Below are positions 1 to 64,000 of a stretch of DNA of 64,000 bases, piece by piece (the stretch's first letter is position 1; every line of letters starts with the position of its first letter). The stretch is from Candidatus Aminicenantes bacterium. Lineage in GTDB: Bacteria > Acidobacteriota > Aminicenantia > Aminicenantales > Saccharicenantaceae. The notes below the pieces were generated by a model that worked only from the letters and a program-made list of their open reading frames with translations, was not told the origin of the DNA and made no database searches. The stretch is taken from positions 194,016 to 258,015 of the forward strand of contig CAVSEQ010000003.1 of assembly GCA_963727095.1 (NCBI GenBank). The letters are read 5' to 3'. The position numbers were made by a program, and so were the translations under genes.

Positions 1-1467
1 GTCAGGGAAAAATGCACCGCCGACCTCGAAGCGGAGCCGGCGAAGCTGGACAAGGCGCTCGATACGCTCCTCGCCAACAAGGCCATCGTCCGCGAGCCGC
101 TCGGCGCCGACGACGCCCTTTACCTCCCCTTCTTCTACCAGGCCCAGGAGGACGTCGTCCGGGCGCTTCACAAACTCGCGGAATATCCCTCCCCGGCGCC
201 GGAGATCGACTTGGATCAGGCGGTCGCGGGCACGGAAAAAACCATGGGCCTCGTCTTTTCCCCGCTCCAGAAAGAGGCGATTCGGAAGACGTTCCAGAAA
301 AAAATCCTGGTGATCACGGGAGGCCCCGGCACCGGCAAAACGACGATTATTCGCTCGATCGTCGATATCTTCGCGCAGTGGGGGAGAGACGTGATTCTCG
401 CCGCGCCCACCGGCCGGGCCGCGAAGCGGCTGGCCGATACCACGGGGCGCGACGCCCGGACGATCCACCGCGTGCTCGAGTTTCAGCCGAAGAAAGGGAC
501 GTTCAAGAAGAACGAGAAGAATCCCCTCCGTGGAGAGGCCCTCGTTATCGACGAGTTTTCGATGGTCGATCTGCCCTTGATGTATCATCTCCTCAAGGCC
601 GTTCCCGCGCCGATGAGGCTGATCCTCGTCGGCGACAAGGACCAGCTGCCTTCGGTCGGACCGGGCACCTTGCTCAAGGACATCATCGAATCACAAACCC
701 TGGAGGTCGTCCGGCTTGAGGAGATCTTCCGCCAGAACAAGGATAGCTACATCGTCCTCAATGCCCATCGGGTCAATTTAGGGGAGTCGCTCATCTATCC
801 GCCGCGCGAAGACAAGGATTCCGATTTCTATTTCATCCGCATGGACAACGAGCAGAGTGTTTTCACCACGATTATGAAACTCAGCTCCTCGAGCGTGCCT
901 TATAAGCTCGGCCTGAGCCCGCTCTCGCCCCAGATCCAGGTCATCAGTCCGATGTACAAGGGCCTGGTCGGGGTCGATAACCTGAACCAGGAACTGCAGA
1001 AGCGCCTCAACCCGCAGAAGGACGGCCTCAAAGTCGGACTCCGGGAGTTCAGAGTGCGGGACAAGGTCATGCAAATCCGAAACGACTATGAGAAGGACGT
1101 CTTCAACGGAGATATCGGCTCCATCCTCCATATCGACAAGCCGAAGTTCCGGATCTTCGTGGATTATGAAGGCCGGACCGTCAGCTACGAAAAGGATGAA
1201 TTGAACGATATCAACCTAGCCTACGCCGTGTCGGTCCACAAGGCGCAGGGCAGCGAGTATCAGGCGGTGATCATGCCCCTGCTGACGCAGCACTTCATCA
1301 TGCTGCAGCGCAACCTGTTTTATACGGCGCTCACCCGGGCCAAGAAGCTGAGCGTCATCATCGGCTCGTTCAAAGCCTTGCACATTGCGATCAAAAATGA
1401 CAAACCGGTCATGCGAAACTCGCTCGTCAAGGACAGGCTCATCCGGCTGAGCGGCGGAGCGGCCTGA
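1..1467 (+). CDS. recD2: RecD/TraA-family ATP-dependent DNA helicase (RecD2-like), 5' end outside window; frame 1 is open from nt 1
   Basis: Walker A GGPGTGKTT, DEFSMVD (Walker B), LVGDKDQLPSVGPG, SVHKAQGSEY motifs; no stop from position 1 in the same frame as ORF 211..1467. Confidence 0.8.
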   Translation, partial: VREKCTADLEAEPAKLDKALDTLLANKAIVREPLGADDALYLPFFYQAQEDVVRALHKLAEYPSPAPEIDLDQAVAGTEKTMGLVFSPLQKEAIRKTFQKKILVITGGPGTGKTTIIRSIVDIFAQWGRDVILAAPTGRAAKRLADTTGRDARTIHRVLEFQPKKGTFKKNEKNPLRGEALVIDEFSMVDLPLMYHLLKAVPAPMRLILVGDKDQLPSVGPGTLLKDIIESQTLEVVRLEEIFRQNKDSYIVLNAHRVNLGESLIYPPREDKDSDFYFIRMDNEQSVFTTIMKLSSSSVPYKLGLSPLSPQIQVISPMYKGLVGVDNLNQELQKRLNPQKDGLKVGLREFRVRDKVMQIRNDYEKDVFNGDIGSILHIDKPKFRIFVDYEGRTVSYEKDELNDINLAYAVSVHKAQGSEYQAVIMPLLTQHFIMLQRNLFYTALTRAKKLSVIIGSFKALHIAIKNDKPVMRNSLVKDRLIRLSGGAA

Positions 1468-1482
1468 GGGCCGGCGGGAGGT

Positions 1483-1510
1483 TTGACAGGCCGGGGGAAT
1501 TCCATATAAT
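1483..1510 (+). promoter_or_regulatory. Sigma70-type promoter: TTGACA (1483-1488), 16-nt spacer, TATAAT (1505-1510), ~55 nt upstream of the rubrerythrin-like gene
   Basis: Perfect consensus -35 and -10 hexamers with canonical spacing read directly in sequence. Confidence 0.6.
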
Positions 1511-1565
1511 AAGGGACACGTCGAGGGAGATCCGGTGCCGCGCCGGCTCCAAGGATAATGCACCA

Positions 1566-2027
1566 ATGAACGCCCGCCCGCTGAACAATCTTCGCGACAT
1601 CGTCGCTCTCGCCATCGACAGAGAGAAAGAGGCGGCGGCGGGCTACCGGCAGCTGGCCGGGATCGTCGAGACCCCGGGCCTTCGGGTTCTCGCCCTTGAG
1701 CTCGAGCAGGAGGAAATCCATCATCGGGAGCTTCTCGAGAATCTTCGGCCGGAGACGTGGGAACACCCCAACTCAAGTCCGGTCGCCGATCTGGGGCTCA
1801 GTGATGCGCCGGCGGATGAAGCGCTCTCCCCGGATATGACCGTTCAGGATCTCCTGCTCTTCGCCGCCAAAAAAGAAAAGAGGGCCACGGAGCTTTATGC
1901 GGGTTTGGCCAGGGCCGCCGATTCGCGTCCCCTCCGGGAACTCTTCGAGTTCCTGGCCGATCAGGAGAGGGTTCATAAGCTCAAAATAGAAACGGAATAT
2001 GAGCGGATCGTCCTGAAAGAGAACTAA
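1566..2027 (+). CDS. Rubrerythrin-like ferritin-fold diiron protein (no rubredoxin domain)
   Basis: Four-helix pattern with ligand motifs E...ExxH...E...ExxH (LEQEEIHHREL; LADQERVHKL). Confidence 0.65.
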   Translation: MNARPLNNLRDIVALAIDREKEAAAGYRQLAGIVETPGLRVLALELEQEEIHHRELLENLRPETWEHPNSSPVADLGLSDAPADEALSPDMTVQDLLLFAAKKEKRATELYAGLARAADSRPLRELFEFLADQERVHKLKIETEYERIVLKEN

Positions 2028-2042
2028 GACAAGGAGAACATC

Positions 2043-2204
2043 ATGGATAAGTGGGAATGCCAAGCCTGTGGTTACATTTATGATCCCGCCGTGGGAGACC
2101 CCGACAATGGTGTCGTGCCCGGGACGCGATTCGAGGACCTGCCGGAGACGTGGGTGTGCCCTCAGTGCGGGGTCGGCAAGGAATTTTTTAAAAAGCTCGG
2201 CTGA
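2043..2204 (+). CDS. rub: Rubredoxin (53 aa), not in ORF track because <60 aa
   Basis: Translation [53 protein letters not shown]: two CxxCG knuckles and the conserved aromatic core of rubredoxin; 15 nt after preceding gene. Confidence 0.85.
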
Positions 2205-2215
2205 CCGGCTCGTCC

Positions 2216-3259
2216 ATGACAAAGAAGCTGGCGGTGTTCGTGGTTGCAACGCTGGCCTGGGCTGCGGCTCTCGCCGGTCAATCAACGGAACTTCCCGGGC
2301 AAACGGCCGCATCGTCCGGTCCGATCATCAAGTACGGCGGCTACTTTTCGCTGGATTACCTCAAAGGCCAAGCCGACAGCGGCTTCGCCAACGGCTCTCT
2401 GGAGAACATCCAGGCCGGCTTGATGGTCAACGGCCTCATCTCCCAGAGGTTCGCGTTTGCGCTCGAAGTCCGGTCCCGGAGTGAATCCCTCTTTGAGATT
2501 GAGCAGGCCTGGGCCGGGTTCGTTCCCTCCCAGGCCTTCAGCGCCAGAGTCGGTATGTACCTCGTGCCGTTCGGGCAATGGAACCGCGCCAGCCGGCCAT
2601 ACGAGACCCCGCTCATCAGCACGCCGCTGAACTTGGCTTTTCTCTATCCGGCGAGCTGGCGGGATCTGGGAGTGACGGTCGAAGGTCAGGTTGCGATCTT
2701 TTCCTATGCCACTTATGTAGGGAACGGCCTCAAGGAAGCGGACAACCTTGCATCAGGGCAGCAGTTTTCGGACAACAATAAGGATAAGGCCAAAGGCGGG
2801 CGGCTGGGTCTCATCATCGGCCAGGACATCCAAGCCGGTGCATCGTACTACACCGGCAAGTACGATACTGCCAACGAGCGGAACCTGAGTTTGGAGGGAG
2901 TGGATTTTTCCTGGGTGACCGCTCAATGGGAAATCAAGGCAGAAGTCGCCAAAGCTCTCATCGACAATCCCGACCCCATCGCCGAGGGCAAGTCCGAAGG
3001 TTATTCCGTCTGGATGGTGCTCAAGTTCGCCCACCTTCAACCGTGGGGAAGCCTCCAGCGGGTGAAGTACATGGACCCAGGGCACCCGACCGGCGACGAA
3101 ATGGGGATCGCTATTAACCAGAGGAGGTGGGCCATCGGCCTCACCTGGACGCCGGCCAACAATCTCTTCCTGAAAATCGAGTATGATTGGAATAAGGACA
3201 AGATTTTGCCCGCCGCCAGGAAAAACCTCTTTTCGGCGCAGGCGGCCTTCAGTTTCTAG
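2216..3259 (+). CDS. Outer-membrane beta-barrel protein (porin-like), signal peptide, C-terminal AFSF
   Basis: N-terminal signal peptide MTKKLAVFVVATLAWAAALAGQ, alternating amphipathic strands, terminal Phe typical of OMPs; 12 nt after rubredoxin. Confidence 0.55.
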   Translation: MTKKLAVFVVATLAWAAALAGQSTELPGQTAASSGPIIKYGGYFSLDYLKGQADSGFANGSLENIQAGLMVNGLISQRFAFALEVRSRSESLFEIEQAWAGFVPSQAFSARVGMYLVPFGQWNRASRPYETPLISTPLNLAFLYPASWRDLGVTVEGQVAIFSYATYVGNGLKEADNLASGQQFSDNNKDKAKGGRLGLIIGQDIQAGASYYTGKYDTANERNLSLEGVDFSWVTAQWEIKAEVAKALIDNPDPIAEGKSEGYSVWMVLKFAHLQPWGSLQRVKYMDPGHPTGDEMGIAINQRRWAIGLTWTPANNLFLKIEYDWNKDKILPAARKNLFSAQAAFSF

Positions 3260-3272
3260 GCGGCCTCCGGCC

Positions 3273-3301
3273 TTGAGTCCTTCGTCCGATTCTGCTACAA
3301 T
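3273..3301 (+). promoter_or_regulatory. Putative promoter for purA: TTGAGT, 17-nt spacer, TACAAT
   Basis: Hexamers read in sequence ~60 nt upstream of purA start. Confidence 0.3.
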
Positions 3302-3360
3302 CGCCCGGGCGGTACGCTTCTGACATTCGCATCAACACCGACTTCGTATAAGGAAGAGGC

Positions 3361-4689
3361 ATGGCCAATCTGCTCGTTCTCGGCACCCAATGGGGAGACG
3401 AAGGCAAAGGCAAGATCGTCGACCTCCTGACTCCCGCATTTGATATCGTCGCCCGGTATCAAGGCGGTCACAACGCCGGACACACCGTCCACGTCCACGG
3501 GACCAAGATTGTCCTCCACCTGATTCCCTCGGGGATCCTCCATCCCGGCAAATTATGCGTTATCGGGAACGGGCTTGTGGTTTCGGCGCCCGCGTTCTTC
3601 AAGGAGATCTCCGACCTCGAACGGCTGGGGGTCAATGTTGATCCGGACCGTCTCGCGGTGAGCCGGAATGCCCACATGATCATGCCCTGGCATCCGATCA
3701 TGGAGCGGCTGAGCGAGGAGAGCCGGGGGGCGAAGAAGATCGGCACGACGTGCCGCGGCATCGGCCCCGCCTATGAAGACAAAGCGGCGCGGCGGGGCAT
3801 TCGGGCGGGCGACCTTCTCGAGAGCGCCGTCCTCAAGGACAAAATCGACGAAACCGTCGAAGCCAAGAACCGCGGCTTTCTGGGCTCCGGCCTGCCCGAA
3901 CTCGACGCGAATGCCATCTTCGAGGAATACAAGACCTGGGGAGAAAAACTCGCGCCGTTTGTTCGTGACGTCGCCCTGCTCCTCCATGAGGAGATGGCCG
4001 CCGGAAAGACTGTTCTTTTCGAAGGCGCGCAGGGCGCCCTGCTCGATCTCGACCACGGCACTTATCCCTACGTCACGTCTTCGAGCTCGACGGCCGGCGG
4101 CGTCTGCACCGGTCTGGGCGTCGGTCCACGGTCGGTCCATGGGATTCTCGGCATCACCAAAGCTTACGCGACAAGGGTCGGCGGAGGTCCGTTCCCGACA
4201 GAACTCCGCGATGAAACCGGCCATCGCCTGGCTGCACGCGGCGACGAATTCGGCGCTACCACGGGCCGTCCCCGGCGCTGCGGCTGGTTCGACGCGGTCG
4301 CCGTCCGGTACACATGCCGTATCAACGGGGTCGAGCGGATCGCCCTGACCAAGCCCGACGTGCTCGAAGAATTCGACGAGGTGCGCGTCTGCACGGGATA
4401 CCGTTTCAAAGGCCGGACACTGAAGGCGTTTCCGACCGAACCTTGGATCCTGGAGGCCGTCGAGCCGGTTTACCGGACGGTTCCGGGCTGGAAGAATTCC
4501 GTCCATGAGGCGGCCCGGTTCGACAAGCTTCCCGGGACGTTCATCGATTATCTCCGCCTTATCGAGGACTTGACCGAAACCCGTGTCGCGATCATTTCGA
4601 CGGGCGTCGAACGGGCGAACACCATCTTCCGCTCCGAAGAGCTTCGAGGTCTCGTCGACCTCGGGAAAGTCGGGGGAACAGCGGCGTAG
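3361..4689 (+). CDS. purA: Adenylosuccinate synthetase
   Basis: N-terminus MANLLVLGTQWGDEGKGKIVD (P-loop) and full-length conservation. Confidence 0.95.
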   Translation: MANLLVLGTQWGDEGKGKIVDLLTPAFDIVARYQGGHNAGHTVHVHGTKIVLHLIPSGILHPGKLCVIGNGLVVSAPAFFKEISDLERLGVNVDPDRLAVSRNAHMIMPWHPIMERLSEESRGAKKIGTTCRGIGPAYEDKAARRGIRAGDLLESAVLKDKIDETVEAKNRGFLGSGLPELDANAIFEEYKTWGEKLAPFVRDVALLLHEEMAAGKTVLFEGAQGALLDLDHGTYPYVTSSSSTAGGVCTGLGVGPRSVHGILGITKAYATRVGGGPFPTELRDETGHRLAARGDEFGATTGRPRRCGWFDAVAVRYTCRINGVERIALTKPDVLEEFDEVRVCTGYRFKGRTLKAFPTEPWILEAVEPVYRTVPGWKNSVHEAARFDKLPGTFIDYLRLIEDLTETRVAIISTGVERANTIFRSEELRGLVDLGKVGGTAA

Positions 4690-4698
4690 GGGCGGGGG

Positions 4699-5844
4699 AT
4701 GAACGACCGGAACCTCCAGCACATTGAAATCAGCCGGAAAGCCCTCGTCCACAACATCCGGCAGTTCCGGCGCGTCATCGGGACCCGGCGCAAGTTCATG
4801 GCCGTCGTTAAAGCCAATGCCTACGGGCACGGCCTCCTCGAAGTCGGACGGATCGTTCTTGAAAACGGAGCCGACTGGCTCGGCGTCAACTCGGCCGACG
4901 AAGGAATTGCTCTCAGGGATGCCGGAATCTCGGCGCCGATCCTTGTCTTGGGATATGTACCCTTCGAAGCCCTTCAAGAGGCGGTGGCCCGAGACCTTAG
5001 ACTCATTGTTTACAACCGCGAAACCGTCGCCCGCCTGGCCCGTGCCGCACAGCTTGCCGGGAAGACGGCCACGCTTCATATCAAAGTCGAAACCGGAACG
5101 CATCGGCAGGGCGTCCTCAGCAAGGATGTCTGGCCGTTTGTCAGAGAAATCCGGAAACATGCCGGGCTGAGGGTCGAAGGGCTGTCGTCTCATTTCGCTA
5201 ATATCGAGGACACGACGACGCATGACTATCCGCGCCGCCAGCTCAGGGCCTTCAGATCCTCGATCCGGAACCTCGCATCAAACGGCGTCCGAATCCCCAT
5301 CAAACATATGTCATGCTCCGCCTCGACGATCCTCTTCCCCGAAACCGATTTCACCATGGCGCGCGTCGGGATCGGGCTCTATGGCCTGTGGCCGTCCAAG
5401 GAAACATATCTCTCATGCCTGCTCCGCAAGAAGGAGCCCCTGTCCCTTCGGCCCGTGCTTTCCTGGAGAGCCAAGATTGCCCAGGTCAAACGGGTTCCCC
5501 GCGATTCGTTTGTCGGCTACGGGTGCACTTATAAAACGACCCGGCCGACCACCTTGGCCGTCATTCCGGTCGGCTACTATGACGGCTATGACCGCGGTCT
5601 ATCCAATGCCGCTCATGTCCTCGTAAACGGCAGGCGGGCGCCGGTCCGGGGCCGCGTGGCCATGGACTTCTTCATGGCCGATATCACGGATATCCCGGGC
5701 GTCTCGCTCGAAGACCGGGCCACGCTGATCGGGGCGGACGGGTCGGAGCGCATCGCGGCGGAGGACCTGGCCGGCTTGGCCGGCACGATCAGCTACGAAA
5801 TCCTGGCCCGCCTCAATCCGCTCATCCCTCGGCTCGTGGTCTAA
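4699..5844 (+). CDS. alr: Alanine racemase
   Basis: PLP-binding motif AVVKANAYGHG, length 381 aa. Confidence 0.9.
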   Translation: MNDRNLQHIEISRKALVHNIRQFRRVIGTRRKFMAVVKANAYGHGLLEVGRIVLENGADWLGVNSADEGIALRDAGISAPILVLGYVPFEALQEAVARDLRLIVYNRETVARLARAAQLAGKTATLHIKVETGTHRQGVLSKDVWPFVREIRKHAGLRVEGLSSHFANIEDTTTHDYPRRQLRAFRSSIRNLASNGVRIPIKHMSCSASTILFPETDFTMARVGIGLYGLWPSKETYLSCLLRKKEPLSLRPVLSWRAKIAQVKRVPRDSFVGYGCTYKTTRPTTLAVIPVGYYDGYDRGLSNAAHVLVNGRRAPVRGRVAMDFFMADITDIPGVSLEDRATLIGADGSERIAAEDLAGLAGTISYEILARLNPLIPRLVV

Positions 5845-5915
5845 GCTCCGCCGGGTTTCGGCTTCAGAGTCTCCTGTGCTAAGATAGAACCGGATTTTCA
5901 GCCAGGAGGTTTACG

Positions 5916-6116
5916 ATGCCGGTGAAGAAGCCAGTCAAGCGAGCTGCGAAACCGCGGAAGGGTCAGGGCTACGAATGCGGGGTCTGCGGCTACAGTGTCG
6001 TCGTCGATGATGTCTGCGGCTGCGAGGAAGAACACGTCTTCATCTGCTGCGACAAGCCGATGAAAAAAAAGGCGGCGAAGAAACCTGCGCCGAAGAAGGC
6101 GGCCCGGAAAAAATAG
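5916..6116 (+). CDS. Small (66 aa) Cys-rich protein with Lys/Pro/Ala-rich basic tails; function unknown
   Basis: Strong SD AGGAGG 7 nt upstream of ATG; central YECGVCG...CGCEEEHVFICC (6 Cys) flanked by KKPVKRAAKPRK and KKKAAKKPAPKKAARKK. Confidence 0.5.
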   Translation: MPVKKPVKRAAKPRKGQGYECGVCGYSVVVDDVCGCEEEHVFICCDKPMKKKAAKKPAPKKAARKK

Positions 6117-6177
6117 TTTGTCCGGCCGTGTGCGGGGCTGGATTCCGCACGAATGTCTACTGATTAGATAAGAAAAC

Positions 6178-6206
6178 TTGTATTCGGCCGGGTCCCGGCG
6201 TAAAAT
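6178..6206 (+). promoter_or_regulatory. Putative promoter for nfu-nifS-iscU operon: TTGTAT, 17-nt spacer, TAAAAT
   Basis: Hexamers read in sequence, ~130 nt leader to nfu ATG. Confidence 0.4.
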
Positions 6207-6335
6207 CCTTTGAGAGGATAGGGCGCCGGCCCAAGGTGCGTTTAAGGGTCGCCAACGGCCCTCAAGCCCAGACAAAGCCCTGGAAAATCCCGGCGGCAAA
6301 GGTTTGTAGAAAATCCTCATGCCAAGGAGTCCCGG

Positions 6336-6557
6336 ATGAAAGAAAAAGTCGAACAGGCGTTGGACAAGATCCGGCCCGCCCTCCAGGCCGACGGCGGAGA
6401 CGTGGAGCTCGTCGAAGTCACGGATGATGGCGTGGTCAAAGTCCGGCTGAAGGGCGCCTGCGGCGGTTGTCCCATGTCTCAATTGACCCTCAAGATGGGT
6501 ATCGAGCGGCTTCTGAAGAAAGACATTCCCGAGATCAAAACCGTCGAGGCCCTTTAA
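6336..6557 (+). CDS. nfuA: NifU-like / Nfu-type Fe-S cluster carrier domain protein
   Basis: GACGGCP CxxC motif of the NifU C-terminal domain, 73 aa. Confidence 0.8.
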   Translation: MKEKVEQALDKIRPALQADGGDVELVEVTDDGVVKVRLKGACGGCPMSQLTLKMGIERLLKKDIPEIKTVEAL

Positions 6558-6599
6558 CGAATCGTCTCCGCCCCATTCCAACAGGCGGAGGAGAATGTC

Positions 6600-7781
6600 A
6601 TGACGCAAGTCTATTTTGACCATATCGCGGCGACGCCTCTTCATCCCGAGGCGCTCAAGGCCATGCTTCCCTTCCTCCAGGACGACTTCGGTAACCCCCA
6701 GAGCCTTCATTCCGCAGGGCAGACGGCTGCCGCGGCTGTGGATGCGGCTCGGGAACAGGTGGCGCGGCTCATCGGCGCCCATGCGGACGAGATCTATTTC
6801 GTTTCAAGCGGCAGCGAGGCGAACAATTTTGCTGTCAAGGGGCTGGCCCAGGCTCATCAGGGGAAGGGAAAACACATCGTCGTCTCGGCCATCGAGCACC
6901 AGTCCATCCTCAATTCCGTTCGATGGCTTGAGAAACTCGGCTTCTCGGCGACCTTGGTCCCTGTGGACGGGACCGGCCTGGTCGACCCGGCCGAGGTTGA
7001 AAAAGCGTTGAGAAAAGAGACGATCCTCGTCTCCATCATGACGGCCAACGGTGAAATCGGGACAATCGAACCCACGGCCGAAATCGCCCGCATCTGCCGG
7101 GCTGCCGGCGTCCTCTTTCACACGGACGCGGTGGCGGCCGCGGGCAATATCCCGGTCAACGTCGCCGACTTGGGAGCGGATGCGCTAAGCCTGGCCGGAG
7201 ACCAGTTCTACGGTCCCAAGGGGTCGGCCGCGCTGTTCTTGAAAAAAGGGACGCGGATCACGCCGATGATCGACGGCGGAGTCCAGGAAAGCGGCCGGCG
7301 GGCCGGAACCGAGAACGTTCCCGCCATCGCCGGTCTGGGGGCCGCGGCGGGCGTCGCCATGGCAGAGATGGACGCCCGACGGGCGAAGCTCACGCCGCTC
7401 AGGGACCGGCTCATCGAGGAACTTCCTCAGGCCGTGGATCACGTCGTCCTCACGGGACACAGGACCCTGCGGTTGCCCCACCACGCGAGCTTCTGCGTCC
7501 GGTTTATCGAGGGAGAGGCCATGCTTCTCAGCCTGGACATGCAAGGCGTCCAGGCGTCCAGCGGGTCGGCATGCACTTCGAAGGCTCTGAAGGCCTCCCA
7601 CGTGCTCCTCGCCATGGGCCTGGATCATGCAACGGCCCAGGGGTCGCTCGTCTTCAGTCTCATCGAACGCGCAACGGGCGGCGACGTCGACCATCTCCTC
7701 GGCGTCTTTCCCGCGATCGTCGGCCGCCTGCGCAAGATGTCCCCGCTCTACACAGAGTATCTGAAGGAGAAAGCGCAATGA
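6600..7781 (+). CDS. nifS: Cysteine desulfurase (NifS/IscS family)
   Basis: Class V aminotransferase fold; active-site SSGSACTS; stop overlaps next start (ATGA). Confidence 0.9.
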   Translation: MTQVYFDHIAATPLHPEALKAMLPFLQDDFGNPQSLHSAGQTAAAAVDAAREQVARLIGAHADEIYFVSSGSEANNFAVKGLAQAHQGKGKHIVVSAIEHQSILNSVRWLEKLGFSATLVPVDGTGLVDPAEVEKALRKETILVSIMTANGEIGTIEPTAEIARICRAAGVLFHTDAVAAAGNIPVNVADLGADALSLAGDQFYGPKGSAALFLKKGTRITPMIDGGVQESGRRAGTENVPAIAGLGAAAGVAMAEMDARRAKLTPLRDRLIEELPQAVDHVVLTGHRTLRLPHHASFCVRFIEGEAMLLSLDMQGVQASSGSACTSKALKASHVLLAMGLDHATAQGSLVFSLIERATGGDVDHLLGVFPAIVGRLRKMSPLYTEYLKEKAQ

Positions 7782-8350
7782 TCTACAGCGATAAAGTCAT
7801 GGACCATTTCCAGAACCCCCGCAACGTCGGCGTGATCCCCGATGCGGACGGAATCGGCCAGGTCGGGAATCCCGTCTGCGGGGATATGATGACGTTTTAT
7901 ATCAAGGTAAAAGACGGCCGCCTCGCCGACGTCAAGTTCCAAACCTTCGGCTGCGGCGCCGCGATTGCGGTTTCGTCGATTGTCAGCGAAATGGCCATCG
8001 GAAAAACCCTCGATGAGGGGATGAAAATCACCAACGAGCTCGTGGCCGAGGAACTGGGCGGACTTCCGAAGAACAAGTTGCACTGCTCGAACCTCGGCGC
8101 CGACGCCCTCCACGCCGCGATTGATAATTACAGAAAGAAAGCCGCCTCCGAAGGGACGGGTGAAGCCCCCGGCGCCGACCTTCACGAGAACGAGGGCTGC
8201 GCGTGTCCCTATTGCGAAGGCCCGCTTGAAGAGGGCGGCGAGGAATATTGCAGTGCCTGCAAGATCGAGCTCGAGGAGTGCCCGTCCTGCGGCGGCATCA
8301 CCAATAAGAACGCCGATGCGTGCATGCACTGCGGCAAGCCGTTGAGCTGA
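7778..8350 (+). CDS. iscU: IscU/NifU-type Fe-S scaffold with C-terminal Cys-rich (8 Cys) extension
   Basis: NPxCGD, FGCGAAIA, HCSNLGADAL scaffold motifs; start ATG overlaps nifS stop; C-terminal CACPYCEG...YCSACK...CPSCGG...CMHCGKP. Confidence 0.85.
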   Translation: MIYSDKVMDHFQNPRNVGVIPDADGIGQVGNPVCGDMMTFYIKVKDGRLADVKFQTFGCGAAIAVSSIVSEMAIGKTLDEGMKITNELVAEELGGLPKNKLHCSNLGADALHAAIDNYRKKAASEGTGEAPGADLHENEGCACPYCEGPLEEGGEEYCSACKIELEECPSCGGITNKNADACMHCGKPLS

Positions 8351-8383
8351 CGCCGCGGCGGCGATGAAAGGGGGGAGGGTCCG

Positions 8384-8617
8384 ATGAAGGCCGACGTAAC
8401 GCTCGATTGTTACGGGCTCCTCTGCCCGATGCCCATCATCCAAACCGCGCAAACGATCAAACGCATGACGACCGGGCAGGTCCTCGAGATCCTGTCGACG
8501 GACAAGGGTATTCTCGCCGATATGCCGGCCTGGTGCCGAACGACCGGCCAGGAATTCCTGGGGTCCGAAGAGGAGAGCGACATCATCAAAGTGTACGTAA
8601 GGAAAAACCGGAACTGA
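8384..8617 (+). CDS. TusA-like sulfurtransferase
   Basis: CPxP motif (LLCPMPI), 77 aa two-layer alpha/beta size. Confidence 0.8.
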   Translation: MKADVTLDCYGLLCPMPIIQTAQTIKRMTTGQVLEILSTDKGILADMPAWCRTTGQEFLGSEEESDIIKVYVRKNRN

Positions 8618-8626
8618 ACCCTGAGA

Positions 8627-9541
8627 ATGCCTATGGATAACGCCGCTATTCTTAAACGCATCGCGGAGCTGAAACAGCGCGAAAACGCGGTTATTCTTGC
8701 CCATAATTATCAAGTGCCGGAGGTCCAGGACGCGGCCGATTTCGTCGGCGATTCCCTCGAATTGAGCCGCAAGGCGGCCGGGCTTGAGGCGGATGTCGTC
8801 GTCTTCTGCGGAGTTCGCTTCATGGCGGAAACGGCCGCCATCCTGTCTCCCGGGAAAAGAGTCGTCCTCGCGGCGCCGAACGCGGGATGCCCGATGGCGG
8901 ATATGATTACGGGCCGTGAGCTGCGCCTCTGGAAGGAGACATACCCCGGCCGCAAGGTCGTCTGCTACGTCAACACGAGCGCGGAAGTCAAGGCGGAGAG
9001 CGACGTCTGCTGCACATCCTCGAATGCGGTGGCGGTCGTCAACGCGCTCGGCGAGAAGGAAGTCCTCTTTGTGCCGGACAAGAACCTGGCGGCCTATGTG
9101 GCCCGCGAGACCGGATGTTCGATCATCGCTTGGGACGGATACTGTTTCGTCCACCATAAGTTCCGGCCCGCCGACATCCTCACGAAGAAGGCCCTCCATC
9201 CCGCGGCCCAGGTATGGGTGCATCCCGAATGTCCGATGGATGTCATCGACCTTGCGGACAAGGTCCTGTCCACCGGCAAGATGGTGGCGGAAGCCCGGGC
9301 CACCAAGGTTGCCGAAGTGATCGTGGGAACGGAGAAAGGGATCATATACCGCTTGGCCAAGGAGAACCCCGCCGTCCGGTTCTACCCGGCCAGGGATACG
9401 GCGCTCTGCGTCAATATGAAAATGACGTCACTGGACGACGTTGCGAGAGCGCTGGCCGGGGAAGTCCCGGCCGTGACGGTTCCCGATGATATCGCCGCGA
9501 GGGCGCGGCATGCGATTCAGGCCATGCTGGAAATCTCATGA
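8627..9541 (+). CDS. nadA: Quinolinate synthase A (alternative start at 8633)
   Basis: ILAHNYQ motif and three conserved Cys for the 4Fe-4S cluster. Confidence 0.9.
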   Translation: MPMDNAAILKRIAELKQRENAVILAHNYQVPEVQDAADFVGDSLELSRKAAGLEADVVVFCGVRFMAETAAILSPGKRVVLAAPNAGCPMADMITGRELRLWKETYPGRKVVCYVNTSAEVKAESDVCCTSSNAVAVVNALGEKEVLFVPDKNLAAYVARETGCSIIAWDGYCFVHHKFRPADILTKKALHPAAQVWVHPECPMDVIDLADKVLSTGKMVAEARATKVAEVIVGTEKGIIYRLAKENPAVRFYPARDTALCVNMKMTSLDDVARALAGEVPAVTVPDDIAARARHAIQAMLEIS

Positions 9542-9554
9542 GGAGCCGCCGATC

Positions 9555-10058
9555 ATGAAGAAAATGACCGAAGAAAGCCTCAAGACCGCCTACGCCGGCG
9601 AAAGCCAGGCCCACGTCCGTTATCTGGCCTTCGCGGAAAAGGCCGAAGCGGAGAACTACCCTAATGTCGCCCGTCTCTTCAGGGCCAACGCCTTCGCCGA
9701 ACAGATCCACGCGACCAATTACCTCAAAACCCTGGCGGGAATCGGGAACGCCGCCGATAATCTCGAGGCCGCCGTCGGCGGCGAGAATTACGAAGTGGAA
9801 GAGATGTACCCGGCGTTTTTGGCCGTTGCCGCTGCCCAGGGGGAGAAGACCGCGGAGATGTTCCTGAACGCGGCGCTCCAGGCCGAGAAAGTCCACCGCG
9901 GACTCTACCAGCACGCCAAGAAGATGGTCGAATCGGGCCAGGACTCGGCCGGCGGCCCGATCTATGTCTGCCCTATGTGCGGATTCACCATGGAGGGCGA
10001 TGCTCCCGACAAGTGTCCCATCTGCGGCAGAACGCGTAACACTTTTGTCGTGTTTTAG
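9555..10058 (+). CDS. rbr: Rubrerythrin (diiron domain + C-terminal rubredoxin-like CxxC...CxxC domain)
   Basis: MKKMTEESLKTAYAGESQAHVRY..., ExxH motifs, C-terminal CPMCG...CPICG; RBS AGGAG upstream of ATG 9555. Confidence 0.85.
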   Translation: MKKMTEESLKTAYAGESQAHVRYLAFAEKAEAENYPNVARLFRANAFAEQIHATNYLKTLAGIGNAADNLEAAVGGENYEVEEMYPAFLAVAAAQGEKTAEMFLNAALQAEKVHRGLYQHAKKMVESGQDSAGGPIYVCPMCGFTMEGDAPDKCPICGRTRNTFVVF

Positions 10059-10122
10059 ATAACGCCCGCGGCTCACGAAAGCCGCGCCGGTGGGTCGGAG
10101 CGCCGCGAGGAGGGAAGGGAAT

Positions 10123-10632
10123 ATGGGTATTGACCGGAATCTGAAACCCTGGCAAGTTCTGGAAGTCGCCGTCAAGTCCGAGATCGACGCGGAGTCGTTT
10201 TATACGCGGCTCCGGGGACGCGTCAAAAACGTCATCCTGATCGAAAAGTTGAGGTTTCTCGCCTTGGAAGAGGCGCACCACCGAACGATCATCGACCGGC
10301 TCTTGAAGCAAAGGTTCCCGGGACACGCAACGGACGTGCCTGAGAAATCCCTGATGCCGCCGATCGCCGCAGCCCTGGACGACCGGGCTTCGGTTCCTGA
10401 TCTTTTCGCCGCGGCGCTTCGCGCGGAGGAGGCGTCGGAGGCCTTTTATAAGGAGGCCCTTGAGCTGGCGGCGGACGAGGGAAGCCGGCGGATGCTCGCC
10501 TATCTCAGCCGTGTCGAACGCAGCCACCAAGCGATGATCAAATCCGAGATTGAGCTCATCGAAAAGTTCCCGGACTACTACGACGTCGAAGATTTTCACA
10601 TCGCCCAGGACCTTTTTCACGTCGGCCCGTGA
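10123..10632 (+). CDS. Ferritin-like / rubrerythrin-family diiron protein (no rubredoxin domain)
   Basis: E...ExxH...E...ExxH ligand pattern (LALEEAHHRT; LSRVERSHQAM); RBS AGGAGGGAAGGG. Confidence 0.6.
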   Translation: MGIDRNLKPWQVLEVAVKSEIDAESFYTRLRGRVKNVILIEKLRFLALEEAHHRTIIDRLLKQRFPGHATDVPEKSLMPPIAAALDDRASVPDLFAAALRAEEASEAFYKEALELAADEGSRRMLAYLSRVERSHQAMIKSEIELIEKFPDYYDVEDFHIAQDLFHVGP

Positions 10633-10711
10633 CCGGGCTGGCCGGCATGGCCGGCGAAACAGATAGTCCGCCGTCGGTCGGCGGAGGGAATCGGCTGCGT
10701 AAGGAGGGACC

Positions 10712-11827
10712 ATGAGACACGCCTGGCGCATCGGGAAGATCTTCGGGATCGAGATCGACGTCGATTCGAGCTGGCTGGTCATCTTTATCCTGATCAGCTG
10801 GTCGCTGGCCGGGTCTTATTTCCCCAGGGCGCATCCGCATTGGGGCGTCGCGCTCGACTGGGAGATGGGCGTTTTCACCAGCCTTATGGTTTTCGCTTCC
10901 GTCCTGCTCCACGAGCTGGCCCACTCGCTCGTGGCCATTCGTCAGGGCGAACATGTGAAGAACATCACGTTGTTCATCTTCGGGGGCGTCTCGCAAATCA
11001 CCGAAGAGCCGGAAAAGCCCCTGAAGGAGCTGGCCATGGCCATCGTTGGACCCCTTACGAGTCTGGTGCTGGCCGGCGTATTTTTCGGGCTGGCGACTCT
11101 CCTCCGGCCCGTGAGCGAACCCTTGCGGTCTGCTGCGGCGTACCTGGCCGTTATCAATTTGGCCCTTGGAGTGTTCAACCTTCTGCCCGGCTTTCCCATG
11201 GACGGAGGCCGGGTTTTCCGCTCGATCATCTGGCAGATCACCGGCAACCTCAAAAAGGCGACACGGGTGGCCGCGATGACCGGCGAAGTCTTCGCCTTTT
11301 TTCTGATCTTCATCGGCATTGTCCAATTCCTCCGGTCGAATTTCGGCGGCCTGTGGTTCGTCCTGATCGGATGGTTTCTCCATAGTTCCGCGCACCAGGC
11401 GTACAGCCAGGTCATGGTGAAGTCGGCGCTCAAGGGAGTCAAGGCCCGGGACCTCATGGATACGAATTTCGAAACCGTGCCGTCCGGGCTGAGCGTTCAA
11501 ACGCTGGTGGACGACTATATCCTGAAGAAGAGCGAGCGGGTCTTTCTCGTTGCCGACAGAGGCGAACTCGAGGGGATCGTTTGCCTGGAAGACGTCAAGG
11601 CCAAGGCCCGCGACGATTGGGGCAATTCCACGGTGGGGGATATCATGACCCCTAAGGACGCGATGGTCTCCGTGCCGCCCGATGCCGACGGGGTTCAGGT
11701 GCTGACGAGCATCACCACGAAGGACGTCCATCAGGTTCCCGTGATGGACAAGGGCAAGGTGGCGGGGATCATCTGCCGGGGCGATATCCTCAGGGTCTTG
11801 CAGACGCGGTCGGACCTCGGGGTCTAG
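10712..11827 (+). CDS. Site-2 protease family (M50) zinc metalloprotease with tandem CBS domains
   Basis: HExxH (LLHELAHSL), multiple TM helices, LPGFPMDGG motif, C-terminal CBS pair. Confidence 0.85.
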   Translation: MRHAWRIGKIFGIEIDVDSSWLVIFILISWSLAGSYFPRAHPHWGVALDWEMGVFTSLMVFASVLLHELAHSLVAIRQGEHVKNITLFIFGGVSQITEEPEKPLKELAMAIVGPLTSLVLAGVFFGLATLLRPVSEPLRSAAAYLAVINLALGVFNLLPGFPMDGGRVFRSIIWQITGNLKKATRVAAMTGEVFAFFLIFIGIVQFLRSNFGGLWFVLIGWFLHSSAHQAYSQVMVKSALKGVKARDLMDTNFETVPSGLSVQTLVDDYILKKSERVFLVADRGELEGIVCLEDVKAKARDDWGNSTVGDIMTPKDAMVSVPPDADGVQVLTSITTKDVHQVPVMDKGKVAGIICRGDILRVLQTRSDLGV

Positions 11828-11846
11828 CGGAGAGGAGGGGACGGCG

Positions 11847-12503
11847 ATGGACACTGAGCGCGCGCGAATCAAGGAGATGATCCGGCTCCTGCGGAAGCAT
11901 TATGTCCGGGGCCGAACGTCGCTTGAATTCTCCAACCCTCTTGAGATTCTGGTGGCGACGATCCTGGCGGCCCAGGCCACGGACAAGCGGGTCAACATGA
12001 TCACGCCGGCCCTCTTCAAGAAATACCCGACGGCGGCTCACTTCGCCAGGGCAAGCCGGGCGGAGCTCGAAAAGGAGATTCGTTCCACGGGATTTTTCCG
12101 GAACAAAACGAAGTCCATCATCGGCGCGGCGAAAACAATCGTCGCCGATTTCGGGGGCCGCGTGCCGGACACCATGGAGGCGCTTGTCACGCTCCCGGGT
12201 GTGGCCCGCAAAACCGCCAACATCGTGCTGTCATCGGGCTTCGGCAAGGCCGAGGGCATCGCCGTCGACACCCACGCCCGGCGCCTGTCCCAAAGATTGG
12301 GGTTAAGCAAAGAAAAAGATCCGGTGAAGATCGAGCGCGACCTGATGGCGGTGATTCCGAAAAGAGACTGGCTCGATTTCAACTATTTGCTGGTCGAGCA
12401 CGGCCGGGCCGTTTGCCAGGCGCGGAAACCCAAGTGTCCGGAATGTTTCCTGAACGGGCTGTGTCCCTCGGCCAACGTTTTCTACCCCGACCTCGATATC
12501 TGA
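11847..12503 (+). CDS. nth: Endonuclease III
   Basis: HhH-GPD fold, C-terminal Cx6Cx2Cx5C 4Fe-4S cluster loop (CQARKPKCPECFLNGLC). Confidence 0.9.
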   Translation: MDTERARIKEMIRLLRKHYVRGRTSLEFSNPLEILVATILAAQATDKRVNMITPALFKKYPTAAHFARASRAELEKEIRSTGFFRNKTKSIIGAAKTIVADFGGRVPDTMEALVTLPGVARKTANIVLSSGFGKAEGIAVDTHARRLSQRLGLSKEKDPVKIERDLMAVIPKRDWLDFNYLLVEHGRAVCQARKPKCPECFLNGLCPSANVFYPDLDI

Positions 12504-13516
12504 TGATGAAAGACGCCATGCTCTGGAGCCCCGGGGAGGGCGGCAAGGCCGTCTGCGCCCTCTGCAGCCACCGCTGCGTCATCGCCCCGTCGAAATACGG
12601 GGTATGCGGGGTCAGGCAAAACGTCGACGGGCGGCTCCAAACCTACGCCTACGGCGAAGTGATCGCCGCCCACGTCGACCCCATCGAGAAGAAGCCGCTC
12701 TACCATTTCTATCCGGGTTCCAAGGCGTTTTCCGTTGCCACCGTCGGATGCAACTTCCGGTGCTCCTTTTGCCAGAACTGGGAGATTTCCCAGCCGGGGC
12801 AAAAGGGCCGCGGGACGGGCGGAACCCGGCTCTCGCCGGAGGGGATCGTCCGCGAAGCCCGGGCCGCCGGCTGCCGGAGCGTTTCTTATACGTACACCGA
12901 ACCGACGATCTTTTTTGAGTACGCCTTCGACACGGCCAAGCTCGCCCACGACGCCGGTTTGGCGAATTCTTTCGTCACCAACGGATACATAACACGGGAA
13001 GCGCTCGAAATCATCCGGCCCTGGCTTGACGCCGCGAACGTCGATTTGAAGGCGTTTAAGGACGAAACCTATAAAAAAGTCTGCGGGGCTCGGCTGGCGC
13101 CCGTGCTCGACGCGATCGGCCTCATGAAGAGCATGGGGATCTGGGTCGAGGTCACGACCTTGGTCGTGCCAGGCCTGAATGACGGCGACGAGGAACTCAC
13201 GGCGATCGCCCGTTTTATCGCCGGCGTCGATGTCGATATGCCGTGGCACATCAGCCGGTTCCATCCGGACTTCCAGTTGACCGACACCCCCCCGACGCCC
13301 GTTGGAACGCTGCGCAGGGCGCTCGCCCTTGGGCAGGCCGAAGGGCTTCACCATTGTTATGTCGGCAACATCTCCGGCGAGTCGGAGGACACGCGGTGCC
13401 CGCATTGCGGGGAGGCCGTCATCTTGCGACAGGGGTTTTTCGTCACGAGGAACAAAATCGTCGGGTCCCGCTGTCCCGTCTGCGGCCAAAGCATCGCCGG
13501 GCGTTTTGCCGACTGA
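12503..13516 (+). CDS. amrS: AmmeMemoRadiSam-system type radical SAM enzyme (AmrS-like)
   Basis: N-terminal CALCSHRC...C cluster plus radical SAM CNFRCSFCQNWEIS; start overlaps nth stop (TGATGATG). Confidence 0.8.
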   Translation: MMKDAMLWSPGEGGKAVCALCSHRCVIAPSKYGVCGVRQNVDGRLQTYAYGEVIAAHVDPIEKKPLYHFYPGSKAFSVATVGCNFRCSFCQNWEISQPGQKGRGTGGTRLSPEGIVREARAAGCRSVSYTYTEPTIFFEYAFDTAKLAHDAGLANSFVTNGYITREALEIIRPWLDAANVDLKAFKDETYKKVCGARLAPVLDAIGLMKSMGIWVEVTTLVVPGLNDGDEELTAIARFIAGVDVDMPWHISRFHPDFQLTDTPPTPVGTLRRALALGQAEGLHHCYVGNISGESEDTRCPHCGEAVILRQGFFVTRNKIVGSRCPVCGQSIAGRFAD

Positions 13517-13526
13517 TCGTGCCCTC

Positions 13527-13949
13527 ATGGACGCCTATCGGATTCTTCCCCATACCGCCGATGCCAAGTTCGAGGCCAGCGGTCGGACGCTCGAAGAGGC
13601 GTTCGGCAACGCGGCCCTGGCCCTGACCTCTCTCATGTGGGACTGGGCTGAAATCGAGCTGGCGCGCTGCTTTCCCGTCCATGTCCACGGGCTCGACAGA
13701 GAGCAGCTCCTGGTCAAATTTCTCAGCGAGATTCTTTATCTGCTCGATACCCGCTGTTTTCTTTTGGGCGCGGTTTCCGGCCTGGTCATCAGGGAGGCCG
13801 GCGGCGGCCTGGACCTCGAGGCGGAGTTCCGGGGCGATTTCCAATCCAACCGCTATAAAATTCACGGCGCCGCCAAGGCTGTAACCTATAGTGAAATGAA
13901 AATCGAAGAAGGCGAAGGCTTCAGGATCCAAGTCGTTGTCGACGTCTGA
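13527..13949 (+). CDS. Archease (RtcB activator)
   Basis: LPHTADAKF...HG...VKAVTYSEMKIE conserved archease pattern, 140 aa; 10 nt after amrS. Confidence 0.8.
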   Translation: MDAYRILPHTADAKFEASGRTLEEAFGNAALALTSLMWDWAEIELARCFPVHVHGLDREQLLVKFLSEILYLLDTRCFLLGAVSGLVIREAGGGLDLEAEFRGDFQSNRYKIHGAAKAVTYSEMKIEEGEGFRIQVVVDV

Positions 13950-13957
13950 GGAATATC

Positions 13958-15378
13958 ATGGAACTGCGCAAGATCAACGAGATCACCTGGGAGATTCCCA
14001 AACAGGGGGACATGAACGTTCCGGCTCTCATCTATGCGTCCGAAAAGTTGTTGGCCGACGTGCGGCGTGACATGACCCTGACCCAGGCCCGGAACGTGGC
14101 CTGCCTGCCGGGAATCCAATGCATGTCATACGTCATGCCCGACGCGCACCAGGGGTACGGCTTTCCGATCGGCGGTGTCGCGGCCTTCGACCTGGACGAG
14201 GGTGTCATTTCGCCGGGCGGGGTCGGCTATGATATCAACTGCGGCGTCCGGCTGCTCCGGAGCGATTTCACGGACAAGGACGTCACGGAGAAACGCAAGG
14301 AGCTTTTGGCCGAAATTTTTCAAGAGGTTCCAGCCGGCGTGGGGAAAGGGGGCGTCACCAGGCTCACCCGAAAGGTCCTCGCGGACATTCTCGTCAAAGG
14401 CGCGGAATGGGCCGTGGAGAATGGGTACGGCACGCACGACGATCTCGAGCGGACCGAGGAATACGGCCGCATGAAGGACGCGGACCCGGCCGGACTATCC
14501 GAGCGCGCTTTGGAACGCGGCGTTCCCCAACTCGGCACGCTCGGCGCCGGCAACCATTTTCTCGAAATTCAAAAAGTCGTCGAGATTCAGGACAGGAACG
14601 CGGCCGACGCTTTCGGGATCACTTCGGTGGGTCAGATCCTGATCATGATCCATTGCGGCAGCCGCGGCCTTGGGCATCAGGTCGCGACGGACTTCATCGA
14701 ACTCATGGAAAACGCCTTTGGGACCAAGGGGCTGCCCGACCGCGAGCTGGTCAACGCGCCCTTTCGTTCCGCCCTCGGCCAGCGCTATTATCGTTCGATG
14801 TGCGGCGCGGTGAATTACGCGTTTGCCAATCGTCAAATGATTGCCCACTGGGTCCGCAACGTTTTCGCCAAGGTCATGGGAACGGCCGCCGGGATGGGGC
14901 AGATCTACGATGTCTGTCATAACGTCGCCAAGGTCGAGAAGCACGACTTGGGGGGCGCGCCGTGGATCTTTGCGTCCACCGCAAAGGCGCGACGCGCAGC
15001 TTCGGCCCGGGCCGGCCGGAGATCCCCGCCGCGTACAGGTCTATCGGCCAGCCGGTTCTGATTCCCGGCAGCATGGGGACGGCGTCCTATGTCCTGGTCG
15101 GCACCGCCGAGGCAGAACGGTTGAGCTTCAGCTCCACGGCCCACGGCGCGGGGCGGGTCATGTCCAGGCACGAAGCCATGCGGCGTTTCCGAGGGGAGCG
15201 CATCCGCGACGAGATGGCGGCCAGGGGGATCGAGCTCAAGGCGACGAGCTGGAAGGGCGTCGCCGAGGAAGCCGCCCCCGCCTATAAGGACGTGGACGAG
15301 GTCGTGCGGGTTTCCCACGAAGTCGGCCTCGGCCGGATCGTGGCGCGGCTTGTCCCCGTCGGCGTCATGAAAGGATAG
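13958..15378 (+). CDS. rtcB: RNA-splicing ligase RtcB, interrupted by an apparent -1 frameshift near 14950-14960 (poly-G run); N-part frame 2 to ~14955, C-part frame 1 from ~14962
   Basis: ORFs 13958..15061 and 14962..15378 are both RtcB ([24 protein letters not shown] | [23 protein letters not shown]); reading one extra G gives the expected ...[21 protein letters not shown]... Confidence 0.85.
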
Positions 15379-15548
15379 GCCAATCGAGCCCCTTTCCCTG
15401 CCGGAGCTTCTCGGGGCATTCCCTCCGGCCGGGAGCGGACTCTCGGGAGCGACCAACACGGGTGAGGCGGAGTGACGCGGAGCCTCACCTGTGAGAAATA
15501 TCTTGAACAGGTGTTGCCTCTTGGCCTCGCCGGCGGGAAATATATGAC

Positions 15549-17150
15549 TTGAGGCTTGGAACCGACTCCTCGGTGGATTTGCGTCAGCGGGAGGCCGCTC
15601 TTTGCCCCGTTGACTTTTCGGACGGCCGTTCATATAAAGGATGCATGCGTGTCGTGCTGGCCGGATACAATGTGGACAGCTCCGTCCTCGAGGAACTAAA
15701 GAAGAACTCGCCGCCGCGCGACGATGTGACGCCGGAAACGCTCTCGGCGTCATACGCCCGCATCTCGAGAGACCCCCGTCCTGCCGACGAACTGAGGGCC
15801 GCGGCCCGGTCTGAGGTCGAACGGGCCCGCCGATCGAATGCGGCCATTATTTTTAAAATGGGCCATCATTCAGTGGCCGAGCATGCCGTTTTTAATTTCG
15901 ACATCATCGGGGTCAGCCGGCTGGCCATCGAGGAAATCGAACGATTCCGGCTCTGTTCTTTCACGGAAAAGTCGCAGCGCTATATCACGCTTGGAAGCGA
16001 TTTCGTGGTCCCCGCGGAGATCACGCGCGCCGGCAAGGCTAAGGTTTTCGTCGCGACCGTCAAGGCCCAGAACGCCCTTTATCACCGTTTGTTCGAAAAG
16101 CTCAAGCCTTTCTTTTTTGAGACGCACCGCGCGGAAGCGGCCGATCCGAGGAACCGGGCAATCCTCGAAGGCTGGGCCAAAGAAGACGCGCGCTACATCG
16201 TGAGCCTGGCGACGGAAGGCCAGCTCGGCATGACCATCAACGCCCGCAACCTCGAGCTTCTCATCCGGCGCTTTGCCGGCAGGAATAGCGACGAAATACG
16301 GGAGATCAGCGGCCGGATCGCCTCCTTGGCAAGGGAGGTGGCCCCTTCCATCATCCTGTTCACCGAGGCCTCTGAATTCGATGCCAAGACTCCCCTCGGC
16401 ACAGGGGCCGCCGTGTCCGCTCTTCTCCCGGCGGGCGGCTTTGCCCGCACCAGCCGGGCCTCTGCCCGCACGCCCGTGGCCCTGGCCGGCTGCACACCCG
16501 ATGGGGATGCGCAAATCCTCGCCGCCCTGCTCCACACGGCCTCCCATCTGAGCTACGATCAGTGCCTCCGAAGGGTGAAGAGGGCATCCTCGGCCGGCCG
16601 GCGCAACCTCGCCCGGAGCGCCTTCCGGCATATGGAGTTCTACGACTTTCCTCTTCGAGAATTCGAATACGCCGGCTTCCTGTTCGACCTCGTGGTATCG
16701 GCGTCGTGCTTTGCCCAGCTCAAGCGTCACCGGATGGCGACGCTGACCTGTCAAGGCTATGATCCCGCCCTGGGCGTCACTGTGCCGCCCTCGATCGAAG
16801 CCGTCGGCGCCGCGTCCGAATTCCGAGACTTGATCGGCCGCACGGATGACGTCCACGGCAGGCTCGCGAAAGAGGTCGGCCCGGCCGCCGATTATGTGCT
16901 GACCAACGCCCACCGGCGCCGGGTTCTCCTTGGAGTTAACGTGCGCGAGCTCTATCACATCTCCCGGCTCAGAGAGGATGCGACCGCGCAATGGGAGATC
17001 CGGAAGCTCGCGGCCGGGATGACGCGGCTGGCAAAAAAACGGATGCCGCTGGCCTGCCTGCTCCTCGGCGGAAAGGACGCCTATCCGGAAATCTACAAAA
17101 AGGTCTTCGGACGTCCGCCGCAAATGAAGCCGCCGAAGATGTTCAGCTGA
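15549..17150 (+). CDS. thyX: Flavin-dependent thymidylate synthase ThyX, tandem two-domain form (start possibly ATG 15645)
   Basis: Domain 1 SRLAIEEIERFRLCSFTEKSQRY (ThyX SQRY motif, RHR degraded to RFR); domain 2 LKRHRMATLTCQGY (RHR retained, SQRY degraded). Confidence 0.6.
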   Translation: MRLGTDSSVDLRQREAALCPVDFSDGRSYKGCMRVVLAGYNVDSSVLEELKKNSPPRDDVTPETLSASYARISRDPRPADELRAAARSEVERARRSNAAIIFKMGHHSVAEHAVFNFDIIGVSRLAIEEIERFRLCSFTEKSQRYITLGSDFVVPAEITRAGKAKVFVATVKAQNALYHRLFEKLKPFFFETHRAEAADPRNRAILEGWAKEDARYIVSLATEGQLGMTINARNLELLIRRFAGRNSDEIREISGRIASLAREVAPSIILFTEASEFDAKTPLGTGAAVSALLPAGGFARTSRASARTPVALAGCTPDGDAQILAALLHTASHLSYDQCLRRVKRASSAGRRNLARSAFRHMEFYDFPLREFEYAGFLFDLVVSASCFAQLKRHRMATLTCQGYDPALGVTVPPSIEAVGAASEFRDLIGRTDDVHGRLAKEVGPAADYVLTNAHRRRVLLGVNVRELYHISRLREDATAQWEIRKLAAGMTRLAKKRMPLACLLLGGKDAYPEIYKKVFGRPPQMKPPKMFS

Positions 17151-17164
17151 CCGGGTCAGAGGCG

Positions 17165-17195
17165 CAGCGCGTTGAGAAAAGCGCTCTATTTTTTC
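17165..17195. terminator. Weak bidirectional stem-loop (AGCGC-N10-GCGCT) followed by T6 between convergent thyX and the oxidoreductase gene
   Basis: Inverted repeat and T-run read in sequence. Confidence 0.35.
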
Positions 17196-17830
17196 AGCAG
17201 CTTAAAGGCGTGGTCCCAGGTATCGGTCCGCAGGCCGTAATAAACCCAGATCAGGCACAGCGGTTCGAGCAGCCTGGCGCCTTCGATCCCCCCGAGGTCG
17301 ACGACGCCCCAGCCGAACTGCTTCAGGATTCCGGCGACCTCCATTTTTGCCGTTTCGTCGTTTCCGCACATGAACATGTCGGGGGGACCGCACGGGAAAA
17401 CCGGCTTGAACATGTGGGCGTGGCCGACGGAATTGAAGGCCTTGACCACCCGCGACTTCGGCAGCCAGCGCTGGACGTGCTCACCGGCGGAATCGGTATG
17501 GCCTAGGACGAGCTCGGGGAAGGCATTCGGCGGATAGGCCAGCGGATTCGTGGCGTCGATGACAACCTTGTCCGCGAGGTTCCCGGCCCCGGCAAGCCGC
17601 AGGGCGTTCTCGGTGCCGTCCCAGCTCGTGGCAAGCACCGCCATCTCCGCAAACGCGGCCGTCTCCGCGTAAGTTCCCGCCGAGGCGCCAGGCCCGGCCT
17701 TCTTCAGCCACTCCTTAATTTCTTCCTTCTGAGGCGTGCGGCTGCCCATCTTGACGTCGTGGTTTAGCTTTGAAAAACCGAAGCCGAGAGCCTGACCGAC
17801 AGAACCGGAGCCCAGAATGCCTATTTTCAT
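17186..17830 (-). CDS. NAD(P)-binding oxidoreductase of the F420-dependent NADP oxidoreductase / NpdG-like family
   Basis: N-terminal Rossmann GxGxxG (MKIGILGSGSVGQALG); RBS GGAGGG upstream of ATG at 17830. Confidence 0.6.
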   Translation of the reverse strand: MKIGILGSGSVGQALGFGFSKLNHDVKMGSRTPQKEEIKEWLKKAGPGASAGTYAETAAFAEMAVLATSWDGTENALRLAGAGNLADKVVIDATNPLAYPPNAFPELVLGHTDSAGEHVQRWLPKSRVVKAFNSVGHAHMFKPVFPCGPPDMFMCGNDETAKMEVAGILKQFGWGVVDLGGIEGARLLEPLCLIWVYYGLRTDTWDHAFKLLKK

Positions 17831-17850
17831 CTTACCCTCCGCGTTGTGAT

Positions 17851-17875
17851 TTGAACGACATGTCGTGACATTCAA
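17851..17875. promoter_or_regulatory. Palindromic operator-like site TTGAACGACATGTCGTGACATTCAA 20-45 nt upstream of the oxidoreductase start
   Basis: Outer TTGAA/TTCAA inverted arms and perfect inner 10-bp palindrome CGACATGTCG. Confidence 0.3.
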
Positions 17876-17942
17876 AATCTCAGCCGGAAGACCGGCTTTT
17901 GCGGTCTCGACATTCCGCCACTATCTTATAGAGAGGATAGAC

Positions 17943-18590
17943 TCAGGGAGTCGGCTCGAGGATGAAGACGCGGCGTCCGCGGACTTCGAGCCAGCCTTCG
18001 AAATAGAACCGGACCGCTTGCGGGTAGATCCGGTGCTCCTCGACAAGAATGCGGTCGGCGAGATCGTCGGCCGTATCCTCCTGGAGAAGCGGCACCGCGG
18101 CCTGAAGAATGATCGGGCCCATATCGACCTCGGACGTTACAAAATGCACCGTGCATCCTGATACCCGGACGCCCCAGTCGACGGCCTGTTGGTGGACGTG
18201 GACCCCCGGAAACGCGGGCAGCAGGGCGGGGTGGATGTTCATGATGCGGTACTTGAAGGCGTCGCAGAATTCGCGCGTGAGGATCTTCATGTATCCGGCG
18301 AGGCAGATGAGATCGATATCACGCTTCTCGACTTCGTGTCTGACCATCTGATCGTAGTTCTCTTTCGAAGCGAATTTTTTAGGGTCGAGGAACACGGTGT
18401 CGAGTTCCATCTCCCGGGCCTTGAGCAACCCGGGAGCATCGGGCCTGTTGCTGAAGACCAACGCGATATCCGCGTTGACGTCCCCGCGGTTCATGCTTTC
18501 GCAGAGCGCATTGAAATTTGTTCCCCGGCCGGAGAGAAAAACGGCGACGCGGCCTCTTTTTTTTGGACTGCGAAAAACGACATCTTCCAT
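17943..18590 (-). CDS. purN: Phosphoribosylglycinamide formyltransferase
   Basis: Formyl transferase fold with conserved N...H...D catalytic triad (HPALLPAFPG). Confidence 0.9.
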   Translation of the reverse strand: MEDVVFRSPKKRGRVAVFLSGRGTNFNALCESMNRGDVNADIALVFSNRPDAPGLLKAREMELDTVFLDPKKFASKENYDQMVRHEVEKRDIDLICLAGYMKILTREFCDAFKYRIMNIHPALLPAFPGVHVHQQAVDWGVRVSGCTVHFVTSEVDMGPIILQAAVPLLQEDTADDLADRILVEEHRIYPQAVRFYFEGWLEVRGRRVFILEPTP

Positions 18591-18599
18591 GAGCCCCCC

Positions 18600-20799
<2,200 letters not shown>

Positions 20800-20810
<11 letters not shown>

Positions 20811-21543
20811 GGCGGGCCTTTTTCGGGATCGCGCCGGCGGCGGCGGAGCGGCGGCCATTCAGGCTGCGGATGATGGATTCGAAAATGACGCGGCCGTCCT
20901 CGCTGCCGAGAAGGGCTTCCGACGCCCGTTCGGGATGCGGCATGAGCCCGAGCACATTGCCTTCCTTGCTCATAAGGCCCGCGACGTTGTGAAGAGAGCC
21001 GTTGACGTTGGCCTCTTCCGTGATACGGCCGTCGGAGTCACAATACCGGAAGACGATGCGGCGTTCGCTTTCAAGCGTCCTCAGCGTCTGCGGCGGAGCG
21101 TAGTAGTTGCCGTCGAAATGGGCGATGGGAATGCGCAGGACCTGGCCCTTTTTGGCGGCCCGGCTGAAATCCGTGCCGGCGTTCTCGACACGGATGTGAA
21201 CGTGCTGGCATAAAAACTTCAGGTTCTTGTTCCTGAGCATCGCTCCCGGAAGAAGGCCCAGTTCGAGCAGGATCTGAAAGCCGTTGCAGATGCCCAGGAC
21301 GCGGCCGCCCCGGCGGGCAAAAGCCCTGACCTCCTGCATGAGAGGGGAGAAGCGGGCGATGGCGCCGGCCCGCAGATAGTCGCCGTACGAAAAGCCGCCG
21401 GGCAGGACCACGCAGTCCACGTTCTGCAGGTCGTGGTCCTTATGCCAGAGCAGGACCGTCTCCTGCTTCATCGTGTTCTTGAGCGCGTGAAAGGTGTCGA
21501 GATCGCAATTTGATCCGGGGAACTGAACGACGCCGAATCTCAT
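20800..21543 (-). CDS. purQ: Phosphoribosylformylglycinamidine synthase glutamine amidotransferase subunit PurQ
   Basis: Class I GATase with GICNGFQ catalytic Cys. Confidence 0.95.
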
Positions 21544-21547
21544 GGGG

Positions 21548-21802
21548 TCAGCGCGGCTTCGCGGGAATGACCTGCCAGGTGTATTTTTCGATGATCGGGT
21601 TGGCCAGGACCTTGTGCGCGATCTCGGGGACCAGGGCTTCGGCGTCCTTCCTGCTGACCCCTTCGAGTTCGAGCTCGAAAACCTTGCCTTGACGGACCTC
21701 CCGGATGGCGCCGTAACCCATCGTGTGGAGGGCGTTTTTCACGGTCTGGCCTTGGGGGTCGAGCACGCTGTCCTTGAACGAGACGAGGATTCTAACTCTC
21801 AT
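21548..21802 (-). CDS. purS: PurS subunit (84 aa)
   Basis: [21 protein letters not shown] typical PurS start; internal Met of ORF 21548..21871. Confidence 0.85.
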
Positions 21803-23093
21803 CGGCGAGCACCCTTTCAAAGATATAATCGATCTTGGCGAGATAAGGGTCCAGGGAGAAACAGGCCGCAATCTGTTCCCGGGACAGGGTCTTGACGATG
21901 TCAGGATCGGCGGCGACGAGACCCGGAAAATCCCGTCCTTCGTTCCAGGCCTTGAGGCTGTTGCGCTGGACGACCTGGTAGGCGTCCTCGCGGGTCATCC
22001 CATTCTTCGTCAGGGCCAGCAATACACTCTGCGAGAAGATGAGGCCGCGCGTGGCGTCGATATTGGACGTCATCCTGTCGCGATGGACCGACCAGTTCTT
22101 GATGATGTCCACGATTTCGGCCAGAAGGAAGTCGGTTACGATGAAGGAATCCGGGAAGACGATGCGCTCAGCCGAAGAATGGGAGATATCCCGTTCGTGC
22201 CAGAGGGCGATATTTTCGAGACCGACCTGGGCATTGGCCCTGACGAGGCGGGCCAGCCCGGAGATGCGCTCGCACCGGACAGGGTTCTTCTTATGGGGCA
22301 TGGAGGAGGATCCCTTTTGGCCTTGGGTGAAAGGCTCCTCGACTTCGAGGACTTCGGTCCGCTGCAGGTGGCGGATCTCGATGGCGAACTTTTCGATCGA
22401 TGTCGCCAGCAGGGCCAAGACTGAAAGAACCTCGGCGTGCCGGTCCCTTTGCAGAACCTGCGTCGAAACCTTGGCCGGGCTGAGCCTGAGTTTTCTGAGG
22501 GCCATGACTTCGACCCTCGGATCGAGGTGGATGTACGTTCCAACGGAGCCCGAGATCCTGCCGACCGAAATCACCTCGCGGGCCCTTTCGAGGCGCGCGA
22601 TGTGGCGCTTGATCTCCTCGTACCACACGAGGATTTTGAAGCCGAAGGTCACCGGCTCCGCATGGACGCCATGGGTCCGGCCGATGCATACGGTCCGCTT
22701 GTATTTCAGAGCCTCCCTCCTGAGGAGCCGCTGGAGGTCCCGGGTCTGGGCCAGGATTTTATCGAGCGATTCCTTGATCAGGAGAGACAGGGCCGTATCC
22801 ACGATGTCGTACGAGGTTAGGCCGACGTGGATGAAGCGGGATTGGGGGCCGACGTTCTCCGCCACGGAAGTCAAGAAGGCGATCATGTCGTGTTTGACGA
22901 CTTTTTCTATCTCGTCGATTTTCTCGACGGAGAAGGCGGCTTTGGCCTGAATCACCCTGAGGGCGGACTTGGGGATGCGGCCGAGCCTGGCCCAGGCTTC
23001 GCAAACGGCGAGCTCGACAGCGAGCCATTTTTTATACTTATTTTCGTCTGTCCAGACAGCTCCCATTTCAGGTCGAGTGTAGCGGTCAATCAT
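21792..23093 (-). CDS. purB: Adenylosuccinate lyase
   Basis: Fumarate-lyase family signature GSSSMPHKKNP. Confidence 0.95.
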   Translation of the reverse strand: MIDRYTRPEMGAVWTDENKYKKWLAVELAVCEAWARLGRIPKSALRVIQAKAAFSVEKIDEIEKVVKHDMIAFLTSVAENVGPQSRFIHVGLTSYDIVDTALSLLIKESLDKILAQTRDLQRLLRREALKYKRTVCIGRTHGVHAEPVTFGFKILVWYEEIKRHIARLERAREVISVGRISGSVGTYIHLDPRVEVMALRKLRLSPAKVSTQVLQRDRHAEVLSVLALLATSIEKFAIEIRHLQRTEVLEVEEPFTQGQKGSSSMPHKKNPVRCERISGLARLVRANAQVGLENIALWHERDISHSSAERIVFPDSFIVTDFLLAEIVDIIKNWSVHRDRMTSNIDATRGLIFSQSVLLALTKNGMTREDAYQVVQRNSLKAWNEGRDFPGLVAADPDIVKTLSREQIAACFSLDPYLAKIDYIFERVLADES

Positions 23094-23100
23094 GGAATTT

Positions 23101-23120
23101 TGCCTCCGAGGACGGAGGCA
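23101..23120 (-). promoter_or_regulatory. Hairpin in purB 5' leader pairing the SD (GGAGG) with an upstream anti-SD (GCCTCC)
   Basis: Minus-strand leader reads GCCTCCGTCCTCGGAGGCAAAAATG: 8-bp stem, SD 5-9 nt before the ATG. Confidence 0.3.
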
Positions 23121-23219
23121 TCCATGATATCAGCAGGGTGAAGCCGTTGTCAACGGAATGAGGCTGAACTGCTTTTGGCATTGCCCGGAAAGATGCGTGA
23201 AGCAGAGGGTAAAAGAGTC

Positions 23220-23515
23220 GTGCCAGATATCTCCCACCAGTGAGGCTAATAGGTAGGCTCTGTTTAAGACATTTCTTAAAAGTGCGGCTTCAAGACTAGA
23301 TCAAAAACTCATTTTAGATATTTTCCCCCAGTGAGGCGTCGAGTCGCTTAGGCGAGAAGAAAGACCCAAGGGTTGTTTCGGATATTTCCCACCAGTGAGG
23401 CGTCGAGAAAGATCGAGGACTCGTTTCAGATGTTTCCCAAAAGTGTGGCTCCGTGCCGCTCCGCCGCACTTTTGATGGTCGCTCCAAAGACTCCCTCCCA
23501 GCCGCTCCCTGCCGG
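23220..23515. repeat. Array of about five degenerate short repeats (core ~AGATRTTTCYYAMMAGTGMGGC, some followed by GTCGAG), with an AAAAGTGTGGC...GCCGCACTTTT hairpin and a GGTCGCTCC-AAAGACTCC...CCCTGCCGG tail module
   Basis: Units at ~23225, 23268, 23316, 23381, 23428 read in sequence; same unit family and order as the locus at 58597-58960. Confidence 0.5.
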
Positions 23516-23565
23516 AAAGAGTATTCTGAGCTACTCCGTCGGGATATCGGGTGCCGCAAAGGAAT

Positions 23566-23574
23566 TGGTATAAT
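23566..23574 (+). promoter_or_regulatory. Extended -10 promoter element TGgTATAAT ~25 nt upstream of the ECF sigma gene
   Basis: TGnTATAAT read in sequence; no convincing -35. Confidence 0.3.
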
Positions 23575-23599
23575 GGATGTCTAACAGGTTGTTGAAGAA

Positions 23600-24175
23600 A
23601 TGGATGAGCGGCCCGACGAAATCCTGGTGGAAGAGGCCAGGCGGGGGGGAACGGAAGCCTTTGCCGAATTGGCCCGGCGCTATCAGCGCAGGATATTCCG
23701 TCTCATCTACGGAATGACGAGAAACAGCTTGGACGCCGATGACCTGACCCAGGAGGTATTTTTGGCGGCGTTCAAATCGCTTCCGACATTCGGCCGGAAG
23801 TCGGGGTTTTACACATGGCTTTACCGGATTGCCGTCAATCACGCCTTGAACTTCTTGAAAAAGCGGCGCCGGGAAAAAGAGAGGGACGATTTCGATGAGA
23901 ACCTTACTCCCTCCGATGACGTCGGGGCAGCCTCCTCTTCTCCCGAAGGGAGCTCCATCCGCGGCGAGCTCGAGGACAAGATCCGGCAGGCGATCGATTC
24001 GTTGCCGCCGCACCTAAGGGCGTCATTTCTGCTCGTCGTCGATCAGGGAATGAGTCATGCCGAAGCGGCGGCAATCCTCGGGTGCTCGAAAAACACAGTG
24101 TCCTGGCGCATGCACAAGGCCCGAAAACGGCTCCAGTCGGAGCTCAAACCGTTTCTTACCGAGGCTGGATCATGA
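23600..24175 (+). CDS. ECF (sigma-70 family group IV) RNA polymerase sigma factor
   Basis: Region 2 (YRIAVNHALNFLKKRRRE) and region 4 HTH (DQGMSHAEAAAILGCSKNTVSWRMHKARKRL). Confidence 0.9.
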   Translation: MDERPDEILVEEARRGGTEAFAELARRYQRRIFRLIYGMTRNSLDADDLTQEVFLAAFKSLPTFGRKSGFYTWLYRIAVNHALNFLKKRRREKERDDFDENLTPSDDVGAASSSPEGSSIRGELEDKIRQAIDSLPPHLRASFLLVVDQGMSHAEAAAILGCSKNTVSWRMHKARKRLQSELKPFLTEAGS

Positions 24176-24783
24176 AATGCAAAAAGTTCCGGCGGTGGAT
24201 ATCCGACGCGCTGGATGGGGCTCTGTCCGTTCCGCGGAGGGCGAGGCTCGAACGGCACCTCCACGCTTGCCCAGGCTGTCGCGCTTACATGACCGATTTG
24301 ACGAGTCTGCAGGATAGGGCAGGGGCACTGGCGGACGCGAGGCTGCCTGCTTCGCATTGGGAGGACTTTGGCCGGAGGCTCGAGGCCCGGCTGGCGGCGG
24401 CGGGGGGATCGAAATCCGCTTCTCTTGCTCCCCGCTTCTTCCCCTGGAAATGGGCCTGGGCCGGGACGGGTCTCATTGTGCTCATACTCCTCGGGACATG
24501 GCTTGTCGTGCCCCGTCCGGGAGGGATTCGAGAGCCGGCGCTCGTTTCGCTCGAAGACTCCCTGACGCCCCTCTTTCGTGAGGTCGGCGCCGACCCGGAG
24601 CTCGAATCATCTCTCAACCAGGAAATTATGGCGTCGATCGATGATGCCGTCCGACTCAGCGAACGGGAGTCCTTCATTTCTTTCGGTGACAATCCACTAT
24701 TTTGGGAGAGCCTGAGCGAACAGGATCTCCAGGTGATCGAGGCTTCATTGAGGAATAAACACGATCATGGAGGTCAGATATGA
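24172..24783 (+). CDS. Anti-sigma factor, zf-HC2 type, single-pass membrane protein
   Basis: HLHACPGCRAY (HxxxCxxC) near N-terminus, one TM helix (WAWAGTGLIVLILLGTWLVV); start overlaps sigma stop (ATGA). Confidence 0.75.
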   Translation: MKCKKFRRWISDALDGALSVPRRARLERHLHACPGCRAYMTDLTSLQDRAGALADARLPASHWEDFGRRLEARLAAAGGSKSASLAPRFFPWKWAWAGTGLIVLILLGTWLVVPRPGGIREPALVSLEDSLTPLFREVGADPELESSLNQEIMASIDDAVRLSERESFISFGDNPLFWESLSEQDLQVIEASLRNKHDHGGQI

Positions 24784-25283
24784 GCCAAACAGAGACGGGG
24801 GTCCTGGCGGCAGTCCTCTTGTTGATATCCGGCACATGGCTCCTGGCGCAGCCCGCCCAGTCGACTCCCCAGGCCCGGACCAGGCTGAGGGAGAATATCG
24901 ACACGCTCCTGCTCGTGCGCATGACCCAGGCGCTCGACCTCTCGGAAGAACAGGCGGCCAAACTCTATCCCGCGTTGACGAAGATCGAGAAAGAAAAAGG
25001 CAGGCTTCAGGCCCAATTGGGCGCCGATGTCCGCGACTTGAGAACCCTTCTGCAGAGTACGGAGGTCCGGGAGGCCGATATCCTGGACAAGGTCAAGAGG
25101 ATAAGGGAAGAACGCTTGAACATTAGACAGAAGGATGAGGCCTTCGAGGCCGTTCTCGACGCGGAACTGACTCTCCTCCAGAGAGCCAAGTACGTGATCT
25201 TCACCGTGGACTTCTACCGCGGCCTCGGCGAGGCGATGACCAGGGCACGCGAAATGCGGGGAAAAATTCAACGAAAGCCTTGA
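24780..25283 (+). CDS. Periplasmic Spy/CpxP-like (LTxxQ-family) protein, signal peptide
   Basis: Signal peptide VLAAVLLLISGTWLLAQPAQS; helical Q/E/K/R-rich repeats with LSEEQ motif; start overlaps anti-sigma stop. Confidence 0.5.
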   Translation: MSQTETGVLAAVLLLISGTWLLAQPAQSTPQARTRLRENIDTLLLVRMTQALDLSEEQAAKLYPALTKIEKEKGRLQAQLGADVRDLRTLLQSTEVREADILDKVKRIREERLNIRQKDEAFEAVLDAELTLLQRAKYVIFTVDFYRGLGEAMTRAREMRGKIQRKP

Positions 25284-25308
25284 CAAAAAGGGGATATTCT
25301 AATAACAT
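25280..25308 (+). promoter_or_regulatory. Putative promoter for the tRNA-tuf operon: TTGACA, 17-nt spacer, TAACAT; a second possible -10 TATACT at 25412-25417
   Basis: Hexamers read in sequence upstream of tRNA-Thr. Confidence 0.3.
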
Positions 25309-25450
25309 AACTGTTGTAGCTTTGCACATTTCAGACTAAGTCTCTGAAAAAGAACAACTTCGAGCTCGAGGAGAAAGTTTTTTTGTTTTTTGGCCCCTTT
25401 CTGTATTCTCCTATACTGTCGCGGACTCGGACATTGGAACGTGAGGGCAT

Positions 25451-25524
25451 GCCAGCGTAGCTCAGTTAGGTAGAGCGGCTGATTTGTAATCAGCGGGTCA
25501 GGGGTTCGAATCCCTTCGCTGGCT
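25451..25524 (+). tRNA. thrU: tRNA-Thr (anticodon TGT)
   Basis: Cloverleaf: acceptor GCCAGCG/CGCTGGC, anticodon loop TTTGTAA, T-loop TTCGAAT. Confidence 0.85.
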
Positions 25525-25628
25525 TAAAAGCGGCGATAGAACGCGCTATCTGGCAACGGAATATCCTGACCCTGACGGAGGGATGCTTATCCTGGTCGAA
25601 CGTGGGCATCGAAAGTGATTCATGGCTT

Positions 25629-25711
25629 GGGCAGGTTCCAGAGTGGCCAAATGGGGCGGGCTGTAAACCCGCTGCGGAAACGCTTCGGAGGTTCGAATCC
25701 TTCCCTGCCCA
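25629..25711 (+). tRNA. tyrU: tRNA-Tyr (anticodon GTA), long variable arm
   Basis: Acceptor GGGCAGG/CCTGCCC, anticodon loop CTGTAAA, long variable arm, T-loop TTCGAAT. Confidence 0.85.
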
Positions 25712-25715
25712 CTTC

Positions 25716-25789
<74 letters not shown>

Positions 25790-25807
25790 CTTGTTCGAGC
25801 ATGTTGG

Positions 25808-25880
25808 GCCCAAGTAGCTCAGTTGGCAGAGCACGTCCTTGGTAAGGACGGGGTCACCAGTTCAATTCTGGTCTTGGGCT
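25808..25880 (+). tRNA. thrT: tRNA-Thr (anticodon GGT)
   Basis: Acceptor GCCCAAG/CTTGGGC, anticodon loop TTGGTAA. Confidence 0.85.
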
Positions 25881-25933
25881 TTCGTTTTAGACGGGGATGG
25901 TCCTCAGAGATAGGGCGCCGGGAGGTATGAAGG

Positions 25934-27133
<1,200 letters not shown>

Positions 27134-27211
27134 GCGAGGAGGCCCGGGACCCGGTCGCGGCGGCCTTCAGGGATAGACGAAGGACAAGGAGTTAGCGAGG
27201 GAAGGTTAACG

Positions 27212-27361
27212 ATGCGCGATATCATCACGCTCCAGTGCGCCGACTGCAAACGTCGGAACTACTCAACGACTCGGAACAAAAAGAAGCAGACGGACAAACT
27301 TGAGATCAAAAAGTATTGTTCGTTCTGCCGGAAACACACCGTGCATAAGGAAGTCAAATAA
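27212..27361 (+). CDS. rpmG: 50S ribosomal protein L33 (zinc-binding C4 form, 49 aa)
   Basis: Translation [49 protein letters not shown]. Confidence 0.85.
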
Positions 27362-27383
27362 GCGCCGGCCATGAGGGACAGAC

Positions 27384-27459
<76 letters not shown>

Positions 27460-27540
27460 TTGCTTCTCACGGCCGCGTGGACAGGGGCCGGCGGATGCCC
27501 GGACGGGCTCGGCTGAACGGTAGAGATCAAGGACACAGCC

Positions 27541-27753
27541 ATGAATGACAAACTGCGCTGGGACAAGCGGTTCGTGAATTTCCTGAAAGAGGTCAGGGGC
27601 GAGCTGAAGAAGGTCACCTGGCCCTCCCGCAATGAGGTCTACAGCACCACGATCGTGGTCATCGCCGCGACGATCTTCTTCGGCTTCTACTTGTTCTTTA
27701 TGGATGTTGTATTTTCCTGGGTCATCAGCAAAATCAAAGATTTCTTCGGATAA
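27541..27753 (+). CDS. secE: Preprotein translocase subunit SecE
   Basis: 70 aa, single C-terminal TM helix, conserved rpmG-tRNA-Trp-secE-nusG context. Confidence 0.85.
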   Translation: MNDKLRWDKRFVNFLKEVRGELKKVTWPSRNEVYSTTIVVIAATIFFGFYLFFMDVVFSWVISKIKDFFG

Positions 27754-27768
27754 GTCAGGAATCGGACG

Positions 27769-28299
27769 ATGGCAAAAAACTGGTTTGTTGTACATACCTA
27801 CTCGGGATTCGAGAAGTTCGTGGCGGAGTCTATCAAACAGAAGGCCGCCGAGCTTCACATGGAAGACCAGGTCGGGCAGATCATCATCCCGACCGAGGAC
27901 GTGATCGAGATCCGCGGGGGCAAGAAGGTCGTTTCCACGAAACGGTCGTACCCCGGCTACATTCTCGTCGAGATGGAAATGAACGATGAGAACTGGCTCA
28001 TGATCCGCCAGGTCCCTAAGGTGACGGGCTTCGTGGGTTCGGGCCGGACGCCGACGCCCCTGAGCAAGAAGGAAGTGAGCCAGATTGTGGAGCACATGGA
28101 AACGACGTCCGAAAAGCCCAAGCCCAAACACTCCTTCGAGAAGGGCGAAGCTGTCCGCATCATCGACGGTCCGTTCTTCAACTTCAACGGGATCGTCGAG
28201 GAAGTCAATCACGAACGCAGCACCTTGAAAGTCCTGGTCACCATCTTCGGCCGGTCCACTCCCGTTGAGCTCGAGTTCCTGCAGGTGGAAAAGCTATAG
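27769..28299 (+). CDS. nusG: Transcription termination/antitermination factor NusG
   Basis: NGN domain (WFVVHTYSGFE) and C-terminal KOW (GEAVRIIDGPF). Confidence 0.95.
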   Translation: MAKNWFVVHTYSGFEKFVAESIKQKAAELHMEDQVGQIIIPTEDVIEIRGGKKVVSTKRSYPGYILVEMEMNDENWLMIRQVPKVTGFVGSGRTPTPLSKKEVSQIVEHMETTSEKPKPKHSFEKGEAVRIIDGPFFNFNGIVEEVNHERSTLKVLVTIFGRSTPVELEFLQVEKL

Positions 28300-28308
28300 G
28301 AGGCACGG

Positions 28309-28740
28309 ATGTCGAAAGAAGTCATCGCGAAAATCAAGCTGGAGATCGTCGCCGGCCAAGCGAGTCCCGCTCCTCCCGTGGGACCCGCCCTCGGCCAGCA
28401 CGGGGTCAATATCATGCAGTTCGTTCGCGAATTCAACGACCGGACGGGCAAGATGGACGAGGGGACCGTTGTCCCCGTCCTGATCACGGTGTTCAAGGAC
28501 AAGTCGTTCAATTTTGTCGTCAAGACGCCGCCGGCGTCCTATCTCCTGAAAAAAGCGGCCGGAATTGCCAAAGGATCGGCGGCGCCCAACAGAGACAAGG
28601 TGGGCAAGGTCACCTGGAAGCAGATCGAGGACATCGCCCGGATCAAACTCGCCGACCTCAACGCCTACGACGTCGAGGCCGCGAAAAAGATCATCGAGGG
28701 CACGGCGAAGAACATGGGATTGGAGATTGTCAGTGAGTAA
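28309..28740 (+). CDS. rplK: 50S ribosomal protein L11
   Basis: [13 protein letters not shown] motif. Confidence 0.97.
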
Positions 28741-29431
28741 GCGTGGCAAGAACTATCTGAAAGCGAAGGACGTCAAGGGCGAGGAGCTCAAGGAGTATTC
28801 TCTGGAAGAGGCCGTGGGGCTCCTCAAGAAGGCCCATTTCGCCAAGTTCGACGAGACGGTGGACGTGTCGATCCGGCTGGGGGTCAACCCCAAGTACTCG
28901 GACCAGATGGTCCGGGGTACGGTCGTTCTGCCGCACGGGACAGGAAAGACCAAGAAGATCTGTGTCATCGCCTCCGGCGAGAAGATCAAGGAAGCCGAAG
29001 AGGCCGGCGCGGACTTTGCGGGCGGCGACGACATCATCGAAAAGATCGTCGGCGGCTGGCTCGACTTCGACGTCGTCATCGCGACCCCCGATGTCATGAG
29101 GGGCGTCGGCAAGCTCGGACGGATCCTCGGCACGAAAGGGCTGATGCCGAACCCCAAGTCCGGCACCGTGACTTTCGACATCAAGAAGGCCGTTGAAGAA
29201 ACCAAGGCCGGCAAAGTGGAATTCCGCGTGGACAAGACCAGCATCGTGCATTCGTCGGTGGGGAAGGTGTCGTTTTCAGAAACGAACCTCCTCGAGAATG
29301 CCAGAACGTTCATCCAGGCCATCGTCCACGCCAAGCCGGCGTCCGCCAAGGGCAAATACGTCCGGAGCATGTTCATCTCCTCAACGATGGGACCGTCGTT
29401 CAAGATCTCCGAAGACATTCTAGAGAAATAG
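28733..29431 (+). CDS. rplA: 50S ribosomal protein L1 (GTG start overlapping rplK stop)
   Basis: [11 protein letters not shown]...[13 protein letters not shown] conserved L1 N-terminus. Confidence 0.93.
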
Positions 29432-29439
29432 GAGCGCAC

Positions 29440-29958
29440 GTGAAAAAGGACTCCAAGGGACAGATCATCCAGAATCTCGAGGGCCTCTTCGACGGCCACT
29501 CGACGTTCTACCTGGTGGATTTCAAGAAAATGAAGGTCTCTCAAACTGTGGAACTCCGGAAGCTTCTCCGGAAGAATTCATTTTCGTACCAAGTGGTCAA
29601 GAACCGCCTGGCCCTGCGAGCCTTGCACGACAAGTGCCCGGAGACGCTCAAGCCGTACTTCCAGAAGCCCACGGCGATCGCCTTCGCCGCCGATGACCCC
29701 ATCGGACTGGCCAAAATCCTCAAGGATTATTCGGCCCAGGGGAAGGTGCTGGCGGTCAAGGGCGGCGTCGTGCAGGGACATTATATGGCCCCCGAGCGGT
29801 TCGATGAAATCTCCCGGCTGGGCTCCCGCAACGACCTGATCGCCAAGATCGGGTTCATGATGGCGTCTCCGCTGACCCGGCTCATGCGGACCCTGCAGGC
29901 GCCTCTCGGCAACGTCGGGGTGCTTCTGAGCCAGCTCAAGGCCAAGAAACAGGATTGA
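29440..29958 (+). CDS. rplJ: 50S ribosomal protein L10
   Basis: Conserved L10 family sequence and position before rplL. Confidence 0.93.
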
Positions 29959-30013
29959 AACGTAAATGACTGAGGTCGCTACGACCCAAGCTCAAATAAA
30001 GGAGACGCGTGAC

Positions 30014-30400
30014 ATGGAAAAACTCACCAAGGAACAGTTTTTCGCCCACTTGGACAACCTGACCATCCTGGAACTCGCGGATTACATCAAGGAGTTCGAG
30101 ACACGGTACGGGATCAGCGCCGCGGCGGCCCCGGTTATGGTTGCCGGAGGCGGAGCGGCTTTGGCCGAAGCCAAGCCGGCCGAAGAAAAGACCGAGTTCA
30201 ATGTCATCCTGAAAACCGTGGGCGACAAAAAGATCAACGTCATCAAGGTCGTCCGTGAAGTCACCAGCCTCGGACTCAAGGAAGCCAAGGACCTCGTGGA
30301 CGGCGCCCCGAAGACGCTCAAAGAAGGTGTGTCCAAGGACGAAGCGGAAGCGATCAAAGCCAAGTTCAAGGAAGTCGGAGCGGTCATCGAGCTTCAGTAA
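30014..30400 (+). CDS. rplL: 50S ribosomal protein L7/L12 (start at MEKLTKEQF; ORF track begins 29966)
   Basis: N-terminal dimerisation helix, Ala/Glu-rich hinge, C-terminal [12 protein letters not shown]...[13 protein letters not shown]. Confidence 0.93.
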
Positions 30401-30436
30401 ATGACCGGGTGGACCGTGCGTCCGAATTGTGCGAGG

Positions 30437-30482
30437 CGTCCGTTCTTGATGAACGGGACGAGGACCGTCAAACTCTGTTTTA
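30437..30482 (+). terminator. Stem-loop (CGTCCGTTC-TTGAT-GAACGGGACG) with downstream T4 in the rplL-rpoB intergenic region; possible partial terminator/attenuator
   Basis: 9-bp GC-rich inverted repeat read in sequence; position matches the known rplL-rpoB attenuator. Confidence 0.35.
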
Positions 30483-30492
30483 GAGAGTCAGC

Positions 30493-33400
30493 ATGCTAAG
30501 AGAAACAAAACATTCGTATCGCGACAGGGTCGACTTTTCGAAGATCAAACAAGTCTTCCCGATGCCCGACCTCCTGGACATCCAGACCCAATCCTATGCA
30601 GAATTTCTGCAGATGGAACTCCTGCCGGAAGAGCGGAAAGAAACCGGCCTGCAGGCCGCTTTTAAGGACGTCTTTCCCATCTCCGATTTCAAGGAAACGA
30701 CGGAACTGGAGTTCCTCAGCTATTCGATTGGGACCTGGGAATGCAAGTGCGGTCGGCTCAAGGGGGTGGAAAACTCCCGCGCCCGATGCAACGCCTGCGG
30801 GACCCTGTTGCCCGCGGACACGGAGCTCACCGAAAAAGAGATCTGTCCCTACTGCAGCGCGATGCGGAAAATCGAAGTCCCCCTCTGCGACCACTGCGGC
30901 GACCGGGTGGGACTCAAGATCAAGTACAATGCCATGGAGTGCATCCAGAAGGGGTATACCTACGCCGTCCCCCTCAAGCTCAAGGTGCAGCTGGTATCCT
31001 GGGAAAAGGACGCCACCACCAAGACCAAACGGCTGAAACACATCAAACAGCAGGAAGTCTATTTCGGCGATATTCCGCTGATGACGGAGAAGGGGACATT
31101 TATCTTCAACGGCATCGAACGGGTCGTGGTCAGCCAGCTCCAGCGCTCGCCCGGAGTGTTCTTCCGGCCCGCCGACAACAAAGGCTTCTTCATCGCCAAG
31201 ATCATCCCCTACCGCGGGGCATGGGTCGAGTTCGAATACGATACCAAGAATATCCTCTGGGTCCGCCTCGACCGCAAGAAGAAGTTCCTGGCGACCGTTT
31301 TCCTCCGGGCCCTGGGGTTCGGATCGGACGAGGACATCCTCAAGCTGTTCTACCGGACGTATAAGGTCATTCCCGAGGACGGGAAGCTGTATTGGGAGCT
31401 TTCGGAGAATCTCGTGGGCAAGACGCCCGCCGACGACATCATGGATGCCAAAGGCAAGAAGGTCCTCGCTCCGGGGAAGAAAAAAATCACTCCGGAGGTC
31501 TTCCAAGCCCTCAAGGATGCGGGCATCGGGCGGCTGCCGCTCCAGAAAAAGGAGCTCCAGGGCGCCTATGCCATGGTCGGCATAAAGGGCAAGGTCCGCG
31601 TCAACGAGGAAATCGGCGACGTTCAGCTCGATCTGCTGATCGGCAAAGCGGAGCCCTTTGAGGTCTTCTTCCCCGAGGAGGACAAGGCTGGACAAATCAT
31701 CTCCGCGACACTCCGCAAGGACCTTCGGAAGGATACAAACCAAGCCCTGGGCGAGATTTACAAGAAACTGAGGCCGGGTGAGCCCCACACCATGGAGAGC
31801 GCCCATAACCTCTTCCATAACCTGTTTTTCAACCCCCAGAAGTACAACTTCTCGCGGATCGGACGCCTCAAGTTCAACATCAAACTCGGCCTGGAAACGC
31901 CGATGGATGAGAAAACGCTCTCGCCCACGGATTACGTCCAGGTCATTTACTACCTCTTGAATCTCCGCTTCGGCGAAGGCATGACCGACGACATCGACCA
32001 CCTCGGGAATCGCCGAGTGCGGTCCGTGGGCGAGCTCGTCGAGAATGCCTTCCGGATCGGCCTGACGCGCATGGAACGGACGATCAAGGAGAAGATGACG
32101 ATCACGGCCGACCTGGCCGCGGCCATGCCTCAGGACCTCATCAATTCCAAGCCGGTGATCGCGGCCCTTAAGGAGTTCTTCGGGAGTTCCCAGCTCTCCC
32201 AGTTCATGGACCAAATCAACGCCTTGGCCGAGATCACGCATAAACGGCGCCTGAGCGCCTTGGGACCGGGCGGTCTCAGCCGTGAGCGGGCGGGCTTCGA
32301 GGTCCGCGATATCCAGACATCCCACTACGGACGGATTTGCCCCGTCGAGACGCCGGAAGGTCCGAATATCGGACTTATTTCGTCCCTCAGTTGCTACGCG
32401 CGGGTCAACGATTTCGGTTTCGTCGAAACGCCTTACCGGAAAGTCAAGAACGGCCGGATCATCGATTACGTCAAAGTCCTCCACCCCGGCAGCACCGGCT
32501 ACAAGGTCGGGGAAATTGTCGAGAAAGACGAGATGGTGAAAGCCGTCGACAAGATCAAAGAGTCCAAGTCCCGGCACGTGCCCATCATCGAACCCCATTG
32601 TTTCTACCTGACCGCCTGGGAAGAGGAAAAATTCAACATCGCCCAGGCTAACGCCCCCGTCGACGAAAAGGGCCGTTTCGTCAATGATCTCGTGAGTGCG
32701 CGGGAACGCGGGAATTTCAAGAACATCCCGAGGGACCAGATCCACTTTATCGATGTTTCACCCAAGCAGCTGGTGTCCCTTTCGGCCGCGCTCATTCCTT
32801 TCCTGGAGCACGACGACGCCAACCGTGCCTTGATGGGGTCGAACATGCAGCGGCAGGCCGTGCCCCTTATCCGGCCCGAGGCGCCCCTCATCGGGACGGG
32901 CATCGAAGACCTGGTCGCGATCGGCTCGGGAGACGTCATCGTCTGCCAGAGGACCGGCGTCGTCGAGTTCGTCGACGCCGAACGGATCCTTGTCCGGGTC
33001 GATGAGAAAGACAATGCGCACAGCTACGAGGTCGGGACGGATTTGTACGTGCTGGTCAAGTTCCTCCGGACCAATCAGAACACGTCGACGAACCACCGGC
33101 CGGTCGTCCGCAAGGGCGATAGAGTCATCAAAGGCCAGGTCCTGGCCGACAGCTCATGCACGGACGGAGGGGAGCTGGCCCTGGGACGCAACGTCCTTTG
33201 CGCTTTCATGCCTTGGCGTGGATACAACTTTGAAGATGCCATCATCGTCAGCGAGCGCCTGATCAAGAACGATATTTTCACCTCCCTCCACATTGTGGAG
33301 GAGACGATCGAGGCCCGCGACACCAAGCTCGGACCCGAGGAGATCACCCGGGACATTCCCAACGTGCCCGAAAATCTGCTCCGCAATCTCGACGAGAACG

Positions 33401-34775
33401 GGATCGTGCGCATCGGGGCCCATGTGAAGTCCGGCGATATTCTGGTCGGCAAAGTCGCTCCGAAGGGGGAGACGCAACTGTCCCCGGAGGAAAAGCTCCT
33501 CAAGGCGATCTTCGGCGAGAAGGCGCTCGACGTCAAAGATGCCTCCCTTTACTGCTCGCCGGGGGTCGAAGGAACGATCATCGACGTCCGCATCTTCTCA
33601 CGCCGCGGCATCGAGAAAGGCGCCCGGGCGAAGGCCATCGAGAAGGACGAGATCGCCAGGATGAAAAGAAACCTGGATGACGAGATCGTCATCATGGAAA
33701 ACGAGAAGTGGCAGAAGGTCCGGGCCCTCCTCAAGGGCGAGGTCGTCGAAAAAGCACAAAAGATCGGCGGGGCGGCCGTGGAAAAAGGGGCCAAACTGAC
33801 CGAAAAGATCCTGGAGGGACTGACCTTCGAAGAGGCCCTGAAGCTTAAGCTGAACGATAACGAAGAGCGCGACAAGGAGATCAAAGACCTTGACAAGAAA
33901 GTCAAGAGGCAGATCGAAGCCCTGCGCGCGGTCTTCAAGGACAAAGTGGAGAATCTGAAGAAAGGGGACGAGCTCGCCCCCGGCGTTATTCAGTCGATCA
34001 AGGTCTTCATCGCCATGAAGCGGAAGCTGTCCGTGGGCGACAAAGTTTCCGGCCGCCACGGGAACAAAGGCATCGTGGCCAAGATCGTCCCTGAAGAGGA
34101 TATGCCTAGACTGCCCGACGGCACCCCGGTGGAGATCGTGCTCAACCCGTTGGGTGTTCCCTCCCGAATGAACGTCGGCCAGATTCTCGAAACGCACGCC
34201 GGCTGGGCCGCCCGGACCCTCAACATGTGGATGTCCACGCCGGTCTTCGACGGCGCCAGCGAGCACGAAATCAAGCTGCTCCTTAAGAAGGCCGGCCTGC
34301 CTGAATCCGGGAAGACGCTGCTCTATGACGGCATGGCGGGGGAAATTTTCGACCAGGAAGTCACCGTTGGTTACATCTACATGATGAAGCTCTATCATCT
34401 GGTCGATGACAAGATCCACGCCCGGTCGACCGGTCCGTACTCGCTCATCACCCAGCAGCCCTTGGGCGGCAAGGCCCAATTCGGCGGGCAGCGGTTCGGC
34501 GAAATGGAAGTATGGGCTCTGGAGGCCTACGGCGCGGCGTTCACACTCCAGGAGCTTCTGACCGTCAAGTCCGACGACGTCGAAGGCCGAGCCAAGATCT
34601 ATGAGGCTATCGTCAAGGGCGACCTCGACTTCACTCCCGGCCTGCCCGAATCGGTCAACGTCCTCATCCGCGAGCTCCAGAGCCTCTGTCTGAACTTCGA
34701 GCTCGAGAAGGGCGAGAAGGAAGAAGTCCTGCCCTGGGGCATCGCCGTTCCCCAGACGACAAAAGGAGAATCCTA

Positions 34776-34776
<1 letters not shown>
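30493..34776 (+). CDS. rpoB: DNA-directed RNA polymerase subunit beta (1427 aa) with ~65-aa Cys8 insertion near the N-terminus
   Basis: Full-length beta conservation ([14 protein letters not shown], rifampicin-region motifs); insertion CKCG...CNACG...CPYC...CDHCG at ~30733-30935. Confidence 0.97.
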
Positions 34777-38924
<4,148 letters not shown>

Positions 38925-38959
38925 ACCAGGGCCGAGGGCTCCGGACCTCCTCAAATTTC

Positions 38960-38988
38960 TTGACAGAGATAGCAATTTTTGCTATTAT
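38960..38988 (+). promoter_or_regulatory. Sigma70-type promoter of the str operon: TTGACA (38960-38965), 17-nt spacer, TATTAT (38983-38988)
   Basis: Near-consensus hexamers ~80 nt upstream of rpsL. Confidence 0.55.
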
Positions 38989-39066
38989 CCACACATTCGT
39001 CCTCGGACTATCTACCGCGGAGGAATAAAGCTACCCTGTGAAATTTGCATAGAGGAGTATTTTTAA

Positions 39067-39453
39067 TTGCCGACCGTTAACCAACTCGTCAGGAATGGCA
39101 GGACGCTGAAGAAGTACAAGAGCAAATCGCCCGCCCTTGAGGCCTGCCCTCAGAAGCGGGGGGTCTGCACGCGCGTATTCACGACAACTCCCAAGAAGCC
39201 GAATTCAGCCATGCGGAAGGTGGCCAGGGTGCGGTTGTCCAACAATATCGAAGTCACAGGCTACATCCCTGGCGTCGGACACAATCTCCAGGAGCATTCG
39301 ATTGTCCTGATCCGGGGGGGCCGCGTTAAGGACTTGCCCGGGGTGCGCTATCATATCATCCGCGGCACCCTGGACTGCGAAGGCGTTCAGAACCGCTTCA
39401 AGGCGCGTTCCCGGTATGGTGCCAAGAGGCCCAAAGAGAAAAAGGCCGCCTGA
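39067..39453 (+). CDS. rpsL: 30S ribosomal protein S12 (TTG start)
   Basis: PTVNQLVR...KKPNSA(L/M)RKV conserved S12 sequence. Confidence 0.95.
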
Positions 39454-39469
39454 TATAAGGAGATCTCCC

Positions 39470-39940
39470 ATGCCGAGACGCGGAATCATCAAGAAAAGAA
39501 AAACGCCTCCCGATTCGTTCTTCAACAGCACCGTTGTCGCCCGGTTCATCAACCTCTTCTTAAGGAAGGGGAAAAAGAGCACGGCCGAGCGCGTCGTCTA
39601 CGGAACGATGGAGATCGTCAAGCAGAAGACGAAGGAAGACCCCCTGAAGATGCTTGAGAAGGCCGTCGATAACGTCCGGCCCACGCTCGAGACAAAGTCA
39701 CGGCGGGTCGGCGGCGCGAACTACCAGGTTCCGATCGAAGTTCCGGCCGGGCGTTCGTTTTCCCTTGGCGTCCGCTGGCTGATCAAGTATGCCACGGAGC
39801 GGAGCGGCAAGAGCATGCAGGAAAAGCTCTCGGCCGAGATCATCGACGCCATCAACAACAGGGGTGGAGCGGTTAAAAAGCGGGAGGACACTCACAAAAT
39901 GGCGGAGTCCAACCGGGCCTATGCTCATTATAAATGGTAA
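39470..39940 (+). CDS. rpsG: 30S ribosomal protein S7
   Basis: MPRRG...ARFINL...KKSTAERV conserved S7 N-terminus. Confidence 0.95.
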   Translation: MPRRGIIKKRKTPPDSFFNSTVVARFINLFLRKGKKSTAERVVYGTMEIVKQKTKEDPLKMLEKAVDNVRPTLETKSRRVGGANYQVPIEVPAGRSFSLGVRWLIKYATERSGKSMQEKLSAEIIDAINNRGGAVKKREDTHKMAESNRAYAHYKW

Positions 39941-39993
39941 TTTGCGGTTAAGAGTTCCTCGGGTGCATTGGTACGATATGGAGAGAATGGTTC

Positions 39994-42093
39994 ATGCGGT
40001 CAACCTCGATCGAGCACGTGCGAAACATCGGGATCATGGCCCATATCGATGCCGGGAAGACCACCACGACGGAACGAATTTTGTTTTTTACGGGTATGAC
40101 CTACAAGATGGGAGAGGTGGACGACGGCACGGCCGTAATGGACTGGATGGTCCAGGAGCAGGAACGCGGGATCACCATCACTTCGGCCGCGACGACGTGC
40201 TATTGGAAGGACCACCGGGTCAATATCATTGACACTCCCGGTCACGTAGATTTCACCGCGGAGGTTGAGCGCTCCCTGAGAGTGCTCGACGGCGCGATAG
40301 CCATACTGTGTGGAGTTGGAGGTGTCGAGCCTCAGTCCGAGACGGTATGGCGCCAGGCCGACAAGTATCGGGTGCCCCGCATCGTGTTCATCAATAAGAT
40401 GGACCGGGTCGGGGCCGATCCCGAGAGGGCCATTCATCAGTTGAAGGCCCGGGTGGCGGCCAACCCCCTGCCGGTCCAGATTCCCATCGGACGGGAAGAC
40501 GGCTTCCGCGGCGTCATCGATCTCGTCGAGAGAAAGGAAATCGACTGGGGTCAGGACATCCTGGGGACAAACTATGTCGTCCGGGATGTCTCGGACGAAC
40601 ATCGTGAGGATGTTGAGAAGAAGAGACAAGAGATGCTGGAAATGTTGAGCGAAACCGACGATGCGCTTTTGCAGAAGTATCTCGACGGCGTCGAAGTGAC
40701 GCCGGCCGAGATCAAGGGCGCCATCCGCAAGGGCACGATCGGTCTGCGCTTTGTTCCGGTGCTCTTCGGCGCTTCCTTCCGGAATAAGGGGGTCCATCCG
40801 CTTCTCGACGCCATTGTCGACTACCTGCCCTCTCCGGCGGACGTTCCGCCCGTCGTCGGCCATCACCCCAAGACCGGCGCGCCGGAAACCCGGCCGGCCT
40901 CGGATGATGCGCCGTTTTCCGCGCTTGTCTTCAAAATCATGAACGACCCGTTCATCGGCAATCTGGCCTATTTCCGCGTCTATTCGGGCAAAGCCAAGGT
41001 CGGGCAGCCGGTCTGGAACTCGGCCAAGAACGAGGAAGAGAAGCTGTCCCGCCTTCTCGAGATGCATGCGAACAAGCGGAAGGAAGTCCGGGAAGTCTAT
41101 GCCGGGGATATCGCGGCCATGGGCTCCATGAAGAACATCGCGACGGGCGATACGCTCTGCCTCAAGAACCATCCTTTGGTTCTCGAATCCATCCGGTTCC
41201 CCGAACCGGTCATCGCGGCGACCATTGAGCCGAAGACCAAGGCCGACCATCCCAAGCTGGCCACGGCCCTTACCAAGCTGACCCGCGAGGACCCGACGCT
41301 GCGCGTGGTTCAAGACCCCATGACCGGCCAAACACTCCTCCGGGGCATGGGCGAGCTCCACCTCGAGATCGTCATGGACCGCCTGGAGCGGGATTTCGGG
41401 GTTCGGGCCAACCTGGGAAAGCCTCAGGTCGCCTACAAGGAAACCATCCAGACCTCCGCCGAAGGAGAGGGCAAGTATGTCCGTCAGGCCGGCGGCCGGG
41501 GAATCTACGGACACTGTGTCCTGGCCATCGAGCCGCTGAAGCGGGGAGCCGGCTACGAATTTGCCGACCGCACGCGCGGCGGAATCATCCCGAGGGAATT
41601 CATTCCGGACATCGAGAACGGTGTGCGGGAAGCGATGGAGTCCGGGATCGTGGCCGGATATCCGCTGACGGACATCAAAGTTGTTTTGCTCGACGGGTCG
41701 TATCATGAAGTTGACTCGACCCCGGTCGCCTATAAAATCGCGGCATCGCTGGCCTTCCGGGAAGCCGCCGGCAAAGCCAACCCGGTCATGCTCGAGCCGG
41801 TTATGAGGCTCGAGATCGTGACACCCGACGACTACTTCGGCGACATCGTCGGCGACATCAATGCCCGGCGCGGGAAAATCGACGGCATGGAGATGCGGAG
41901 CGGCTCGCGGGTGCTCCGGATCCTGGTCCCGCTGGCCGGGATGTTCGGGTACGCGACGGCCCTCCGGACCCTGACCCAGGGACGGGGGGTGTTTTCCCTG
42001 GAGTTTTCCCAATACGAGAAAACCCCGCCCCAGGTTCAGGACGAAATCGTGGCCCGCGTCGAGGGACGCATTCCCCATCGGGATCATGCCTAA
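39994..42093 (+). CDS. fusA: Elongation factor G
   Basis: [21 protein letters not shown]-domain start and five-domain length (699 aa). Confidence 0.97.
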
Positions 42094-42147
42094 CATGAGT
42101 GAGAACGTCATGAACGTTTTAAACAACGCAACGCCAACAGGAGGTGT

Positions 42148-43353
42148 GTGATGGCGAAGGAAAAGTTTCAGAGGACGAAACCCCACGTCAACGTCGGGAC
42201 GATCGGTCACATCGATCACGGCAAGACCACGCTGACCGCAGCCATAACGAAGGTCTTGGCGACAAAAGGCCTGGCCCAGGCCAAGACCTATGATGAAGTG
42301 GCCAAGGCCGACGCCAAGATGTTCCGGCGGGACGCGACGAAGATCCTGACGGTGGCTCTCAGCCATGTGGAATACGAGACGGAGCACCGGCACTACGCCC
42401 ACATCGACTGCCCGGGTCACGCGGACTACATCAAAAACATGATTTCCGGCGCGGCCCAGATGGACGGCGCCGTGCTCGTGGTCTCCGCGGCCGACGGCCC
42501 CATGCCTCAGACGCGGGAGCATATTCTCCTGGCCCGCCAGGTGAACGTGCCGGCCATCGTCGTGTTCATGAACAAGTGCGACCTGGTGGACGACCCCGAG
42601 ATCCTGGACCTCGTCGAGCTCGAAGTCCGCGAACTCTTGACAAAATACCAGTTCCCCGGGGACAAGATTCCGATCATCCGCGGCAGCGCGACAAAGGCCA
42701 TGGAAGACGTCAACGGCGAGGCCGCCAAGCCGATCTGGGACCTGGTCAATGCCATGGATACGTTTATCCCTGAGCCCGTCCGCGAAGTGGACAAGCCGTT
42801 CCAGATGGCCATCGAGGACGTGTTCTCGATCACGGGCCGCGGCACCGTCGTGACGGGCCGGGTCGAGCGGGGCGTCGTCAAGGTCGGCGACGAAGTCGAA
42901 ATCGTCGGACTGCGCGAAACACGCAAGACGATCGTGACCGGCGTCGAAATGTTCCGCAAGCTGCTGGATCAGGCTCAAGCGGGCGACAACATCGGCTGCC
43001 TCCTGCGCGGCGTCGGGAAGGACGAAGTCGAACGAGGGCAGGTCCTGGCCAAGCCCGGATCCATCACCCCGCACCGACGGTTCACGGCGGCGATCTTCGC
43101 GCTGACGAAGGAAGAGGGCGGCCGCCATACGCCGTTCTTTAAAGGCTACCGGCCCCAGTTCTATTTCCGGACGACCGACGTGACGGGCTCCGTGAAGCTT
43201 CCGCCGAACGTCGAGATGGTCATGCCGGGCGACAACGTCACCCTCGAGATCGAACTCATCACCGACGTGGCCATGGAGAAGGCCCTGCGGTTCGCCATCC
43301 GTGAGGGCGGCCGGACCGTGGGCGCCGGAACGGTCGCCGAGATTCTGGAGTAG
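42148..43353 (+). CDS. tuf: Elongation factor Tu, copy 2, with divergent, 5-aa-longer switch-I region
   Basis: [21 protein letters not shown]; residues ~48-72 read [29 protein letters not shown] instead of the canonical [10 protein letters not shown](K/R)xRGITINxxHVEY present in copy 1. Confidence 0.93.
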
Positions 43354-43424
43354 GCCGCCGGTTCACGGCCGCCGGCCGGGCGGGCCGGTTATGGGGATGA
43401 TTGAGGAGAACAGAGGAACGAACG

Positions 43425-43742
43425 ATGGAAAAAATCAGAATTAGGCTGCAGTCCTTCGACCACCGTTTGCTGGATCAATCGGTCAAGGATATCGTCGTTA
43501 AAGCGAAGCGAACGGGCGCCAACGTGGCGGGTCCCATCCCGCTGCCGACACGCATACACAGATTTTGTGTCCTCCGTTCTCCGCATGTCGACAAGAAGTC
43601 CCGCGAGCACTTCGAGATGCGCATCCACAAGAGGCTCATCGACATCAGCGAGTACAACAACGAAACGATCGAGGAGCTCCAGAAGCTGGACCTGCCGGCG
43701 GGGATCGATGTCGAGATCCAGGCCTTCGGGACGGGAGAATGA
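43425..43742 (+). CDS. rpsJ: 30S ribosomal protein S10
   Basis: [19 protein letters not shown] conserved S10 start. Confidence 0.95.
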
Positions 43743-44392
43743 TCATGGTGGAAGGACTGATCGCGAAGAAAATCGGAATGAGCCAGGTCTTCGACGGCGC
43801 CGGCAACGTCGTTCCCGTCACGATCCTCAAGGCCGGGCCGTGTACGGTCATCCAGAAGAAGACCAAAGAGAAAGACGGGTACGCTGCGCTGCAGGTCGGG
43901 TTCGTCGAGGAAACGAGCGTCCGCAAGCCGGTCAAGGCTCAGCTCGGGCATTTCAAGAAGTCCGGCATTCCCGTCGTCAGGAAGCTCCAGGAGATCCGCT
44001 ACACCGAACCGCTCGAGATCAAAGAAGGCGATCAGCTTCTCGTCGATATCTTCGAGGTCGGCGAAACCATCCATGTTTTAGGAACGAGCAAAGGCAAGGG
44101 ATTTGCCGGCGTCGTCAAGAGGCACCATTTCGCCGGGGGCGATGCCGCCCACGGCTCCATGTTCCATCGGGCCCCGGGCTCGATCGGGGCCTCGTCATAT
44201 CCGTCCCGGGTCGTCAAAGGGATGCGGATGGGGGGGCATATGGGTGACGACCGGGTCACGGTCCGCAATCTGAAGGTCGTCGAAACCGACAAGGACAACA
44301 ATCTTCTCGTCGTCCTGGGCGCCGTTCCCGGCGGGCGTGGCGGCTACGTCTTTGTCAGGAAAGGCAAGTTCGGCTCTCGGAGCGGCAAATAG
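43739..44392 (+). CDS. rplC: 50S ribosomal protein L3
   Basis: [13 protein letters not shown] conserved L3 N-terminus; ATG overlaps rpsJ stop. Confidence 0.95.
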
Positions 44393-44409
44393 ACGCGAAA
44401 GAGTGCACC

Positions 44410-45030
44410 ATGGGTAAATTGCAAGTATTTAACCAGACAGGAAAACAGGCCGCCGAGATTGACCTGCCGGACAACGTCTTCGCCTATCCGGAAAAAAGCC
44501 ACCTCATCTATGAGGCTGTTCGCAACTATCAGACCAACCAGCGGCAAGGCAACGCAGCGACCAAAACGCGGTCCCTGGTCAGGGGCGGCGGCAAGAAGCC
44601 CTGGCGGCAGAAAGGCACGGGCCGGGCCCGCGCCGGCAGCACCCGCTCCCCCTTGTGGAGAAAAGGGGCGACAACCTTCGGACCGAAGCCCCGGGACTAT
44701 TCGTACGAGCTTCCCAAAAAGGCGCGACGGAATGCCCTTCGGTCCGTCCTTGCGCAAAAACTGGCCGCCAACCAAGTCCTCGTGCTCGACGTCCTGGACA
44801 TCAAAGAGGCCAAGACGCGCGCGGCGGCGGCGCTCCTCAAGACCTTCAACCTGGATTCCGCCCTGATTGTGGACAACCGCGAAAACACGAACCTGTTCCG
44901 CTCGGTCCGCAACCTGCCTCGTGTCATGGCCGTCGACGTCCAGTCGCTCAACGTCTACGACGTTCTCAACCATACGTGGCTGGTCTTCAGCCAGCGGGCC
45001 TTCGCATCCGCTATGGAGAGATTGAAGTGA
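44410..45030 (+). CDS. rplD: 50S ribosomal protein L4
   Basis: [12 protein letters not shown] motif. Confidence 0.95.
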
Positions 45031-45323
45031 TCAAGAATCCGCAGAGCATCATCCTCAGGCCTGTGATCACCGAAAAGAGCACCATGCTCAAGGACGCCCA
45101 CCGGGTTATTTGTTTCGAAGTGGCCCGCGACGCGAACAAGATCGAGATCAAGAAGGCCGTCGAACAGCTTTTCAAAACCAAGGTCGCCAGCGTCCGCACC
45201 CAGGCGAAATCCGGCAAGGTTCGCCGCGTGGGACGCAATATGGGCAAGAAGAAGGACTGGAAGAAGGCCTTCGTCAAGCTCAAAGAAGGCGAAAAAATGA
45301 TCGAATACTTCGAGGCGGTTTAA
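45027..45323 (+). CDS. rplW: 50S ribosomal protein L23 (GTG start overlapping rplD stop)
   Basis: [10 protein letters not shown] conserved L23 motif. Confidence 0.9.
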
Positions 45324-45325
45324 AC

Positions 45326-46153
45326 ATGGCGATCAAAACCTACCGACCCATCACACCGGGGCTCCGCCACAGGACCGGCAACCGCTGGGAGGATCTGAGC
45401 GGGGACGGGCCCTATAAACCCCTGCTCAGGCCCCTGTCCAAGTCCGGCGGCCGGGACAGCCGGGGCCACCTCTCGATCCGGAACCGCGGCGGAGGCCATA
45501 AGCAACTCTACCGCATCATTGATTTCAAGCGCGATAAAATCAACATCCCCGGCTTCGTGGAAACGGTCGAATACGACCCCAACCGGTCCTCGTTCATCTC
45601 CCTGGTGAAATATAAAGACGGCGAGCGGCGGTACATCCTGTCCCCCGTGGGCCTAGCGGTCGGCCAGGAAGTCGTTTCCTCGGATGCTCAGGTGGACATC
45701 CTGCCGGGCAACGCCATGCCCCTCCGGTTCATCCCGATGGGCACGGTCATCCATAATATCGAGCTTCGCAAGGACAAGGGCGGCCAGGTCGCTAAGTCGG
45801 CCGGGACCGGTGCACAGATCCTGGCCAAAGAAGGGGACTATGCACAGGTCAGGCTCCCCTCATCGGAGATCCGGAAGATCCATCTGGACTGCCGGGCCAC
45901 GATCGGCCAGATCGGAAACCTGGACCACCAGAACATCAGCATCGGCAAGGCCGGCCGGAGCCGCTGGCAGGGCTGGCGGCCGCATGTCCGCGGCACGGCG
46001 ATGAATCCGATCGACCATCCGCATGGAGGCGGAGAGGGCCGTTCCAAAGGCGGCCGGCATCCCGTGAGCCCAGAGGGCATTCCCACGAAAGGCTACAAGA
46101 CGCGGCGAAATAAGAGGACCCAGGCCTTCATCGTCAGGCGCAGGAGCAAGTAA
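45326..46153 (+). CDS. rplB: 50S ribosomal protein L2
   Basis: [15 protein letters not shown] conserved L2 start, GGGHKQ motif. Confidence 0.96.
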
Positions 46154-46155
46154 TC

Positions 46156-46446
46156 ATGAGCAGATCAGTCAGCAAGGGCCCCTTTGTGGACACCCACCTT
46201 CTCGAGAAGGTCCAGGCTCTCGATGCAGCGAGCGGCAAACGGCAAGTGATCAAGACGTGGTCCCGCCGTTCCACAATCATCCCGGAGATGGTCGGCCTGA
46301 CGATCGGAGTCCACAACGGCCGGAAGTTCATCCCGGTTTTTGTGACGGAGAACATGGTCGGGCACAAGCTCGGCGAATTCTCCCCGACGCGCACCTTCCG
46401 GGGCCATACCTCCAAGACCGCCAAGCAACTCAAAGTAGGGAAGTAA
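46156..46446 (+). CDS. rpsS: 30S ribosomal protein S19
   Basis: [11 protein letters not shown] conserved start. Confidence 0.96.
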
Positions 46447-46447
46447 C

Positions 46448-46807
46448 ATGAGCGAGCAAAGTCACGTTTCCCACGCCGCCGCGCGGTACGTGCGGATGAG
46501 CCCACAGAAGGGCCGGCTCGTGGCCGACCTCATCCGGGACCGGTTCGTCGGAGAAGCCCTGACAATCCTCCGTTTCAACGAGAAGAAGAAGATCAGCGCC
46601 ATCCTGGAAAAGGTCCTGCGCTCGGCGATCGCCAATGCCCAGCAGAAGACCCCCAACATCGACGTGGACGCGCTTCGCATTGCCGACATCCAGATCAACG
46701 GGGGCCCGTCCTCCAAGCGGGTCCGTCCCGCGCCTCAGGGACGCGCCTACCGGATAATCAAGCGGACCAGCCATGTCCACATTTTTCTAGACGAGAAAGG
46801 GAGATAA
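46448..46807 (+). CDS. rplV: 50S ribosomal protein L22
   Basis: Conserved L22 family, position in S10 operon. Confidence 0.94.
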   Translation: MSEQSHVSHAAARYVRMSPQKGRLVADLIRDRFVGEALTILRFNEKKKISAILEKVLRSAIANAQQKTPNIDVDALRIADIQINGGPSSKRVRPAPQGRAYRIIKRTSHVHIFLDEKGR

Positions 46808-46810
46808 GAC

Positions 46811-47479
46811 GTGGGACAGAAGACACATCCATACGGTTTCCGTCTCGGTTTCAATAAACAGTGGACGTCACGCTGGTTTGCCAAGGGGCCCGAATACGCC
46901 CGGCTCATTCATGAAGACCTGCGGATGAAGAAGGCGATCAAGGAAAAGTACTACCACGCCGGTATCGCCGAAGTGGACGTCGAGAGGGTGGGGCCGAAGA
47001 TCAGGGTCATCATCCATACAGCCCGGCCCGGCATCATCATCGGCCGCGGCGGCAAGGAGATCGAGAGCCTCAAGGGCTACCTCGAGCGGATTGCCAAGAA
47101 GGATGTCTACGTGGATATCCGCGAAGTGGACAAGCCCGAGCTCAACGCCCTTCTTGTGGGCGAGGGGATCGGGGTCCAGCTCGAGAAACGCATTGCCTAC
47201 CGCCGGGCCATGCGCAAGGCCGTGGACATCGCCCTCAAGATGGGCGCCAAGGGCATCAAGGTCATGTGCTCAGGCCGCCTGGGCGGCGTGGAAATCGCGC
47301 GCTCGGAATGGTACCTCAAGGGCCAGCTGCCCCTGCAAACGCTTCGGGCCGACATCGACTATGCCTTCACCGAGGCTTTTACGACCTACGGCCAGATCGG
47401 TATCAAGGTTTGGATCTACAAGGGCACCGTCGAAAAACCGAAGATGAGCTCGCAGATGGCTGAGGTCGAGGAGATTTAG
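46811..47479 (+). CDS. rpsC: 30S ribosomal protein S3
   Basis: [13 protein letters not shown] conserved start, KH domain. Confidence 0.96.
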
Positions 47480-47481
47480 CC

Positions 47482-47904
47482 ATGTTGATGCCCAAGAAAG
47501 TCAAATTCCGCAAGCAGCAACGCGGCCGCATGCGGGGCAAGGCCGAGCGGGGGAGCACCCTCTCGTTCGGCGAGTTCGGACTCCAGGCCCTCGAACCGTG
47601 CTGGCTGACCTCGCGCCAGATCGAGGCCGGACGCATCACGATCACCCGGCACATGAAGAGGAGAGGCAAGCTTTGGATCCGGACGTTCCCCTGGAAGTCG
47701 GTCACAAAGAAGCCGACCGAAGTCCGTATGGGCAAGGGGAAAGGCGACCCGGAATTCTGGGTCGACGTCATCCGCCCCGGCAAGATCCTTTTCGAGATCG
47801 AGGGTGTCGAGGAGGACATGGCTAAGGAAGCCATGCGGCTGGCCGCGCACAAATTGCCGATCAAAACACGGTTTATTTCGAGAGAAGCGAGAGAACTGCG
47901 ATGA
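47482..47904 (+). CDS. rplP: 50S ribosomal protein L16
   Basis: [16 protein letters not shown] conserved start. Confidence 0.96.
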
Positions 47905-48098
47905 AGATCCGGGAAATGAAAGAATTGTCGACGGACGAACTGCAGGTCAAAGAGGGAGAGCTGCGGGACCAGCTCTTCAAGCTCCGCTTCCAGAAATCGC
48001 TGGGCCAGCTGGAAAGCCCGATGAAGATCAAGAACATCAAGAAGGATATCGCCCGCATCCAGACGCTCCTCGAAGAGATGCGCCGAGAGACGGAGTAG
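47901..48098 (+). CDS. rpmC: 50S ribosomal protein L29
   Basis: 65 aa, [10 protein letters not shown] motif. Confidence 0.93.
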
Positions 48099-48101
48099 AG
48101 A

Positions 48102-48398
48102 ATGGACACCAAGGGACAACCACGGAAGACCACGAAGGTCGGTACCGTCGTCGCCAAAAGGATGAAGAAGACGGTCACCGTCGAGGTCGAGCGCCAGATT
48201 CGGCATCCCCTATACAAAAAGATCGTCCGCCACAAAAAGACGTTCCTCGCCCACGACGAGACCGAGAAGTGCAAAGTCGGCGACACCGTCCGGATCATCG
48301 AGACGCGGCCCATCAGCAAGCTGAAGCGCTGGCGCGTCCTCGAGATCGTCGGGCTGTCGGCGAGCGCCGTTGAGCCGGAAACGGGGGGAAGCCAATGA
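48102..48398 (+). CDS. rpsQ: 30S ribosomal protein S17
   Basis: [18 protein letters not shown] conserved S17 OB-fold start. Confidence 0.95.
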
Positions 48399-48763
48399 TC
48401 CAAATGCAAACCATGCTCAAGGTGGCCGACAACTCCGGCGCCCGGAAGATCATGGCGATCACGCCCCTGGGCGGCGGCGTCGGCCATGTCGCGACGATCG
48501 GCGACATCATCTCGGCCACGGTCAAGGAAGCCGATCCCGAGAGCAAAATCGAGAAAGGCAAAGTCGTGCGAGCCGTCGTTGTCCGCACGCGCAAGGAGCT
48601 GCGGCGCAAGGACGGGTCTTACATCCGGTTCGAGGACAACGCTGCCGTGATCATCGATAAGGCCGGGGAGCCCGTCGGCACGCGCGTTTTCGGGCCCGTC
48701 GGGCGGGAACTTCGGGAACGGAAGTTCATGAAGATCATGTCGCTCGCGCCGGAGGTCCTGTGA
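48395..48763 (+). CDS. rplN: 50S ribosomal protein L14
   Basis: [16 protein letters not shown] conserved start. Confidence 0.96.
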
Positions 48764-49095
48764 TGAAAGCCATGCATCTCAAGAGAAATGATGTCGTCGT
48801 GGTCATCGCCGGCAAGGACAAGGGAAAGACCGGAAAGGTGCTTAAGCTCTTTCCGGAGACCAACCGGGTCATTGTCGAAAGGATCAACTTCGCTAAGCAC
48901 TTCGTCAAGGCCGACCGCGGCAAGAACGTCCAAGGCGGCGTCATGGAGAAGGAAGCCCCGATCCATGCCTCCAACGTCATGCTGCTCTGCAGCGATTGCG
49001 GCCAGGGACGCCGGGTCCGGACCCTGCGCCATGACGACGGGAGCTCGACACGGGTCTGCAGCCAGTGCGAGTCCCTGATCGAAAAGCAGAAGTAA
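48760..49095 (+). CDS. rplX: 50S ribosomal protein L24 with C-terminal CxxC...CxxC
   Basis: KOW domain [15 protein letters not shown]; C-terminal [31 protein letters not shown]. Confidence 0.93.
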
Positions 49096-49105
49096 GGATG
49101 ACATC

Positions 49106-49648
49106 ATGAGCCGCTTATTCGAGAAGTTCCAGAAGGAGATTCTCCCCGAGCTCGAGAAGGAGCTCGGCATCGGGAATCCGATGGCCCTCCCGCGCCTGGT
49201 CAAAATCGTCGTCAACATGGGCGTCGGCGATGCGATCCAGAACGTCAAGCTTCTGGACACCGCGAAGACCGAGCTCGGTCAGATCACCGGCCAGTTCCCC
49301 GGTGTGGGCCGGGCTAAGAAGTCGATTTCGGCGTTCAAGCTGCGCAAGGGGCAGCCCATCGCCTGCTACGTAACGCTGCGGGGCCAGAGGATGTACGAGT
49401 TTCTGGACCGGCTCGTCAACATCGTCCTGCCGCGCGTGCGGGACTTCCGCGGCGTCTCGCCGACCGCGTTTGACGGCCGTGGAAGTTATACTCTGGGCAT
49501 GCGGGACCAGCTGGTGTTCCCGGAGATCGATTACACGAAGGTGGAGCGCTCCCGGGGCATGAACATTACCATCGTGACCACCGCCCGCACCGATCAAGAA
49601 GCCTATGCCCTGCTCAAGAAACTGGGCATGCCGTTCCGAGAGTCCTGA
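49106..49648 (+). CDS. rplE: 50S ribosomal protein L5
   Basis: Conserved L5 family sequence, spc operon position. Confidence 0.95.
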
Positions 49649-49656
49649 AAAGCGAG

Positions 49657-49848
49657 GTGAATGTGTCGACAACTGCACGCATGGCCAAAAACGCGAAGAA
49701 GCCGAAGTACGAAATCCGGTTCCGTCGGCGCTGCCGGATCTGCGGCCGCTCCAGGGGAAACTACCGCAAGTTCGACCTCTGTCGGTTGTGCTTCCGCCAG
49801 CTCGCCCTGAAGGGGGAGATTCCGGGGATCACCAAGGCGTCGTGGTAA
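49657..49848 (+). CDS. rpsZ: 30S ribosomal protein S14 type Z (zinc form); alternative start ATG 49681
   Basis: [23 protein letters not shown]4 zinc motif, ~55-63 aa. Confidence 0.9.
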
Positions 49849-49869
49849 ATTCGAGGAAAGGATAGTTCC

Positions 49870-50259
49870 ATGGATTCGATCGCGGATTTGCTCACCCGGA
49901 TACGCAACGCGGTGAGGACCAAGAAGAGGGAAGTCAACGTCCCCTCCTCCCGGATGATGGTCGAGGTCGTAAAGATCCTCAAGGAGGAAGGGTACATCAG
50001 GAATTTCAAGGTCATCGACGACGCCAAACAGGGCGTCCTGAACATCACCTTGAAGTACGGCGAAGACGGCAAGAGTGTGATCAGCGGGCTGCGGCGTGTC
50101 AGCACGCCCGGCTGCCGGATCTATTGCACGAAGAACTCGGTGCCCAAGGTTCTCGACGGTCTGGGCCTGCTGATCGTCTCGACGTCGAAGGGCGTCGTCA
50201 CGGGGCGGAAGTGCGAGGAGCTCGGCACGGGCGGCGAAGTTCTCTGCAGCATCTGGTAG
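49870..50259 (+). CDS. rpsH: 30S ribosomal protein S8
   Basis: MDSIADLLTRIRNA conserved start. Confidence 0.96.
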   Translation: MDSIADLLTRIRNAVRTKKREVNVPSSRMMVEVVKILKEEGYIRNFKVIDDAKQGVLNITLKYGEDGKSVISGLRRVSTPGCRIYCTKNSVPKVLDGLGLLIVSTSKGVVTGRKCEELGTGGEVLCSIW

Positions 50260-50277
50260 GCGCGAAGAGAGGTAGTC

Positions 50278-50826
50278 ATGTCACGAGTCGGAAAACGGCC
50301 CATCATGATCCCGGCGGACGTCACGGTGACGCTCCATCCGGACAGGATCGATTTTGAGGGGAAAAAAGGAAAGCTGTCCTCCCCGCTCTATCCGGGAATC
50401 CAAGCGTCCCTCGAAGCCAACAAGCTCCAGCTGAGCCGGTCCGAGGAGACCCAGTCTGCCCGCGCCATGCATGGGCTGTGCCGTTCCCTGGCCCAGAACG
50501 CGGTGTCGGGCATTGCTCAGGGGTTCAGCAAAAAGATGGAGATTGTGGGCGTTGGATACAGAGCCAAGGTGGAGAAGAACCGGCTCGAGATCAGCCTGGG
50601 CTATTCCCGGCCCATCGTGTACGAGATCCCGGCGGGAATCGAGATCGTGGCCGAGAAACCCACCCTTCTCACGGTCCGTGGGATCGACAAGCAGAAAGTC
50701 GGCCAGGTTGCACATGATATCAAGAGATTTCGCCTGCCGGATCCTTACAAGCAGAAGGGCGTCCGCTACTTCGGCGAGAAACTGATCAAGAAGGAGCGAA
50801 AGGCGGGGGTGACCACCGGTGCTTAA
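50278..50826 (+). CDS. rplF: 50S ribosomal protein L6
   Basis: MSRVGKRPI conserved start. Confidence 0.96.
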   Translation: MSRVGKRPIMIPADVTVTLHPDRIDFEGKKGKLSSPLYPGIQASLEANKLQLSRSEETQSARAMHGLCRSLAQNAVSGIAQGFSKKMEIVGVGYRAKVEKNRLEISLGYSRPIVYEIPAGIEIVAEKPTLLTVRGIDKQKVGQVAHDIKRFRLPDPYKQKGVRYFGEKLIKKERKAGVTTGA

Positions 50827-51193
50827 AAACAAAATCATCGAGAAACGGCTGCGTGACAACCGTCTCCGGAAGCGGATCCGCGAGAAGGTGAAGGGGACGC
50901 CGGAGCGTCCACGGGTGCACGTGTTCAAGAGCAACACCTATCTCTATACGCAAGTCATCAACGACGCGGAAGGGACCGTGCTGGCCGCGGCCTCGACCCT
51001 GGAGAAGGCGTTTAAGGAAAAGTCGAAGAACGGGAAAAACAAGACGGCCAGTGGACTGCTCGGCGAGATGCTGGCTGAGCGTCTCAAAGCCAAAGCCATC
51101 GAGCGGGTGGTGTTCGACAGAGGGACCTATCCCTACCACGGCCGCATCAAGGCCCTGGCGGAGGCCATGCGGAGCAAAGGCATCCAATTTTAA
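50819..51193 (+). CDS. rplR: 50S ribosomal protein L18
   Basis: Conserved L18 family, spc operon position. Confidence 0.93.
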   Translation: MLKNKIIEKRLRDNRLRKRIREKVKGTPERPRVHVFKSNTYLYTQVINDAEGTVLAAASTLEKAFKEKSKNGKNKTASGLLGEMLAERLKAKAIERVVFDRGTYPYHGRIKALAEAMRSKGIQF

Positions 51194-51215
51194 GGGCATG
51201 GCCGCATAAGGAGGC

Positions 51216-51740
51216 GTGAGCGTGGATAATCGAAGATTCGAAAAGGTCGCTGTCATCGACGAGGAAGGGTTCGAACTCAAGGACCAGGTCATCTCCATCC
51301 GCCGAGTCACCAAGGTCGTCAAGGGCGGCAAGAACCTGAGTTTTTCGGCACTCGTGGCGGTCGGCAACGAACATGGCCGCGTAGGCATCGGCAAGGGCAA
51401 GGCCCGGGAAGTCCCGCAGGCCATCTCCAAGGCCGTCGAAGCCGCCAAGAAGGCCATGATCCGTGTGCCGCTCGCCGAGACCACGCTTCCCCACGCGGTC
51501 AAGGGAGAAGACGGAGCGGGAATCGTCGTCCTCCGCCCGGCTTCGAAGGGAACCGGTGTCATCGCCGGCGGCGCCGTGCGCGTGATCATGCAGCTGGCGG
51601 GCGTCCGCGACATCCTGACCAAATCGGTCAGGAGCTCGAACCCGATCAGCGTCGCCAACGCGACACTCGACGCTCTGCGCCGGGTTCGGAATCCCGATGA
51701 CGTGGCCAAGAGTCGAGGAAAGGCGAAAGGTGCGCTATGA
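51216..51740 (+). CDS. rpsE: 30S ribosomal protein S5
   Basis: ISIRRVTKVVKGGK dsRBD motif. Confidence 0.96.
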   Translation: MSVDNRRFEKVAVIDEEGFELKDQVISIRRVTKVVKGGKNLSFSALVAVGNEHGRVGIGKGKAREVPQAISKAVEAAKKAMIRVPLAETTLPHAVKGEDGAGIVVLRPASKGTGVIAGGAVRVIMQLAGVRDILTKSVRSSNPISVANATLDALRRVRNPDDVAKSRGKAKGAL

Positions 51741-51988
51741 CGGAGAACGCAGCGAAGTCCGGCAAGACCCCCAAGAGGGAGCCTCGGGCCGCGGCCCCGG
51801 AAAGATACGTGAAGGTCACGCTCATCCGGAGTCTCATCGGGTATCCCGAGTCCCAGCGGAGTGTGGCCAGAGGCCTCGGCCTGGGAAAGCTCCAGTCGCA
51901 TGTCATCAGGAAGGAAACACCCGAGATCGTCGGCATGGTCCGTAAAATATCGCATGTGCTGAAAGTGGAGGCTTCGGAAAAGCCATGA
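51737..51988 (+). CDS. rpmD: 50S ribosomal protein L30 (ATG 51737 gives a ~24-aa N-terminal extension; internal GTG at ~51806 would give a typical 59-aa L30)
   Basis: KVTLIRSLIGYPESQRSVARGLGLGK conserved L30 core. Confidence 0.88.
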   Translation: MTENAAKSGKTPKREPRAAAPERYVKVTLIRSLIGYPESQRSVARGLGLGKLQSHVIRKETPEIVGMVRKISHVLKVEASEKP

Positions 51989-52431
51989 ATCTCAGCAACC
52001 TGAAACCGGCTAAGGGATCGAAGAAGGACCGAAAGAGGGTGGGGCGGGGCCCCGGGTCCGGGCACGGCAAGACGGCCGGCGCCGGAAGCAAGGGCCAGCT
52101 CCAAGGTGCGGGATTCTCCCAGATGCGCGATTTCGAGGGCGGCCAGATGCCGCTCGTCCGCCGCATCCCGAAGCGGGGATTCACCAACATCTTCCGGATC
52201 GAGTACACCATCGTCAACCTGGACAGCCTGGCCCGCATCCGGAAAGCCGAGATCGAGCCCAAGGACATGGTGGAATCCGGCCTCATCAAGAAGGAATCGG
52301 CGCTCATCAAGATCCTGGGGCGGGGTGATCTGGCCTCGGCCAAGACCATCCATGCTCATCAGTTTTCCCAGTCGGCGCTTAAAAAAATCGAGGATAAGGG
52401 CGGCAAAGCCGTCACCATCGGGAAAAGCTAA
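51985..52431 (+). CDS. rplO: 50S ribosomal protein L15
   Basis: Gly-rich N-terminus KRVGRGPGSGHGKTAGAGSKGQ. Confidence 0.95.
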   Translation: MNLSNLKPAKGSKKDRKRVGRGPGSGHGKTAGAGSKGQLQGAGFSQMRDFEGGQMPLVRRIPKRGFTNIFRIEYTIVNLDSLARIRKAEIEPKDMVESGLIKKESALIKILGRGDLASAKTIHAHQFSQSALKKIEDKGGKAVTIGKS

Positions 52432-53813
52432 TGTTGGACTCCGTTAGAAACATCTTCAGCATCCCTGAGCTGAGACGGAGAGTGATCTTCACCCTCCTTC
52501 TCCTGGCGGTCTATCGGATCGGCGGCCAGATCCCCAACCCGGGGATCAGCGCGGCGGCCCTGGCGGACTTCTGGCAAGGCCAGAAGGGCTCGCTGCTGGG
52601 CTTCATCGATCTGTTCTCGGGACGCTACATGTCGCGCATGACCATCTTCGCCCTCGGCATTATGCCCTACATCAGCGCCTCGATCATCCTCCAGTTGCTC
52701 ACGGTCGTCTGGCCCTACCTGGAACGCCTGTCGAAGGAAGGCGAACTCGGCCGGAAGAAGATCACCCAGTATACCCGGTACGGCACGATCGGCATTTGCC
52801 TCATTCAATCCTTCGGCATAGCGGCTTTTCTCCAGGCCCTCAAGACTCCGACCGGGGCCAAGATCGTTCCCAACCCCGGGTTGGGCTTCCAAATGCTCAC
52901 CGTGCTGACATTGACAACCGGGACCGTCTTCGTAATGTGGCTTGGCGAGCAGATTTCCGAGCGCGGGATCGGCAACGGCATCTCGCTCATCATCTTCGCC
53001 GGGATCGTCGTCCGCTTCCCGGCCGGACTCAACTCCATGGTCGGAGGCCTGAAGAGCGGTTCGATGGATCCGCTGAAGATGATCTTTCTCGGAGCCCTGA
53101 TGCTGGCGGTGGTGGCCTTTATCGTCTTTGTTGAACGAGGCCAGCGGCGGATTCCTGTCTCGTACGCGAAGAGGGTCGTCGGCCGTAAGGTGTACGGCGG
53201 CCAGAGCACGCACCTGCCGCTCCGGGTGAATACCGGAGGCGTCATCCCCATCATCTTCGCGGCATCCGTCATCACTATCCCGGCGACGCTGGCCCAGCTC
53301 GTCAAGGTTCCGGCGATCAAGACTGTCGCCGACCAGTTTGGCATGGGCATGCCGCTCTATAATTTGATCTACGTCGTGGCCATCATCTTCTTCACATATT
53401 TCTATATCTCGATCATCTTCAACCCGACCGACGTGGCCGACAACCTGCGGAAGTACGGGGGATTTATCCCCGGCATCCGTCCCGGCAAGAACACCTCGGA
53501 CTATATCGACGATGTTCTGTCACGGATCACGCTGGTCGGGGCGATCTATCTGGCGGTCGTGGCCATCCTGCCGGAGTTCCTGATTACCGGCGTCAAGGTC
53601 CAATCCCTGCCCTGGGTCGGGGCGTGGCTCGAAATGAACCTGCCCAAGTTCTTCACTCAAGGCCTCGGCATCGACTTCCTTTTCGGCGGCACGTCGATCC
53701 TGATTGTCGTCGGCGTGGCGATGGACACGATGCAGCAGATCGAAGCCCAGCTCGTCATGCGTCACTATGACGGGTTCATGCGGCGCAGCCGGATCAGGGG
53801 GAGAAGGGGATGA
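52431..53813 (+). CDS. secY: Preprotein translocase subunit SecY
   Basis: 10 TM segments, conserved SecY motifs, between rplO and adk. Confidence 0.97.
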   Translation: MLDSVRNIFSIPELRRRVIFTLLLLAVYRIGGQIPNPGISAAALADFWQGQKGSLLGFIDLFSGRYMSRMTIFALGIMPYISASIILQLLTVVWPYLERLSKEGELGRKKITQYTRYGTIGICLIQSFGIAAFLQALKTPTGAKIVPNPGLGFQMLTVLTLTTGTVFVMWLGEQISERGIGNGISLIIFAGIVVRFPAGLNSMVGGLKSGSMDPLKMIFLGALMLAVVAFIVFVERGQRRIPVSYAKRVVGRKVYGGQSTHLPLRVNTGGVIPIIFAASVITIPATLAQLVKVPAIKTVADQFGMGMPLYNLIYVVAIIFFTYFYISIIFNPTDVADNLRKYGGFIPGIRPGKNTSDYIDDVLSRITLVGAIYLAVVAILPEFLITGVKVQSLPWVGAWLEMNLPKFFTQGLGIDFLFGGTSILIVVGVAMDTMQQIEAQLVMRHYDGFMRRSRIRGRRG

Positions 53814-54481
53814 GGATTATCCTCCTGGGCGCACCCGGAAGCGGCAAGGGTTCGGTCGGCGACCGTCTCTCCGGAGCCTATGGATTTCCGCGGATTTCCA
53901 CGGGGGATCTCTTGCGGAACGCGGTCAAGAAACAGACGCCGCTCGGAGTAAGAGCCCAGGAACAGATGGGGAAGGGCGGGCTCGTCGATGACGGGCTGGT
54001 CCTCGAGCTCCTGCGGGAGCGGCTGGCCTGGGCGGACGCCCGGCCCGGCTATGTCCTCGACGGCTACCCTCGCAACCAGGCGCAGGCCCGGAGCCTCGAG
54101 GCCCTCGACGGCGGCCGGCCGGAGGTGGTTTTCGAGATCGTCACGAGCGACGAAGTCGTCGTCCACAGGCTGTCGACCCGGAGGATTTGTGCCTCGTGCG
54201 GCGCGGTGTTCAACGTGATCACGAAGAAGCCCAAACAGGACGGAATCTGCGATATTTGCGGCTCTGCGCTCATCCAGCGGAACGATGACCGGCCCGACGT
54301 CATCCCGGAGCGGATGAGAACATACAGGTCCCAAACGGCGCCTCTCATTGCGTATTACGAAACGAAGGGCGTTCTCCATAAGGTGGACGGCAACGGTACT
54401 GTCGAGGCCGCCTTTGCGGCGATCCGGCCCGTGTTGGACGAACTCCTTTCCGGCGGCGCCAAGGACGCCCAGGCACGCTGA
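53810..54481 (+). CDS. adk: Adenylate kinase with Cys4 zinc lid
   Basis: P-loop GAPGSGKGS; lid CASCGAVFNV...CDICG. Confidence 0.96.
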   Translation: MRIILLGAPGSGKGSVGDRLSGAYGFPRISTGDLLRNAVKKQTPLGVRAQEQMGKGGLVDDGLVLELLRERLAWADARPGYVLDGYPRNQAQARSLEALDGGRPEVVFEIVTSDEVVVHRLSTRRICASCGAVFNVITKKPKQDGICDICGSALIQRNDDRPDVIPERMRTYRSQTAPLIAYYETKGVLHKVDGNGTVEAAFAAIRPVLDELLSGGAKDAQAR

Positions 54482-55281
54482 TGATCATCTATAAATCGTC
54501 CGCAGAACTCGACCTTATGAGGCAGAGCAGCCGGATTGTTGCGCAGATCCTCGATGAGCTCGAGCCCCTGGTCAAGCCCGGGATCCGGACGCGGGACCTG
54601 GACCTCTACGCCGAGAAGCGGACCCGCGAGCTCGGGGCCGCACCGGCGTTCAAGGGCTACAGAGGTTACCCGGCGTCGGTATGCGTTTCGCTGAACGAGG
54701 AGATCATCCACGGCATCCCTTCGGGGCGGATCCTGCAAGAAGGCGACATCGTGAGCCTGGATTTCGGAGTTCTCTATGAGGGCTTTTACAGCGATTCGGC
54801 GATCACCGTCCCGGTGGGGCGCGTCGCCGAGGAGGCCTTGAGGCTCGTCGCCGCAGCCCGCACGGCTTTCCTCGAGGGTCTCACGATGTTCCGAGAAGGC
54901 AACCGGCTTTCCGACGTCTCCGCCGCCGTGCAGCGTTCGGTCGAGGCCGAGGGATTCTCCGTCATCAGACAGTTTGTCGGCCACGGCATCGGACGGTCCC
55001 TCCACGAGGAACCGCAGGTCCCGAACTTCGGGGCGCCCGGACGCGGGCCGCGGTTCAAGCCGGGGATGACGCTGGCGATCGAGCCGATGATCGCGGCCGG
55101 AGACTGGGAGGTCGAAGTCCTCGAAGACGGCTGGACGGCCGTAACCAAGGACCGCAGCCTCTCGGCCCATTATGAACATACCGTGGCGCTCACCGCCGAC
55201 GGCCCCGAGATCCTGAGCGCTCGGAAGGGCGACCCGATCAAAACGCCGGCCGCCGCGTACAAGGAGAACCCCTATGCCTAA
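54481..55281 (+). CDS. map: Methionine aminopeptidase type I
   Basis: Metal ligands D...D...H...E...E pattern of the pita-bread fold ([12 protein letters not shown]). Confidence 0.95.
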
Positions 55282-55492
55282 GAAGGACATGTTCGAAGCG
55301 GAAGGGGTCGTTCTGGAGACGCTTCCGAACGCGATGTTCAGGGTCGAGCTGGCCAACAAGCACGTCATTCTGGCTCATATTTCCGGGAAGATGCGCAAGC
55401 ACTTCATCCGGATCCTTCCCGGGGACCGGGTCCTGGTGGAGCTCTCGCCCTACGACCTGACGAAAGGGCGAATCACGTATCGGTACAAGTAA
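55274..55492 (+). CDS. infA: Translation initiation factor IF-1
   Basis: 72 aa S1-like OB fold, [16 protein letters not shown]. Confidence 0.96.
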
Positions 55493-55504
55493 GAGGACAG
55501 GACG

Positions 55505-55618
55505 ATGAAAGTCAAAGCATCCGTGAAAAAAATCTGCCGGAACTGCAAGATTATCCGCCGCAAGGGAGTCGTCCGGGTGATCTGCACCAACCCGCGGCAT
55601 AAGCAAAGACAAGGTTAA
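55505..55618 (+). CDS. rpmJ: 50S ribosomal protein L36 (37 aa, zinc ribbon)
   Basis: Translation [37 protein letters not shown]. Confidence 0.9.
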
Positions 55619-55629
55619 ACGAGGTCAAC

Positions 55630-56010
55630 ATGGCTAGAATCGCAGGCATCACACTTCCGCCGGAGAAGAGAATCGAGATCGGGCTGACCTATATCTACGG
55701 GATCGGCCACTCCAAGTCCCGCAAGATTCTCGACGAGGCCAAGATCGACAAGAACAAGAAGGTCAAGGCCCTGAGCGAGGATGAGATCAACAAGATCCGG
55801 CAGATCATCGAGAAGCGTGAGAAGATTGAAGGCGACCTCCGCAAGGAAGTCACCATGAACATCAAGAGGCTCGTGGACATCGGCTGCTACCGGGGTCTGC
55901 GGCACAAGAAGAAACTGCCGGTCCGCGGCCAAAGGACAAAGACGAACGCCCGGACACGAAAGGGCGTCCGCGGGTCCAGGATCAAGAAACTCAAGGAAAA
56001 GAAGGCGTAA
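55630..56010 (+). CDS. rpsM: 30S ribosomal protein S13
   Basis: [10 protein letters not shown] conserved start. Confidence 0.96.
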
Positions 56011-56024
56011 GGAGGACGGTACCC

Positions 56025-56411
56025 ATGCCAAAAGCCAAAGTGAAGAAAAAGAAAGTCCGGAAGGAAATCGGCTACGGGGTGGCGCACGTCCAGTCCACCT
56101 TTAATAATACGATTATCACCATCGCCGACCATCAAGGCTGCACCGTGTGCTGGGCCAGTGCCGGCACGTCGGGGTTCAAGGGCGCCCGGAAGGGAACGCC
56201 GTTCGCCGCCCAACTGGCGGCCAAGGATGTCGCGACGAAAGCCAAGGACTTCGGCGTCCGCTATGTCGATGTCCGGCTCACGGGGCCCGGCGCGGGCCGC
56301 GAATCGTCGATCCGGGCCCTTCAGGCGGCCGGGCTGGAGATCAAGTCCATCAAGGACGTCACCCCCATCCCTCACAACGGATGCCGCGTCCGGCGGCGAC
56401 GGCGCGTCTGA
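56025..56411 (+). CDS. rpsK: 30S ribosomal protein S11
   Basis: [13 protein letters not shown] conserved motif. Confidence 0.96.
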
Positions 56412-56431
56412 GGCCGGAAGGAGAGAGAGAC

Positions 56432-57058
56432 ATGGCGAGATACCAAGGACCCGAGTGCCGACTCTGTCGGGTGGAGCGCAACAAGCTCTTTTTTAAAGGC
56501 GCGAAGTGTCTGACGGACAAATGTCCCCTCGAACGGCGGGCCTACGCCCCCGGCCAGCACGGCCGATCCAAGAAGAGAATCCTGGGCTATGCCGTCCAGT
56601 TGCGGGAGAAGCAGAAACTCAAAAGATTTTACGGGATGTCGGAAGAACAGTTCCGCTTTTTCTTCAAACGGGCGGAACGCCAGAAGGGCGTCACGGGAGA
56701 AAATCTGCTCTCGATGCTGGAACGCCGCCTGGACAACGTCATTTACGTGATGGGATTTTCGCAATCCCGCTCCCATTCCCGGCAGCTCATCGGGCACGGC
56801 CATTTCCGGGTCAACGGCCACAAGGTCAACATCCCCTCGGCCCTCGTGAAGCCGGGCGACCTTGTCGAGTTCAAAGAACGCTCGGCCAAGAGCGAGGACA
56901 TGAAGGCGGTGGTCGCCGCGAACCGGAGCAAGAACGTTCCCGGCTGGCTCCAAGTGGATTGGGACAACATGAAAGGAAGGGTCATCGCCCTTCCGACCCG
57001 CCAGGACATCACCCTTCCCGTGGAAGAGCACCTGGTGGTCGAACTTTACTCCAAGTAA
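56432..57058 (+). CDS. rpsD: 30S ribosomal protein S4 (zinc-ribbon form)
   Basis: MARYQGPECRLCRVERNKLFFKGAKCLTDKC N-terminus; internal start in ORF 56147..57058. Confidence 0.94.
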   Translation: MARYQGPECRLCRVERNKLFFKGAKCLTDKCPLERRAYAPGQHGRSKKRILGYAVQLREKQKLKRFYGMSEEQFRFFFKRAERQKGVTGENLLSMLERRLDNVIYVMGFSQSRSHSRQLIGHGHFRVNGHKVNIPSALVKPGDLVEFKERSAKSEDMKAVVAANRSKNVPGWLQVDWDNMKGRVIALPTRQDITLPVEEHLVVELYSK

Positions 57059-57102
57059 TGTCCTGAGCCTGCGCACGAAGGACATCTCCAGGAGGAGGAC
57101 AC

Positions 57103-58134
57103 ATGAAGGATACAGATTTTCAGAGGCCAAAGTATTTAGAGTCCGATCTCGAAACGATGACCGACAAGTACGGTCATTTTCAGGCCCAGCCCTTTGAGCG
57201 CGGCTACGGCGTCACGGTGGGCAACGCTCTTCGCCGGATCCTGCTGTCGTCGATCACGGGAGCAGCGATAACGGCCGTTCGGATCCGCGGCGTTCTCCAT
57301 GAGTTTTCGACTATTCCCGGCGTCGTCGAGGATGTGACGGACATCATTCTGAACCTTAAAAGCATGCCCCTGAAACTGCGGGGCGGCGAAGCGAAGCAGA
57401 TGAGCCTGAAGAAAGTCGGACCGGCGGAAGCCAAGGCGTCCGATATCATCCATGATACGGATATCGAGATCCTGAACAAGGACATCCATATCGCCTCCCT
57501 CGACATCGACGGGACACTGGAAATCGAGATGATCGTCAAGAACGGCCGGAGCTACATTCCGGCTGACCAGAACTTTAACGAAGAACTGAGCCTGGACTTC
57601 ATTCCGCTCGACTCCTCGCACTCCCCGGTCCTCAAAGTCAACTACAGGGTGGACCCGGCCCGCGTCGGCAAGCGGATCGACTACGAGCGGCTGACCCTCG
57701 AGATCTGGACGACCGGGGCGATCCGGCCCGCCGATGCTCTATCCCAGGCGGCCAAGATTATGCGCGACCACCTGGGGATCTTCCTCAACATTGTAGACGA
57801 ACCGCTCGAGAAGGAACAGGCGCCGACCAAAAAGGAGATTCCGTACCTCAACCAGGCGGATACGCTGGCCAAAACCATCGATCACCTCGAACTTTCCGTG
57901 CGGTCCAACAACTGCCTCCGTTCGGCCGGGATTGAGCGTATCTATGAGCTCGTCCAGAAGAGCGAGGACGAGCTTCTCAAAACAAAGAACTTCGGCCGCA
58001 AATCGCTGGCCGAGATCAAGGACACTCTGGGCAACCTGGGCCTCACCCTCAACCTTGAACTCCACCCCAAGCTCATCGAACGGATCCAGGCGGAACTCAA
58101 GGAAGGCAAGACCGTGAAGGAGCCTGAAGAATGA
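57103..58134 (+). CDS. rpoA: DNA-directed RNA polymerase subunit alpha
   Basis: N-terminal dimerisation domain and alpha-CTD (LELSVRSNNCL) conserved. Confidence 0.97.
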   Translation: MKDTDFQRPKYLESDLETMTDKYGHFQAQPFERGYGVTVGNALRRILLSSITGAAITAVRIRGVLHEFSTIPGVVEDVTDIILNLKSMPLKLRGGEAKQMSLKKVGPAEAKASDIIHDTDIEILNKDIHIASLDIDGTLEIEMIVKNGRSYIPADQNFNEELSLDFIPLDSSHSPVLKVNYRVDPARVGKRIDYERLTLEIWTTGAIRPADALSQAAKIMRDHLGIFLNIVDEPLEKEQAPTKKEIPYLNQADTLAKTIDHLELSVRSNNCLRSAGIERIYELVQKSEDELLKTKNFGRKSLAEIKDTLGNLGLTLNLELHPKLIERIQAELKEGKTVKEPEE

Positions 58135-58541
58135 GGCACAACGTCAAAAGAGGACAGCTGAGCCGGACCATGGGCCACAGGCGCGCCCTGCTGCGGAACC
58201 TCGTCACGTCCTTCCTCGAGCGCGAGAGAATGACAACAACCCTCGCCAAGGCCAAAGCGGCGAAACCTCTGGCCGAGAAGATGATCACCCTCGGAAAGAA
58301 GGGCACCCTTCATGCCCGCCGCCAGGTCCTGGCTTATCTGACCAAAGAATCGGCGGTCACGAAGCTGTTCGCGGAAATCGCGCCCCGCTTCTCGGAACGG
58401 CCCGGCGGGTACGCCCGCATCGTCAAGCTCGACCGGAGGGCAGGAGACGGAGCCGAGATGGCCATGCTGGAACTCATCGGGTCAGAGTTCAAGAAGAAGG
58501 CTAAGAAAAAGAAGGAAGGGAAGAAGACCCTGGCGAAGTAA
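58131..58541 (+). CDS. rplQ: 50S ribosomal protein L17
   Basis: MRHNVKRGQLSRTMGHRRALLRNL conserved start. Confidence 0.95.
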   Translation: MRHNVKRGQLSRTMGHRRALLRNLVTSFLERERMTTTLAKAKAAKPLAEKMITLGKKGTLHARRQVLAYLTKESAVTKLFAEIAPRFSERPGGYARIVKLDRRAGDGAEMAMLELIGSEFKKKAKKKKEGKKTLAK

Positions 58542-58556
58542 ACTGAGATTATGATG

Positions 58557-58589
58557 GTGGCCCGGCTTCCGCCGGGCCATTTTTTTTGT
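58557..58589 (+). terminator. Rho-independent terminator of the alpha operon: GGCCCGGC-TTCC-GCCGGGCC followed by T8
   Basis: Perfect 8-bp GC stem plus T-run read in sequence, 16 nt after rplQ stop. Confidence 0.8.
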
Positions 58590-58596
58590 TCTCTTT

Positions 58597-58960
58597 TAAG
58601 AAATCTCCCTCCAGTGAGGCGTCGAGCCACTCCGCCTCGCTGGAGTCGGTCGCTCCGGAGACTCTGTTCCCTGCCGGCCCAGCTCCCGCCATGCCATTTT
58701 TTTATTCCGGTTGCAGATATTTCTCACTGGTGAGGCTTCGAGCAAGTTCCAAAACTCAATTCAGATGTTTCCCACCACTGAGGCCAAGAGGTAAGACCTG
58801 TTTAAGATGTTTCTTAAAAGTGCGGCTGGGAACCAAAGCCTAACCAAGATATTTCTTAAAAGTGCGGCTTCGAGTCGCTCAGCCGCACTTTTATTGGTCG
58901 CTTCGAAGACTCCGCTCCCTGCCGGTCCTCTCCGAAGACTCCGCTGCGTTCCGGTCCCGT
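58597..58960. repeat. Second copy of the repeat-array element (units at ~58600, 58715, 58762, 58805, 58848; hairpins CCAGTGAGGCG...CGCCTCGCTGG and AAAAGTGCGGC...GCCGCACTTTT; tail module GGTCGCTYCGRAGACTCC...CCCTGCCGG present 2-3 times)
   Basis: Same unit family, order and flanking modules as the locus at 23220-23515 (e.g. ...ACTGAGGCC AAGAGGTAAGACCTGTTTAAG ATGTTTCTTAAAAGTGCGGCT vs ...AGTGAGGCT AATAGGTAGGCTCTGTTTAAG ACATTTCTTAAAAGTGCGGCT). Confidence 0.5.
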
Positions 58961-58970
58961 GCCGCCGCGC

Positions 58971-59885
58971 CTATTGCTTCGGGCGCCTGGCGCCCTGATA
59001 AATCTTTTGCCAGTACGCGTCCTTGAGGTTCGAGATCTGGACGATCGGCTTCTCGTGGGTCGTCGCGTTGATGAATTCCTCTCCGCTGATCATCATTCCC
59101 ACGTGCCCGATCTTATCCTTAGCACGGCCGAAAAAGACGAGATCGCCGGCCGACTCCTGGCCGGCGGGAACTTCCATGAGGCCGCTTCCTTCGAACTGGA
59201 TATCGGCATCCCTGAGGATGGGGACGCCGTTCATCTTGTAGATGAGCTGGACGAATCCCGAACAATCGAGGCCCAGAGGCGATCCGCCGCCCCATAGATA
59301 GGGCACACCGATGAAGCGTTTTGCCAAGGCAACCATATCTTCCGGAGGGCGGCGCGGCCAGACCATAGGAGCGTCTCGGATTTCGCCGTCGCCCTTCTGG
59401 ATCCAAGCTCGAGTGCCGCTGGGAAGAGTGACCTCGGACCATCGCCCGCCGCGGTCGCCACTGATTTCGAGAACCGCGCTGATCGGAGCGGTTTGGACGG
59501 GCTTGTGCTTTGTGACGTCGGTCTCCCGGTACGTGTTGGCGAGCAACGCCGTGACGACCATGATCTTTCCCTCCGACGCGTAGGCTTTTTCGCCGCCTTT
59601 CAGGAAGCGCAGGGACGGACCGATGACCCATCCTTTATAGGTGTCCGGGGTTTGCACCTGAAACCAATCCTCGCCCGCGGGATTCCGTTCCTTCTTGATG
59701 ATTTTGACGTTCGTGCCCAGGATGGCCTGGCTGACGACGTCCGACATGGCATCACCGCGGCTGTGCATGTTCTCGACACTGGTGACGACGACCGCCGCGC
59801 TCGGGAGGACCTGCTCTCCGGCCGCCCGTTGGGCGCCCAAGGCAAGAAACGGGATCGCCACCGCCATCATAAAGGATATCTTCAT
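58971..59885 (-). CDS. NlpC/P60-family (C40) cell-wall peptidase with N-terminal SH3-like domains, secreted
   Basis: Signal peptide MKISFMMAVAIPFLALGA; catalytic YLWGG...DCSGFV...H motifs. Confidence 0.85.
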   Translation of the reverse strand: MKISFMMAVAIPFLALGAQRAAGEQVLPSAAVVVTSVENMHSRGDAMSDVVSQAILGTNVKIIKKERNPAGEDWFQVQTPDTYKGWVIGPSLRFLKGGEKAYASEGKIMVVTALLANTYRETDVTKHKPVQTAPISAVLEISGDRGGRWSEVTLPSGTRAWIQKGDGEIRDAPMVWPRRPPEDMVALAKRFIGVPYLWGGGSPLGLDCSGFVQLIYKMNGVPILRDADIQFEGSGLMEVPAGQESAGDLVFFGRAKDKIGHVGMMISGEEFINATTHEKPIVQISNLKDAYWQKIYQGARRPKQ

Positions 59886-60019
59886 GGCCTGACCTCCTGA
59901 AGTCCTATTATATCCGTATCCCTGTTCGGGCGAAAGCGGTCTTTACAAGGCACTTTGTCTTTTGAAAAGGCTGGCTTTGTGGATGATGCTTTTTTATAAT
60001 AGGGCCTGGAGGTTCGGCG

Positions 60020-61147
60020 ATGAAGAGGAAAGAGTTTCTGAATCTGTCTGCGGCGGTCGCAGCGTGCTCCCTTGGTTCGGTCAGATCAGGCCTAGCGCAG
60101 GCCCTAAAAGGTCAGGGAGGCACGACCCGCCTCTCGGTCAAGCTCATGGATCTCCAACTCCGCCACGCTTGGGGGCTGTCGCGGGGAACTTGGACGACCC
60201 GGCGCAATGCGTTCGTGAAGCTCGAGCGGGACGGGACATCCGGGCTGGGCGAAGCGGCCCCGATAGCCCGCTATGAGGAGAGCGCCGAGAGTGCCGCAGC
60301 CTTCATTCAAAAAGCCCGGCCGGTTCTCGAGAGGGATCTGTGGGAATATGCGGGCCGCTGGAAAGAGGCCGATGCCCTGGCGCCCGGGGAACACGCCGGC
60401 AAGGCCGCCATCGACATGGCTATTTTGGATTGGGTAGGCAAGAAGCTCGCCGTGCCGCTCTGGAAGCTCTTTGGACTCAGCCGGAGTCAGGCCCTGACGA
60501 CGACTTTTTCGATCGGCATCGACGAGGTGCCGGTCATGCAGCAGAAAATCCGCGAAGCCGGTGAATTCGGCGTCTACAAAATCAAGGTCGGAACCAAAAA
60601 TGACCGCAAGATCATCGAGGGCATACGGGCGGTAACGGACAAACCGCTTCGGGCGGATGCCAATGAGGGCTGGAAGTCCAAGGAAGAAGCCCTGGACATG
60701 ATCAACTGGATGGCGGGACAGGGCGTCGAGCTGGTCGAGCAGCCGATGCCGGCCGCGATGCTCGCGGATTACGCCTGGCTCCGGGAACGGACGAAGCTGC
60801 CCATCTTCGCCGACGAAAGCCTGATGAAAGCGTCGGATATCCCGCGGATCGCGCCGTACTTTCACGGCCTGAATATCAAGCTTATGAAGTGCGGCGGCAT
60901 ACAGGAAGCGGTGCGCATGACGGCCATGGCCCGGGCGCTCGGTCTCAAGCTCATGATCGGCTGTATGATCGAGAGTTCCTTGGGCATATCGGCGGCCGCG
61001 GCCATCACTCCCTTGTTCGACTATGCCGACCTCGACGGTAACCTTCTCATCACCAACGACCCGTTCCATGGCGTTCGCACCATCGCGGACCGGATCGTCC
61101 TCAACGCAATGCCGGGCCTGGGCGTCGAGGGAGATATCTGGAAGTAG
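60020..61147 (+). CDS. Enolase-superfamily dipeptide epimerase (L-Ala-D/L-Glu epimerase / MLE subgroup) with N-terminal export signal
   Basis: KxK (KIKVG), DANEGW, ADES, IKLMKCGG, DLDG catalytic pattern; N-terminus MKRKEFLNLSAAVAACSLGSVRSGLAQA resembles a Tat/Sec signal. Confidence 0.75.
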   Translation: MKRKEFLNLSAAVAACSLGSVRSGLAQALKGQGGTTRLSVKLMDLQLRHAWGLSRGTWTTRRNAFVKLERDGTSGLGEAAPIARYEESAESAAAFIQKARPVLERDLWEYAGRWKEADALAPGEHAGKAAIDMAILDWVGKKLAVPLWKLFGLSRSQALTTTFSIGIDEVPVMQQKIREAGEFGVYKIKVGTKNDRKIIEGIRAVTDKPLRADANEGWKSKEEALDMINWMAGQGVELVEQPMPAAMLADYAWLRERTKLPIFADESLMKASDIPRIAPYFHGLNIKLMKCGGIQEAVRMTAMARALGLKLMIGCMIESSLGISAAAAITPLFDYADLDGNLLITNDPFHGVRTIADRIVLNAMPGLGVEGDIWK

Positions 61148-61174
61148 GGGAGAGCGGAATCCGTTTCTACGCCG

Positions 61175-62878
61175 TCAAGAGCGGCCGGATTGGATTGTCA
61201 GCTTTCGGCCTACGGTCAATTCGTCGCTCGGAAGGCCGTTGTCGGCCCTGATCTTCTCCACGGACGTATTGAACGTCTTTGACAGACTGAAGAGCGTGTC
61301 GCCGGCTTTGACGACGTAGGTGATGCTCTCTCGGGCCGCGCGCGCCGCCTGGGAATGGCCCGGGGCTTGGTTTGCGCCCGCCGGCGCCTGAGACGCTTCG
61401 GGGCCGGCGCCCCGCACCGGGATCCGCAGAACCTGGCCCGGATAGATGAGGGTCTTGCTGCGCAGGCCGTTGATCCGGACAATGCTGTCAACCGATGTCC
61501 GGAATCTCCGGGCGATGTCGCCCAGGGTGTCCCCCTGCCTGACAACGTAACGGTCGGCGATGATGTCGGGCGGGACGAATTCCGGCTGCGCGGTGACACA
61601 CGTCAGGCACTTCTCCCCGTATCCTTTGGGAACCCGGAGGTCATAGTCATAATTCGGCGTCGAGTCATGGCGGAGCTCGGGGTTGAGGACAGTCAGCAAA
61701 ATGGGGTCGAGGCCCATGGCCTGGGATAATCCGGCCAGTTTGACCGGCGCGCCGATCCGGACCGTCTCGTACTCGAGGGCCGGGTCGGGGGCGGGCAATT
61801 CGAATCCGTATTTGCCGGGCTCCATGATGATGCGCAGGGCGGCGATGAGCCTTGGCACATAGCGAGCCGTTTCATAAGGGAGGTTGTTGAAGAGGTCCCA
61901 GAAATTGTCAAGATAATCGATCCGCTGGGCGCGGATGATGTTTTGGACGTAGGCTTCGCCGCAGTTGTACGCCGCCAGGGCCGTCGTCCAGTCGCCGAAC
62001 ATCGTGTGCAGTTCGGTCAGATAACCGATCGCCGCCCGCGTGGACTTGACCGGGTCCATCCGCTCGTCCACGTACTTGTCCTGCTTGAGTCCGTATCGGT
62101 AACCCGTCGAACGGATGAACTGCCACATGCCGAGGGCTCTGGCGCGGGAGAAGGCGCGGGGCTTGAACCAGCTCTCGATGATGGGAACCCAGGCCAGCTG
62201 CTCCGGCAAGCCCCCTTTCCGGAGCTCCGCGGCGATCATATCGTGGTAAAGGCCGGAGCGCTTATAAGCCTCGAGGAAATACTGCTTTTCCCCGGCTTGG
62301 AAACTCTGGATTTCCTTGTCGACCCAGCGGTTTTCGACGAGCGGCAGGGCGTTGTTTAAGGATTCCCGGGAGGCCGGCCTCAGCGCGTAGACCTGCTGGA
62401 TCTTTTGGGCGATGAGGATCCGGAGGTCGTTCTTTTCTTGTATCAGGGGCGAGTCGGCCGGAAGCTTGGCCTTGAGAATGACGGCGTAGGCCTCGTCGAG
62501 CTTCACCAGGGCCTTGTCCGTATCGTCCTTCTCGAGGGCGGTTTGAGCCTCCTGAGCGGCGGCGATGGCCTCTTCGAACAAGGAAGTGGCCTCCCTGTCG
62601 GCTTCCCGGGTCTTATCGGGCGGCGGGGGAGAGTCGCCGTTGATGTCCTCCTTGCCGACCACCGGAAGGGGAGCGGGTTTGGCCGCCGCGTCCGTGTCGA
62701 GCGGGCTGGGCTTTGCCGAGGAGTGGTTCGCGGCCGCGGGCGCCGTCTTGCGGGGGACAGTTTTGACGGCCTTAGGCGATTGTGAGCAACCTGCTAAAAG
62801 GAGCATCCCGGAGAGAGATAAAACTATAACCGGTCCAATTTTATGCGCGTTCATGATCAGTATGTACTTATATAGCAT
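61175..62878 (-). CDS. mltD: Membrane-bound lytic murein transglycosylase (MltD-like) lipoprotein with two C-terminal LysM domains
   Basis: Lipobox LLLAGCS; SLT-domain motif AIIESWFKPRAFSRARALGMWQF; two LysM repeats (YVVRQGDTLGDIARRF..., YVVKAGDTLFSLSKTF...). Confidence 0.85.
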   Translation of the reverse strand: MLYKYILIMNAHKIGPVIVLSLSGMLLLAGCSQSPKAVKTVPRKTAPAAANHSSAKPSPLDTDAAAKPAPLPVVGKEDINGDSPPPPDKTREADREATSLFEEAIAAAQEAQTALEKDDTDKALVKLDEAYAVILKAKLPADSPLIQEKNDLRILIAQKIQQVYALRPASRESLNNALPLVENRWVDKEIQSFQAGEKQYFLEAYKRSGLYHDMIAAELRKGGLPEQLAWVPIIESWFKPRAFSRARALGMWQFIRSTGYRYGLKQDKYVDERMDPVKSTRAAIGYLTELHTMFGDWTTALAAYNCGEAYVQNIIRAQRIDYLDNFWDLFNNLPYETARYVPRLIAALRIIMEPGKYGFELPAPDPALEYETVRIGAPVKLAGLSQAMGLDPILLTVLNPELRHDSTPNYDYDLRVPKGYGEKCLTCVTAQPEFVPPDIIADRYVVRQGDTLGDIARRFRTSVDSIVRINGLRSKTLIYPGQVLRIPVRGAGPEASQAPAGANQAPGHSQAARAARESITYVVKAGDTLFSLSKTFNTSVEKIRADNGLPSDELTVGRKLTIQSGRS

Positions 62879-62944
62879 GGGGGCCGGCGTGAGTCAACCG
62901 GCCGGGGCCCTGCCGCCGGGGTTTCTCTCCCGTCTCTAAAAGGC

Positions 62945-63916
62945 CTAAGGGCGGCTCTTGTGCCAATTCCAGGCCGTGGCGATGATCTTATCGAGGGCCG
63001 AGAGACGCGGGGTCCAGCCGAGGACGGACTCGGCCTTTTCTTTTGAGGCCAGAAGAACGGCCACATCGCCTTTGCGCCGCGGCAAGATCTCGTAGGGGAC
63101 CTTCCGCCCGGTGACTTCCTCAGACGCCCGGATGACTTCGAGGACGGAATATCCCTTGTTCGTCCCCAGGTTGATGATTCCTCCCGGACCGCCCGCCTCA
63201 AGGGACTTAAGCGCCAAAACGTGTGCCGCGGCCAAGTCGGTTACGTGGATGTAATCCCTGACGGCCGTCCCGTCTGGGGTGGGAAAATCGTTCCCGAAGA
63301 CACCGAGTCGGGCTGTTTTGCCCAGGGCGCGAAGCAGGATATTGGGAACCAGATGCGTTTCCGGCTCATGGCATTCGCCCAGACCGCCCTCCGGATCGGC
63401 GCCCGCAGCGTTGAAATAGCGCAGGGAGATGGATTTCAAGCCGTACGCGCGGCTGTAGTCCTGGAGGATCCGCTCGACCATGAACTTTGTTTGCCCATAG
63501 GGATTGGCCGGATGGGCCGCGTGCGTTTCCTGAATCGGGACATCCTCCGGGACACCGTATACGGCCGCGCTCGAGGAAAAGATCATCTTGTCCACGCCGG
63601 CTTCGAGCATCGCGTCCAACAGGTTGAGGCTCGTGAGGATGTTGTGAATGTAGTATTTTCTCGGGTTGGCATAAGATTCCCCGACCTGGATGAGGGACGC
63701 GAAGTGGAGCACGGCGGCGATCTTTTCCGCCCGGAATACGCGGCGGACAGCTTCTTTGTCCATGAGGTCGGCCTCGACACACCGGCGATCGCCGACGAGC
63801 TCGCGCTTGCCGCTGCTGAGGTTGTCAAACACGAGAACATCGTACCCGGACCGGGCCAGCTCTTTGACGGTATGGGACCCTATATAGCCGGCGCCTCCTG
63901 TGACGAGGATGGTCAT
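62945..63916 (-). CDS. galE: UDP-glucose 4-epimerase
   Basis: TGGAGYIGSH Rossmann motif, YxxxK (YGQTKFMVE), 323 aa. Confidence 0.9.
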   Translation of the reverse strand: MTILVTGGAGYIGSHTVKELARSGYDVLVFDNLSSGKRELVGDRRCVEADLMDKEAVRRVFRAEKIAAVLHFASLIQVGESYANPRKYYIHNILTSLNLLDAMLEAGVDKMIFSSSAAVYGVPEDVPIQETHAAHPANPYGQTKFMVERILQDYSRAYGLKSISLRYFNAAGADPEGGLGECHEPETHLVPNILLRALGKTARLGVFGNDFPTPDGTAVRDYIHVTDLAAAHVLALKSLEAGGPGGIINLGTNKGYSVLEVIRASEEVTGRKVPYEILPRRKGDVAVLLASKEKAESVLGWTPRLSALDKIIATAWNWHKSRP

Positions 63917-64000
63917 GATGTCCCGGTCCTTTCGACAAGCTCGCGGGCTTTTTCGAGCCCCCGGGCCTTGGTTTCGAACCGGTTATCGAGCTGCAGCTTG
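63914..64000 (-). CDS. 3' end of an unidentified minus-strand CDS (C-terminus ...KLQLDNRFETKARGLEKARELVERTGTS), stop overlapping galE start (ATGA)
   Basis: Open frame on minus strand from window edge to TGA at 63914-63916. Confidence 0.35.

Follow-up and report, generated by a model that had tools for sequence, protein, structure and literature searches.

The triad of AmrS, AMMECR1 and Memo has been conserved all the way from archaea to humans; its eukaryotic relatives AMMECR1 and MEMO1 are linked to disease. We found no biochemical function for the triad in the searchable literature, so any reproducible genomic association is a lead, including for AmrS itself, a widespread but uncharacterised radical SAM enzyme. 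The NCBIfam model for AmrS (TIGR04337) does not require AMMECR1 or Memo to be adjacent. The bacterial operons that encode the RNA ligase RtcB include rsr–Y RNA–rtcBA. In E. coli, RtcB is encoded with accessory genes in the rtcBA–rtcR operon (PMC5175333). A further known arrangement pairs rtcB with archease in a 'tRNA splicing / RNA repair' operon (Desai, Cheng, Bingman, Phillips and Raines 2014, PMC3973293; Desai et al. 2015, PMC4604427). A literature search found no paper joining AmrS or AMMECR1 with RtcB or archease. Here we describe a locus in which amrS is followed by archease and rtcB. The tie looks real yet optional, because the trio recurs in one unrelated group whereas most AmrS and most RtcB genes are unlinked.

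The window (the whole 64-kb stretch of DNA that was analysed) comes from a Candidatus Aminicenantes bacterium and carries the string nth–amrS–archease–rtcB (Table 1). Every detail of this string given in the earlier note was confirmed, and all four genes are clear family members. The nth stop codon (TGA, 12501–12503) is overlapped by the amrS start codon (ATG, 12503–12505) in a TGATG junction (cTGATGATG), amrS is separated from archease by 10 nt, and archease directly precedes rtcB in the same orientation with a spacer of 8 nt, so internal promoters or terminators have no room. In HMM searches, Nth scored 248.5 bits against the equivalog model TIGR01083 (cut-off 211.7) and contained the HhH-GPD domain and the C-terminal 4Fe–4S (EndIII FeS) loop; its orthologue in the Aminicenantes locus L001 is 75% identical. 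The M50/CBS gene ends 19 nt 5′ of nth, a position kept in L001, L003 and L006. A hairpin in the 170-nt gap 3′ of rtcB may be the end of the transcription unit; the terminator scan missed it because it has no T-tract. Rfam at gathering thresholds returned only five distant tRNAs and no family member inside the cluster, so the idea that the cluster holds a riboswitch, a Y RNA or another structured RNA was rejected.

Table 1 Features of the co-directional string and its 3′ flank, in window coordinates
Feature	Position	Strand	Assignment or remark
nadA	8627–9541	+	Upstream part of the co-directional string
Rubrerythrin	9555–10058	+	Upstream part of the co-directional string
Rubrerythrin-like gene	10123–10632	+	Upstream part of the co-directional string
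M50 metalloprotease with CBS domain	10712–11827	+	PF02163 and PF00571; member of the conserved co-directional string
nth, endonuclease III, 218 aa	11847–12503	+	TIGR01083, PF00730, PF00633, PF10576
amrS, AmmeMemoRadiSam-type radical SAM enzyme, 337 aa	12503–13516	+	TIGR04337
archease, 140 aa	13527–13949	+	PF01951, E = 7.7e-34, full length
rtcB	13958 (start)–15378 (stop)	+	PF01139
rtcB 5′ part, residues 1–334 of the 473-aa RtcB	13958–14959	+	PF01139; out-of-register frame runs on to a stop at 15061
Frameshift interval in rtcB	14947–14959	+	Holds the G6 run 14950–14955
rtcB 3′ part, residues 331–473	14947–15378	+	PF01139; −1 frame relative to the 5′ part
8-bp GC-rich hairpin (ggtgaggc...gcctcacc)	15461–15489	+	Read off the sequence, in the gap 3′ of rtcB

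The rtcB gene is split by a frameshift that the earlier note overlooked, and all its catalytic motifs are encoded, over two frames. PF01139 positions 1–296 fall in the open reading frame at 13958–15061 and positions 293–426 in a different frame, within 14962–15378. With the intact 473-aa RtcB of L001 as query, tblastn placed residues 1–334 at 13958–14959 (78% identity) and residues 331–473 at 14947–15375 (80% identity), and the overlap of the two segments therefore confines the frameshift to the interval given in Table 1. Its G6 run is one of just 16 G/C runs of at least 6 nt in the window, and either a single added base or slippage by −1 in rtcB regains the protein sequence KHDLGG(G/R) together with the 13 residues that follow it. 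The 3′ part includes the HGAGR motif, which bears the guanylylated histidine. Among 18 genes compared, rtcB was the only split one; its orthologues are intact in L001, L003, L004 and L016 (473 aa in relatives), and the public gene call for the window is a truncated 367-aa product. A programmed −1 frameshift at G GGG GGC, which has the form of an X XXY YYZ heptamer, was rejected: the orthologues are intact and have no G run, and split rtcB frames occur in other assemblies too (L033, L100 and L162). The 1-nt frameshift at the G6 run most probably reflects an error in the assembly or slippage in the very recent past, and the practical outcome is that rtcB is broken in this assembly. Identity of 78–80% to the intact orthologues, taken with what is known of the family (PMC3973293), suggests an archease-stimulated 3′-P/5′-OH RNA ligase.

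AmrS carries the AmmeMemoRadiSam-type signature attributed to it, a 4-Cys N-terminal cluster plus CNFRCSFCQNW, and scores 341.3 bits against TIGR04337 (cut-off 220), covering profile positions 4–334 of 349; the public protein P0001 is identical to it. The radical SAM cysteines C83, C87 and C90 lie within CNFRCSFCQNW. Across 68 homologues, the N-terminal C18, C21, C25 and C35 and the C-terminal C299, C302 and C324 are invariant, and C327, the remaining cysteine of the C-terminal CxxC...CxxC cluster, is conserved in at least 90%. The AF2 model (pLDDT 96.6) predicts a PflA-like fold for the radical SAM core: the best PDB match is PflA 3c8f (Foldseek E = 7e-15, TM 0.81 over the PflA chain, rmsd 2.5 Å), and PflA is also the closest PDB sequence (E = 1e-5), at an identity of just 17–18%. 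The likeness is one of fold only. All glycyl-radical activase models scored far below their cut-offs (TIGR02493, 54.6 bits versus 231.75), and no glycyl-radical enzyme was seen among the open reading frames around the cluster (9–20 kb).

Neither AMMECR1 nor Memo was found in the window, in agreement with the earlier note: an RGCIG motif scan gave no match, and HMMs made from 10 domains each of AMMECR1 and Memo returned nothing at E ≤ 10. The premise that this absence sets the locus apart did not hold up, as absence is the rule in the AmrS subfamily (50–70% identity), in which 78 of 80 loci encode neither partner within 10 kb; the two exceptions are L036 (Memo) and L079 (AMMECR1). Insensitive detection was rejected as the cause of this low count, which was unchanged when HMMs rebuilt from 10 domains each were used at E ≤ 1. 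Missing AMMECR1 or Memo neighbours are uninformative for this subfamily. The 37 long AmrS homologues include fusions to Memo (10) and to AMMECR1 (10), besides inteins and electron-transfer modules; the same Rosetta-stone test found an archease, RtcB or Nth (HhH-GPD) domain in none of the 37.

Within Aminicenantes, the genes belong to the string nifU–iscS–iscU–nadA–rubrerythrin (two genes)–M50/CBS–nth–amrS–archease–rtcB, which is co-directional up to rtcB and followed by thyX, and nadA to rtcB is syntenic at 63–80% protein identity in L001 and in L003–L006. The order persists even where identity drops to 60–65% for AmrS and ~42% for archease. All sufficiently long loci keep amrS–archease–rtcB except L007, in which nth–amrS is followed by an opposite-strand gene, with no archease in the 1.85 kb 3′ of amrS. 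Several loci (about half) have unrelated genes at the amrS–archease junction, encoding a ~525-aa secreted protein in L005, L085, L087 and L100 and PncB in L086; the gap is 315 nt in L006 and 675 nt in L003. The nth/amrS and archease/rtcB junctions are tight throughout, and conservation of the nth/amrS coupling equals or exceeds that of amrS/archease. A gene for the repair polymerase PolX lies just past rtcB in some loci (L001, L003 and L087).

The adjacency was to be taken as incidental if it did not recur in other genomes, and it does recur: beyond Aminicenantes, amrS–archease–rtcB is present in four species representatives of one Nitrospirota clade (L014, L016, L033 and L047), with tight or overlapping junctions and different flanks. 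In this sense, the adjacency exceeds chance. The Nitrospirota trio sits in three flank contexts, with RtcB only 66–74% identical within the clade, and its retention amid reshuffled flanks resembles selection on an operon; functional partnership is frequent among operon partners. Aminicenantes, Nitrospirota and Desulfobacterota are equidistant in all three proteins (RtcB ~50%, archease ~30%, AmrS ~56%). With all three proteins as distant between Aminicenantes and Nitrospirota as either set is from Desulfobacterota, where the genes are not adjacent, a recent transfer of the cassette between the first two groups was rejected as the origin of the arrangement that they share. In four Desulfobacterota loci, rtcB–archease lies 6–9 kb from amrS, which in three of them is preceded by genes for a DEAD-box RNA helicase and a methyltransferase. 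Outside Aminicenantes, nth directly adjoins amrS in an Omnitrophota genome (L008), and Desulfacinum (L051) has the two genes next to each other in the opposite order.

The linkage also has clear limits. Neither archease nor RtcB was encoded near AmrS in nine other Nitrospirota loci or in any of the sampled Omnitrophota, archaeal, Chloroflexi and Planctomycetes loci. The AmrS-centred sample comprised 83 loci (80 GTDB loci, the window, L001 and L002), 62 of which had none of the tested neighbours (archease, RtcB, Nth, Memo and AMMECR1) within 10 kb; the commonest neighbour was a class I methyltransferase (15 loci). Conversely, AmrS was found at 0 of 72 RtcB-centred loci outside Aminicenantes, 57 of which extended 600 nt or more upstream; archease was adjacent in 28. 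Other genes of the Aminicenantes string also occur beside amrS elsewhere (nadA in L058, M50/CBS in L049 and L059), so recurrence is not specific to RtcB.

With gene identities, spacing, conservation and its limits, fold and frameshift position established, we give about even chances to the reading that two tight two-gene modules, nth/amrS with its stop/start overlap and archease/rtcB, lie side by side in a conserved string and are co-expressed, AmrS being no integral part of the RtcB system. The four genes would most likely share one polycistronic mRNA, with amrS translated after nth by termination–reinitiation at TGATG. Nth would remove oxidised pyrimidines from DNA, the known job of its family, and RtcB would join RNA 3′-phosphate or 2′,3′-cyclic-phosphate ends to 5′-OH ends, with archease aiding the guanylylation step. 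AmrS is a typical orthologue of the TIGR04337 group, with a PflA-like core and two extra Cys clusters; it would cleave SAM to a 5′-deoxyadenosyl radical, take hydrogen from a bulky substrate and presumably still partner AMMECR1 and Memo, whose genes would lie at other sites of the genome. The juxtaposition would then serve co-expression, plausibly in response to damage and redox or Fe–S stress in an anaerobe. The earlier note had AmrS acting with RtcB in RNA or DNA repair or ligation. Part of this stands, as the linkage recurs and co-expression of amrS with archease–rtcB is likely; direct partnership with RtcB is possible, but joint action stays a minority hypothesis because the linkage is restricted (0/72 RtcB loci), fusions with RtcB, archease or HhH-GPD domains are absent, and the junction takes insertions.

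A more tentative reading is that AmrS is a genuine functional partner of archease–RtcB, and possibly of Nth, in a nucleic-acid repair operon. AmrS might act on the strand ahead of its resealing by RtcB, chemically reversing or modifying a damaged base or end of the RNA (or DNA); alternatively, it might post-translationally modify or activate RtcB or archease, acting PflA-like on a protein substrate. The presence of the trio in two phyla, between which no recent transfer is evident, and its tight or overlapping Nitrospirota junctions amid reshuffled flanks, speak for such a partnership: by our rough estimate, immediate same-strand archease adjacency has a chance of ~1 in 6000 per genome, with roughly 0.01–0.05 chance events expected over the ~75 other loci sampled. 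The nth, PolX and DEAD-box helicase neighbours also fit, a macromolecular substrate would suit the PflA-like open barrel of the model, and Burroughs et al. 2019 reportedly tied Memo–AMMECR1–radical SAM contexts to nucleotide-base modification. Against it stand the RtcB-centred loci that have no AmrS, the many AmrS loci with no archease or RtcB nearby, the missing fusions, the unrelated inserts at amrS|archease, and the nadA and M50/CBS neighbours. RtcB-linked and unlinked AmrS proteins are, moreover, indistinguishable; neofunctionalisation in the linked lineages was rejected, as we found no residues common to both RtcB-linked clades yet rare in other AmrS.

We consider it unlikely that the adjacency is incidental synteny with no common regulation or function, an inherited housekeeping string whose Nitrospirota counterpart arose by coincidence or survives from an old neighbourhood. 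The block-syntenic string does mix NAD synthesis, peroxide detoxification, a membrane protease, DNA repair, RNA ligation and dTMP synthesis, most AmrS and RtcB loci are unlinked, and both the inserts between amrS and archease and the arrangement in L007 agree with it; but the overlap and 8–10-nt spacers allow no internal promoters or terminators, the gene order outlasts the sequence divergence within Aminicenantes, and overlapping Nitrospirota genes in three flank contexts are hard to square with neutral drift of gene order.

If AmrS used its radical SAM chemistry to repair or modify RNA (or nucleic acids), in one pathway with archease–RtcB and Nth, which we regard as improbable, the amrS–archease–rtcB operon found in Aminicenantes and Nitrospirota would provide the first genomic clue to the biochemical function of AMMECR1–Memo–AmrS, and a conserved AmrS–RtcB operon would direct experiments to RNA or nucleic-acid substrates. 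Independent recurrence of the trio in a second phylum gives this lead some support, and it is bounded, as AmrS–RtcB linkage is no general property of either family.

Compared with known systems, the locus is like the archease–rtcB operon in having two full-length family members in the same order and orientation and an RtcB of the archaeal-like, archease-dependent type (~473 aa) that has the metal-binding and guanylylation motifs DINCG, GNHF, HCGSRG, CHN and HGAGR. Unlike that operon, it has nth and amrS on the 5′ side and a frameshifted rtcB in the assembly, and the amrS extension of the pair was observed in Aminicenantes and the one Nitrospirota clade only. It resembles rtcBA–rtcR and rsr–Y RNA–rtcBA in that RtcB shares an operon with accessory genes and presumably deals with RNA damaged by stress; RtcA, RtcR, Ro and Y RNA are missing here, and the accessory genes are those for archease, the radical SAM enzyme and the DNA glycosylase. 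With the AmmeMemoRadiSam system (TIGR04335 for AMMECR1, TIGR04336 for Memo, TIGR04337), it shares an AmrS with all three Cys clusters, and the fusions confirm the ties of the family to Memo and AMMECR1; unlike that system, the subfamily has nth, archease–rtcB or a class I methyltransferase as neighbours, and the window encodes neither partner. Finally, AmrS is like PflA (PDB 3c8f and 3cb8) and other glycyl-radical-enzyme activases in the placement of CxxxCxxC and in a predicted partial barrel suited to a macromolecular substrate, and unlike PflA it adds a ~60-residue N-terminal 4-Cys module and a ~40-residue C-terminal CxxC...CxxC ribbon.

In the window, nth, amrS (the AmmeMemoRadiSam-type radical SAM gene), archease and rtcB form part of a co-directional plus-strand string that runs without a break from 8.6 to 15.4 kb; best protein matches identify the source organism as Candidatus Aminicenantes. 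The family assignments of the four genes are unambiguous, and AmrS scored far under the cut-offs of the glycyl-radical activase, MoaA and viperin models. The TGA stop codon of nth (12501–12503) overlaps the amrS ATG (12503–12505) within cTGATGATG, and spacers of 10 and 8 nt precede archease and rtcB, respectively, exactly as the earlier note had described. The Fe-S/redox-themed genes 5′ of this cluster share its direction and are syntenic in L001, a related Aminicenantes genome. On the 3′ side, the thyX product is of double length and contains two Thy1-domain stretches (533-aa ORF; 500 aa in L001), a form kept 3′ of rtcB in Aminicenantes. Between rtcB and thyX, L001 carries on the opposite strand a DUF4440 gene together with a gene for a DNA repair polymerase of the PolX/PHP type; both are also present in L003 and L087, where the window has just a 170-nt gap with a hairpin. 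Five tRNA genes about 10 kb 3′ of the cluster are unrelated to it.

Coordinates of the genes and neighbouring features in the window and in comparison loci
Feature	Locus	Coordinates	Strand	Remark
nifU, iscS, iscU (NifU_N), nadA, rubrerythrin, second rubrerythrin-like protein	window	6336–10632	+	Fe-S/redox-themed
nadA	window	8627–9541	+	
Rubrerythrin	window	9555–10058	+	
Second rubrerythrin-like gene	window	10123–10632	+	
M50 protease with CBS domain	window	10712–11827	+	
nth	window	11847–12503	+	TIGR01083, 248.5 bits (cut-off 211.7)
amrS	window	12503–13516	+	TIGR04337, 341.3 bits (cut-off 220)
archease	window	13527–13949	+	PF01951, full length
rtcB	window	13958–15378	+	PF01139
Gap with hairpin	window	15379–15548		170 nt; no DUF4440 or PolX/PHP gene
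thyX	window	15549–17150	+	
tRNA genes (Thr, Tyr, Gly, Thr, Trp)	window	25451–27459	+	
DUF4440 and PolX/PHP genes	L001	12885–15624	-	
Secreted protein, ~525 aa	L005	11135–12703		
Secreted protein, ~525 aa	L085	27–1592		
Secreted protein, ~525 aa	L087	3915–5507		
Secreted protein, ~525 aa	L100	3383–4966		
nadA	L058	7775–8686		End coincides with amrS start
M50/CBS-like gene	L049, L059	about 8450–9777		Phycisphaerae-type locus

The rtcB gene is split between two frames, a feature that the earlier note had missed: Pfam positions 1–296 lie in ORF 13958–15061 and positions 293–426 in ORF 14962–15378 (-1 frame). Alignment of the intact 473-aa RtcB of L001 to the window placed residues 1–334 at 13958–14959 and residues 331–473 at 14947–15375, leaving a 13-nt shift interval (14947–14959) that holds a G6 run (14950–14955), one of 16 G/C runs of at least 6 nt in the 64 kb. 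One added base gives back a 19-residue stretch collinear with the L001 protein, and rtcB is the sole split gene among 18 genes compared with L001. The public protein set contains a truncated 367-aa RtcB product, against 473 aa for the intact orthologues. In other assemblies, too, rtcB is split between frames (L033, L100 and L162). A conserved programmed frameshift was ruled out, because relatives have no G run and an intact reading frame; the shift stems either from an error in the assembly or from slippage that happened very recently.

The absence of AMMECR1 and Memo, the canonical partners of AmrS, held in the window: an LRGCIG-type motif scan gave no match, and HMMs built on ten domains each of AMMECR1 and Memo returned nothing at E <= 10. 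This absence is nothing special to the locus, because in 80 loci centred on AmrS relatives (50–67% identical, from species-representative genomes of many phyla) sensitive HMMs placed Memo beside amrS once (L036) and AMMECR1 2.3 kb off once (L079). The classical tie is real at the level of the family: among 37 long AmrS homologues, 10 are fused to a Memo domain and 10 to an AMMECR1 domain. Further fusions join AmrS to FMN_bind and Fer4_5, to DsbD_2 membrane modules and to flavodoxin/FAD/NAD reductase modules, and such electron-transfer modules may serve as built-in electron donors. Inteins (intein splicing and LAGLIDADG domains) interrupt 7 of the 37; P0132, P0145, P0174, P0230 and P0266 are among the intein-bearing or fused homologues.

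AmrS itself has a cysteine cluster at the N-terminus (C18/C21/C25/C35), the radical SAM motif CNFRCSFCQNW and a CxxC...CxxC at the C-terminus; all of these cysteines are invariant, or almost so, across 68 homologues. An AlphaFold2 model from 68 homologues was very confident (pLDDT 96.6, pTM 0.94), and its closest solved structure in Foldseek was pyruvate formate-lyase activating enzyme (PflA; 3c8f; E = 7e-15, TM 0.81 over PflA, rmsd 2.5 Å, 18% identity). A sequence search of the PDB likewise found PflA as the sole family (E = 1e-5) and no solved structure of any AmrS-family member. The partial barrel of PflA takes up a protein, which makes it probable that the AmrS substrate is likewise bulky; it may be either protein or nucleic acid.

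The linkage of amrS to archease–rtcB recurs, narrowly. In the AmrS-centred sample, where 70 of the 80 loci extend at least 600 nt downstream, archease and then rtcB follow amrS on the same strand in Aminicenantes L003–L006, and a separate look-up found the same order in L001. Nitrospirota have the complete trio in L016, L033 and L047, and amrS–archease up to the contig end in L014; neighbouring genes touch or overlap (archease of L047 starts at 11022, ahead of the amrS end at 11044), the flanks differ wholly between L016, L033/L014 and L047, and RtcB identity within the clade is just 66–74%. In four Desulfobacterota loci, rtcB–archease lies 6–9 kb from amrS on the opposite strand. Three of the four (L050, L063 and L075) share the order DEAD-box RNA helicase, Methyltransf_11 (class I) methyltransferase, amrS, about 1–2.5 kb 5′ of amrS. 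Aminicenantes, Nitrospirota and Desulfobacterota are equidistant for all three proteins (RtcB ~50%, archease ~30%, AmrS ~56%), and many unlinked lineages separate the two linked AmrS clades in a neighbour-joining tree. Recent transfer of the trio as a cassette is therefore ruled out; either it is ancient and has been lost frequently, or it was put together twice.

The earlier note had AmrS acting with RtcB; this reading is partly supported, and a direct partnership with RtcB–archease is possible, if on the doubtful side. The recurrence of the trio in Aminicenantes and Nitrospirota speaks for it, but among the loci sampled the same-strand trio is restricted to these two clades, and 62 of 83 AmrS-centred loci (80 GTDB loci, the window, L001 and L002) had no archease, RtcB, Nth, Memo or AMMECR1 within their flanks. 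The 62 take in nine other Nitrospirota loci and all sampled Omnitrophota, Chloroflexi, Planctomycetes and archaeal loci, save for nth in L008 and L015. The commonest amrS neighbour is a same-strand, upstream Methyltransf_11 gene (15 loci, immediately upstream in most). A second, independent sample of 80 metagenome loci, centred on RtcB, had AmrS upstream only where RtcB shared 70% identity or more with the Aminicenantes protein (L083, L084, L086, L087, L094, L100 and L146); none of the remaining 72 loci had AmrS within 6 kb (at least 600 nt upstream in 57; archease adjacent in 28). No alignment position sets RtcB-linked AmrS apart from the rest. Moreover, nadA abuts amrS in L058, a Thermoplasmatales archaeon, and L049 and L059 have an M50/CBS-like gene ~220 nt 5′ of amrS, so recurrence beside amrS in distant lineages is not unique to RtcB. 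Purely incidental synteny is quite unlikely.

We give about an even chance to the most economical reading, in which two tight modules stand abreast in a conserved string and are co-expressed, plausibly as an anaerobe's common response to damage or redox stress. The amrS/archease junction is permissive in Aminicenantes: a ~525-aa secreted protein (signal peptide, no Pfam match) intervenes in four loci of one subclade (L005, L085, L087 and L100), pncB (nicotinate phosphoribosyltransferase, NAPRTase) in L086, and gaps of 675 and 315 nt in L003 and L006; in L007, nth–amrS is followed by an opposite-strand gene. The nth/amrS and archease/rtcB junctions are tight throughout Aminicenantes, and nth directly adjoins amrS in every Aminicenantes locus, in Omnitrophota L008 and, with the order reversed, in Desulfacinum L051. 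One module would comprise the translationally coupled nth and amrS, and the other archease and rtcB, a known RNA-ligase pair (PMC3973293, PMC4604427). The two are very probably co-transcribed, because the 10-nt and 8-nt spacers leave signals no room. Nth and AmrS are Fe-S enzymes, and the upstream genes have a redox/Fe-S flavour (nifU, iscS, iscU, nadA and two rubrerythrins). Together with the oxidation-sensitive active site of human RtcB (PMC12263435), these features make a shared damage or redox-stress programme a plausible reason for co-expression.

Each of the four genes belongs to a known family as an ordinary member, and amrS–archease–rtcB offers a modest lead on the orphan enzyme family AmrS. 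Burroughs et al. (J Biol Chem 2019) reportedly tied Memo–AMMECR1–radical SAM contexts to nucleotide-base modification. The extension of archease–rtcB by an AmrS-type gene appears to be new within the literature searched. The archease–rtcB pair is a textbook operon; the form lengthened by an AmrS-type radical SAM gene, seen in two phyla, is a variant of this known operon that is confined to certain lineages.

Follow-up and report, generated by a model that had tools for sequence, protein, structure and literature searches.

The rtcB gene in the window (the whole stretch of 64,000 nucleotides that was analysed) is recorded as two overlapping plus-strand open reading frames that fall out of register within a run of six G, and our verdict is that this is an ordinary contraction of seven G to six which calls for no new mechanism. 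We infer an artefact, not a mutation, behind the missing base, and consider its cause to be probably, if by no means certainly, a consensus error of the assembly. The genome would carry seven G (TTG GGG GGG CGC, Leu-Gly-Gly-Arg) that were recorded as six; the one-base homopolymer contraction would have arisen during consensus calling of a long-read metagenome assembly; and the organism itself would make an ordinary 473-residue RtcB ligase, partnered with the archease encoded just 5′ of it.

The two frames extend from 13958 to 15061 (367 residues) and from 14962 to 15378 (138 residues, counted mechanically from GTG 14962; the downstream gene call in the public record is 101 residues). These are exactly the coordinates given in an earlier sequence-only reading of this DNA, which had also proposed that both halves are RtcB and that the frame switches inside a run of six G; both proposals hold. 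The upstream frame matches positions 1-296 of the 426-position Pfam RtcB profile (PF01139; E = 9.6e-108), the downstream frame matches positions 293-426 (E = 4.5e-54), and together they cover the profile in full. The two frames are consecutive pieces of a single RtcB domain, and hence of one gene, an arrangement that cannot be chance. The match of the 367-residue frame stops at residue 337, and no RtcB homology is found in its 34-residue tail. As recorded, then, the gene lacks the uninterrupted reading frame of its family, and the break can be placed narrowly: i) the codon CAC at 14942-14944, specifying an invariant His, requires frame 2, and CGC at 14956-14958 requires frame 1, so that the indel is confined to 14945-14955 (GACTTGGGGGG); ii) this interval contains the run of exactly six G at 14950-14955, within TTGGGGGGCGCGCC; and iii) insertion of one G yields a 473-residue RtcB, from which the intact state would be seven G, with TTG GGG GGG CGC encoding L-G-G-R. 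Deletion of two G was also tried as a repair and was rejected, since the resulting 472 residues are one fewer than in every ungapped orthologue.

Table 1. Features of the rtcB region, in positions of the 64-kb window
Feature	Positions	Strand	Basis
Radical SAM gene, intact, 5′ of archease	12413..13516	+	Pfam PF04055
Archease gene, 140 aa, RtcB activator, intact	13527..13949	+	Pfam PF01951, 1-136 of 136
rtcB N-terminal part, 333 codons, frame 2	13958..14955	+	PF01139 1-296
G6 homopolymer, frame break	14950..14955	+	Flanking codon frames, one-G repair
G_GGG_GGC heptamer, formal X_XXY_YYZ -1 site	14950..14956	+	In phase with ATG 13958
Out-of-frame tail of upstream ORF, 34 residues then stop	14956..15061	+	Translation
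rtcB C-terminal part, 140 codons, frame 1	14956..15378	+	PF01139 293-426

The repaired protein is a complete RtcB by comparison with the enzyme of Pyrococcus horikoshii (PDB 1UC2/4DWQ): residues 3-473 align with P. horikoshii residues 5-481 (E = 4e-173), and the alignment is colinear and ungapped at the junction. All six catalytic residues are present, five in the upstream part and one in the downstream part. D92, C95, H200, H232, and H321, encoded 5′ of the break, correspond to the metal ligands Asp95, Cys98, His203, His234, and His329 of the P. horikoshii enzyme, and His396, encoded 3′ of the break at 15142-15144, corresponds to His404, the guanylylated nucleophile (roles from PMC9745838). 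Because the nucleophile is missing and the last 34 residues are unrelated to RtcB, the 367-residue product as written would be inactive.

We compared the gene with orthologues at 80 loci from a scan of GTDB species representatives, most of them titled Candidatus Aminicenantes, Aminicenantales, or Saccharicenans, and the remainder carrying other or generic titles; the window is accordingly assigned to an uncultured member of this group. At all 80 loci rtcB crosses the junction in one frame (as a single tblastn match in 79); 79 of the 80 orthologues are ungapped at 473 residues against the window gene with one G added, just as expected from the earlier claim that an added G would restore a typical RtcB junction; and in 79 the loop H-x-x-[G/D/N]-G-x-x-x-x-[L/V]-C is the same size as in the window gene so repaired. 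In the database, the best relatives share 83% identity with the repaired protein, and nearly all are 473 residues long. The break itself, for which comparison with related rtcB genes had been suggested as a check, is seen in 0 of the 80 species-representative genomes, nor does it occur in the full-length proteins among the top 120 database matches listed. Its position is in the segment between invariant blocks that varies most; there most orthologues have interrupted Gly codons (for example GGC GGN) and several have G-rich Gly-Gly codons (seven G at locus L076 and six at L019, both in frame); because of these G-rich relatives, seven G is a natural ancestral state. Two loci of the set, L018 and L023, lie on different contigs of one MAG (MFD04408.bin.2.57), each with a full rtcB, at roughly 77% identity to the query in both cases; either a gene duplication or a bin in which two genomes are mixed could account for this.

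The neighborhood of the gene is conserved. Archease lies directly 5′ of rtcB in the window, and at 79 of the 80 loci it neighbors rtcB on the same strand, within 100 nt of it at 71; a radical SAM gene is present on the same strand at 67 loci (median alignment 363 residues), and an endonuclease III-like gene near rtcB at 62. The radical SAM and archease proteins of the window align over their full length with their orthologues. The view taken from the letters alone, that the flanking archease and radical SAM genes are intact and the operon otherwise looks functional, is thus borne out: archease covers 136 of 136 profile positions, thyX is intact too, and the archease-rtcB pair recurs at 79 loci. 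Because rtcB and archease form so conserved a core pair, loss of rtcB would be unusual.

Comparison of window positions 11847-15378 with loci L001-L080 shows a gene order that is widespread in Aminicenantes, with endonuclease III-like, radical SAM, archease, and rtcB genes following one another on a single strand. The distance between the radical SAM gene and rtcB exceeds that in the window by about 900 nt in many relatives, which points to an additional gene at that place. The thyX gene 3′ of rtcB (15549-17150, plus strand) encodes 533 residues with two Thy1 (PF02511) stretches, about twice the usual size of ThyX; it looks like a tandem-fused double-domain protein, and since its relatives align over about 503 residues at 41 of the 80 Aminicenantes loci, the fusion appears to be conserved. 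Scanning the operon for promoters and terminators gave nothing informative.

In the 140 residues of the downstream part, read in the shifted frame, all 66 columns that are invariant in the 78 orthologues kept are preserved; mean identity to the orthologues is 79.9% for the downstream part vs 77.0% for the upstream part; and the divergence of the downstream part from the orthologue regression (residual -0.010) is well within the variation between taxa (sd 0.015). The downstream part contains no further stop or frameshift, and no decay was detected; the further lesions and relaxed constraint that mark a pseudogene are both lacking. Because of this, the lesion would have to be unreal, very recent, or bypassed.

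The second of these readings holds that a recent slipped-strand deletion of one G inactivated rtcB, leaving a recently formed pseudogene among intact operon genes, and a 367-residue product that would keep the metal ligands and lose His396 together with the C-terminal third of the enzyme, and with them guanylylation. We regard this as a possibility to be taken seriously, and on the whole doubt it. Genuine indel mutations also arise at homopolymers, and a one-base deletion in a G run that truncates the protein before its catalytic nucleophile (PMC9745838) is just what a slipped-strand frameshift pseudogene would be expected to display. Unlike such pseudogenes, however, rtcB has neither secondary lesions nor relaxed constraint, so that with 66 of 66 invariant columns intact only a very recent event would fit; rtcB is retained throughout the phylum-level set examined, intact in all 80 related species and closely linked to archease; and no second, independent strain shows the allele, there being on record no other strain of the species by which its fixation might be judged. 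Bacterial RtcB is a stress or RNA-repair enzyme whose loss is possible in laboratory strains, and this we count in favor of a real deletion.

The state of the surrounding sequence bears on both readings. A frame-switch scan of both strands, using a codon-usage model trained on the known genes of the window, placed every sense-strand switch at a natural gene end except the one in rtcB, where the coding potential changes about 90-110 nt before the stop of the upstream frame; this is the sole internal frame switch in 64 kb. The window contains 16 G or C runs of at least 6 nt, and the reading frame is broken only at the rtcB run, the other 15 (6-7 nt) being without frame breaks. Because there is no other internal switch and these 15 runs are unbroken, the assembly is not generally error-prone. 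Local assembly quality is good, with one suspect site in the 64 kb, and no further error of the same kind was found within this 64-kb window of the 808-kb contig. Such clean surroundings, the 15 other runs included, speak for a real run of six G.

Frames of the size of rpoB, rpoC, EF-G/EF-Tu, and ribosomal proteins are uninterrupted, the assignments being putative and by size. A tRNA cluster Thr-Tyr-Gly-Thr (25451-25881) and a separate tRNA-Trp (27384-27459), both on the plus strand, precede a long run of plus-strand frames, all uninterrupted; between 30.5-38.9 kb this run has two frames with some 1,430 and 1,440 codons, and by position and size only it is putatively read as the tuf, rpoB/rpoC, and ribosomal-protein blocks. 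No Rfam family besides the tRNAs reached threshold in the window. Close to the break, an 8-bp palindrome, GGCGCGCC (14954-14961, with GCGCGC inside it), shares bases with the 3′ end of the G run and is followed 5 nt on by a GATC; methylation of either, if present, could bias nanopore base-calling at the G run.

The public record of the allele is sparse. The exact 367-residue product, the 101-residue downstream call, and the archease each occur on two contigs only: an NCBI/ENA contig of 808,012 bp, evidently the source of the window, and a Logan contig of 3,258 bp assembled from run ERR11594405. Occurrence of the allele in two assemblies favors a real run of six G, and would speak against a consensus error if run ERR11594405 were short-read; but both assemblies could have been built from one set of reads, and their independence is not to be assumed. 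Protein searches against 5.8 billion clusters, with the repaired protein, the 367-residue fragment, and a 173-residue junction-spanning segment as queries, found neither an intact seven-G allele from the same species nor another six-G allele; the best non-self matches in these clusters are 83-85% identical, and no other junction-spanning protein exceeds 85%. Nor did the exact DNA pattern of the junction, with either six or seven G, have any match (0) in JGI metagenome contigs.

Long reads are suggested by the sheer length of a metagenomic contig of 808 kb. Among the closest relatives are many Nanopore-only MAGs of the Microflora Danica project, assembled with Flye and given one round of Medaka polishing (PMC12313526). 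The window would thus appear to come from Nanopore or other long-read data. Homopolymer indels that fragment gene calls are a known residual error of Nanopore consensus (PMC9262707; PMC12313526). The rtcB break resembles these errors in that it lies in a homopolymer as a one-base contraction, leaves two overlapping frames of one family, is accompanied by no other damage, and is repaired by a single base that restores the full orthologous protein. It differs in that current chemistries usually resolve a run this short, 6-7 nt, at consensus, and in that the 64-kb window holds no second error of this sort. Counting against an error, too, is the finding that with R10.4 chemistry and adequate coverage the consensus is right for most homopolymers shorter than 11 nt (PMC9262707). 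Our moderately firm preference for a consensus error sets the probable origin from long reads against two counterweights, the clean surroundings and the existence of a second assembly.

Breaks of the same general kind are found in rtcB on four related public Aminicenantes contigs whose RtcB calls are fragmentary: L081 (JGI 3300043312) and L082-L084 (ENA ERZ25039515, ERZ25039519, and ERZ25039513, with Flye-style names). The gene is broken on all four, always elsewhere than at the site in the window, and at two or more positions on L082-L084; contracted CCC and GGG runs are clear on L081; and NAPRTase, radical SAM, or thyX is also fragmented on L081 and L082. Indel errors thus commonly fragment the rtcB operon in public assemblies. 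A recurrent hot spot at the site in the window was considered and ruled out, since all four contigs break at other positions. The four look like error-ridden assemblies, and their fragment proteins populate the protein databases; on L083, positions 256-2838 are called as one gene of 860 residues with HhH-GPD, Radical_SAM, Archease, and RtcB Pfam matches, presumably an artefactual merged call across a frameshifted operon.

There remains the third possibility, that the lesion is real and bypassed. A full-length RtcB of exactly 473 residues might be made from six G by -1 ribosomal slippage on G_GGG_GGC, in which the Gly tRNAs would pair anew with GGG GGG and translation would resume at CGC; by slippage of RNA polymerase on the G run; or, in a variant of the same idea, by population-level phase variation of the G tract. 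We consider recoding or phase variation very improbable. The heptamer is a perfect X_XXY_YYZ in the upstream frame, a -1 shift on it gives orthologous sequence and 473 residues, and the downstream part looks fully constrained. The break is nevertheless found in none of the 80 orthologous genomes, and the site, with its mostly interrupted Gly codons, carries no conserved recoding signal. The motif itself is among the poorest classes in E. coli: G_GG.G_GG.U is the lowest of all 64 heptamers (0.018%), and G_GG.G_GG.C is not among the motifs that exceed 0.1% without a stimulator (PMC4066793). A term count for rtcB in the GeneTack frameshift survey (PMC3711429) gave 0.

Downstream structure offers recoding no better footing. 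A stimulatory hairpin or pseudoknot is expected about 5-9 nt after a -1 heptamer. The 84 nt downstream (14957-15040), folded by minimum free energy without pseudoknots, are much like their shuffles (-39.1 vs -36.6 ± 3.5 kcal/mol, z = -0.73, with 45 of 200 shuffles as stable), so that no stimulatory structure is evident; a small hairpin 3′ of the G run sits in the conserved C-V-H-R-K-G codons. Like the programmed -1 frameshifting of dnaX and of the IS3/IS911 transposases, the rtcB heptamer is a zero-frame X_XXY_YYZ whose -1 product is the full-length protein; unlike them, it belongs to the poorest class of motif, is without a significant stimulator at the right spacing, and has no counterpart in any orthologue, whereas their sites are conserved across relatives. 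We therefore rejected programmed frameshifting as a candidate, the heptamer being present but unconserved, poor as a motif, and unaccompanied by significant structure, and judge the heptamer to be incidental.

Phase variation fares similarly. Phase-variable tracts are typically about 8 nt or longer, and transcriptional slippage occurs on runs of about 9 A or T, both longer than the rtcB run, which has 6 nt, or 7 if repaired. On/off switching by one G is formally possible, as at the phase-variable poly-G/C loci of Neisseria, Haemophilus, and Campylobacter; in contrast to those loci, the rtcB tract is much shorter and is unconserved in relatives, and rtcB encodes a housekeeping or repair enzyme rather than a surface or restriction-modification function. 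The sequence-only reading had named, without preferring any, a homopolymer error, a recent inactivating mutation, and phase variation or programmed slippage; the first two stand, and the last is unlikely in view of 0 of 80 orthologues, a 6-nt tract, a weak motif, and no significant fold.

Six G could also be real if RtcB were a two-piece enzyme, consisting of an N-terminal fragment (residues 1-333 plus the 34-residue tail) and a C-terminal fragment restarted at GTG 14962, with the G run 6 nt 5′ of the GTG acting as a weak Shine-Dalgarno-like element. In its favor, the GTG does fall 6 nt after GGGGGG, and the break lies where the sequence between invariant blocks varies most. Against it, no relative has a conserved rtcB split of this kind, GGGGGG is unlike the GAGGA-type site upstream of the rtcB start, the active site would be divided, with metal ligands and nucleophile on separate fragments, and the idea is purely formal. 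We find such an enzyme barely credible. Taken together, recoding, phase variation, and a split enzyme still amount to a slim prospect, and a true six-G genome with functional RtcB, through low-level -1 slippage or a two-fragment ligase, is highly unlikely. If true, recoding would have rescued a frameshifted RNA-repair gene in a lineage-specific way, and the case would be interesting only if full-length protein is made.

For annotation, the 367-residue frame and the 101- or 138-residue downstream frame are best handled as a single gene in which a one-base homopolymer error is suspected or, alternatively, flagged as a frameshifted pseudogene; they should be counted neither as two proteins nor as a new, truncated form of RtcB. 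Biologically the break carries little weight, and since each of the two leading explanations is a well-known phenomenon we consider its interest to be low. If the six G were real, the window would provide a single example of the very recent loss of a gene that is universal in the 80 Aminicenantes genomes examined.

Follow-up and report, generated by a model that had tools for sequence, protein, structure and literature searches.

Complementary motif loss between the two Thy1 domains of a tandem ThyX protein

The window examined here, a stretch of 64,000 nucleotides from Candidatus Aminicenantes bacterium, was found to encode a tandem-domain ThyX whose first (D1) and second (D2) Thy1 domains lack different parts of the active-site residue set; as judged from alignments, this complementary loss is a family-wide rule among tandem ThyX proteins. 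We consider it likely that the protein is a functional FAD-dependent thymidylate synthase (FDTS) with a composite active site divided between its two halves, and that it forms a homodimer with two complete and two vestigial sites. Existing annotation names the tandem class FAD-dependent thymidylate synthase, and the window protein is an ordinary member of it. The asymmetry of the class is under-described: no description of tandem ThyX or of its asymmetry was found in the open-access literature, including ThyX reviews and phylogeny papers.

Two Thy1 domains in one gene product

According to the ORF list, the thyX open reading frame spans positions 15549-17150 of the forward strand; the ATG at 15645 is its likely start. 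An AAGGA sequence lies 5-9 nt upstream of this ATG, and the N-termini of homologous proteins also read MKV.LAGYN, matching the same start. The resulting 501-aa product is 100% identical to a protein in NCBI/ENA (P0001). When the whole protein was compared with Pfam Thy1 (PF02511), the profile matched in two stretches (198.9 bits, E=9e-59), and the thyX equivalog model TIGR02170 scored 127.5 bits against an NCBI cut-off of 87.9 bits. Each half taken alone also exceeded the Thy1 gathering cut-off of 24.8 bits (Table 1), in agreement with the initial annotation, which had read the gene as a fusion of about 500 residues with two ThyX-like domains. In profile comparisons D1 matched the M. tuberculosis ThyX (Mtb; E=5e-16) and D2 the T. 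maritima ThyX (Tm; E=2e-8), and the D1 and D2 profiles could be aligned to one another (probability 96-97%, identity about 26%). The double Thy1 composition is far beyond chance.

A ThyX three-dimensional fold with two domains is confidently predicted. The AlphaFold model of the single chain had a pLDDT of 95.9 and a pTM of 0.93, so that the mutual packing of D1 and D2 is also predicted with confidence, and the top 50 Foldseek matches in the PDB were all ThyX chains (E down to 9e-11; TM(target) about 0.7). All PDB matches were of at most 270 residues, and no solved tandem ThyX structure was found among them. Between the chain ends, AlphaFold confidence dropped at the inter-domain linker alone (means of 71 and 80 over blocks of 10 residues), a region that was variable and gapped in an alignment of 117 sequences (A1).

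Table 1. Coordinates of the tandem thyX gene, its domains and its active-site features in the window (Tm, T. maritima ThyX; Mtb, M. tuberculosis ThyX; counts refer to 138 tandem homologues)
Feature	Position	Strand	Evidence
Tandem-domain thyX gene	15645..17150	+	501 aa plus stop; translation, Pfam Thy1 in two stretches, TIGR02170 match
D1, first Thy1 domain (residues 29-235)	15729..16349	+	Pfam 123.7 bits, E=1e-35; keeps substrate-loop and third-subunit residues
D1 H74-H75-S76, equivalent of Tm H53/T55 and Mtb S71 (third subunit)	15864..15872	+	Aligned to Mtb GHFSVLEH
D1 R92, equivalent of Mtb R87 (dUMP binding)	15918..15920	+	138/138; alignment
D1 degraded RHR, R100-F101-R102	15942..15950	+	Translation, family alignment
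D1 intact substrate loop E108-K-S110-Q-R112-Y113 (Tm E86, S88, R90, Y91)	15966..15983	+	Family conservation, Mtb-like spacing
D1 S110-Q-R112-Y113 (SQRY)	15972..15983	+	Translation
D1 R183, equivalent of Tm R147 / Mtb R172 (dUMP phosphate)	16191..16193	+	137/138; alignment
D1 R201, equivalent of Tm R165 / Mtb R190 (FAD phosphate)	16245..16247	+	136/138
Inter-domain linker (about residues 261-277), Ala/Gly/Arg-rich	16425..16475	+	AlphaFold confidence dip; alignment A1
D2, second Thy1 domain (residues 299-468)	16539..17048	+	Pfam 79.7 bits, E=3e-22; keeps RHR / R174 / Q180 side
D2 intact RHR, R361-H362-R363	16725..16733	+	All three 138/138; aligned to Tm R78-H79-R80
D2 degenerate, shortened substrate loop C369-Q370-G371-Y372	16749..16760	+	Translation, family alignment
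D2 D416 at Tm R147 position, dUMP-phosphate arginine lost	16890..16892	+	R or K in 1/138; alignments
D2 NxR...R...AQW block: R434 (Tm R165), R443 (Tm R174), Q449-W450 (Tm Q180-W181)	16944..16994	+	Ungapped match to Tm (22 protein letters)

Division of the active-site residues between D1 and D2

The translation carries the motif changes that the initial annotation had described, RHR to RFR in D1 with SQRY retained, and SQRY to CQGY in D2 with RHR retained; with two Thy1 domains present and a complete motif in neither, its reading of complementary loss stands. A contiguous RHR-X7-S(-x-R-Y) within one domain occurs in neither half, and the same split was seen family-wide. Canonical enzymes assemble each site with RHR from one subunit and SxRY from another, so contiguity within one chain is a diagnostic convenience and not a functional requirement. 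A motif search for RHR-X7-S would flag both halves as faulty, and the family should not be taken for pseudogenes on that account.

Residue mapping against single-domain ThyX, with conservation scored in 138 diverse tandem homologues of 38-52% identity, revealed a complementarity wider than the two motifs and extending through the family. At least 97% conservation was reached by 34 positions in D1 and 15 in D2, and all invariant family residues of alignment A1 are present in the window protein. Within D1, the loop residues E108, S110 and R112 were each found in all 138 homologues and Y113 in 134, H74 was kept in 138 and S76 in 133, and the spacing from RxR to the substrate loop is the same as in Mtb ThyX. 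The conserved R183 was placed on the same monomer as the SxR loop by reference to R166' of PolB (PMC5003785). Conservation of the D1 RHR position was uneven, with R at position 100 in 25/138, H at position 101 in 40/138 and the full RHR in only 5/138; R102 was present in 137/138, and some constraint therefore persists at the degenerate site. The Q180(Tm) equivalent is missing from D1 family-wide. An apparent loss of the R174(Tm) arginine in D1, suggested by a pairwise alignment that set F210 opposite, was dropped: profile alignments place R209 (R or K in 101/138) opposite R174(Tm) with a one-residue deletion, and this position is thus relaxed, not lost.

The D2 domain presented the reverse pattern. 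In addition to its invariant RHR, R434 was found in 136 homologues and R443, Q449 and W450 in 137 each. In the loop, by comparison, S occurred at position 369 in 11/138 and R at position 371 in 5/138, with Y372 kept in 134/138, and a two-residue deletion seen in profile alignments removes the N85/E86(Tm) equivalents. Position 353 is A or S, and family-wide D2 is without equivalents of R147(Tm), R87(Mtb), E86(Tm) and H53/T55(Tm). Features particular to D2 included R338, which takes the place of a canonical Ser in 132/138, and a conserved basic cluster (K360, H423, R425 and R426), unlike canonical ThyX, which is without such a cluster.

The degraded motifs themselves are thus present, but their exact letters are local: the D1 change of H to F is clade-specific, with RFR invariant in the close clade of the window sequence and H, S, R or T at position 101 outside it, and the D2 change of R to G occurs, within the clade, in the window sequence alone; its 120 closest homologues read xQRY. 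This G371 could be read, together with a frameshift at a G6 run in the neighboring RtcB gene, from which the assembly, or the genome, must have at least one indel, as the mark of a decaying or mis-assembled gene. That RFR and CQGY have such an origin is almost certainly wrong and effectively refuted by the family comparison, as the thyX reading frame runs unbroken over its full length, the close clade shows RFR throughout, position 371 is unconstrained across the wider family of 138 homologues, every invariant family residue is present, and the AlphaFold model is very confident.

When the two halves were pooled, a complete residue set for one composite site was found to be present by sequence (Tm H53, T55, R78, H79, R80, E86, S88, R90, Y91, R147, R165 and R174), with R361, H362, R363 and R443 from D2, and H74, S76, E108, S110, R112, Y113, R183 and R201 from D1, at 96-100% conservation. 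We infer that these D1 and D2 residues would converge in three dimensions. The tandem family is very large: it comprises more than 5,000 protein clusters, occurs in no fewer than 586 species genomes and was found in, e.g., Aminicenantes, Omnitrophota, Syntrophales and DPANN archaea. Two candidates for naturally separated halves were set aside: (i) P0237, which looked like a D1 on its own with another Thy1 gene after it, but is interrupted by ten Ns of scaffold gap and hence an artefact; and (ii) a gene cut by a contig end (P0141).

Proposed assembly and alternative readings

Published structures bear out the premise of the initial annotation that ThyX sites are built from different protomers. 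In the M. tuberculosis and H. pylori enzymes, subunit A supplies the RHR and R199 of one site, subunit B supplies S71 and R190, and subunit C supplies R87, S105, R107 and Y108 (PMC6514825). In PolB, R82, H83 and R193 belong to one monomer, and E94', S96', R98' and R166' to its neighbor (PMC5003785); third-subunit roles are described for H53/T55-type residues (PMC6514825, PMC11940539). On this basis, an ancient duplication and fusion probably gave rise to two ThyX-fold domains that split the labor of the composite active site. D2 would contribute the RHR, the R174(Tm)-type arginine and the AQW glutamine, which canonically come from the FAD-holding subunit and also provide dUMP contacts. D1 would contribute the E..S.RY loop and the R147(Tm)- and R87(Mtb)-type arginines, canonically from the neighboring subunit, as well as the H53/T55/R165(Tm)-type residues, of which the H53-type is canonically from a third subunit. 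As a canonical site uses three different subunits, a complete site here would need one D2 and two different D1 domains, and this need for two D1s would call for homodimerization into a D1(2)D2(2) pseudo-tetramer. Each complete site would be made of one D2 and both D1s; instead of four equivalent sites, the assembly would thus hold two that are fully canonical and two that are vestigial pseudo-sites. Since the D1 and D2 residue sets belong to different subunits in the solved tetramers, the homodimeric pseudo-tetramer is the best reading, and we infer from it the dimeric assembly, the two-site count and enzymatic activity. Of three possible arrangements of the intrachain D1-D2 contact, the one with like domains paired across the A-C relation would yield four half-defective sites; it was rejected solely on the argument that the invariant residues must meet in one site.

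The conservation of R102 in D1 and of R338, R434 and Y372 in D2, along with the usually basic D1 position 209, suggests that the other two sites may be more than relics. The pseudo-sites could have been repurposed for a phosphate-bearing ligand (a structural FAD, NAD(P)H or the polyglutamate tail of folate), in which case the enzyme would have two catalytic and two auxiliary or regulatory sites. Consistent with this idea, the predicted lining of the pseudo-sites is strongly conserved (R102, 137/138; R434, 136/138; Y372, 134/138; R338, 132/138), the basic cluster K360, H423, R425 and R426 is conserved in D2 only, and NADP+ can occupy the FAD site of Mtb ThyX (PMC6514825). We nonetheless regard repurposing as unlikely, as the arginines may be conserved for structure or may reach into the adjoining functional site, the two FADs of a ThyX A-B pair lying ribose to ribose (PMC6514825). 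More specifically, it is doubtful that D1 R102 and D2 R338, R434, Y372 and K360/H423/R425/R426 line a newly specialized pocket that binds a second dinucleotide or the reductant (NAD(P)H or FAD); if it did, it would be a dedicated electron-donor or allosteric site of ThyX, of a kind that homotetrameric enzymes are without. The tandem class also bears on the place of NAD(P)H binding in ThyX.

Catalysis at all four sites, with other residues compensating for the D1 RHR position and the D2 loop, appears highly improbable. R102 is indeed present in D1, as is a basic residue in most cases at 209; in D2, Y372 is retained and Q370 frequently so; and Ser88 of T. maritima ThyX is known not to be an essential nucleophile. 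Yet D2 has lost every loop-side arginine for the dUMP phosphate and uracil (positions 353, 371 and 416) along with two residues of its loop, and the residues now found there range widely over P, D, N, A, G and E, a signature of lost constraint.

The genomic context of tandem thyX suggests a housekeeping character, which was counted in favor of the FDTS reading. Its neighbors in the window are RtcB, purN, purL, purQ and purB, and the gene is also close to rpoBC, tuf and ribosomal-protein genes. Neighbor clustering of 81 loci revealed clade-level synteny only (RtcB upstream, purN and purL downstream) and no conserved partner gene. A tblastn search of the 64-kb window and the flanks of 80 related loci, in which D1, D2 and an approximate E. 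coli ThyA sequence served as queries, detected no thyA and no second thyX. A methylase of ThyX fold acting on another substrate (e.g., UMP, as for PolB, or another nucleotide) has a precedent in ThyX paralogues of altered specificity such as PolB (PMC5003785). We judge this very improbable for the tandem protein, which scores above the curated TIGR02170 equivalog cut-off, has all canonical dUMP-contacting residues invariant in its composite site, and combines a housekeeping context and very wide distribution with no biosynthetic cluster nearby.

If the two-site pseudo-tetramer is correct, it would represent an asymmetric ThyX in which three subunit roles fall on distinguishable domains. Each role would then be testable by single mutations, whereas homotetramers need mixed-mutant complementation.

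Comparison with known systems

Each tandem half has the fold of canonical ThyX/FDTS (T. maritima TM0449, 1O26; M. tuberculosis Rv2754c, 2AF6/3GWC; H. pylori, 3N3Y), and the pooled halves match it in their residues on the FAD, dUMP and folate sides. The structure of the S88A variant of the T. maritima enzyme is PDB 3G4A. The principle of one site built from three subunits is shared as well. The tandem chain differs from the canonical enzymes in that (i) it consists of two diverged copies (about 26% identity), (ii) no copy has the full RHR-X7-S-x-R-Y, and (iii) the canonical homotetramer has four equivalent sites, whereas a homodimer with two complete sites is predicted here from the residue sets. 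PolB, the UMP/dUMP C5-methylase of polyoxin biosynthesis (PMC5003785), shares the ThyX fold and is a homotetramer whose two-monomer nucleotide-binding geometry was used to assign residue roles. PolB is single-domain, is encoded in a biosynthetic cluster and carries two specificity loops (loops 1 and 2), whereas tandem ThyX occurs in a housekeeping context; no PolB-type nucleoside-antibiotic gene cluster was found in the genomic context of thyX, and there is no sign of a PolB-like role for it.

Ten cluster representatives with lengths of about 525-540 aa were looked up; none was chlamydial, and two came from MAGs of DPANN archaea, where they bear the name FAD-dependent thymidylate synthase. Chlamydial ThyX, which we take to be about 529 aa and so roughly double the single-domain length, may presumably belong to the tandem class. 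The C. trachomatis enzyme (CT632) was reportedly characterized by Griffin et al. in 2005 (J Biol Chem 280:5456, cited in PMC2386288), and if it is a member, FDTS activity has already been demonstrated for the class. As ThyX serves as a drug target, should the chlamydial enzymes belong here, the asymmetry would matter for the modeling of inhibitors.

For an enzyme with shared active sites, the tandem family is a clean and very widespread case in which duplication and fusion were followed by complementary loss. The monomeric dUTPase of herpesviruses arose by duplication and fusion of the trimeric dUTPase fold with complementary motif loss. Its fold and reaction are unrelated to those of tandem ThyX; by analogy only, both would follow the same logic, in which a homo-oligomer with shared sites is duplicated and fused, its motifs become complementary, and fewer sites result.

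Two Thy1 domains in one reading frame

The window protein gave two Pfam Thy1 matches (198.9 bits), and each half scored alone exceeded the 24.8-bit cut-off, with 123.7 bits for the first domain (D1, residues 29-235) and 79.7 bits for the second (D2, residues 299-468), in agreement with the two ThyX-like domains of the initial annotation. The protein also matched the NCBIfam thyX equivalog TIGR02170 (127.5 bits; cut-off 87.9), and profile alignment of D1 with D2 returned a probability of 96-97% at ~26% identity. The start codon listed below is probable because AAGGA lies just upstream and homologues also begin MKV/MRV..LAGYN. An AlphaFold model with 117 homologues as input reached a mean pLDDT of 95.9 and a pTM of 0.93, with the inter-domain linker (~residues 261-280) as its sole soft segment; its closest PDB matches were single-domain ThyX chains only (target-normalized TM ~0.7). 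A PDB sequence search with the window protein found no matching chain longer than 270 residues, which indicates that no tandem ThyX structure has been solved. HMM matches, fold, and residue content all place the window protein in the ThyX family. Long antisense ORFs are frequent in 60%-GC DNA, and one of 417 aa (15870-17123, minus strand) lies within thyX, with nothing pointing to a real gene.

Coordinates of thyX, its motifs, and neighboring genes in the window
Feature	Position	Strand	Detail
RtcB RNA ligase gene	13958-15378	+	two frames, 367-aa and 138-aa ORFs
thyX ORF	15549-17150	+	probable start ATG 15645; product 501 aa
D1 motif R100-F101-R102	15942-15950	+	
D1 motif S110-Q-R112-Y113	15972-15983	+	
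D2 R338	16656-16658		near-invariant, basic
D2 K360	16722-16724		near-invariant, basic
D2 motif R361-H362-R363	16725-16733	+	
D2 motif C369-Q-G371-Y372	16749-16760	+	
D2 H423-R424-R425-R426	16911-16922		near-invariant, basic
NADP oxidoreductase family gene	17186-17875	-	Pfam F420_oxidored, 58.8 bits
purN, purL, purQ-like, purB	17943-23093	-	purine biosynthesis; Pfam
Putative rpoB, rpoC, fusA, tuf (large ORFs beyond purine run)	30493-43353	+	size and order

Division of the active site between the halves

When read in translation, D1 carries RFR with an intact SQRY and D2 an intact RHR with a degraded CQGY, as had been annotated. The premise that ThyX sites are built from different protomers likewise agrees with published structures. 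In the M. tuberculosis (Mtb) and H. pylori enzymes, subunit A of a site supplies the RHR and R199 (Mtb) that bind FAD and dUMP, subunit B the S71 and R190 that contact the FAD phosphates, and subunit C the dUMP loop of R87, S105, R107, and Y108 (PMC6514825). In the ThyX-like UMP/dUMP C5-methylase PolB, one monomer holds dUMP with R82, H83, R193, and Q206 while its neighbor adds E94', S96', R98', and R166' (PMC5003785), so that the SxRY loop and the arginine equivalent to R147 of T. maritima ThyX (Tm) come from one subunit. H53 of the T. maritima enzyme lies on a helix of 'monomer-3' (PMC11940539).

Residues were counted in 138 diverse double-length representatives with 38-52% identity to the query. 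The D1-Mtb, D2-Tm, and D1-D2 alignments were mutually consistent and assigned the active-site residues consistently to the halves, and a separate alignment of 117 tandem sequences gave the same conservation picture.

Conservation of active-site residues, by role (subunit A, B, or C of one canonical site), in tandem representatives
Role	Canonical residues	D1	D2
A	Tm R78-H79-R80	position 100 R 25/138; position 101 H 40/138; R102 137/138	R361, H362, R363 each 138/138
A	Tm R174, Q180	R209 R/K in 101/138, alignment-dependent; no Gln	R443 137/138; Q449, W450 137/138
B	Tm H53, T55 (Mtb S71), R165	H74 138/138; S76 133/138; R201 136/138	His, Ser not conserved (positions 336, 338, by ungapped extension); position 338 R 132/138; R434 136/138
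C	Mtb R87; Tm E86, S88, R90	R92, E108, S110, R112 each 138/138	position 353 A/S; E86 equivalent lost by two-residue deletion; position 369 S 11/138; position 371 R 5/138
C	Tm Y91, R147	Y113 134/138; R183 137/138	Y372 134/138; position 416 R/K in 1/138

A complete RHR was found in D1 of only 5 of the 138. F101 is fixed in the close clade only, while G371 occurs in the window sequence alone within a clade that otherwise has xQRY, and position 371 is without constraint across the family. D1 is the better conserved half, with 34 positions at least 97% conserved versus 15 in D2, and pairwise identities of ~58-62% versus ~48-53%. The complementary motif loss is thus borne out by sequence and by conservation, and the pattern first noticed in two short motifs is, judged from these counts, a family-wide split of the entire active site.

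Predicted assembly and fate of the pseudo-sites

With invariant role-A residues in D2 only and invariant role-B and role-C residues in D1 only, and since a canonical site draws on three different subunits, a complete tandem site would have to combine a D2 with two distinct D1 domains, and the protein would hence have to form a homodimer with the architecture of a D1(2)D2(2) pseudo-tetramer. Two domain types can be placed on a 222 tetramer in three ways. If like domains were paired across the A-C relation, every site would be half-defective; this placement was rejected because the invariant residues would then serve no purpose. In the predicted assembly, a true two-fold axis would relate like domains, and two fully canonical sites would coexist with two pseudo-sites in which D1 takes role A and D2 takes roles B and C. 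That all four sites are active is unlikely, as D2 has no loop-side arginine and its loop is shortened. The protein is probably a functional thymidylate synthase whose dimer carries two complete sites. The effects of the complementary loss on structure and kinetics remain predictions.

The putative pseudo-site is incompletely relaxed, as almost no variation is seen at D1 R102 or at D2 R338, Y372, and R434. D2 R338 stands where canonical ThyX has the FAD-phosphate serine, and the conserved D2 basic cluster of K360, H423, R425, and R426 has no counterpart in canonical ThyX or D1. Both sets of residues may be structural, or may extend to the adjacent functional FAD; such reach is possible because the FADs of subunits A and B are positioned ribose to ribose (PMC6514825). 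They could also signal that the 'degenerate' pocket binds a ligand, whether at a retained site or a new one, a reading that we consider unlikely but that is the main rival to the two-site model.

Genomic context, distribution, and comparison with known systems

The thyX gene is in a housekeeping region, flanked by RtcB upstream and purN, purL, purQ, and purB downstream. Together with the purine run, the large ORFs, whose size and order we take to be those expected of rpoB, rpoC, fusA, and tuf, suggest that the window is core chromosome. This context, the equivalog score, and the invariant dUMP contacts make a substrate other than that of thymidylate synthase unlikely. The related loci compared had no constant partner gene, with synteny at clade level only; the NADP oxidoreductase family gene, convergent with thyX and ending 36 nt past its stop codon, was absent from the neighbor families conserved across them, so no functional link is suggested.

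The RtcB frame breaks near 14948-14957, at a G6 homopolymer (TTGGGGGGCG), whereas homologues at related loci are intact (~473 aa). Homopolymer indels are typical of long-read data, and the break is either an assembly indel or a real pseudogene. Though this neighboring frameshift might favor thyX being a decaying gene as well, its intact ORF and the family comparison exclude this.

An NCBI/ENA protein on an 808-kb contig matched the window protein at 100%. A word-indexed search gave 5,280 matches. The best 120 were all proteins of ~500 aa with 68-73% identity, encoded in MAGs of Aminicenantes and Terriglobales type and, where named, called flavin/FAD-dependent thymidylate synthase. Exhaustive search of 50%-identity cluster representatives with a threshold of E ≤ 1e-30 found 426 clusters, and among the top 150 almost every protein was 450-570 aa and aligned over the full query. 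In a one-genome-per-species scan, tandem ThyX occurred in at least 586 genomes, including Aminicenantes, Omnitrophota, Syntrophales/Smithella, Elusimicrobia, Margulisiibacteriota, Auribacterota, and others. DPANN archaeal MAGs (Nanoarchaeota, Woesearchaeota) also encode it (proteins P0158 and P0253, ~41-44% identity), so that the family is shared by Bacteria and Archaea, presumably through gene transfer. An apparent fission into two adjacent Thy1 genes (locus L081, 3751-3762, MAG GCA_023228195.1) proved to be a ten-N scaffold gap in the linker. The window gene is an ordinary member of a very large subfamily that is already annotated. No text on tandem ThyX or the asymmetry of its halves was found in the open-access literature, and this built-in asymmetry, which would make the subfamily a useful experimental system, appears under-described.

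The classical contiguous ThyX motif is found in neither D1 nor D2; since RHR and SxRY of one site come from different subunits (PMC6514825, PMC5003785), contiguity within one domain is not functionally required. Unlike all structurally characterized ThyX enzymes, the window protein is a fused, diverged pseudo-dimer. The herpesvirus monomeric dUTPase offers a parallel evolutionary logic. Chlamydial ThyX proteins, which we take to be ~529 aa, may belong to the tandem class; Griffin et al. reportedly described chlamydial ThyX activity in 2005, and if these proteins do belong, activity of the class has already been shown.

Follow-up and report, generated by a model that had tools for sequence, protein, structure and literature searches.

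The non-coding array that separates the divergent purB (21792-23093, minus strand) and ECF sigma genes belongs to a genuine and hitherto undescribed family of small hairpin repeats interspersed in Aminicenantes genomes, present here in an unusual tandem half-element form. We consider it probable, at roughly 0.6, that these repeats constitute a new REP/BOX-like interspersed family, selfish or semi-domesticated, non-autonomous and acting at the DNA level. As far as sampled, the element is probably confined to Aminicenantes, and the array itself more likely than not reflects tandem expansion, specific to this locus, of the 5' half of a dispersed ~100-nt intergenic repeat. The array is most likely no regulator of the flanking purB and ECF sigma genes.

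Within the 64,000-nt stretch of DNA analyzed here (the window), the array (locus A, 23211-23515, plus strand) consists of four head-only half units followed by one complete element. The first-pass annotation had described about five copies of a short unit at irregular spacing, and a repeat search recovered five in-register direct copies (starts 23221, 23263, 23312, 23376, and 23424; spacing 42, 49, 64, and 48 nt) with unit lengths of 22-32 nt and 66-88% identity to the reference copy. All units lie on the plus strand. The core of unit 1 (23225-23246) joins the head AGATATCTCC to a 5' arm, CACCAGTGAGGC, that is without a partner arm; unit 2 (core 23267-23288) carries the arm AAAAGTGCGGC, the perfect complement of the sole 3' arm at 23463-23473; unit 3 (core 23316-23337) is followed by a loop-like GTCGAGTCGCT and a decayed tail remnant, and unit 4 (core 23380-23401) by GTCGAG and the pre-head of unit 5. 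Unit 5 is the complete element (23415-23515; covariance model R1, 86.1 bits, E=4e-25), in which the pre-head and head precede a stem (23438-23449 paired with 23463-23474), the loop TCCGTGCCGCTCC (23450-23462), and a tail (23475-23515) that contains a 10-nt tandem duplication at 23495-23514. The terminal stem, originally called perfect, is real and slightly imperfect: its two arms, separated by a loop of 13 nt, form 11 Watson-Crick pairs and a single T.G wobble; the tail module reported behind it corresponds to the C-rich GGTCGCTCC..CCCTGCCGG, which finishes at 23515. The two overlapping ORFs (23373-23573, plus strand; 23314-23559, minus strand) match no Pfam family, and a gene finder based on codon usage, trained on these loci and able to reproduce the window's ribosomal, rpoBC, and purB/sigma genes, does not call them; this agrees with the earlier view that they are unlikely to be real.

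In the complete element, the pre-head AAGATCCAAGACTCGTTTC is followed by the head AGATATTTCC, then by a 12-bp stem whose sequence is free and which encloses a conserved loop of 13 nt, TCCGAGYCGCTCC, and finally by a C-rich tail of the form GAT GGTCGCTCC NN AGACTCC GCTCCCTGCCGG. Three CGCTCC motifs (GGAGCG on the complementary strand) are present, one of them in the loop and the other two in the tail. Sixty-six distinct copies were aligned over 92 nt without difficulty. In this alignment, the head, the loop TCCGAGYCGCTCC, and the tail (GGTCGCTYC NN AGASTCC GCTCCCTGCCGG) are conserved or do not vary at all, and the ~30-nt tail is nearly invariant. The 12-bp stem is free to change in sequence but retains its pairing. 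Pairing is kept in 94.6% of stem cells, and the covariation score is 0.597, whereas shuffling the columns gives 0.186 and sliding the partners gives no more than 0.112. Covariation across copies, which had been proposed as a check, is thus strong for the terminal stem, with changes on both sides in 11 of 12 pairs. Stems are shared by the copies of one genome and differ from genome to genome. Their mismatches are strand-asymmetric: among 71 distinct stems (the window plus L001-L069), there are 37 A.C mismatches vs. 10 G.T. This excess of A.C points to wobble pairs tolerated on the reverse, GGAG-rich strand and hence to a strand-specific constraint, on RNA or on single-stranded DNA; the asymmetry is unexplained under a purely double-stranded DNA role.

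Two variations on this anatomy were also observed. A variant subfamily in L046 (3490-3720) has the same head, hairpin, and loop and a different tail (TCCTCCGCTCGCTTGCGC), and is present as three tandem copies adjoining a tRNA gene. A second recurrent module consists of a hairpin, GGGGACAYGTAC..GTAYGTGTCCCC, that resembles a terminator and runs into a T-rich stretch. It usually stands just before the element head (~20-60 nt upstream of it in L002, L005, L008, L010, L022, and L028), and in L037 (1040-1080) it lies downstream of the element.

The same modules recur at 58586-58954 (plus strand) and 15425-15565 (minus strand) of the window, where they had been missed in the first reading. The 22-nt core AGATRTTTCYYANNNGTGNGGC has 12 matches in the window vs. 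0.11 expected by chance. Four complete ~92-nt elements (23415-23515, 58586-58677, and 58834-58925 on the plus strand; 15425-15516 on the minus strand) and eight head-only half units are present, and all 12 window units align in register. Model R1 returns exactly these four complete copies, at 86-98 bits, and nothing else credible; its weak matches at 34358, 48809, and 39581 fall inside rpoB and ribosomal protein genes and were rejected as noise. Locus B1 (58586-58677, plus strand; R1 88.3 bits) is a solitary complete element directly 3' of the rplQ terminator and is bounded on both sides by duplicated GCCATTTTTTT. B1 is placed in the T-run of this terminator (region 58556-58700); in L023, the rplQ terminator is directly followed by TTTTTTTTATCCTCCGG, and there is no B1 copy. 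Locus B2 (58695-58954, plus strand) holds three head-only units (cores at 58715, 58763, and 58805), a complete element (58834-58925; R1 98.5 bits), and a second degenerate tail (58926-58954). Locus C (15425-15565, minus strand), which lies between rtcB and thyX and is antisense to both, comprises one head-only unit (core 15524-15545) and a complete element (15425-15516; R1 91.5 bits).

The window unit consensus, AAGATCNAAGACTCGTTTC AGATATTTCC CACCAGTGAGGC TTCGAG, represents the pre-head, the head, the 5' arm, and the first six loop bases; its length of ~48 nt is the commonest period in the arrays. A unit followed by YAAKAGGYAASRCCTGT is common to A, B2, and C, and a unit followed by TTCRAG..AAAACTCA is common to A and B2. 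Because the apparent spacers recur between arrays in this way, the arrays appear to be built from common modules in different orders. A CRISPR array, which the first-pass annotation had already discounted, was rejected: the units are degenerate (66-88% identical), the spacing is irregular, the spacers of 16-38 nt are homologous and recur between arrays, and the element is dispersed. No cas genes were identified among the called neighbors, which are housekeeping genes. A type III antitoxin-like reading was rejected on the same features, namely degenerate units, irregular spacing, recurrent homologous spacers, and dispersal of the element.

To place the element beyond the window, we scanned one genome per species with the exact tail pattern and obtained 69 further loci, all of them in Aminicenantes/Aminicenantia/Aminicenantales or Acidobacteria MAGs, or else in unnamed or generically named MAGs. 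Model R1 finds 107 copies in 497 kb of related loci. The closest named relatives of the window PurB are Aminicenantales proteins, at 78% identity. Alignment between genomes is limited to the element, and the surrounding spacer does not align. Of the element clusters, 76/78 are intergenic, the remaining two lying inside low-confidence gene calls. Further copies, the search for which had been suggested at the outset, thus exist both elsewhere in the window and in related genomes, and the MITE/REP-type option raised there is supported by a dispersed, multi-copy, strictly intergenic hairpin element throughout one lineage. Each MAG contains only about 1-7 exact tail matches, which is low for a REP-like parasite.

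The arrangement of the copies is variable. Single copies fall into four orientation classes with respect to neighbor genes (12/12/10/8) and show no preference, and no orientation bias was detected against the local GC skew or the majority gene strand. Approximately 28 clusters in related genomes are head-to-head inverted doublets with tails outward, forming palindromes of ~175 nt; these are enriched between convergent genes (13/25). The window has no inverted doublets, only singles and direct arrays. Direct multi-head arrays were observed only in the window, L023 (at the same rplQ site), and L046, with none in 109 metagenome loci. In four genomes, a copy occupies the same syntenic site downstream of rplQ, and comparison of the window with L031 reveals compensated stem changes together with a tail and a second degenerate tail common to both. 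Syntenic copies with compensated stems suggest selection in place rather than turnover.

We looked for a partner gene in the neighborhood of the element. Clustering of flanking proteins and Pfam annotation beside ~75 element loci yielded no recurrent neighbor family, only ordinary paralogs, and no transposase-like gene was found adjoining these loci. Tblastn with approximate RAYT/IS200 TnpA queries, run against 8-kb flanks only, gave nothing below E=0.2. No element copies were found in viral contigs, and the searchable literature holds nothing relevant on repeats or RNA motifs in the Aminicenantes.

In one Aminicenantes clade, the inverted doublet forms the center of a larger element with the terminal inverted repeat (TIR) GGYTCTTCTCCCNNTTCCGGG (L009 4858-5195, L013 1399-1767, and L038 150-353; also L074-L182). 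A metagenome scan with this TIR gave 109 loci, which include a short class of TIR pairs (~190 bp, 33 copies) that is without the hairpin element and a long class (260-330 bp, 23 copies) in which the doublet is central. The 8-nt flanks of the TIR pairs agree at 6-8/8 positions in 39/63 cases, and the TIR element is therefore a true MITE with an 8-bp AT-rich target duplication. The long MITE differs from the short form in having the doublet where the latter has a small central hairpin, and the single element is exactly one doublet half, from the dyad to CCGG. No parent IS of the TIR-MITE was found among the 109 TIR loci. The only long-distance TIR pair (L127 561-2978; 2.4 kb apart, flanks identical at 7/8) encloses an AT-rich 640-aa ORF for a secreted NHL-like protein (weak NHL-repeat match) and no transposase; the ORF matches no family in Pfam or PADLOC, and it is perhaps a passenger that the MITE ends have moved.

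Neither the family TIR GGYTCTTCTCCCNNTTCCGGG nor other inverted termini surround the window copies anywhere in the 64 kb. Among 37 singles, no target-site duplication was detected, the longest shared flank word averaging 5.84 nt vs. 5.66 nt in mismatched controls; the exceptions are B1 (11 nt) and L047 (a 42-nt diverged duplicate). Classical cut-and-paste insertion is unsupported for the naked copies, those of the window included. Because the window is without TIR and the singles are without target duplication, the naked element is separable from the carrier MITE; MITE and hairpin element are separable also because the 190-bp MITE occurs without the hairpin element. At L047 (4200-4400), the single element lies between two diverged ~42-nt copies of the 3' end of the upstream gene, both of which encode KAKL.E.I.K.I-stop, as if the insertion had given a replacement C-terminus.

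To examine the relation of the array to the flanking genes, we predicted the promoters of the purB-sigma spacer. A near-consensus purB promoter (TTGACA-18-TATCAT with TG; 23153-23124, minus strand) lies to the left of the array, and the extended -10 of the sigma gene, TGGTATAAT (23566-23574, plus strand), lies to its right. As judged from these predicted sites, the array lies between the two promoters without overlapping either and probably influences them little or not at all. In L070, L071, and L072, three relatives whose PurB is 82-83% identical, the same divergent gene pair is kept with a spacer of only 140-230 bp, vs. 506 bp in the window; this spacer has no R1 matches in any of the three, and it keeps the blocks TTGTCAACGGAAT and GCAAAGGAA..TATAAT..GATGTCTAA. 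The short, element-free spacer of the relatives therefore indicates that the array was gained in the window's lineage and is no conserved part of promoter control. In the surrounding region of the window, five tRNA genes flank tuf (25451-25880 and 27384-27456) and are followed by rpmG-secE-nusG-rplKA, rpoBC, and ribosomal protein operons; in L073, purB directly abuts rpmG-secE-nusG, without the ECF sigma cluster.

Three other explanations of the element deserve consideration. The first is a structured RNA, which might act in trans as a family of small RNAs or in cis as part of an mRNA, with the array as a multi-site version of it. This reading accounts for several of the observations, although we regard it as unlikely overall. 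The strong stem covariation with a conserved loop is a pattern typical of protein-recognized RNA hairpins; a transcribed, functional reverse-strand RNA would likewise give the 37 to 10 excess of A.C over G.T mismatches; the syntenic copies persist with compensated changes; and CGCTCC is found three times in loop and tail. In this reading, the loop and the three CGCUCC motifs would, with similarly small likelihood, bind a protein or Shine-Dalgarno-like sequences. However, the whole locus A array is no more stable than shuffled sequences (z of -0.05 and -0.18 on the two strands), and the scan proposed for a known RNA family came back empty: Rfam 15 at the gathering threshold finds only tRNAs in the whole window, and at E<=10 nothing credible matches locus A or the canonical doublet. 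Scans of three loci for sigma-70-like promoters and intrinsic terminators found none within the elements; the purB promoter and the rplQ terminator were the sole sites detected, and each lies outside them. Moreover, several other genomes carry, immediately before the head on the forward strand, a hairpin with a T-run that resembles a terminator, the random orientation to flanking genes means that co-transcription gives no consistent strand, and the array is missing at the orthologous site of relatives. The absence of promoter and terminator, the preceding terminator-like hairpins, and the random orientation together argue against a self-standing sRNA gene or a cis-acting mRNA element. Of the structured small RNA suggested in the first-pass annotation, only the conserved terminal hairpin survives; the array as a whole, which folds like its shuffles, has no promoter or terminator of its own, and matches no Rfam family, does not.

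An iteron-like array of DNA sites, at which the head/E-box-like unit would recruit a host protein such as a nucleoid-associated protein or a regulator and so tune the purB and ECF-sigma promoters, could explain why direct repeats lie 42-64 bp apart between two divergent promoters, why the units contain a short palindromic core, CACNNGTG, and why orientation is independent of the neighbor genes. It is nonetheless improbable, both as to the array and as to the recruiting unit: the element is found also downstream of rplQ, between convergent genes, and in ~75 other unrelated contexts; the unit cores vary where a binding site should be constant, the varying part being the stem arm; and multi-head arrays are confined to the window's lineage. 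The iteron-like array proposed earlier for this divergent promoter region is also contradicted by the three closest relatives examined, which keep both promoters without any element, and by the position of the purB promoter and the sigma -10 outside the array. On the other hand, the window copies could be inert fossils, internal fragments of the long palindromic TIR-MITE that remained after TIR loss and now evolve by local duplication only. That the single element equals exactly half of the doublet at the center of the 260-330 bp MITE, that its last ~14 nt align with the short MITE backbone, and that no TIRs or TSDs surround the window copies would all fit such an origin; yet fossils would not, in four copies of one genome, keep 11-12 of 12 pairs in lineage-specific, mutually compensated stems, their appearance at a site where relatives have nothing would be impossible, and no TIR remnant exists anywhere in the 64 kb. 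We thus hold both the fossil origin and the confinement to local duplication to be very doubtful and prefer the REP/BOX-like repeat family.

We propose that the folded hairpin of this REP/BOX-like repeat, with its constant loop and flanks, would be recognized by a trans-acting protein that copies or retains the element, probably on single-stranded DNA. The head-only units may have arisen by breakage or replication slippage at the hairpin loop and may then have been multiplied by local duplication and by exchange between arrays. Head-only units end in the loop: most window units and L046 stop after position 6, L023 after position 8, and unit 3 of locus A after position 11; 3'-half-only copies (L064, L065, and L020) begin at or near the loop. 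Because the break point falls in the loop at no fixed base, hairpin breakage or stalling/slippage fits better than a site-specific nick. Judged by sequence comparison, the near-identical adjacent units A3/A4 and B2-3/B2-4 point to local duplication, and the modules common to several arrays point to exchange among loci. A more far-reaching possibility, to which we assign a low likelihood, is that the element is a strand-specific folded nucleic-acid signal whose loop and three CGCTCC motifs are read by an Aminicenantes protein, in a hairpin-guided mobile DNA or ncRNA family. If so, it would represent a new class of mobile DNA that needs no TIR, TSD, or RAYT, in which breaking and rejoining in the loop would generate half-element arrays; in the alternative form, it would be a multi-copy non-coding RNA family transcribed from the GGAG-rich strand.

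The Aminicenantes are uncultured and their non-coding DNA is uncharted; the alignment and covariance model now define a lineage-wide repeat, whose conserved hairpin is supported unusually cleanly. The element might serve as a marker for binning and, via array length, for strain typing, as a caution against spurious ORF or "sRNA" annotation in these spacers, and as an entry point to the protein that recognizes the loop. The doublet nested in a TIR/TSD MITE and the half-element arrays together offer a natural system in which to study how small repeats are assembled, broken apart, and used again. The array is probably of little consequence for purB and the ECF sigma gene.

Among known bacterial repeats, a close comparison is with REP/REPIN sequences, short extragenic palindromic repeats mobilized by RAYT (Y1 HUH) transposases (PMC3116915, PMC3337134). 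Like these, the element has conserved flanks; can be single, paired in an inverted doublet that folds into a long hairpin, or part of a more complex cluster; is lineage-specific with apparently vertical inheritance; and has naked copies without TIRs and TSDs (PMC3116915, PMC3337134). It is likewise a short palindrome with conserved flanks, extragenic and multi-copy (4 complete and 8 half copies per 64 kb). It differs in unit size (~92 nt vs. ~20-40 nt for REP), in its apparently lower copy number, and in its conserved part, which is the loop (the stem being free) rather than the stem sequence as in REPs; furthermore, no RAYT or IS200-like gene was found near the ~75 element loci. REPs carry a conserved GTAG-like tetranucleotide 5' of the palindrome, whereas the element has no GTAG-type tetranucleotide at the stem foot, which is preceded instead by AGATATTTCC(CAG).

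The BOX elements of Streptococcus, with the structure boxA-boxB(n)-boxC, resemble the element in being modular, intergenic, and stem-loop-forming, with an internal module in variable tandem number and arrays that vary between loci and strains (PMC3049150). The sequences are unrelated, however, and in the Aminicenantes element the amplified module is the 5' half of a hairpin, so that the internal units are without a pairing partner; 1-5 head units precede one fixed hairpin-and-tail module, with no fixed 5' terminal module and no terminal inverted boxA/boxC-like modules around the array. MITEs, defined by TIR and TSD and mobilized by a DDE transposase in trans, are matched only by the composite element of one Aminicenantes clade, whereas the window copies and most singles have neither TIR nor TSD. 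Mycobacterial MIRU/VNTR loci are dispersed and contain a variable number of ~40-60 bp tandem units, as do the loci described here, but MIRUs have no hairpin halves and no conserved terminal hairpin-plus-tail module. The element thus behaves like REP/REPIN and BOX repeats, but it does so without GTAG, TIR, TSD, or a found RAYT, and with the loop as its conserved part.

Follow-up and report, generated by a model that had tools for sequence, protein, structure and literature searches.

Among the described systems, the closest to the repeat reported here are the REP, BIME and REPIN elements, which are short, extragenic, high-copy hairpin repeats with complementary base changes within a family (PMC3733652). 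At one of its ends, the palindrome of a REP bears the tetranucleotide GTAG or CGTC (PMC3733652); REPs are 20-40 bp long, have loops that mostly measure 2-5 nt and are genome-specific, and the RAYT gene of a REP/REPIN system is flanked by its own repeat. These elements occur as singletons and as head-to-head dimers at fixed spacing, form mosaics with other modules, leave no target-site duplication and persist for a long time in a lineage. The BOX elements of Streptococcus pneumoniae (boxA, n boxB, boxC) have an internal module in variable tandem number and a terminal module that closes the element; they vary in module number between related genomes, lack a dedicated gene and are predicted to form a stem-loop if transcribed (PMC3049150), and they have terminal inverted repeats. 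SPRITE repeats are dispersed hairpins that lie between convergent genes and are enriched at 3' ends (PMC3049150). Finally, the subterminal hairpins of IS200/IS605 elements and of their miniature derivatives, and integron attC sites, are single-strand-specific substrates of which the structure and a few flanking or extrahelical bases are recognised (PMC6006769).

Positions 58586-58960 of the 64,000-nt stretch of Candidatus Aminicenantes DNA that we analysed (the window) are a cluster of copies of a structured interspersed repeat of about 96 nt, which is extragenic and dispersed in Candidatus Aminicenantes. Aminicenantes are abundant uncultured bacteria of sediments, and to our knowledge nothing is known about their genome dynamics; in the literature on Aminicenantes repeats or RNA motifs we found no description of the unit. 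The repeat is a new family within the small structured interspersed repeats, and it is REP/BIME-like, sharing with REP, BIME and REPIN elements the short, extragenic, high-copy hairpin with complementary base changes, the singletons and head-to-head dimers at fixed spacing, the mosaics with other modules, the lack of a target-site duplication and the long persistence in a lineage. It differs from REPs in its length, which is three times theirs, with about 60 of its approximately 96 nt conserved and unpaired, in its 13-nt loop, in having a free stem sequence with fixed loop and flanks, in the absence of GTAG and CGTC at the stem foot of the consensus on either strand, and in being common to many genomes of a class-level clade. 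Moreover, the palindrome beside the RAYT-like genes of Aminicenantes is a different one, REP-G.

The variable tandem number of an internal module closed by a terminal one, the variation of this number between related genomes and the lack of a dedicated gene recall BOX, but there is no sequence relationship between the two families, the phylum is another one, the repeated module is here the truncated unit itself, and single units have no terminal inverted repeats. With SPRITE, the unit shares the dispersed hairpin found between convergent genes and, in the window, stems with A4/T4 that lead to a short U run; the unit consensus, however, has no U tract and shows no enrichment at 3' ends or between convergent genes (convergent 20, divergent 19, tandem 29). 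IS200/IS605 ends and attC sites resemble the unit in the precedence of structure over stem sequence and in the lack of a target-site duplication. They differ from it because there is one type of hairpin here instead of distinct left and right ends, and because the units are not in cassette arrays of uniform orientation.

Full and half units in the 64-kb window

Homologous units were collected by an arm-motif scan of species-representative genomes and a tail-motif scan of metagenomes, and an alignment of 114 non-redundant units (A2) was used to build a covariance model (R1). In the orientation of the alignment (F), the consensus begins with a 12-nt leader, AAGACTCnnTTC, and a head, AGATATTTCC, continues with a 12-bp stem that encloses the 13-nt loop TCCGAGnCGCTCC, and ends, after the return arm and two bases, with the C-rich tail GGTCGCTYC-x-y-AGA-z-TCCGCTCCCTGCCG; the hairpin core measures 37 nt (12+13+12). 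Half units consist of the leader, the head, the 5' arm and a loop of 6-14 nt, after which comes the leader of the next unit, and it is this direct passage into the next leader that produces periods of 42 and 48 nt.

The covariance model finds exactly four full units in the window (88-103 bits); its next best match scores 21 bits and lies antisense to a true unit. If up to 3 mismatches are allowed, the window has 11 copies of the 21-nt core GATRTTTCYYAMMAGTGNGGC, compared with 0.10 expected from shuffles, and the tail motif occurs 5 times compared with 0.77 expected. Core matches outside the full units belong to half units. There are four full units and nine half units in 64 kb, distributed over three loci with unrelated gene contexts. 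The features are the following:

58556..58581, plus strand: intrinsic terminator of rplQ, at the left edge of the repeat cluster (terminator scan: 11-bp stem, 8 G-C pairs, then T8)
58586..58681, plus strand (alignment orientation, F): full unit 'a', 87.7 bits and E 1.5e-28 with model R1; stem CTCCAGTGAGGC/GCCTCGCTGGAG, loop GTCGAGCCACTCC, tail GGTCGCTCCGGAGACTCTGTTCCCTGCCGG
58682..58702, plus strand: spacer CAGCTCCCGCCATGCCATTTTTTTA, by direct reading
58703..58750, plus strand: half unit h1 (core 58716-58736; repeat families D3 and D9), with leader, AGATATTTCT, 5' arm CACTGGTGAGGC and loop remnant, without 3' arm and without tail
58751..58792, plus strand: half unit h2, 42 nt, core AGATGTTTCCCACCACTGAGGC + CAAGAGGT (core 58764-58784; family D5)
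58793..58834, plus strand: half unit h3, 42 nt, core AGATGTTTCTTAAAAGTGCGGC + TGGGAACC (core 58806-58826; family D5)
58834..58929, plus strand: full unit 'b', 103.1 bits and E 5.5e-34 with model R1; hairpin 58857-58893 (TAAAAGTGCGGC / loop TTCGAGTCGCTCA / GCCGCACTTTTA), tail 58894-58925, isolated covarying pair G58905:C58910
58930..58957, plus strand: partial second tail CTCCGAAGACTCCGCTGCGTTCCGGTCC (family D16), 86% identical to 58901-58928
23213..23414, plus strand: four half units of locus 1, with cores at 23226, 23268, 23317 and 23381
23415..23520, plus strand: full unit of locus 1, stem AAAAGTGTGGC/GCCGCACTTTT (88.7 bits with model R1 for 23415-23509)
15421..15516, minus strand: full unit of locus 3, stem CACAGGTGAGGC/GCCTCACCCGTG (93.8 bits with model R1)
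15517..15560, minus strand: half unit of locus 3, ATATATTTCCCGCCGGCGAGGC + CAAGAGGC, abutting the full unit

In the cluster under study, the minimum free energy fold of unit 'b' has z-scores of -3.6 (plus strand) and -3.7 (minus strand), and the partial second tail reaches to at most 13 nt from the stop codon of the NlpC/P60 gene (58971-58973, minus strand). The full unit of locus 1, in which the last 11 nt of the tail are duplicated, sits between the divergent genes purB (minus) and ECF sigma (plus), and that of locus 3 is flanked by the end of rtcB (15378) and a thyX-like gene. The junction of half unit h2 recurs at 15517-15545 on the minus strand, where the passage from half unit to leader is identical in kind to that at 58784-58805.

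A first, sequence-only reading of the window had described 58597-58960 as a second copy of the element found at 23220-23515, with the modules in the same order. The family relationship holds, given the excess of the 21-nt core and the multi-module blocks shared by the two loci, which pair 23224-23289 with 58762-58827 (85% identity), 23428-23494 with 58847-58913 (82%) and 23375-23449 with 58710-58784 (77%); a global alignment of the two loci has a mean column identity of 74%. Since these multi-module blocks can be aligned, more than the short core is shared, the opposite of what that reading had named as its refutation. The order of the modules is not the same, as the blocks starting at 23224 and 23375 are swapped at 58762 and 58710, and the number of copies had been underestimated: there are three loci, the one at 15421-15560 (minus strand) having been overlooked. 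The tail, which was said to occur two to three times in the cluster, occurs 2.5 times (58648-58680, 58896-58928 and, partially, 58930-58957).

The composite formed by a half unit ending in ...GAGGC-CAAGAGG, a leader and the next unit is found at all three loci of the window with 77-85% identity, which indicates that composites have been copied as blocks and not produced by local slippage. The arrays upstream of the full unit contain 1, 3 and 4 half units at the three loci. A CRISPR array was also considered and rejected: the periods range from 42 to 64 nt, the repeats are 63-85% identical and the would-be spacers are the conserved leader.

Fold of the unit

At 12 nt before the head and at 4 nt past the tail, the alignment has no information content left, and this drop at both edges delimits a unit of about 96-100 nt without a conserved flanking promoter on either side. 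Within these limits, compensation is seen in all 12 pairs of the stem, with up to 48 of the 114 sequences affected, and when the alignment is laid on the structure 93% of its cells are paired, compared with 73% after shuffling and 31-45% when the partners are slid. Double changes are present in each of 13 pairs, namely the 12 of the stem and the x:z pair of the tail. The latter shows the strongest covariation in the whole alignment (T:A in 44 units, G:C in 39 and C:G in 23) and is Watson-Crick in 106 of the 114 units, with neighbouring positions that are invariant and non-complementary. For the extra tail helices given by RNAalifold and for the GGGAG/CUCUC helix of one fold, there is no covariation support.

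In the stem the sequence is free and the pairing is kept; the loop is conserved, and so are the flanks, which in the consensus read ATTTCC 5' and nTGGTCGC 3' of the stem. The head and the loop are at least 85-97% conserved in the alignment, though neither of them served in retrieval. The conservation of the tail in the alignment is inflated because most units were fetched by an exact tail pattern; units found independently, by the arm motif or by synteny, have the same tail with few mismatches. The hairpin and the isolated x:z pair are under selection.

The mismatches of the stem differ in kind. On the aligned strand, A.C or C.A occupy 47 cells (roughly 30 independent events) and G.T or T.G occupy 12, while the window's own units have two G.T and one A.C in the stem. 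A.C on the aligned strand is G.U (or G.T) on its complement, which suggests with moderate strength that selection for folding acts on the purine-rich complementary strand. The wobble asymmetry would be expected of folded RNA and of folded single-stranded DNA alike. The complementary strand reads 5'-CGGCAGGGAGCGGAnUCUnnGGAGCGACC-hairpin-GGGAAAUAUCUGAAAC; of its 4-5 GGA motifs, the loop contains two. Sponge sRNAs of the CsrB/RsmZ type are independently transcribed and have many GGA motifs in their loops; the unit is without a conserved promoter or terminator. There are also three direct CGCTCC motifs per unit.

A known RNA family was sought with Rfam 15 and rejected, as there was no relevant match in the window, the locus or other unit-bearing loci. 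With gathering thresholds, the window gives tRNAs only; a permissive E-value search of 58540-59000 gives only terminator-like noise below the threshold; and the 15 unit-bearing loci (93.8 kb) give SRP RNA and a tRNA only.

It is barely credible that the repeats encode small proteins, although open frames of 63-85 aa run across the units, at 58586-58843 and 58807-58998 and at the corresponding places of locus 1. Pfam gives no match for these ORFs. Compensation in the stem takes place at the nucleotide level, and in the only long frame the covarying bases x and z fall on a third and a second codon position, a pattern that does not fit a coding sequence. The repeats are found in either orientation and also truncated, and neither a start codon nor a ribosome-binding site is conserved.

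Spread across genomes and the NlpC/rplQ spacer

The arm-motif scan of species-representative genomes gave 52 stretches, three of which also have the tail, and these three belong to Candidatus Aminicenantes MAGs; a match in Parabacteroides, consisting of a 42-nt tandem repeat, was judged unrelated. The tail-motif scan of metagenomes gave more than 120 stretches, from sediments and wetlands, among the matches listed. The homologues of the NlpC/P60 protein are named Candidatus Aminicenantes or Aminicenantales. Phages, plasmids and viral contigs show no similarity to the unit, and an origin from any of them was rejected for lack of matches. Further copies thus exist in three Candidatus Aminicenantes MAGs and in metagenomes. 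The earlier proposal of a dispersed element instead of a local site is borne out by these copies and by the three loci in 64 kb, as well as by the presence or absence of units at the orthologous NlpC/rplQ spacer and by the lack of orientation or position bias.

The convergent NlpC/rplQ pair is syntenic across relatives, with NlpC identities of 70-79%. The spacer between the two genes has the following content in the window and in the orthologous loci of relatives (L numbers):

L186, 48 nt: terminator hairpin only
L187, 48 nt: REP-G palindrome, no unit
L174, 240 nt: no unit
L176: one unit
L185: two tandem units
L173: two units as in L185, an inserted gene and a half unit
Window: two units as in L185 and L173, and three half units

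Orthologues of unit 'a' adjoin the rplQ terminator in L173 and L185, where they are trailed by a spacer related to that of the window (AAAAAAAGGCACGGCGAGGGCCTGGG on the opposite strand), and orthologues of unit 'b' are found in L173, L185 and L176. The duplicated partial tail beside the NlpC stop codon is common to the window, L173 and L185, which indicates that these copies are orthologous and that the partial tail is ancestral. The differing content of the spacers indicates gain and loss of units at the genus scale, and the retained copies are constrained: between the window and its relatives, orthologous copies of unit 'b' are 70-84% identical, compared with 42-57% at the four-fold degenerate sites of NlpC and RplQ. 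Compensated double changes are seen in the stem of unit 'b' (AAAAGTGCGGC/GCCGCACTTTT, ATAAGTGCGGC/GCCGCACTTAT and AAAAGTGAGGC/GCCTCACTTTT), and its x:z pair alternates between G:C and C:G from the window to the relatives. The constraint on the retained copies could come from selection on the fold or from gene conversion by other copies. Slow change with compensation at orthologues would be expected of a function selected in the host more than of selfish DNA, which speaks against a mobile element, although gene conversion among copies could mimic it.

Unit 'b' lies past the NlpC stop codon in four genomes, and the stems of the window subfamily end in A4/T4, which gives a short U run (4 U) after the stem on both strands in the window genome and makes these stems weakly terminator-like. 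It is nevertheless very unlikely that the stretch serves the rplQ/NlpC pair specifically, as a local region of regulation or termination, and resembles 23220-23515 incidentally. Units are present at three unrelated loci of the window and in more than 120 metagenome stretches among the matches listed; the strong canonical terminator of rplQ, which alone was detected by the terminator scan, is already upstream of the cluster; and relatives do with a 48-nt spacer and no unit. As for the family, an intrinsic terminator was rejected, since the consensus continues after the stem with nTGGTCGC or, on the other strand, with GGAAATATCT, without a U tract.

Orientation, insertion marks and transposases

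According to gene calls made with a crude ORF heuristic, units lie between convergent genes in 20 cases, between divergent genes in 19, and between tandem genes in 16 in one sense and 13 in the other. They show no orientation or position bias relative to genes and are no nearer to stops than to starts. The units are extragenic, with only 5 inside confident ORFs, and lie in unrelated housekeeping contexts, no neighbour family being enriched among 316 neighbouring ORFs; other repeats (REP-G and 'module P') often adjoin them. Between inverted units, the enclosed genes are ordinary ones for the transporters MntP and NhaC.

Head-to-head dimers, of which we found 18 distinct ones, have overlapping leaders, with gaps of -10 to +4 nt between units, and take in about 23% of 158 units; the window itself has none. 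Among the same 158 units there are no tail-to-tail dimers and 4 tandem pairs. Copies also occur as singletons and as arrays of truncated units, and arrays of half units are rare outside the window (L107, L118 and L173). No target-site duplication was detected, the longest direct repeat across the flanks being distributed as in a shuffled control, and single units, which are asymmetric, have no terminal inverted repeats. Of the two marks of element ends suggested in the sequence-only reading, duplications are thus lacking, and inverted repeats are lacking in single units and present in the head-to-head dimers, which form inverted-repeat composites. A MITE of a DDE transposon was rejected on these two grounds. 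In the metagenome loci, comparisons of filled with empty sites gave 3 long syntenic pairs, all identical, and in the two informative cases the change is a replacement or decay, without a clean insertion with exact junctions. That the closest site comparisons show replacement or decay, and not simple insertion, is an observation against mobility. No sigma-70 promoter was found beside or inside the units, the sole promoter-like site being purB's own.

The lack of a conserved promoter and of orientation bias, together with the head-to-head dimers, leans away from an independent sRNA gene, which the sequence-only reading had offered as one possibility. More generally, and as the main rival to the reading preferred below, the units might be functional RNA modules, that is, an sRNA or a protein-binding element on read-through transcripts, and their purine-rich strand could then titrate a CsrA/Rsm-like protein or ribosomes, or mark transcripts for processing. 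This would account for the conservation of loop and head, unused in retrieval, across genomes with near-saturated synonymous sites; for the covariation of every stem pair, with compensation in situ at orthologous copies; and for the excess of A.C over G.T, which suggests folding of one particular strand in which G.U pairs are tolerated. At the NlpC/rplQ site, moreover, the retained units all carry that strand in the NlpC sense, right past the stop codon. We consider functional RNA modules rather unlikely even so, because conservation ends at the unit edges and leaves no room for a shared promoter or terminator, orientation relative to genes is random with stops no nearer than starts, about 23% of the units are head to head, and divergent promoter regions hold units as often as other places; there is also no Rfam match and no U tract after the consensus hairpin.

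Some REP/BIME elements have been proposed to serve chromosome organisation, and the units could similarly be host sites at the DNA level, for a nucleoid, topoisomerase or replication protein, which spread long ago and have been kept for that purpose. The absence of orientation bias, the extragenic position and the conservation above synonymous sites fit such sites, as do the three direct CGCTCC motifs per unit, which are possible protein contacts, and the frequent proximity of REP-G and 'module P', as in BIME mosaics. Binding to double-stranded DNA, however, would not select compensation in a 12-bp stem or in the x:z pair, several related genomes have no unit in the NlpC/rplQ spacer and no obvious replacement for it, and there is no known candidate protein; we regard sites of this kind as quite improbable.

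The E. coli RAYT (verified against PDB 4er8) was used as a query against six-frame ORFs of the loci. A Y1 transposase was found in L143 and L161 (42.6 bits with Pfam Y1_Tnp; 49.6 bits, under the cutoff of 80, with NCBIfam REP_Tyr_transpos), with homologues on other Aminicenantes contigs. The REP-G palindrome, GGGGACAYGTACC-loop-GGTACRTGTCCCC, which is absent from the window and present in 27 of 129 loci, flanks the RAYT-like gene in L143, L161, L180 and L182, and the covariance model found no 96-nt unit within 2.5 kb of the RAYT-like gene in L178-L184. As the RAYT-like genes are flanked by REP-G and not by the unit, the unit is not the cognate REP of the RAYT, and an association between the two was rejected. 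Neither tnpA, tnpB nor intI was found next to units. The only HUH/Y1 transposase near units, that of L143 and L161, is thus flanked by REP-G, which is a further observation against mobility.

The reading we prefer, for which we see about an even chance, is that a structure-specific enzyme copies the units, as a non-autonomous element, without leaving a duplication. A REP/BIME-like element is favoured over an RNA gene or a cis-regulatory RNA by the sharp ends, the lack of promoter, orientation bias and target-site duplication, the turnover at orthologous sites, the head-to-head dimers, the composites copied as blocks and the mosaics with other repeats. With its loop and flanks invariant, its stem free but compensated and its x:z pair isolated, the unit points to a specific protein that recognises the folded single strand. 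In the proposed mechanism, the unit would fold as single-stranded nucleic acid, the folding strand being more probably the complement of the aligned one, and would be recognised through its conserved loop and flanks by a trans-acting protein. This putative protein, probably a structure-specific nuclease or transposase, would copy units and composites into new intergenic sites, and the half units may be by-products of copying or of recombination between neighbouring units.

Across the clade, the structure, loop and flanks of this small repeat are conserved while its stem drifts by compensation, a combination that usually points to a specific protein partner. It is possible, though somewhat unlikely, that the unit is no junk DNA and is the cis element of an undescribed Aminicenantes-wide system, either a new class of structured RNA or a substrate for single-stranded DNA transposition or recombination. 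In the first version a dedicated protein could bind the invariant loop and the purine-rich flank, and in the second the enzyme could be unrelated to the resident RAYT; the x:z pair and the 13-nt loop would be the recognition features of such a system, and the half units would be abortive products revealing where copying starts. If a partner enzyme or RNA-binding protein is found, the unit could represent a second, RAYT-independent repeat system beside classical REP-RAYT in the same genomes, or a new RNA class; otherwise it would be one more REP-like family of modest interest.

The repeat, which produces spurious ORFs and breaks short-read assemblies of Aminicenantes, can now be annotated with the covariance model; short-read contigs with the same rplQ stop about 100 nt past the gene, a signature of a dispersed repeat.

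A third repeat locus and the adjoining rtcB gene

The sequence-only reading named two repeat loci in the window, and both stand; its list was incomplete, as a further locus lies on the minus strand between rtcB and a thyX-like gene:

15421-15560, minus strand: repeat locus 3, consisting of one half unit (a truncated copy of the 96-nt unit) and one full unit

The neighboring rtcB (13958-15378) is broken into one ORF at 13958-15061 and another at 14962-15378, which overlap but are read in different frames. This indicates a frameshift near 14960: the gene is a pseudogene, or the assembly is wrong at this point. The rplQ region (window 58541-58640) was also assembled independently from short reads, in a Logan contig of ERR11594405; this contig stops about 100 nt past rplQ, within the repeat cluster that follows the gene, indicating that this repeat family breaks up short-read assemblies.

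Unit variants and mosaics with module P

In locus L082 (101-160), a variant of the unit forms a perfect long palindrome with the head motif on both sides (GGAGATTTCCCAGAAGCGCCGCG...CGCGGCGCTTCTGGGAAATCTCC), from which it follows that the head is able to join an extended stem. Another recurrent module, which we call P (GACGCTGCCCGGGCAGTGATGGGGCCCATGTAGAGACCCCGTAGCGGAGGGG), holds a 14-bp palindrome and GTAG, and was located in the following loci:

L057, 5711-5760: module P
L131, 4489-4537, minus strand: module P
L172: module P
L031, 6500-6520: module P

Module P frequently adjoins the 96-nt unit, and the resulting mosaics resemble BIMEs in this abutting arrangement.

The RAYT-like transposase and its palindrome

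Aminicenantes genomes (L143, L161, and L178-L184) carry a RAYT-like Y1 transposase, whose position is syntenic in two genomes (SSF transporter ... FtsH). Two of the genes are placed as follows:

L143, 8597-9205: RAYT-like Y1 transposase gene
L161, 2715-3330, minus strand: RAYT-like Y1 transposase gene

The gene has its own flanking palindrome, REP-G (GGGGACAYGTACC-loop-GGTACRTGTCCCC). In one relative (L187, 1195-1227), a lone REP-G hairpin between A and T runs occupies the 48-nt NlpC/rplQ spacer, where it apparently serves as a bidirectional terminator. A tandem array of about 6 copies with a 17-18-nt period (AAAGACCGGGGACACGTA) was also observed 3' of the transposase gene in L143.

Other repeated sequences

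Two segments of about 700 nt in the window (26134-26808 and 42363-43028), 16.2 kb apart and with 72-80% identity, are probably two copies of tuf (EF-Tu); one of them lies just behind four clustered tRNA genes (25451-25880). In a Parabacteroides MAG (L004, 6457-6760), a tandem repeat beginning GATGTTTCCCACCGGTGGG, with at least 7 copies and a 42-nt period, lies 3' of a TonB-dependent receptor gene. It has about 19 nt and the 42-nt period in common with the half units of the window; dozens of chance matches are expected in the scan that returned it, and this resemblance is probably one of them.
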